A DNA stretch of 16,714 nt from Candidatus Thorarchaeota archaeon. GTDB lineage: Archaea > Asgardarchaeota > Thorarchaeia > Thorarchaeales > Thorarchaeaceae. The notes beneath the pieces were generated by a model that was not told the DNA's origin, ran no database searches, and saw nothing but the letters and a program-made list of their open reading frames with translations. Position numbers and translations under genes: made by a program. Below are positions 1-16,714 of this stretch, piece after piece. The stretch is taken from positions 1 to 16,714 of the forward strand of contig JBHLRS010000058.1 of NCBI GenBank assembly GCA_048882325.1, read 5' to 3'. How positions within the stretch are numbered: the stretch's first letter is position 1; every line of letters begins with the position of its first letter.

Positions 1-22
1 TGTCATAGACGATGGGACAAAT

Positions 23-131
23 GGGCTCGTGGCGCAGACAGGTAGCGCAGCAGGCTTTTAACCTGAGGAACAGGAGATTCGTTTCTTGCTTCGGGGACTG
101 GCCGCGGGTTCAAATCCCGCCGAGCCCGCCA
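23..131 (+). tRNA. tRNA-Lys (anticodon UUU) with encoded CCA and a non-canonical intron
   Basis: Acceptor stem GGGCTCG(23-29)/CGAGCCC(121-127), discriminator G, CCA 129-131. D-stem GCGC/GCGC, anticodon arm GCAGG-CT-TTT-AA-CCTG, T-arm GCGGG-TTCAAAT-CCCGC. About 32 extra nt follow the anticodon stem. Confidence 0.92.
66..97 (+). other. Putative tRNA intron (32-33 nt) at non-canonical position ~42/43
   Basis: Removing 66-97 restores the anticodon stem GCAGG/CCTGC and a 5-nt variable loop TGGCC, giving a 77-nt tRNA. The insert folds as a hairpin with a TTCG loop (CAGGAGA-TTCG-TTTCTTG). The BHB motif is relaxed, so boundaries are uncertain by about 1 nt. Confidence 0.7.
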
Positions 132-283
132 TTGCATGCGGTTTGGAGTAGAATTGTCAGAGTAAACAACAAACGGGGCGGCTATTGCAGCTATGTGTGA
201 GCTCGGATTTCTGAGTTCTATGCGTTGGGAAGCGTGTATGGTCGCAGTAGTTCCCCCGTCCTTCACAATCACGATGTGATTAC

Positions 284-3200
284 ATGGCAAAGGGCACACA
301 AGATCGAGACAAGTACTGGCCAGTTATAGAGGCCTTCTTTGATCAGTACGGACTAGTAGGTCAGCATCTTGACTCGTTTAACCGATTCATAAGAGAAGAG
401 CTCCAACAGGTAGTGGACAGTGTTGGTAAGCTCACGCCGAAGATTGAAGGCTATGTCGTGGAACTTGGCGATATCCATGTTGACGAGCCTTCCATTCGAG
501 AGGCTGATGGTAGTGAACACAAGCTCTACCCCAATGAGGCGAGAATCCGAAACCTCACCTATGCAAGCAAGTTACACCTTGACATGACCCCAGTCCGGAA
601 GGAGGGCTCTGTGTCAACCAGACTTGAAACCATGAGGATTTACATTGGGGACCTACCAATCATGCTGCGGAGTGAGAAATGCCATCTGAACGGCCTGCCA
701 GATGAAGAGCTCATAAAACACGGCGAGGATCCTAAGGACCCAGGTGGTTACTTCATCATCAACGGGTCCGAGCGAGTTCTAGTGACGCAAGAGGATCTAG
801 CGCCCAACAGGATTCTAATTGAAGAAGCAAGCAAGAGCTCAAGCTACACACACATTGCTAAGGTCTTCTCCACTTCACGAGGTTTCCGAGCACCAGTCAC
901 TATCGAGCGAAAGCGAACTGGTGAACTAAGAGTATCATTCCCATCAGTGCCCGGTAAAATACCCTTAGCCATCCTTCTGAAGGCACTCGGTCTCGAGAAG
1001 GACATAGACATTGTTGATGTCATCTCGGACGATGATGAGATACGAAACGAACTCATTGTCACCATTGAGCAGTCAGCTCCTATCAACGCACCCACTGGTG
1101 AAGAGGATGAATCAACCCGTAACAATGCGCTAGACTTCATTGGAAAACGTGTTGCTGTGGGTCAGACAAAGGAGTATCGTCTTGCACGTGCAGAGAAAGT
1201 ACTGGACCGCTATCTTCTCCCACACATTGGGACTGAGGAAGACAGCAGACTTCAGAAGGCGTACTATCTCGGTCAGATGGTGGAACGACTTCTTGAGTTG
1301 GTACTCAGTAAGCGAGCTCCTGATGACAAGGACCACTATGCAAACAAGAGGCTGAAACTCTCAGGTGACCTTCTCATGTCACTCTTCAGAGTGGCTCTCT
1401 ACTCACTGACCCGTGATATCAAGTATCAATTAGAACGTACAGCAGTTCGAGGTCGCAAGCCCAATATCAGGACTGCAGTAAGAGCTGATGTAATCACACA
1501 GAGACTGAAACATGCACTCGCTACAGGTAACTGGGTCGGAGGTAAGGCTGGTGTATCACAACTACTTGATCGGACCAACTACATTTCCTCCCTCTCACAT
1601 CTCAGACGAGTTGTTTCACCCCTTTCACGATCACAGCCGCACTTCGAGGCACGAGACCTCCATTCAACCCACTGGGGTAAGATTTGTCCAAACGAGACCC
1701 CAGAAGGACCAAACTGTGGCCTTGTGAAGAACATCGCTATGATGGCCTACATCTCAGTTGGAACTGACGAGGAAGCTGTGGAACGTGCCCTACTCAAGGC
1801 CGAAGTCGAGCCCATCGAGAAGCTCCGTGGAAAACGGGGCACTAAATGGGCTGATGTCTTCTTGAATGGTCGACTCGTTGGTATCCATCCAGCACCACAG
1901 GTTTTGGTGAAGACAATCCGACAGAAGCGTCGTAATGGCGAGATTGATCACCAGACAAACATTGCTTACTATGAAGACACCCACGAAGTCCAGGTCAACT
2001 GCGATGCTGGTCGTGTGAGGAGACCTGTCATTGTTGTCGAGAATGGAAAGAGTGGTCTCACTGATGAACACCTAAGAATGGTCCTCGAAACCGAGTGGGG
2101 TTTCTTAGACCTTCTACGCAATGGAACTGTAGAGTTCATTGACGCAGAAGAGGAAGAGAACACACTGATTGCGATGTATCCAGAAGATATTGGACCAAAC
2201 ACAACCCATATGGAGATTGTACCATCCACTATTTTGGGTATTTCTGCAGCCCTAATTCCGTTCCCAGAGCGAAATCAGTCACCACGTAATGTGTACATGG
2301 CTGGAATGGCAAAACAATCAGTAGGTGTTCCTGCTTCTAACTTCAGATACAGAGCAGATACACGATCACACTTCTTCCACTATCCTCAGGTACCACTTGT
2401 AAAGACCCGCGCAATGGACTCGATTGGCTATGAAGACCGTCCGGCTGGTCAGAACTTCATTGTGGCCATCCTCTCCTTCGAGGGCTATAATATTGAAGAC
2501 GCGCTCATCATGAACAAGGCCTCTATTGAAAGAGGTCTAGGTCGAAGCACCTTCGCAAGAGTGTATGAGAGTGAAGAGAGGAAGTATCCCGGTGGTCAAG
2601 AGGACCGATTCGAAATTCCTGATCGAAGTGTCAGAGGCTACAGAGCCTCTGAGTCCTATCGAAACCTTGGTGAGGACGGCATTATTGAAACCGAGGTCGA
2701 GGTCATGGGAGGCGATGTACTCATTGGAAGAACCTCTCCACCACGATTCTTGGAGGAATACTCTGAGTTTGAAATTGCTTCTCCAAACCGCCGAGAAACA
2801 TCAGTTGCGGTACGTCATGGAGAGGCTGGTGTGGTTGATAGCGTCATACTTACAGAAACCATTGATGGTAATCGTCTAGTAAAGGTAAAGGTTCGAGACC
2901 TACGAATCCCTGAGCTGGGCGATAAGTACGCCTCTCGTCATGGACAGAAGGGAGTCATTGGGTACATTGTGCCCCAACAGGACCTCCCATTCACTGAAGA
3001 CGGAGTTGTTCCAGACCTTCTGATTAATCCACACGCAATCCCAAGTCGAATGACAATTGGTCAGATTCTTGAGATGGTTGCAGGAAAAGCAGCTTGTATG
3101 GTTGGGAAACAGCAGGATGCAACACCTTTCTGTGGAGTCACAGAGGATGAACTGTTTGAAATCCTCAAGAAACATGGTCTGAAGCACAATGGACGCGAAA

Positions 3201-3655
3201 CCATGTACTCAGGAATCACAGGCGAGAGGCTCAAGGTTGACATATTCATGGGCGTTATTTTCTATCAGAAGCTCCACCATATGGTCGCTGACAAAATCCA
3301 TGCTCGAGCAAGAGGACCCGTTCAGATTCTTACCAGGCAACCAACTGAGGGACGTGCCCGAGAGGGTGGTCTACGGTTTGGAGAAATGGAACGTGACGTA
3401 CTGATTGGTCATGGTGCGGCAATTCTACTGAAGGGTCGACTCCTAGATGAGTCGGACAAGAGCAACATGCTCGTCTGCGAGGACTGCGGTCTGATAGGCG
3501 TCTATGACCGCAACAAGGACCAGTATTACTGTCCAATCTGCGGAACAAATGCAAAGATCAGTAGCGTGGTCGTGTCTTACGCTTTCAAACTGTTAATACA
3601 AGAAATGATGTCACTTGGCCTGGCTACCAGGTTACGATTAAAGGAGATGATCTAG
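284..3655 (+). CDS. rpoB: DNA-directed RNA polymerase subunit B (Rpo2, unsplit B''+B'), 1123 aa
   Basis: Motifs GGYFIINGSERV, ETPEGPNCGL, GDKYASRHGQKG, HMVADKIHAR, GGLRFGEMERD and a C-terminal CEDC...CPIC zinc ribbon. Confidence 0.99.
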   Translation: MAKGTQDRDKYWPVIEAFFDQYGLVGQHLDSFNRFIREELQQVVDSVGKLTPKIEGYVVELGDIHVDEPSIREADGSEHKLYPNEARIRNLTYASKLHLDMTPVRKEGSVSTRLETMRIYIGDLPIMLRSEKCHLNGLPDEELIKHGEDPKDPGGYFIINGSERVLVTQEDLAPNRILIEEASKSSSYTHIAKVFSTSRGFRAPVTIERKRTGELRVSFPSVPGKIPLAILLKALGLEKDIDIVDVISDDDEIRNELIVTIEQSAPINAPTGEEDESTRNNALDFIGKRVAVGQTKEYRLARAEKVLDRYLLPHIGTEEDSRLQKAYYLGQMVERLLELVLSKRAPDDKDHYANKRLKLSGDLLMSLFRVALYSLTRDIKYQLERTAVRGRKPNIRTAVRADVITQRLKHALATGNWVGGKAGVSQLLDRTNYISSLSHLRRVVSPLSRSQPHFEARDLHSTHWGKICPNETPEGPNCGLVKNIAMMAYISVGTDEEAVERALLKAEVEPIEKLRGKRGTKWADVFLNGRLVGIHPAPQVLVKTIRQKRRNGEIDHQTNIAYYEDTHEVQVNCDAGRVRRPVIVVENGKSGLTDEHLRMVLETEWGFLDLLRNGTVEFIDAEEEENTLIAMYPEDIGPNTTHMEIVPSTILGISAALIPFPERNQSPRNVYMAGMAKQSVGVPASNFRYRADTRSHFFHYPQVPLVKTRAMDSIGYEDRPAGQNFIVAILSFEGYNIEDALIMNKASIERGLGRSTFARVYESEERKYPGGQEDRFEIPDRSVRGYRASESYRNLGEDGIIETEVEVMGGDVLIGRTSPPRFLEEYSEFEIASPNRRETSVAVRHGEAGVVDSVILTETIDGNRLVKVKVRDLRIPELGDKYASRHGQKGVIGYIVPQQDLPFTEDGVVPDLLINPHAIPSRMTIGQILEMVAGKAACMVGKQQDATPFCGVTEDELFEILKKHGLKHNGRETMYSGITGERLKVDIFMGVIFYQKLHHMVADKIHARARGPVQILTRQPTEGRAREGGLRFGEMERDVLIGHGAAILLKGRLLDESDKSNMLVCEDCGLIGVYDRNKDQYYCPICGTNAKISSVVVSYAFKLLIQEMMSLGLATRLRLKEMI

Positions 3656-7721
<4,066 letters not shown>

Positions 7722-7734
7722 CAGAGGTCACGGC

Positions 7735-7747
7735 GGAAACATTAAAA
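7735..7747 (+). promoter_or_regulatory. Putative BRE/TATA internal promoter upstream of rpl30e
   Basis: GGAAACATTAAAA in the 87-nt gap, nearly identical to CGAAACGATTAAAA upstream of tuf. Confidence 0.5.
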
Positions 7748-7808
7748 CAGAATACCAATTGACGCAACCAGTTCGGGTATACCAACAAATCACTTACGAG
7801 GTCATACA

Positions 7809-8102
7809 ATGAGCCTGAATCAACCAATAGCAAGTGCAGTAAACACAGGCGAGTGCAAGATAGGTACACGGTCTTCCATTGATGCAATCAAGACTGGTAA
7901 AGCACAACTTGTTGTTGTGTCATCTAACTGTCCCAAGGATGACTTAGAAGACATCGAGCAGTTTGCAAAACTCGCTGAGATTAAGGTCCATAAATTCGAG
8001 GGAACTTCGTGGGATTTGGGTGAAGTCGTTGGTAAGCCATTCATGGTTTCTGCCATAGCCATAATCAAGCCTGGTAACTCAAAGATTTTGAAAATGGTCT
8101 GA
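7809..8102 (+). CDS. rpl30e: 50S ribosomal protein L30e (eL30)
   Basis: AVNTGECKIG...GKAQLVVVSSNCP...SWDLGEVVGKPF..S.IAI..PG.S.IL pattern, canonical position after rpoA2, GAGGT SD. Confidence 0.96.
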   Translation: MSLNQPIASAVNTGECKIGTRSSIDAIKTGKAQLVVVSSNCPKDDLEDIEQFAKLAEIKVHKFEGTSWDLGEVVGKPFMVSAIAIIKPGNSKILKMV

Positions 8103-8112
8103 GGGGAGTCAA

Positions 8113-8547
8113 TTGGGAAGAGTCAAACTCTCCATGGAGGACATGGCACTCATAGCCAAGTTCGAACAGATTACAGGCGCTGCAGCAATAGATGTAATTC
8201 GTGACGACGAAGGTGAACGGATCATAGTTGTGGTTCGTCCAAAGCAACTTGGTAAAGCAATTGGTCGAGGTGGTGTCAATGTCAAGGCTGCCTCAGAGGC
8301 TTTTGGACGCCCAGTTGATGTTGTCGAAATGGCTGAAACAGCTGAGGCTTTCGTCATGAGCGCCTTAGCTCCAGCTCGAGTGGAGAGTGTGAAGATAATC
8401 GAGCACCGTGATGGCACTAGAGTAGCATCGGTGACTGTAAATACTGAAGATCGTGGCATTGCTATCGGCCGAGATGGGAGAAATGTCGCCCGAGCACGAA
8501 TTTTGGTACGCCGTCACTTTGACCTGAACAACGTTGTCATAGCATGA
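8113..8547 (+). CDS. nusA: Archaeal NusA (two KH domains), TTG start
   Basis: KH motifs GKAIGRGGVNV and GIAIGRDGRNV, FEQITGA near the N-terminus, canonical position, GAGGGGAG SD. Confidence 0.95.
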   Translation: MGRVKLSMEDMALIAKFEQITGAAAIDVIRDDEGERIIVVVRPKQLGKAIGRGGVNVKAASEAFGRPVDVVEMAETAEAFVMSALAPARVESVKIIEHRDGTRVASVTVNTEDRGIAIGRDGRNVARARILVRRHFDLNNVVIA

Positions 8548-8569
8548 GCGTTCTGGACACGTTCTCTTC

Positions 8570-8583
8570 CAAATCCTTTTAAG
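8570..8583 (+). promoter_or_regulatory. Putative BRE/TATA promoter upstream of rps12
   Basis: CAAATC-CTTTTAAG in the 109-nt nusA-rps12 gap. Confidence 0.45.
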
Positions 8584-8656
8584 GTTACAACAGGCCGGAG
8601 CCGATAACCACCATAGAGAGCGTACCATGAATGGTGCGTTTAAGAGGTAAATCATC

Positions 8657-9100
8657 TTGACAGGTTCAAAATCCCCATTGGGCGAGTTCGCAGCGCGACC
8701 TCTCCTCCGAAAGAGGAAGAAGTTCCGTTGGAAAAAGCCCACCTACAAAAGGCGCACTCTGAAGCTTAAGAGGAAGACCGACCCACTAGAGGGTGCTCCT
8801 CAAGCCAGAGGTATTGTCCTAGAGAAGGTAGGTATTGAGTCAAAGCAGCCAAACTCTGCTATCCGAAAGGCTGTAAGGATTCAACTCTCAAAGAATGGAA
8901 AACAGATCACTGCGTTCATACCTGGGGATGGTGGCCTGAAGTACATAGATGAACATGACTCTGTTGTTGTTGAGGGGATTGGTGGTGCTCAGGGTGGTCC
9001 AATTGGTGACTTACCTGGAGTTTCGTGGAAAGTAATAAAAGTCAACGGAGTCGGCCTGGAGTCACTGATCTATGGACGAAAGGAGAAGCCAATTCGATAG
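8657..9100 (+). CDS. rps12: 30S ribosomal protein S12 (uS12), TTG start
   Basis: [47 protein letters not shown]. Confidence 0.98.
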
Positions 9101-9109
9101 GTGGAAGTC

Positions 9110-9760
9110 ATGCCTGAAGAAGAAACCGTTGAACCAGTTGTTGAGGAAACCCCTCCTCATGAACCACCTGAACTTCTCTTGTTTGGCAAGTGGGACTCAA
9201 GTAATGTAGAAATTAATGACGTGGGTCTTGCAAGGTACATCTCGTTGAAACCAGTCCTTATTCCTCACACGTCAGGCAGGCATGCACACAAGAGATTCCA
9301 CAAGTCGCACATTCCTATTGTTGAGCGGTTTGCAAACAAGATGCTGAACGCAGGCCGCAGGAAGGACAAGAAGACACGAACTGGTAGAGGCGCTGGAAAG
9401 AAACTGCGAGCAATCAACACCCTCCGACGTGCCTTTGAAATCATCAATTACAGGACAGGACTCAACCCAGTTCAGGTCCTTGTTACAGCGATTGAGAACG
9501 CGGCTCCCGCAGAAGAAACAACCCGTATCTCATACGGTGGTATGGCCTATCCCCGTTCTGTGGATGTTTCACCACAGAGGAGGATTGACCTCGCCCTCAG
9601 ATACCTCTCAGTTGGTGCAGTTCGCTCAGCACACAAGAATGCTAAGTCATTCGAAGAGTGTCTAGTTGACGAGCTTCTTCTCGCTTACAAGAGTGATCCT
9701 GGTAGCTTTGCTATCGCTAGGAAAGAAGAGCGAGAACGAGTTGCTCGTTCTGCGAGATAA
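9110..9760 (+). CDS. rps7: 30S ribosomal protein S7 (uS7) with acidic N-terminal extension
   Basis: LFGKWD, PHTSGRH, NPVQVLVTAIENAAP.EE, VDVSPQRRIDLAL, KEERERVARSAR. ATG 9110 follows an AGGTGG SD; GTG 9101 is an alternative start. Confidence 0.97.
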   Translation: MPEEETVEPVVEETPPHEPPELLLFGKWDSSNVEINDVGLARYISLKPVLIPHTSGRHAHKRFHKSHIPIVERFANKMLNAGRRKDKKTRTGRGAGKKLRAINTLRRAFEIINYRTGLNPVQVLVTAIENAAPAEETTRISYGGMAYPRSVDVSPQRRIDLALRYLSVGAVRSAHKNAKSFEECLVDELLLAYKSDPGSFAIARKEERERVARSAR

Positions 9761-9769
9761 TCCATTCCA

Positions 9770-9823
9770 TGCACGGACTTTTCCGTACAGCTCTTTCAGT
9801 TTACTACCTCTTCAGTTCATCTT
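9770..9823 (+). terminator. Possible terminator after rps7
   Basis: Hairpin TGCACGGA-CTTT-TCCGTACA (9770-9789, one mismatch) followed by a pyrimidine/T-rich tract. Confidence 0.4.
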
Positions 9824-9865
9824 ATCAGAGGGTTCAATTCCATGAGGGAGTCTGAGGAGTAAGAA

Positions 9866-10786
9866 ATGAGCAGGACATCCTTTGCATATCTTGCCATCAT
9901 AGTGACAACGGTCCTATGGTCCTCCTCATTGATCTTTGCAAAGCTCATCTATGCAGAGGTTGGTCCTATAGTCTTCGTGGCTCTGAGATACACATTGGCC
10001 TGTCCCTTTCTACTTGTAGTGACTCTCCAACACAGGAAGAAACAGACTGTAGAGGATGTTAAGAACAACTGGAAAATCCTGTTGGTCGCTGGATTGAGTG
10101 GTCCCTTCATCTCTCAGATTCTGCAATACATTGGTCTTGAAATGTCAACAGCAAGCGACACCCTCCTACTCATTAATCTCACACCAATCTTTGCAGTCAT
10201 CATCGCTGCTCCTGTGTTGAGTGAAAAGATTACCCTTGAGAAAACAATTGGTCTGATACTAGCGACTATCGGTGCAACGCTCATAGTCATGAACACTGCT
10301 CCAGATATCACACCATTCGGTTTCTGGCGTCTTATCGGAGACCTACTAGTAATTATTTCCACATTCTTCTTTGCCATCAATGGGATCGCAGGGAAAATGG
10401 CAATCAAGTCCGTAGACGCAATCTCAATCACTTTCTATAGCACATTACTCGCAGTCCCGTTCATCTGGGTGTCAGCAACGCTACTTGAAGATATGACAGT
10501 CCTATTCACCATGAGCCTACAAGCTTGGATCATCGTGATATGGGTTGGGATTGTAAACACAGTGATTGCTTTCATTCTCTACTACGAATCTATGAAGCAC
10601 ATTGAAGCCTCACTTGTACAGATTATGTTGAATCTGATTGCAGTCTGGGGCGTGTTGCTGTCAATCTTTGTCCTAAATGAAACCGTGACTTATCTACAGA
10701 TTCTTGGAGGTGCGCTCACAGTGATTGGTGTGGTCTTTGCCCAGATGGCACAGGCAAGGCGGAAGACCAATGAAGACCATCTATAA
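9866..10786 (+). CDS. DMT/EamA-family permease (about 10 TM), 306 aa
   Basis: LWSSS..FAK, P......RY, L....PIF......L.EK repeated as ...FVLNE....QILGG. Hydrophobic throughout. GAGGAG SD. Confidence 0.93.
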   Translation: MSRTSFAYLAIIVTTVLWSSSLIFAKLIYAEVGPIVFVALRYTLACPFLLVVTLQHRKKQTVEDVKNNWKILLVAGLSGPFISQILQYIGLEMSTASDTLLLINLTPIFAVIIAAPVLSEKITLEKTIGLILATIGATLIVMNTAPDITPFGFWRLIGDLLVIISTFFFAINGIAGKMAIKSVDAISITFYSTLLAVPFIWVSATLLEDMTVLFTMSLQAWIIVIWVGIVNTVIAFILYYESMKHIEASLVQIMLNLIAVWGVLLSIFVLNETVTYLQILGGALTVIGVVFAQMAQARRKTNEDHL

Positions 10787-10817
10787 GGAGCGTTGCCGTT
10801 CACTAGGTGTGGTAAGA

Positions 10818-11036
10818 ATGAGTCGGAAAGGTGTTCTGAAGGAACTCATGCTAATTTTAGGTATAGTCCTGCTGATTCTCACAGTCTTCGAATACCTAGT
10901 CTGGGTGTTTTCTCTAACTATTGACCCCACTCTATCATACTGGATTCAGATGGTCTATCTAGTGTTGATCTTTGTGTTTCTTGTCCTGCTGTTTCTCTCT
11001 CTTAACCCTGAGTCTCCCAAAAATGATATGTCATAG
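10818..11036 (+). CDS. Small two-TM membrane protein, hypothetical (72 aa)
   Basis: ATG 10818 after AGGTGTGG. Two hydrophobic helices with a basic N-terminus. Fills the gap between co-oriented genes. Confidence 0.7.
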   Translation: MSRKGVLKELMLILGIVLLILTVFEYLVWVFSLTIDPTLSYWIQMVYLVLIFVFLVLLFLSLNPESPKNDMS

Positions 11037-11067
11037 TGTCACACTCAATTTCTGTGAGGTCAGAGAA

Positions 11068-12105
11068 ATGTCAGAAGAACTCAAAGTTGGCACAGCAGTT
11101 GTAAAACGAGGCGAACTCCAGAAGGGAGTAATTAAAGGAATTGAACTGAACACGACAACAAGCATCGATATCCCTGTACTAGTAATGAATGGAGCAAAAG
11201 ATGGACCAACCGTGCTTATGGTCTCCACACAACACGGTATAGAGATTCAGGGTATCGAGGTCATTCACAGGATAATGAGGGAAAAGGTGAGTCCAAAGAA
11301 TCTTCGAGGAGCCATTATTGGAATCCCCGTAGAGAACCCGCTAGCCTTCATGCACCATCAGTACCTCTCATGGATTGATAATCAAGACCTAGGTGGAGGT
11401 GGCAGTGCCAGTCCTTTGACAGCGGACAAACCGAAGGGTACAGCTACTGAGCGTTTGGCGCATGTTCTCTGGCAGGAGGCTTGGAGCAAGACTGACATGG
11501 TCCTCAACATGCACACCAATGTCAGACCTGACTCTCTCTTCTTCACTGAAATCAACATAGGTAATCCCAAGACGAGAGAGAAACTTGAGAAGATGGCTGA
11601 GGCTTTTGGAGTGACCAATGTGGTTGAAAATGTGCCAATAGCCGATGATGCACCAGACACTCTAGCAAATTTGGCTGTAAAGAACGGGGTTCCAGACATC
11701 CTCATCGAGTTCATTGATGGCAGATGGATCTCAGAACCCTCTACTACTGTAGGGGTACGAGGGGTTCTCAATATCTTGAAGGCCTTTGACATGATAGACG
11801 GTGAGATTGAGCCTCAGGAAGATATCATAATCATTCCCGGAATCTGTACATTTCATGGAATCGTCACTGCAAACAGAGGCGGTCTCATCCGGTTTCTCAA
11901 GACACCTGGAGATTTCATGAAGAAAGGTGAGGTGTTTGCTGAAATCTATGACCTCTATGGTGATGTCCTAGAGAGAGTAGAGTGTCCCATTGATGGATAC
12001 ATCTGGGCCTATCCATGTGGAGATATACTTGGTACTCCTGGTAGTCTACAAGCGGTCCAGACAGGCGCTAACATCGCATATGTCTTTACTTCAGACAAAC
12101 AATGA
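11068..12105 (+). CDS. M14-family succinylglutamate desuccinylase/aspartoacylase-like zinc hydrolase (345 aa)
   Basis: GPT......HGIE..G zinc motif, NPLAF, NMH third ligand, LIE catalytic Glu region, C-terminal barrel-sandwich-hybrid domain (ANRGGL...PGD..KKGE...CPIDG). ATG 11068 after GAGGT. Confidence 0.9.
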   Translation: MSEELKVGTAVVKRGELQKGVIKGIELNTTTSIDIPVLVMNGAKDGPTVLMVSTQHGIEIQGIEVIHRIMREKVSPKNLRGAIIGIPVENPLAFMHHQYLSWIDNQDLGGGGSASPLTADKPKGTATERLAHVLWQEAWSKTDMVLNMHTNVRPDSLFFTEINIGNPKTREKLEKMAEAFGVTNVVENVPIADDAPDTLANLAVKNGVPDILIEFIDGRWISEPSTTVGVRGVLNILKAFDMIDGEIEPQEDIIIIPGICTFHGIVTANRGGLIRFLKTPGDFMKKGEVFAEIYDLYGDVLERVECPIDGYIWAYPCGDILGTPGSLQAVQTGANIAYVFTSDKQ

Positions 12106-12132
12106 ACTTCTAGTAAAACCATCCGCGAATTT
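12102..12132 (+). repeat. Direct repeat copy 1, overlapping the M14 stop codon
   Basis: ATGAACTTCTAGTAAAACCATCCGCGAATTT; 27/31 identical to 13115-13145, with a 22/23 core at 12108-12130. Confidence 0.9.
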
Positions 12133-12145
12133 ATGGTTGTGCCAC

Positions 12146-12175
12146 GTCGAAACCATTTTGTGAGAATGGTCTTCG
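12146..12175 (+). promoter_or_regulatory. Promoter-like GTCGAAACCATTTT overlapped by an inverted repeat (operator or hairpin)
   Basis: GTCGAAAC matches the tuf upstream element. CGAA-ACCATTTT-GTG-AGAATGGT-C-TTCG is an imperfect palindrome ending 16 nt before the flavodoxin ATG. Confidence 0.45.
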
Positions 12176-12191
12176 TTTCTCATGACTGATT

Positions 12192-12728
12192 ATGATGAAC
12201 AAGGTGCTGATAGTCTACGGAACACGATATGGTTCAACTGCTGAAGTAGTCCAAGAAATGAGTAAAACAGCGAGGGAGCTTGGCGCTCACGTAGATGCTG
12301 TCAATCTAGAGAATGGAACGCTCTTTCCCGAACCTGAAGAATATGATCTAGTTATCATAGGGAGTGGTATCCGAACAGGACAATGGAAGAAAGAGCCACT
12401 GGACTTCATTGAGCAGAAATTGGACTCTCTCTCCAAGACCAAAGTTGCTCTTTTTGTCGTGAGTGGATACGCAGGCAATCCAGACAAGGTCGCAGAGGCA
12501 CAGGCAGATTACCTTGACAGCATGCCTGAGAAATATCCCGGCCTGTCACCAATTTCAACCGCATTAATCGGAGGGGTGTTCGAGTTCAAAAAGTACAATC
12601 TTGTCATTCGAGCCCTTGTAAAGGACATAGTGAAAGACCAGATACCTGAAGGCGAAGAGGTACCTGAGAAGCTTGACTTTCGTGATTGGGATATGATTCG
12701 TGATTGGATCAAAGGACTTGTCCAGTGA
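12192..12728 (+). CDS. Flavodoxin-domain protein (HemG/Flavodoxin_5-like), 178 aa
   Basis: FMN loop VLIVYGTRYGSTAEV, YDLVIIGSGI, VALF, GG.F and C-terminal DFRDWD.I..W. Confidence 0.9.
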   Translation: MMNKVLIVYGTRYGSTAEVVQEMSKTARELGAHVDAVNLENGTLFPEPEEYDLVIIGSGIRTGQWKKEPLDFIEQKLDSLSKTKVALFVVSGYAGNPDKVAEAQADYLDSMPEKYPGLSPISTALIGGVFEFKKYNLVIRALVKDIVKDQIPEGEEVPEKLDFRDWDMIRDWIKGLVQ

Positions 12729-12737
12729 GTGATGTCG

Positions 12738-13118
12738 ATGAAGATTCTAAAAGTGACTAAGAACCACAAGAGTGAGTCCCAAGTTCCATTGGTAGCTACG
12801 AAAGGTGAGGTTGTCGAAGGACTAGAGAGAGAAACCGAGTGGGAGGGCTGGCTTTGGTGTCGAAATGGCTCTGGAATTCATGGCTGGGTACCAAGGAACT
12901 ATCTTGATTCTGCACCGGAATCTGGTCGCTTTCAGTTTGTTCAGGACTACAACTCTCGAGAACTCACGATTGATGCTGGTCAAGAGGTGATAGTTCTTGA
13001 TGAGGAAAGTGGATGGGCCTGGGTCAGAACCACTTTAGGTGAGGAAGGGTGGATTCCTCAAGAAAATCTGGAAGGATTGAAGGACAAGCCAGACTCAATC
13101 CCGGATCTCATGGGATAA
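12738..13118 (+). CDS. Tandem variant-SH3-domain protein
   Basis: Two SH3 signatures: KGEVV...GWLWC...G..GWVPRNYL and DY...ELTIDAGQEV.VL.EESGWAWV...GEEGWIP.ENL. Start could be 12729, 12732 or 12738. Confidence 0.85.
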   Translation: MKILKVTKNHKSESQVPLVATKGEVVEGLERETEWEGWLWCRNGSGIHGWVPRNYLDSAPESGRFQFVQDYNSRELTIDAGQEVIVLDEESGWAWVRTTLGEEGWIPQENLEGLKDKPDSIPDLMG

Positions 13119-13145
13119 ATTTCTAGTAAAACTATCCGCGAATCT
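13115..13145 (+). repeat. Direct repeat copy 2, overlapping the SH3 gene stop codon
   Basis: ATAAATTTCTAGTAAAACTATCCGCGAATCT, in the same register relative to the stop codon as copy 1. Confidence 0.9.
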
Positions 13146-13165
13146 GGAACAGACCCTTCTTAAAA

Positions 13166-13849
13166 TTATAGATTGGCAGAAAAACCGAGATACCTCTCAT
13201 TTTTCAAAACATCAAGCTGCATCGATCGACCACAGGTCTGACAATGTACTTCACGGTCACGAGTTATCTGATATTCCTCGTAGATATTCACTGTCCTGCA
13301 ATATGGACATCTAATTCCCTGTGGTGTCCAATCTTCGCTCACGACACGTACTGGACCAAATTCTCTATGGCAATGTTGACACTTAGAAGACTCGACAACC
13401 TCGCTAATCCCCTTATCGGATTGAAATCTCGCATAGCAGTGTGGACATCTAATGGTTTGAATCTGCTCGTCAACCTCTCTCCATTTCCAACCCTTATTCT
13501 CTGCCAGATCAATCAGATTGTGCCGCAGGTTACTTTGGTTGCCATCTAAGAGGTCATTGAACCAAACCCTCTCGCCTCCCCCAAAACCCATGATCTCTAT
13601 ATCACATCCTTTCGTTTCTTTCTCATAATTGAGAATCACAATCATCACTATAGAGCCTATTGCTCCCGGCGAAGATTGCACGAAGACACCAACTACGCGA
13701 TCAGTTGAACTCCAAACATTACTCCAAATGATAGACTCCAGCTTCTGGAGAATTGAAACTAAGGAATCGACCTCCGCTCCTTCAAATTTCAGCGTGAGCA
13801 AACAAGACACCATTCGGTCCTCGTTCATAGAGCAGATTAAACTATCCAA
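13166..13849 (-). CDS. Hypothetical protein with two C-terminal C4 zinc ribbons
   Basis: CPHC...CQHC and CPYC...CQTC pairs after an alpha/beta N-terminal domain. True start may be ATG 13828 or 13813. Confidence 0.82.
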   Translation of the reverse strand: MDSLICSMNEDRMVSCLLTLKFEGAEVDSLVSILQKLESIIWSNVWSSTDRVVGVFVQSSPGAIGSIVMIVILNYEKETKGCDIEIMGFGGGERVWFNDLLDGNQSNLRHNLIDLAENKGWKWREVDEQIQTIRCPHCYARFQSDKGISEVVESSKCQHCHREFGPVRVVSEDWTPQGIRCPYCRTVNIYEEYQITRDREVHCQTCGRSMQLDVLKNERYLGFSANL

Positions 13850-13988
13850 TTATTGTTGAAAACTACTATTTGTTTCCACTTCTGTCTATCCAGTTAAATT
13901 GAATCAATATTCTTTAACCAGCTTTTGTATTGTTCAGCGAATCTCGAAGAAAATTAATTGCTCCAGCCCTCTTAGTTATGGAATTCAT

Positions 13989-15161
13989 CTACGTATTTGC
14001 AATTCTCTGCATTAAATCACTAAGTCTTGGTTCAATCTTTTTTACAGAGTGCAATTCAATAACAAGGCGAATGAAATCCAAAGATGTTAGAAGGGAACTG
14101 CCTTTTTGATACCTCTTCATTTGTTCATCAATGATACATTTGAAGAACTCCAAAGGGAAATGCACCACCATCGATGATAACGCATAACTCTGTGCAATAT
14201 CATTAACGTATCTATCTCCGTCGGAAATCACCAATGGCAACACTAGAAAACTCGGATATTTCTCTAGTATTTGGTTCATAAAAGTTACAGACTGAGATAC
14301 TGCTTTCTTACTTGCATGGCTACGTTTTAGCTCACAGGCAAATGCCAAACCTCCAATCTGTTGAGATGCAGCTTGTCCTGTTGTAGGAATGATAACCATC
14401 AAATCATCCCCTGTTGAACCAAGTGGAGGTTCAGTGTTTTTCCTTGGACCATTCTTATATTGAGAATGAAAACCAAGAATCCTAAAAACCCTTGAAATAA
14501 ATTCAAGCATTGGTGCTTCAGCTTTGTCCGGTGAAGCTGTCTTGAAATCATTGTAGCATTTCATCAATTGTGAATGGGATAATGGATTTTGAGAGCTTGC
14601 GGATATAAACTCAGCTGACGTAAGATCCAGATATAGGGATAAATCTAGACCTTTTTCCGAGTACCACGAAGTTAGATTGTGGACCAGTGATGTGGCTGGC
14701 AATACTGATTGAAATTCCTTATCTCTACGATATATGAATCCAGCAAACTCATACCAATCAATCACTGTACCAGCTAACGATTTTGCATTTCGTTCTTCTT
14801 CTACGAATAATTGAATGCAGGAAACAATCACCTGATTATCAATTTGAGTCCCTTCAGTTCTAATACAGTTGGTCAGATGACCCAACCCATCTTTTTCATC
14901 CATCAAAAAATCTGAAATAATTCGTCCTTGATTTGTTTCATTACAAAACTCTCGACCTCGAGAAGTTATACTCACCTCACTATTTTCTGTATTGATTAGG
15001 TTCAGATTCTGTGCTGTACTAAGATGATTGGCAATGGCAGCCGAGTTTTTATAGCCTAATGATTTAGCAAGTTTTGTTTTTTCAACAGGACTCTTTGAAC
15101 ATAATTTTCGCATAAACTCTCGAAGTTTCTCTGTGTTTATTTTTGGAAATCTATCTTCCAT
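13989..15161 (-). CDS. Tandem winged-helix protein fused to a PD-(D/E)XK (Mrr-like) endonuclease domain, 390 aa
   Basis: N-terminal wHTH (LAKSLGY...IANHLSTAQNLNLI...ITSRG). C-terminal restriction-endonuclease pattern: EFISRVFRILGF helix, GDDL, ACELK, KKAVSQ, PLVIS, A..YA. SD AGGTGG. Confidence 0.72.
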   Translation of the reverse strand: MEDRFPKINTEKLREFMRKLCSKSPVEKTKLAKSLGYKNSAAIANHLSTAQNLNLINTENSEVSITSRGREFCNETNQGRIISDFLMDEKDGLGHLTNCIRTEGTQIDNQVIVSCIQLFVEEERNAKSLAGTVIDWYEFAGFIYRRDKEFQSVLPATSLVHNLTSWYSEKGLDLSLYLDLTSAEFISASSQNPLSHSQLMKCYNDFKTASPDKAEAPMLEFISRVFRILGFHSQYKNGPRKNTEPPLGSTGDDLMVIIPTTGQAASQQIGGLAFACELKRSHASKKAVSQSVTFMNQILEKYPSFLVLPLVISDGDRYVNDIAQSYALSSMVVHFPLEFFKCIIDEQMKRYQKGSSLLTSLDFIRLVIELHSVKKIEPRLSDLMQRIANT

Positions 15162-15193
15162 TTAACCACCTGCTTTGAATATTGATTTCGATG

Positions 15194-15748
15194 TCAGAGA
15201 TTGTTCAGTCTCTCATACTCTTTTCTTGCATTATCAGTCATTTTCACTGAATCTTCATCCCTTTCGAAAATTCCAACTCTCAGAAATAAATCAACCAATG
15301 TCTGAGCACCCATAGCTGCATTGGTTGTTTGCATTAATTTTCCTGCGTCAGCCACAATTCTTTCCAAGAATGAATTCTCATCAACCTGCTTACGATAATA
15401 CAAATAGTCAAGTAGCGGTTTCCCCTCACTCCAGTTCCATAGTTGGTCACTCATCTTTTCTACAAATTCATCCATTAAATCATAGTCAATTGCTCTAGAA
15501 ATCTTGCATCCAATGTCAGTGAGTTGATTCTTCTTCCCATTCTTTTTCAAGATGCCAATTTGATTTAGAAATGTATTTTGGTTTGAAACTAATTTTTTCT
15601 TGCTTTCCAATTTTGCCTCACTACTGGTACGGCTTGCAACTTCTTCATTTGTCAAAGGTCCAATGCAACCTCTTGCTCTGTTCCATGCTCCAATTACATC
15701 TAGAAACCCCTCTAGTGATACACCATATGGGATTGCCATTGAACTCAA
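15194..15748 (-). CDS. Tandem winged-helix DNA-binding-like hypothetical protein, 184 aa
   Basis: PLTNEEVASRT...VSNQNTFLNQIGIL...LTDIG and LVDLFLRVGIF. TTG start overlaps the upstream TGA stop, with a GGAGG SD; ATG 15739 is an alternative. Confidence 0.78.
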   Translation of the reverse strand: MSSMAIPYGVSLEGFLDVIGAWNRARGCIGPLTNEEVASRTSSEAKLESKKKLVSNQNTFLNQIGILKKNGKKNQLTDIGCKISRAIDYDLMDEFVEKMSDQLWNWSEGKPLLDYLYYRKQVDENSFLERIVADAGKLMQTTNAAMGAQTLVDLFLRVGIFERDEDSVKMTDNARKEYERLNNL

Positions 15749-16269
15749 TCCGACTCCTCCTCCAAGAAAGGTTGAATTAACCCTGATCTAGAAAACCACT
15801 CAAGAGCTGAAGATACACGACTCTCTTCTTTTGTCCCTGCTTCCTCCATAATGAACTCCACCAAACCCTGACTCATTCCACCACCATGAATTCTCAAATA
15901 GCGATTAACATTTCTAAAAAGGAGAGACTTTTCGAGAATTGAAGCAATTTGAGTAAAATTCTCATCTCCGGGATCACAGTTACTGAAATCAATAGCAGCT
16001 TCTGTTGGGCTATAATTTCCTCTACTTGTGTTTACCAACAATCCAAGCATAACCATAAACGAATTTACACCAGAAATTTGTGTTCTACCTAACCTTGTGA
16101 TACGCATTACATCCTTGTAGTGTACCGGGTTTTTTCCATTTTCACTTAGTACAACATAAGCTCGTATGATTCTAACTTGATCATCAAATGATACTCCCGA
16201 TGTCGGTACTAAGGGTCTTGAAATATCGTCTTCACTCATTGGTGTTCCTTCCATTAACCTTTCAATCAC
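15745..16269 (-). CDS. Tandem winged-helix DNA-binding-like hypothetical protein (about 164-174 aa)
   Basis: PVHYKDVMRITRLGRTQISGVNSFMVMLGLL...GNYSPT and ALEWFSRSGLI. Start could be GTG 16269, ATG 16254 or ATG 16239. Confidence 0.78.
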   Translation of the reverse strand: MIERLMEGTPMSEDDISRPLVPTSGVSFDDQVRIIRAYVVLSENGKNPVHYKDVMRITRLGRTQISGVNSFMVMLGLLVNTSRGNYSPTEAAIDFSNCDPGDENFTQIASILEKSLLFRNVNRYLRIHGGGMSQGLVEFIMEEAGTKEESRVSSALEWFSRSGLIQPFLEEESD

Positions 16270-16276
16270 GTTTTTC

Positions 16277-16306
16277 CTATTGACACACTATTGAGTAGTC
16301 AATAGT
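16277..16306. promoter_or_regulatory. Operator-like palindrome upstream of the wHTH operon
   Basis: Perfect ACTATTGA-GTAG-TCAATAGT (16287-16306) plus a third half-site CTATTGA at 16277, 11 bp before the half-site at 16288. Confidence 0.6.
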
Positions 16307-16467
16307 CCCCTTCGGTCTTTGCGCTAATGGATTCGAAGTTTGACTTACAAATCCATTGAGAATAAGCTACGAACACACAATTTAGGTTTGTCTCTTTAAG
16401 TTAACTTTTAGTGATAAGATTAAACAACTCAGAGAGGCTCTCTTCCCTCTTGGATAACTGACCTTGT

Positions 16468-16481
16468 CGAAACGATTAAAA
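16468..16481 (+). promoter_or_regulatory. Putative BRE/TATA promoter of tuf
   Basis: CGAAACGATTAAAA ending 75 nt upstream of the EF-1alpha start; similar to the element before rpl30e. Confidence 0.55.
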
Positions 16482-16556
16482 GCATCCCAAAAGGTGACAG
16501 CCAAGCAGGTTCCCACCTTAGGGGACCGACTAACATAGAATAAGGAGAATTATGCC

Positions 16557-16714
16557 TTGTCCAAGAAAGATAAGGAGCACCTGAACCTGGTGGTCATTGG
16601 TCACGTCGACCATGGTAAGTCCACCATGACAGGCCGGCTCCTATACGAAACAGGCGCTGTTGACGAGCGTACTTTCCAACAGCATAAGGCCGAAGCAGAG
16701 AAACTTGGGCGGCC
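16557..16714 (+). CDS. tuf: Elongation factor 1-alpha (aEF1A), 5' part only, truncated by the window; not in the ORF track
   Basis: TTG start gives (M)[37 protein letters not shown], containing the G1 motif [17 protein letters not shown] at 16542-16547. Confidence 0.97.

Follow-up and report, generated by a model that had tools for sequence, protein, structure and literature searches.

Among the described systems, type IIS restriction enzymes and nickases such as FokI, N.BspD6I and BpuJI have winged-helix recognition subdomains at the N-terminus (three in FokI) and a PD-(D/E)xK domain at the C-terminus, and type IIS restriction–modification (R-M) systems include a cognate methyltransferase. 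R.BspD6I is itself heteromeric, its extra subunit being a second nuclease. PDC-M34, a phage-defence candidate listed by PADLOC, couples a small partner of nucleic-acid-binding type with a nuclease effector. The Pfam family AAA_assoc_C (PF09821) is named for its C-terminal position on ABC ATPases, and in the Menshen system (NsnABC) the NsnA protein carries BpuJI/FokI-like tandem wHTH sensor pairs (PMC12065111).

The window considered here is the whole stretch of Candidatus Thorarchaeota DNA that was analysed, 16,714 nucleotides long. Towards its 3′ end lies a low-GC islet with three linked minus-strand genes, here called A, B and C, whose positions as given in the original prediction were confirmed by the open reading frames. 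We found no description of such a system in the literature on AAA_assoc_C/PF09821, DUF5343 and the Asgard defensome. The features are as follows.

13141–16430, no strand: low-GC insertion (the islet) between an SH3-domain gene and the EF-1alpha promoter region
13166–13849, minus strand: multi-zinc-ribbon protein, 227 aa, with zinc-ribbon matches only
13989–15161, minus strand: gene C, 390-aa tandem winged-helix and PD-(D/E)xK protein, predicted endonuclease, 32 nt after the stop of B
13992–14576, minus strand: C residues 196–390, FokI/BspD6I-like PD-(D/E)xK domain predicted to cleave, from structural matches
14325–14333, minus strand: codons E277-L278-K279 (ExK motif, β3), from conservation in the C alignment and strand 271–279 of the model
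14403–14405, minus strand: codon of D253 (the ‘PD’ aspartate, start of β2), invariant in the C alignment, position from the model
14706–15161, minus strand: C residues 1–152, AAA_assoc_C-like tandem winged-helix module (wH1 10–65, wH2 ∼94–152)
15194–15739, minus strand: gene B, 181-aa nuclease-free tandem winged-helix protein, ATG supported by homologues
15745–16239, minus strand: gene A, 164-aa nuclease-free tandem winged-helix protein, ATG supported by homologues
16277–16306, no strand: operator-like inverted repeats, half-sites ACTATTGA / TCAATAGT / GTCAATAG, 35–67 nt upstream of the ATG of A
16326–16357, no strand: second perfect 8-bp inverted repeat AATGGATT-N16-AATCCATT, farther upstream of A

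The islet is strain-specific acquired DNA. In four congeneric genomes (L067–L070) the flanks are only 14–47 nt apart, so that the insertion is absent at the exact site, and in a fifth congener (G338, L066) a different insert of ∼470 bp occupies the same spot. The islet measures 3.29 kb and has a GC content of 0.386, compared with 0.443 genome-wide, which puts it among the lowest 0.18% of genomic windows of that size; local values are 0.36–0.39 within it and 0.44–0.51 in the flanks, in agreement with the AT-rich islet first described. Its fourth and only other open reading frame encodes the zinc-ribbon protein. As had been noted from the letters, the open reading frame list and family searches of all four reveal no methyltransferase, ATPase or integrase in the islet, and it also has no replication gene. 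The zinc-ribbon gene was considered as a fourth component and rejected as unsupported: its family, found in 22 of the 28 genomes of the genus, is multi-copy (a paralogue lies on contig C21) and unlinked to genes of the A, B or C type.

The three genes are tightly spaced in an operon-like manner, with gaps of 5 and 32 nt, and Shine-Dalgarno-like purine runs precede B (GGAGG-rich) and C (GGTGG). The predicted 32-nt gap between B and C is therefore present as described. The 4-nt overlap that had been proposed between A and B exists if B is read from its alternative TTG start at 15748 (ORF 15194–15748), which overlaps the stop of A; however, the homologues favour the ATG, which sits 5 nt after that stop. 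Gene A likewise has an alternative GTG start at 16269 (ORF 15745–16269). That A, B and C are real genes rather than chance open reading frames follows from their homologues in other assemblies, which share 40–78% identity and keep the invariant residues. The operator-like repeats upstream of A have a counterpart before the A homologue of a second genome (G392, L025), where ACTATCGG-N15-CCGATAGT is equally far from the gene (−68) and its two arms have changed in step with each other; this covariation is drawn from only two complete examples, the islet locus and G392.

A, B and the N-terminus of C carry one homologous tandem winged-helix module of ∼150 residues, assigned to the AAA_assoc_C superfamily. 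Pairwise BLASTP among the three proteins found no significant similarity, and comparisons of shallow profiles were suggestive only (E 0.004–0.11), so that enriched families were required. With these, hhalign gave E values of 2.9e-9 for A against B, 1.3e-9 for A against the C module and 2.7e-10 for B against the C module (96.8% probability for the last pair), all at 96–97% probability over 141–154 columns each, where reversed or shuffled controls gave E 0.025 or worse. Single proteins also match several of the module HMMs directly; B-like proteins, for example, match those of A, of the C module (Cn) and of the F-type module. The sequence motifs on which the shared two-part architecture was first proposed, beginning with an N-terminal proline, are all present and fall in the same hhalign columns across A, B and C, and the proline belongs to an h-P-x motif that is conserved as LVPTSG in the A family, AIPYG in the B family and FPK/FPR in the C family. 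The profile comparisons, together with the structural models of A and C, thus uphold the shared module. The proposed paralogy holds in the sense that the modules are homologous, but they are old and divergent members of a superfamily and not recent duplicates.

The link to AAA_assoc_C/DUF5343 that the original prediction made proved correct. PF09821 is borderline on the C module: hmmscan gave 26.2 bits (E 1.3e-5) and a six-frame search 28.2 bits, where the cut-off is 27.6. It does not match A or B at E values up to 1, and these are connected to it only through hhalign and the HMM cross-matches. Partners of C homologues of the type designated E score 57 bits and the F-type module 25 bits. That DUF5343 is the same module is unsupported: PF17278 matches no Thorarchaeota module gene, A, B and C included, and an hhalign comparison of DUF5343, made with a single sequence, was insignificant. 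A true DUF5343 protein does occur as the partner of one distant C homologue (L046, below).

The AF2 model of A (pLDDT 90, pTM 0.85) has a first half that resembles a MarR-like winged helix in structure comparison (Z 7–7.8), while its whole module aligns to the recognition regions of FokI (residues 5–249; Z 7.7, 155 aa) and of N.BspD6I (residues 1–256; Z 6.3). In the AF2 model of C (pLDDT 91.7, pTM 0.78), a pair of winged helices leads into a PD-(D/E)xK core with the order α-β-β-β-α-β (helix 215–227, strands 232–234, 253–259 and 271–279, helix 285–301, strand 305–313). D253, K279 and Q290 do not vary among the 32 sequences of the C alignment (A4), at least 90% of which also have E277. On this modelled core fold and the conserved D...ExK...Q, C belongs to the PD-(D/E)xK nuclease superfamily, and the nuclease is found in C only, as was predicted.

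The fold of C is closest to that of type IIS enzymes. N.BspD6I is the best Foldseek match (E 4e-8), and VIA-align gave Z 13.3 for N.BspD6I, 10.0 for FokI and 9.7 for HindIII; the global rmsd values from Foldseek and VIA-align are large (16–21 Å) because the domains are differently oriented, so that the FokI-type likeness is to be read domain by domain. Taken in parts, residues 196–384 align to the small subunit of R.BspD6I (Z 11.9, rmsd 4.1, 163 aa aligned) and residues 1–160 to the recognition domain of BpuJI (Z 7.8). The nuclease domain reaches Z 8–12 with several solved restriction endonucleases, Hna is among the best structural matches of C, and leads from the ESM Atlas were AlwI, FokI and Mrr. 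At the level of sequence, residues 150–390 have no Pfam, NCBIfam or PADLOC match even at E values up to 1, and C does not match PF09254 (FokI_cleav_dom), Mrr_cat or any other curated restriction endonuclease family. A search of PDB sequences gave a single weak match, to NucS at ELKR..AVSQ (E 0.43), with which C shares 25% identity in the structure alignment (Z 7.7); for an E-type partner, PDB sequences yielded no useful match. A NucS-like housekeeping or repair role was rejected, as C occurs in only two of 400 Asgard genomes.

We then considered the distribution of the three families. The C family comprises 37 representatives among 1.84 billion (1.84e9) proteins, the closest being 78% identical to C. 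In the set of 400 Asgard genomes, the A family (alignments A2/A6) is found in 15 and the B family (alignment A3) in 12. Collections of plasmids, phages and IMG/VR viral contigs contain no relatives of A, B or C, and PADLOC, NCBIfam and PHROGs have no family that matches them, in keeping with the expectation that the locus would not overlap a known system. C-family loci were sought with a hand-made degenerate DNA pattern, which captures members carrying ELKR....K.[AS]V.Q and misses those without it; the neighbourhoods examined exclude three representatives (P0002, P0008 and P0015) and more distant members.

Among the loci inspected, no other lineage had the complete set of A, B and C, so that the expectation of the same triplet in other genomes was not borne out as such. 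Homologues of C are paired instead with other genes. At two loci (L005, L053) the C homologue is accompanied by D (273–276 aa) and E (163–166 aa, AAA_assoc_C at 4e-15). At a third, on a metagenome contig (L046), it is overlapped and preceded by a DUF5343/PDC-M34A-like gene (DUF5343 Pfam 4.7e-14; PDC-M34A 8.9e-13) and the pair lies directly beside hsdR/M/S, making this the only C-family locus that adjoins a recognised defence system (type I R-M). A partner gene is adjacent at all five C-family loci with enough flanking sequence (the islet, L005, L053, L046 and L048), and in four of the five it carries the same winged-helix module, the DUF5343 protein being the fifth. The design of a C-type nuclease with one or more nuclease-free partners therefore recurs, with differing partners.

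Elsewhere, A and B are paired with other effectors or solitary. A-like or B-like genes stand alone or beside unrelated genes at three loci (L071, L073, L074), and in one genome (G322) A and a C homologue are on different contigs. An A cluster adjoins AbiTii and a D5-type primase. In relatives, the B-type module is also fused to the N-terminus of an AAA_15/AAA_21 ATPase, a fusion that matches NsnB (3.9e-38) and AriA (3.4e-26) and is followed by the gene of a PIN protein. These last two settings, the A cluster and the ATPase fusion, are of a conflict type and count in favour of a conflict role, whereas the solitary genes and the single C-family locus beside a recognised defence system count against it.

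On balance, we lean towards horizontal acquisition of the islet as a conflict cassette, in which a FokI-like endonuclease is controlled by paralogues of its recognition module for the purpose of defence or addiction. C would be the effector, a restriction-endonuclease-like protein of type IIS build whose N-terminal pair of winged helices may read DNA and whose C-terminal FokI/BspD6I-like PD-(D/E)xK domain may cut it, probably after dimerisation. The place of the methyltransferase would be taken by A and B, two nuclease-free proteins of the same recognition-type module. Most probably these would control the nuclease in the manner of an antitoxin or immunity protein, either by occupying the sites of C on host DNA or by binding the module of C itself and so blocking the pairing of cleavage domains. 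A second likely role would be to shut down transcription of the operon from the operator-like palindrome that precedes A. DNA cleavage, complex formation, the sensor–effector logic first proposed, inhibition or regulation by A and B, and a defence role with any anti-virus effect are all inferred.

Three other explanations deserve consideration. The comparison with Mrr and DpnI in the original prediction leads to methylase-free, modification-dependent (type IV-like) restriction, in which A and B would be additional specificity or recruitment subunits, similar to HsdS, and not inhibitors; if C attacked only foreign-modified DNA, immunity would be unneeded. The islet indeed has no methyltransferase, Mrr_N and DpnI use winged helices to recognise modified DNA, the N-terminus of C is of the winged-helix type like that of Mrr_N, and the nuclease domain of C, through which alone these matches run, also resembles AspBHI (Z 7.1), MspJI (Z 6.0) and Mrr-type domains. 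Nevertheless, we consider this explanation unlikely: the best structural matches are sequence-specific type IIS enzymes, the nuclease being nearer in structure to the cleavage domains of FokI and BspD6I than to Mrr or DpnI; no known modification reader, Mrr_N, SRA and YTH among them, is matched by the sequence of C; and the conserved nuclease-free partners, one or two beside C homologues, would be left unexplained.

If the genes were instead purely a toxin–antitoxin or addiction module that serves a mobile element and does not act on viruses, C would be the toxin, and A and/or B would bind DNA as antitoxins, repress their own operon and keep the insertion stable. Such modules typically have the layout seen here, in which small genes of putative DNA-binding proteins come before a nuclease gene and are tightly coupled to it, with a palindrome ahead of the first gene, and both the insertion at a variable hotspot and the D5-type primase gene near the A/B cluster of G392 are in its favour. 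Against this, the islet has no integrase or replication gene, and the plasmid, phage and IMG/VR collections gave no matches. We regard a pure module of this kind as distinctly unlikely, though it overlaps heavily with the preferred reading and the two are inseparable by sequence alone. Finally, there may be no functional system, A and B being ordinary lineage-specific transcription factors and C an unrelated stand-alone nuclease (for example, of a repair or homing type) that are neighbours by chance in foreign DNA. The solitary and otherwise placed A-like and B-like genes, which could be ordinary transcription factors for that reason, and the separate contigs in G322 point this way, but the operon-like spacing of 5 and 32 nt with its purine runs, the adjacent partner gene at five of five C-family loci with enough flank and the joint arrival of A, B and C in one 3.3-kb insertion make it very unlikely.

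Within the preferred reading of a nuclease controlled by paralogues of its own module, a more specific proposal is possible but speculative. The islet may encode a restriction-like system that has no methylase and owes its self-protection or its choice of target to separate paralogues of the recognition module of the nuclease. A and B would then serve as decoys or occluding subunits, or would prevent FokI-like dimerisation as dominant-negative partners. The system may belong to a wider undescribed toolkit of Thorarchaeota, with some bacterial members, in which different effectors are joined to one shared adaptor, the AAA_assoc_C-type tandem winged helices; the effectors would be a PD-(D/E)xK nuclease, an ABC ATPase plus PIN and perhaps a PLD-like domain. 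If true, a restriction-type nuclease would work without a methyltransferase, under the control of copies of its DNA-reading module that lack the nuclease, an immunity logic unlike that of classical R-M and of modification-dependent enzymes. AAA_assoc_C, so far an uncharacterised module, would thereby gain its first function, which would extend to partners like the DUF5343 protein of PDC-M34, and a lineage-specific element would be added to what little is known of defence in Asgard archaea. With its few members, compact size (390 aa) and confident prediction, the C family should be easy to test, and a new winged-helix-guided FokI-like cleavage domain could have practical interest.

Compared with known systems, C is like FokI, N.BspD6I and BpuJI at the fold level in the order of its recognition-type and PD-(D/E)xK domains, with two winged-helix subdomains instead of the three of FokI. 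Unlike the FokI family, it has no sequence match to FokI_cleav_dom or any restriction endonuclease family, and unlike a type IIS R-M system the islet has no cognate methyltransferase. Like R.BspD6I, C may be heteromeric, with A and B as additional subunits; in contrast to the second nuclease of BspD6I, these are recognition-type modules without a nuclease. With regard to AAA_assoc_C, the C module is at the family threshold and the E-type partners are clear members. The module here is stand-alone or fused to a nuclease, and in the relatives it lies at the N-terminus of an AAA_15/21 ATPase, not at the C-terminal position of the Pfam name. Any likeness to Menshen belongs to those ATPase fusion loci and not to the A-B-C operon, which, unlike Menshen and other systems of ABC ATPase and nuclease, has no ATPase, ParB or PIN gene. 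By analogy, the islet resembles PDC-M34 as a compact, sporadic and apparently acquired cassette of small nucleic-acid-binding-type partners and a nuclease effector. It differs in that PDC-M34A, like all other PADLOC models, finds no match in A, B or C, and PF17278 (DUF5343) is absent from the genome; the effector of the islet is instead a PD-(D/E)xK DNase-type domain fused to its own winged-helix module, and it has two partners, both of them paralogues of its N-terminus.

The three minus-strand open reading frames of the original prediction were found as described, in an AT-rich islet where the GC content falls to 0.36–0.39 across the genes. Homologues in other assemblies, at 40–78% identity, keep many invariant residues, and we therefore regard A, B and C as real genes. 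Each has a single copy in its own genome, and the closest named relatives of the proteins are from Candidatus Thorarchaeota MAGs. The islet contains these three genes and one other:

15745–16269, minus: A, nuclease-free tandem winged-helix protein, read from GTG; the ATG at 16239, favoured by homologue alignments, gives 164 aa
15194–15748, minus: B, nuclease-free tandem winged-helix protein, read from TTG; the ATG at 15739, favoured by homologues, gives 181 aa
13989–15161, minus: C, tandem winged-helix protein with a PD-(D/E)xK nuclease, 390 aa, starting 32 nt past the stop of B
13166–13849, minus: multi-zinc-ribbon protein, 227 aa, with three CxxC zinc ribbons; its N-terminal domain has no matches

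From its TTG, B overlaps the stop of A by 4 nt; its ATG lies 5 nt past that stop and is preceded by a GGAGG-rich stretch.

Pairwise BLASTP detected no similarity between A, B and C. Using alignments of 6–7 sequences, hhalign gave matches colinear over the whole module (E 0.0036–0.11, suggestive only) and put the motifs listed in the original prediction exactly in register. Once further Thorarchaeota genomes and a library-wide HMM search had supplied more relatives for the families, the hhalign probabilities were 96.1% for A–B (E 2.9e-9, 154 columns), 96.4% for A and C residues 1–150 (C-N; E 1.3e-9, 141 columns) and 96.8% for B and C-N (E 2.7e-10, 144 columns); controls with reversed or column-shuffled alignments gave E values of 0.025 or worse. 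Independently of hhalign, plain hmmsearch matched single proteins to several HMMs of the module: one of 644 aa matched A (2e-6) and B (1e-31), and one of 291 aa matched A (5e-8), B (1e-55), C-N (5e-9) and F, a module type of relatives (1e-8). The proposed two-part architecture is thus common to all three proteins. The suggested resemblance to AAA_assoc_C (PF09821) showed as a direct Pfam match for the C module only, at a borderline level (26.2 bits by hmmscan and 28.2 in six frames; cut-off 27.6), and Pfam gave nothing else for A, B or C. From the hhalign results, the HMM cross-matches and this borderline match, the module is therefore one superfamily. Within it A, B and C-N diverged long ago and are not recent duplicates; C-N is nearer by hhalign to branches D, E and F than to A or B.

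The AF2 model of C (32-sequence alignment; pLDDT 91.7, pTM 0.78) has a first winged helix with helices at 10–23, 28–34 and 40–52 and a hairpin at 56–65, a second at about 94–152 with a hairpin at 143–152, a helical linker and then an alpha-beta-beta-beta-alpha-beta core. Within this core, D253 starts strand 253–259, E277-x-K279 lies in strand 271–279 and Q290 is in the next helix; the 32 aligned family members all keep D253, K279 and Q290, and nearly all keep E277. Foldseek placed the type IIS-related nickase N.BspD6I at the top (E 4e-8), followed by HindIII and NucS. An exhaustive structural aligner gave Z 13.3 against N.BspD6I over the whole length, 11.9 for residues 196–384 against the small subunit of R.BspD6I (rmsd 4.1, 163 aa), 10.0 for FokI, 9.9 for the Hna nuclease domain, 9.7 for HindIII and 7.7 for NucS, and residues 1–160 matched the BpuJI recognition domain at 7.8. 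ESM Atlas leads (AlwI, FokI_cleav_dom, Mrr_cat) agree. The modelled core, the conserved residues and the restriction enzyme matches bear out the PD-(D/E)xK assignment, and C is very probably an active DNA endonuclease with a type IIS-like architecture. The model of A (pLDDT 90, pTM 0.85) shows a MarR-like winged helix and then a helical second half; over its whole length of 155 residues the module matched the DNA-recognising parts of FokI (Z 7.7) and N.BspD6I (Z 6.3), middling values of supporting weight only.

The A-B-C locus is an acquired islet. The window is contig C58, from a genome of 3.6 Mb and 93% completeness, and carries the archaeal string rpoB-rpoA′-rpoA″-L30e-NusA-S12-S7 at 284–9760 on the plus strand and the start of EF-1alpha from 16557 onward. 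Congeneric DNA aligns up to ~13140 and resumes from ~16430, with 75–85% identity upstream of the islet and ~95% over the EF-1alpha upstream/start segment; in four congeneric genomes just 14–47 nt separate these points. In G338, a fifth genome, the site is occupied by an unrelated insert of ~470 bp, so this intergenic spot behaves as an insertion hotspot. The GC content of the 3.29-kb insert (13141–16430) is 38.6%, where the genome as a whole has 44.3%; among genomic segments of this size, the insert belongs to the lowest 0.18%. As noted in the original prediction, the islet contains no methyltransferase, ATPase or integrase; its junctions likewise have none, and no tRNA. The zinc-ribbon family is multi-copy in the genus (22 of 28 genomes; paralogue at G000:C21:32229–32834) and is unlinked elsewhere to A/B/C-type genes, and this gene was therefore not counted as a component. 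A ~25-nt motif, TTCTAGTAAAACYATCCGCGAAT, with only three copies genome-wide, occurs at 12105–12133 and 13119–13145, directly 3′ of the stop codons of an AstE-like and an SH3 gene; the second copy borders the islet on its left, and relatives keep the motif at the empty site.

The C family is rare, with 37 representatives in 1.84 billion cluster representatives and members in 2 of 400 Asgard genomes. Its source DNA spans 38–63% GC, and the family is therefore spread across distant hosts. In all five loci with usable flanks a small partner gene adjoins the C homologue:

Window: A and B, then C
G322/CSMAG_407 and a 124-kb Thorarchaeota contig: D (273–276 aa), E (163–166 aa) and C
L048: C, then D
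L046:190–7578 (Ga0187892_10005795, a metagenome contig of 58% GC): DUF5343 gene overlapping a 409-aa C homologue

The exact A-B-C triplet, sought in other genomes, was seen, among the loci with usable flanks, only in this lineage; what recurs is a C homologue beside other small partners. Partner E matches AAA_assoc_C at 4e-15, and the N-terminal region of the C-family profile is matched by both D (2e-6) and E (4e-18). The DUF5343 protein (Pfam 4.7e-14; PADLOC PDC-M34A 8.9e-13), a partner like that of PDC-M34, is paired here with a PD-(D/E)xK effector, the C homologue; a type I restriction-modification operon (hsdS, hsdM, EcoEI-type hsdR) directly adjoins this pair on the opposite strand. At L048:1–1254 (SDBS01228632.1) the C homologue lies in two open reading frames of 213 and 192 aa, broken between module and nuclease domain; a frameshift, a fault in the assembly or a true division of the gene could account for this.

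Of the 400 Asgard genomes, 15 have A and 12 have B, nearly all in one family; some B-like genes stand alone. Other settings were as follows:

L029:6762–11624 (G322:C214), L030:4589–10143 (G348:C33) and L032:4092–10058 (G336:C2): recurrent Thorarchaeota locus with A, F-type modules, a B module-AAA_15/21 ATPase fusion and a PIN_3 protein
L027:4156–7952, L028:7615–11457 and L034:4051–8787: A-type gene adjoining a 1050–1054-aa AAA_16 and TPR STAND-like protein, one Thorarchaeota genus
L025:8276–9268 (G392:C51), minus: A-type module with a 170-aa C-terminal domain, 330 aa

The first has the look of an undescribed ATPase-nuclease system of the Menshen/PARIS type in which winged-helix proteins would serve as adaptors. 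Its loci have two or three module proteins of 250–330 aa (types F, G and D), a fusion of ~650 aa (PADLOC NsnB 3.9e-38, AriA 3.4e-26), a 170-aa PIN_3 protein and a 1400–1800-aa protein near by. The AAA_16-TPR arrangement is possibly another effector or sensor pairing. In G392, an AbiTii gene lies 3–4 kb and a D5-type primase gene 5–6 kb from the A/B cluster. Next to the L025 gene are a B-type gene of 250 aa and another A gene; the 170-aa domain of the L025 protein falls near PLD-like phosphodiesterase clusters (ESM Atlas score 0.90–0.92, a lead only) and reads IHDRWIITKD where the canonical HxK motif would be.

Upstream of A, 35–67 nt from its ATG, are inverted half-sites ACTATTGA / TCAATAGT / GTCAATAG at 16277–16306. 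Equally far upstream, the A homologue of G392 has ACTATCGG-N15-CCGATAGT, in which the changes in the two arms match each other. At these two loci, the operator-like repeats hint at a winged-helix autoregulator.

The pairing with nuclease-free modules is conserved, a methylase is missing, the genes are arranged as an operon behind an operator-like palindrome, the distribution is sporadic and acquired, and the contexts are of the defence type. On balance and with modest confidence, these observations argue for a candidate cassette for defence or addiction, with C under the control of A and B. The two would exert this control through site occlusion or heteromer formation, and would also repress the operon. 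Were C a modification-dependent restriction enzyme, A and B would be its specificity subunits; we consider this unlikely, and a pure addiction module slightly more so. That A, B and C have no functional link at all appears improbable against the conserved partners and the operon layout.

A, B and C matched no model in PADLOC, NCBIfam or PHROGs, in keeping with the prediction of a system outside those described, and no account of a nuclease with free-standing paralogues of its own recognition module and without a methylase was found in the databases and papers searched. The L046 pair links the C family loosely with PDC-M34, of which the window's own proteins are not members. C resembles type IIS restriction-modification enzymes in architecture, but is not classed with them because it has neither a methyltransferase nor a sequence-level family match. 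Winged-helix recognition and the PD-(D/E)xK restriction endonuclease fold are known kinds; the family itself is uncatalogued.
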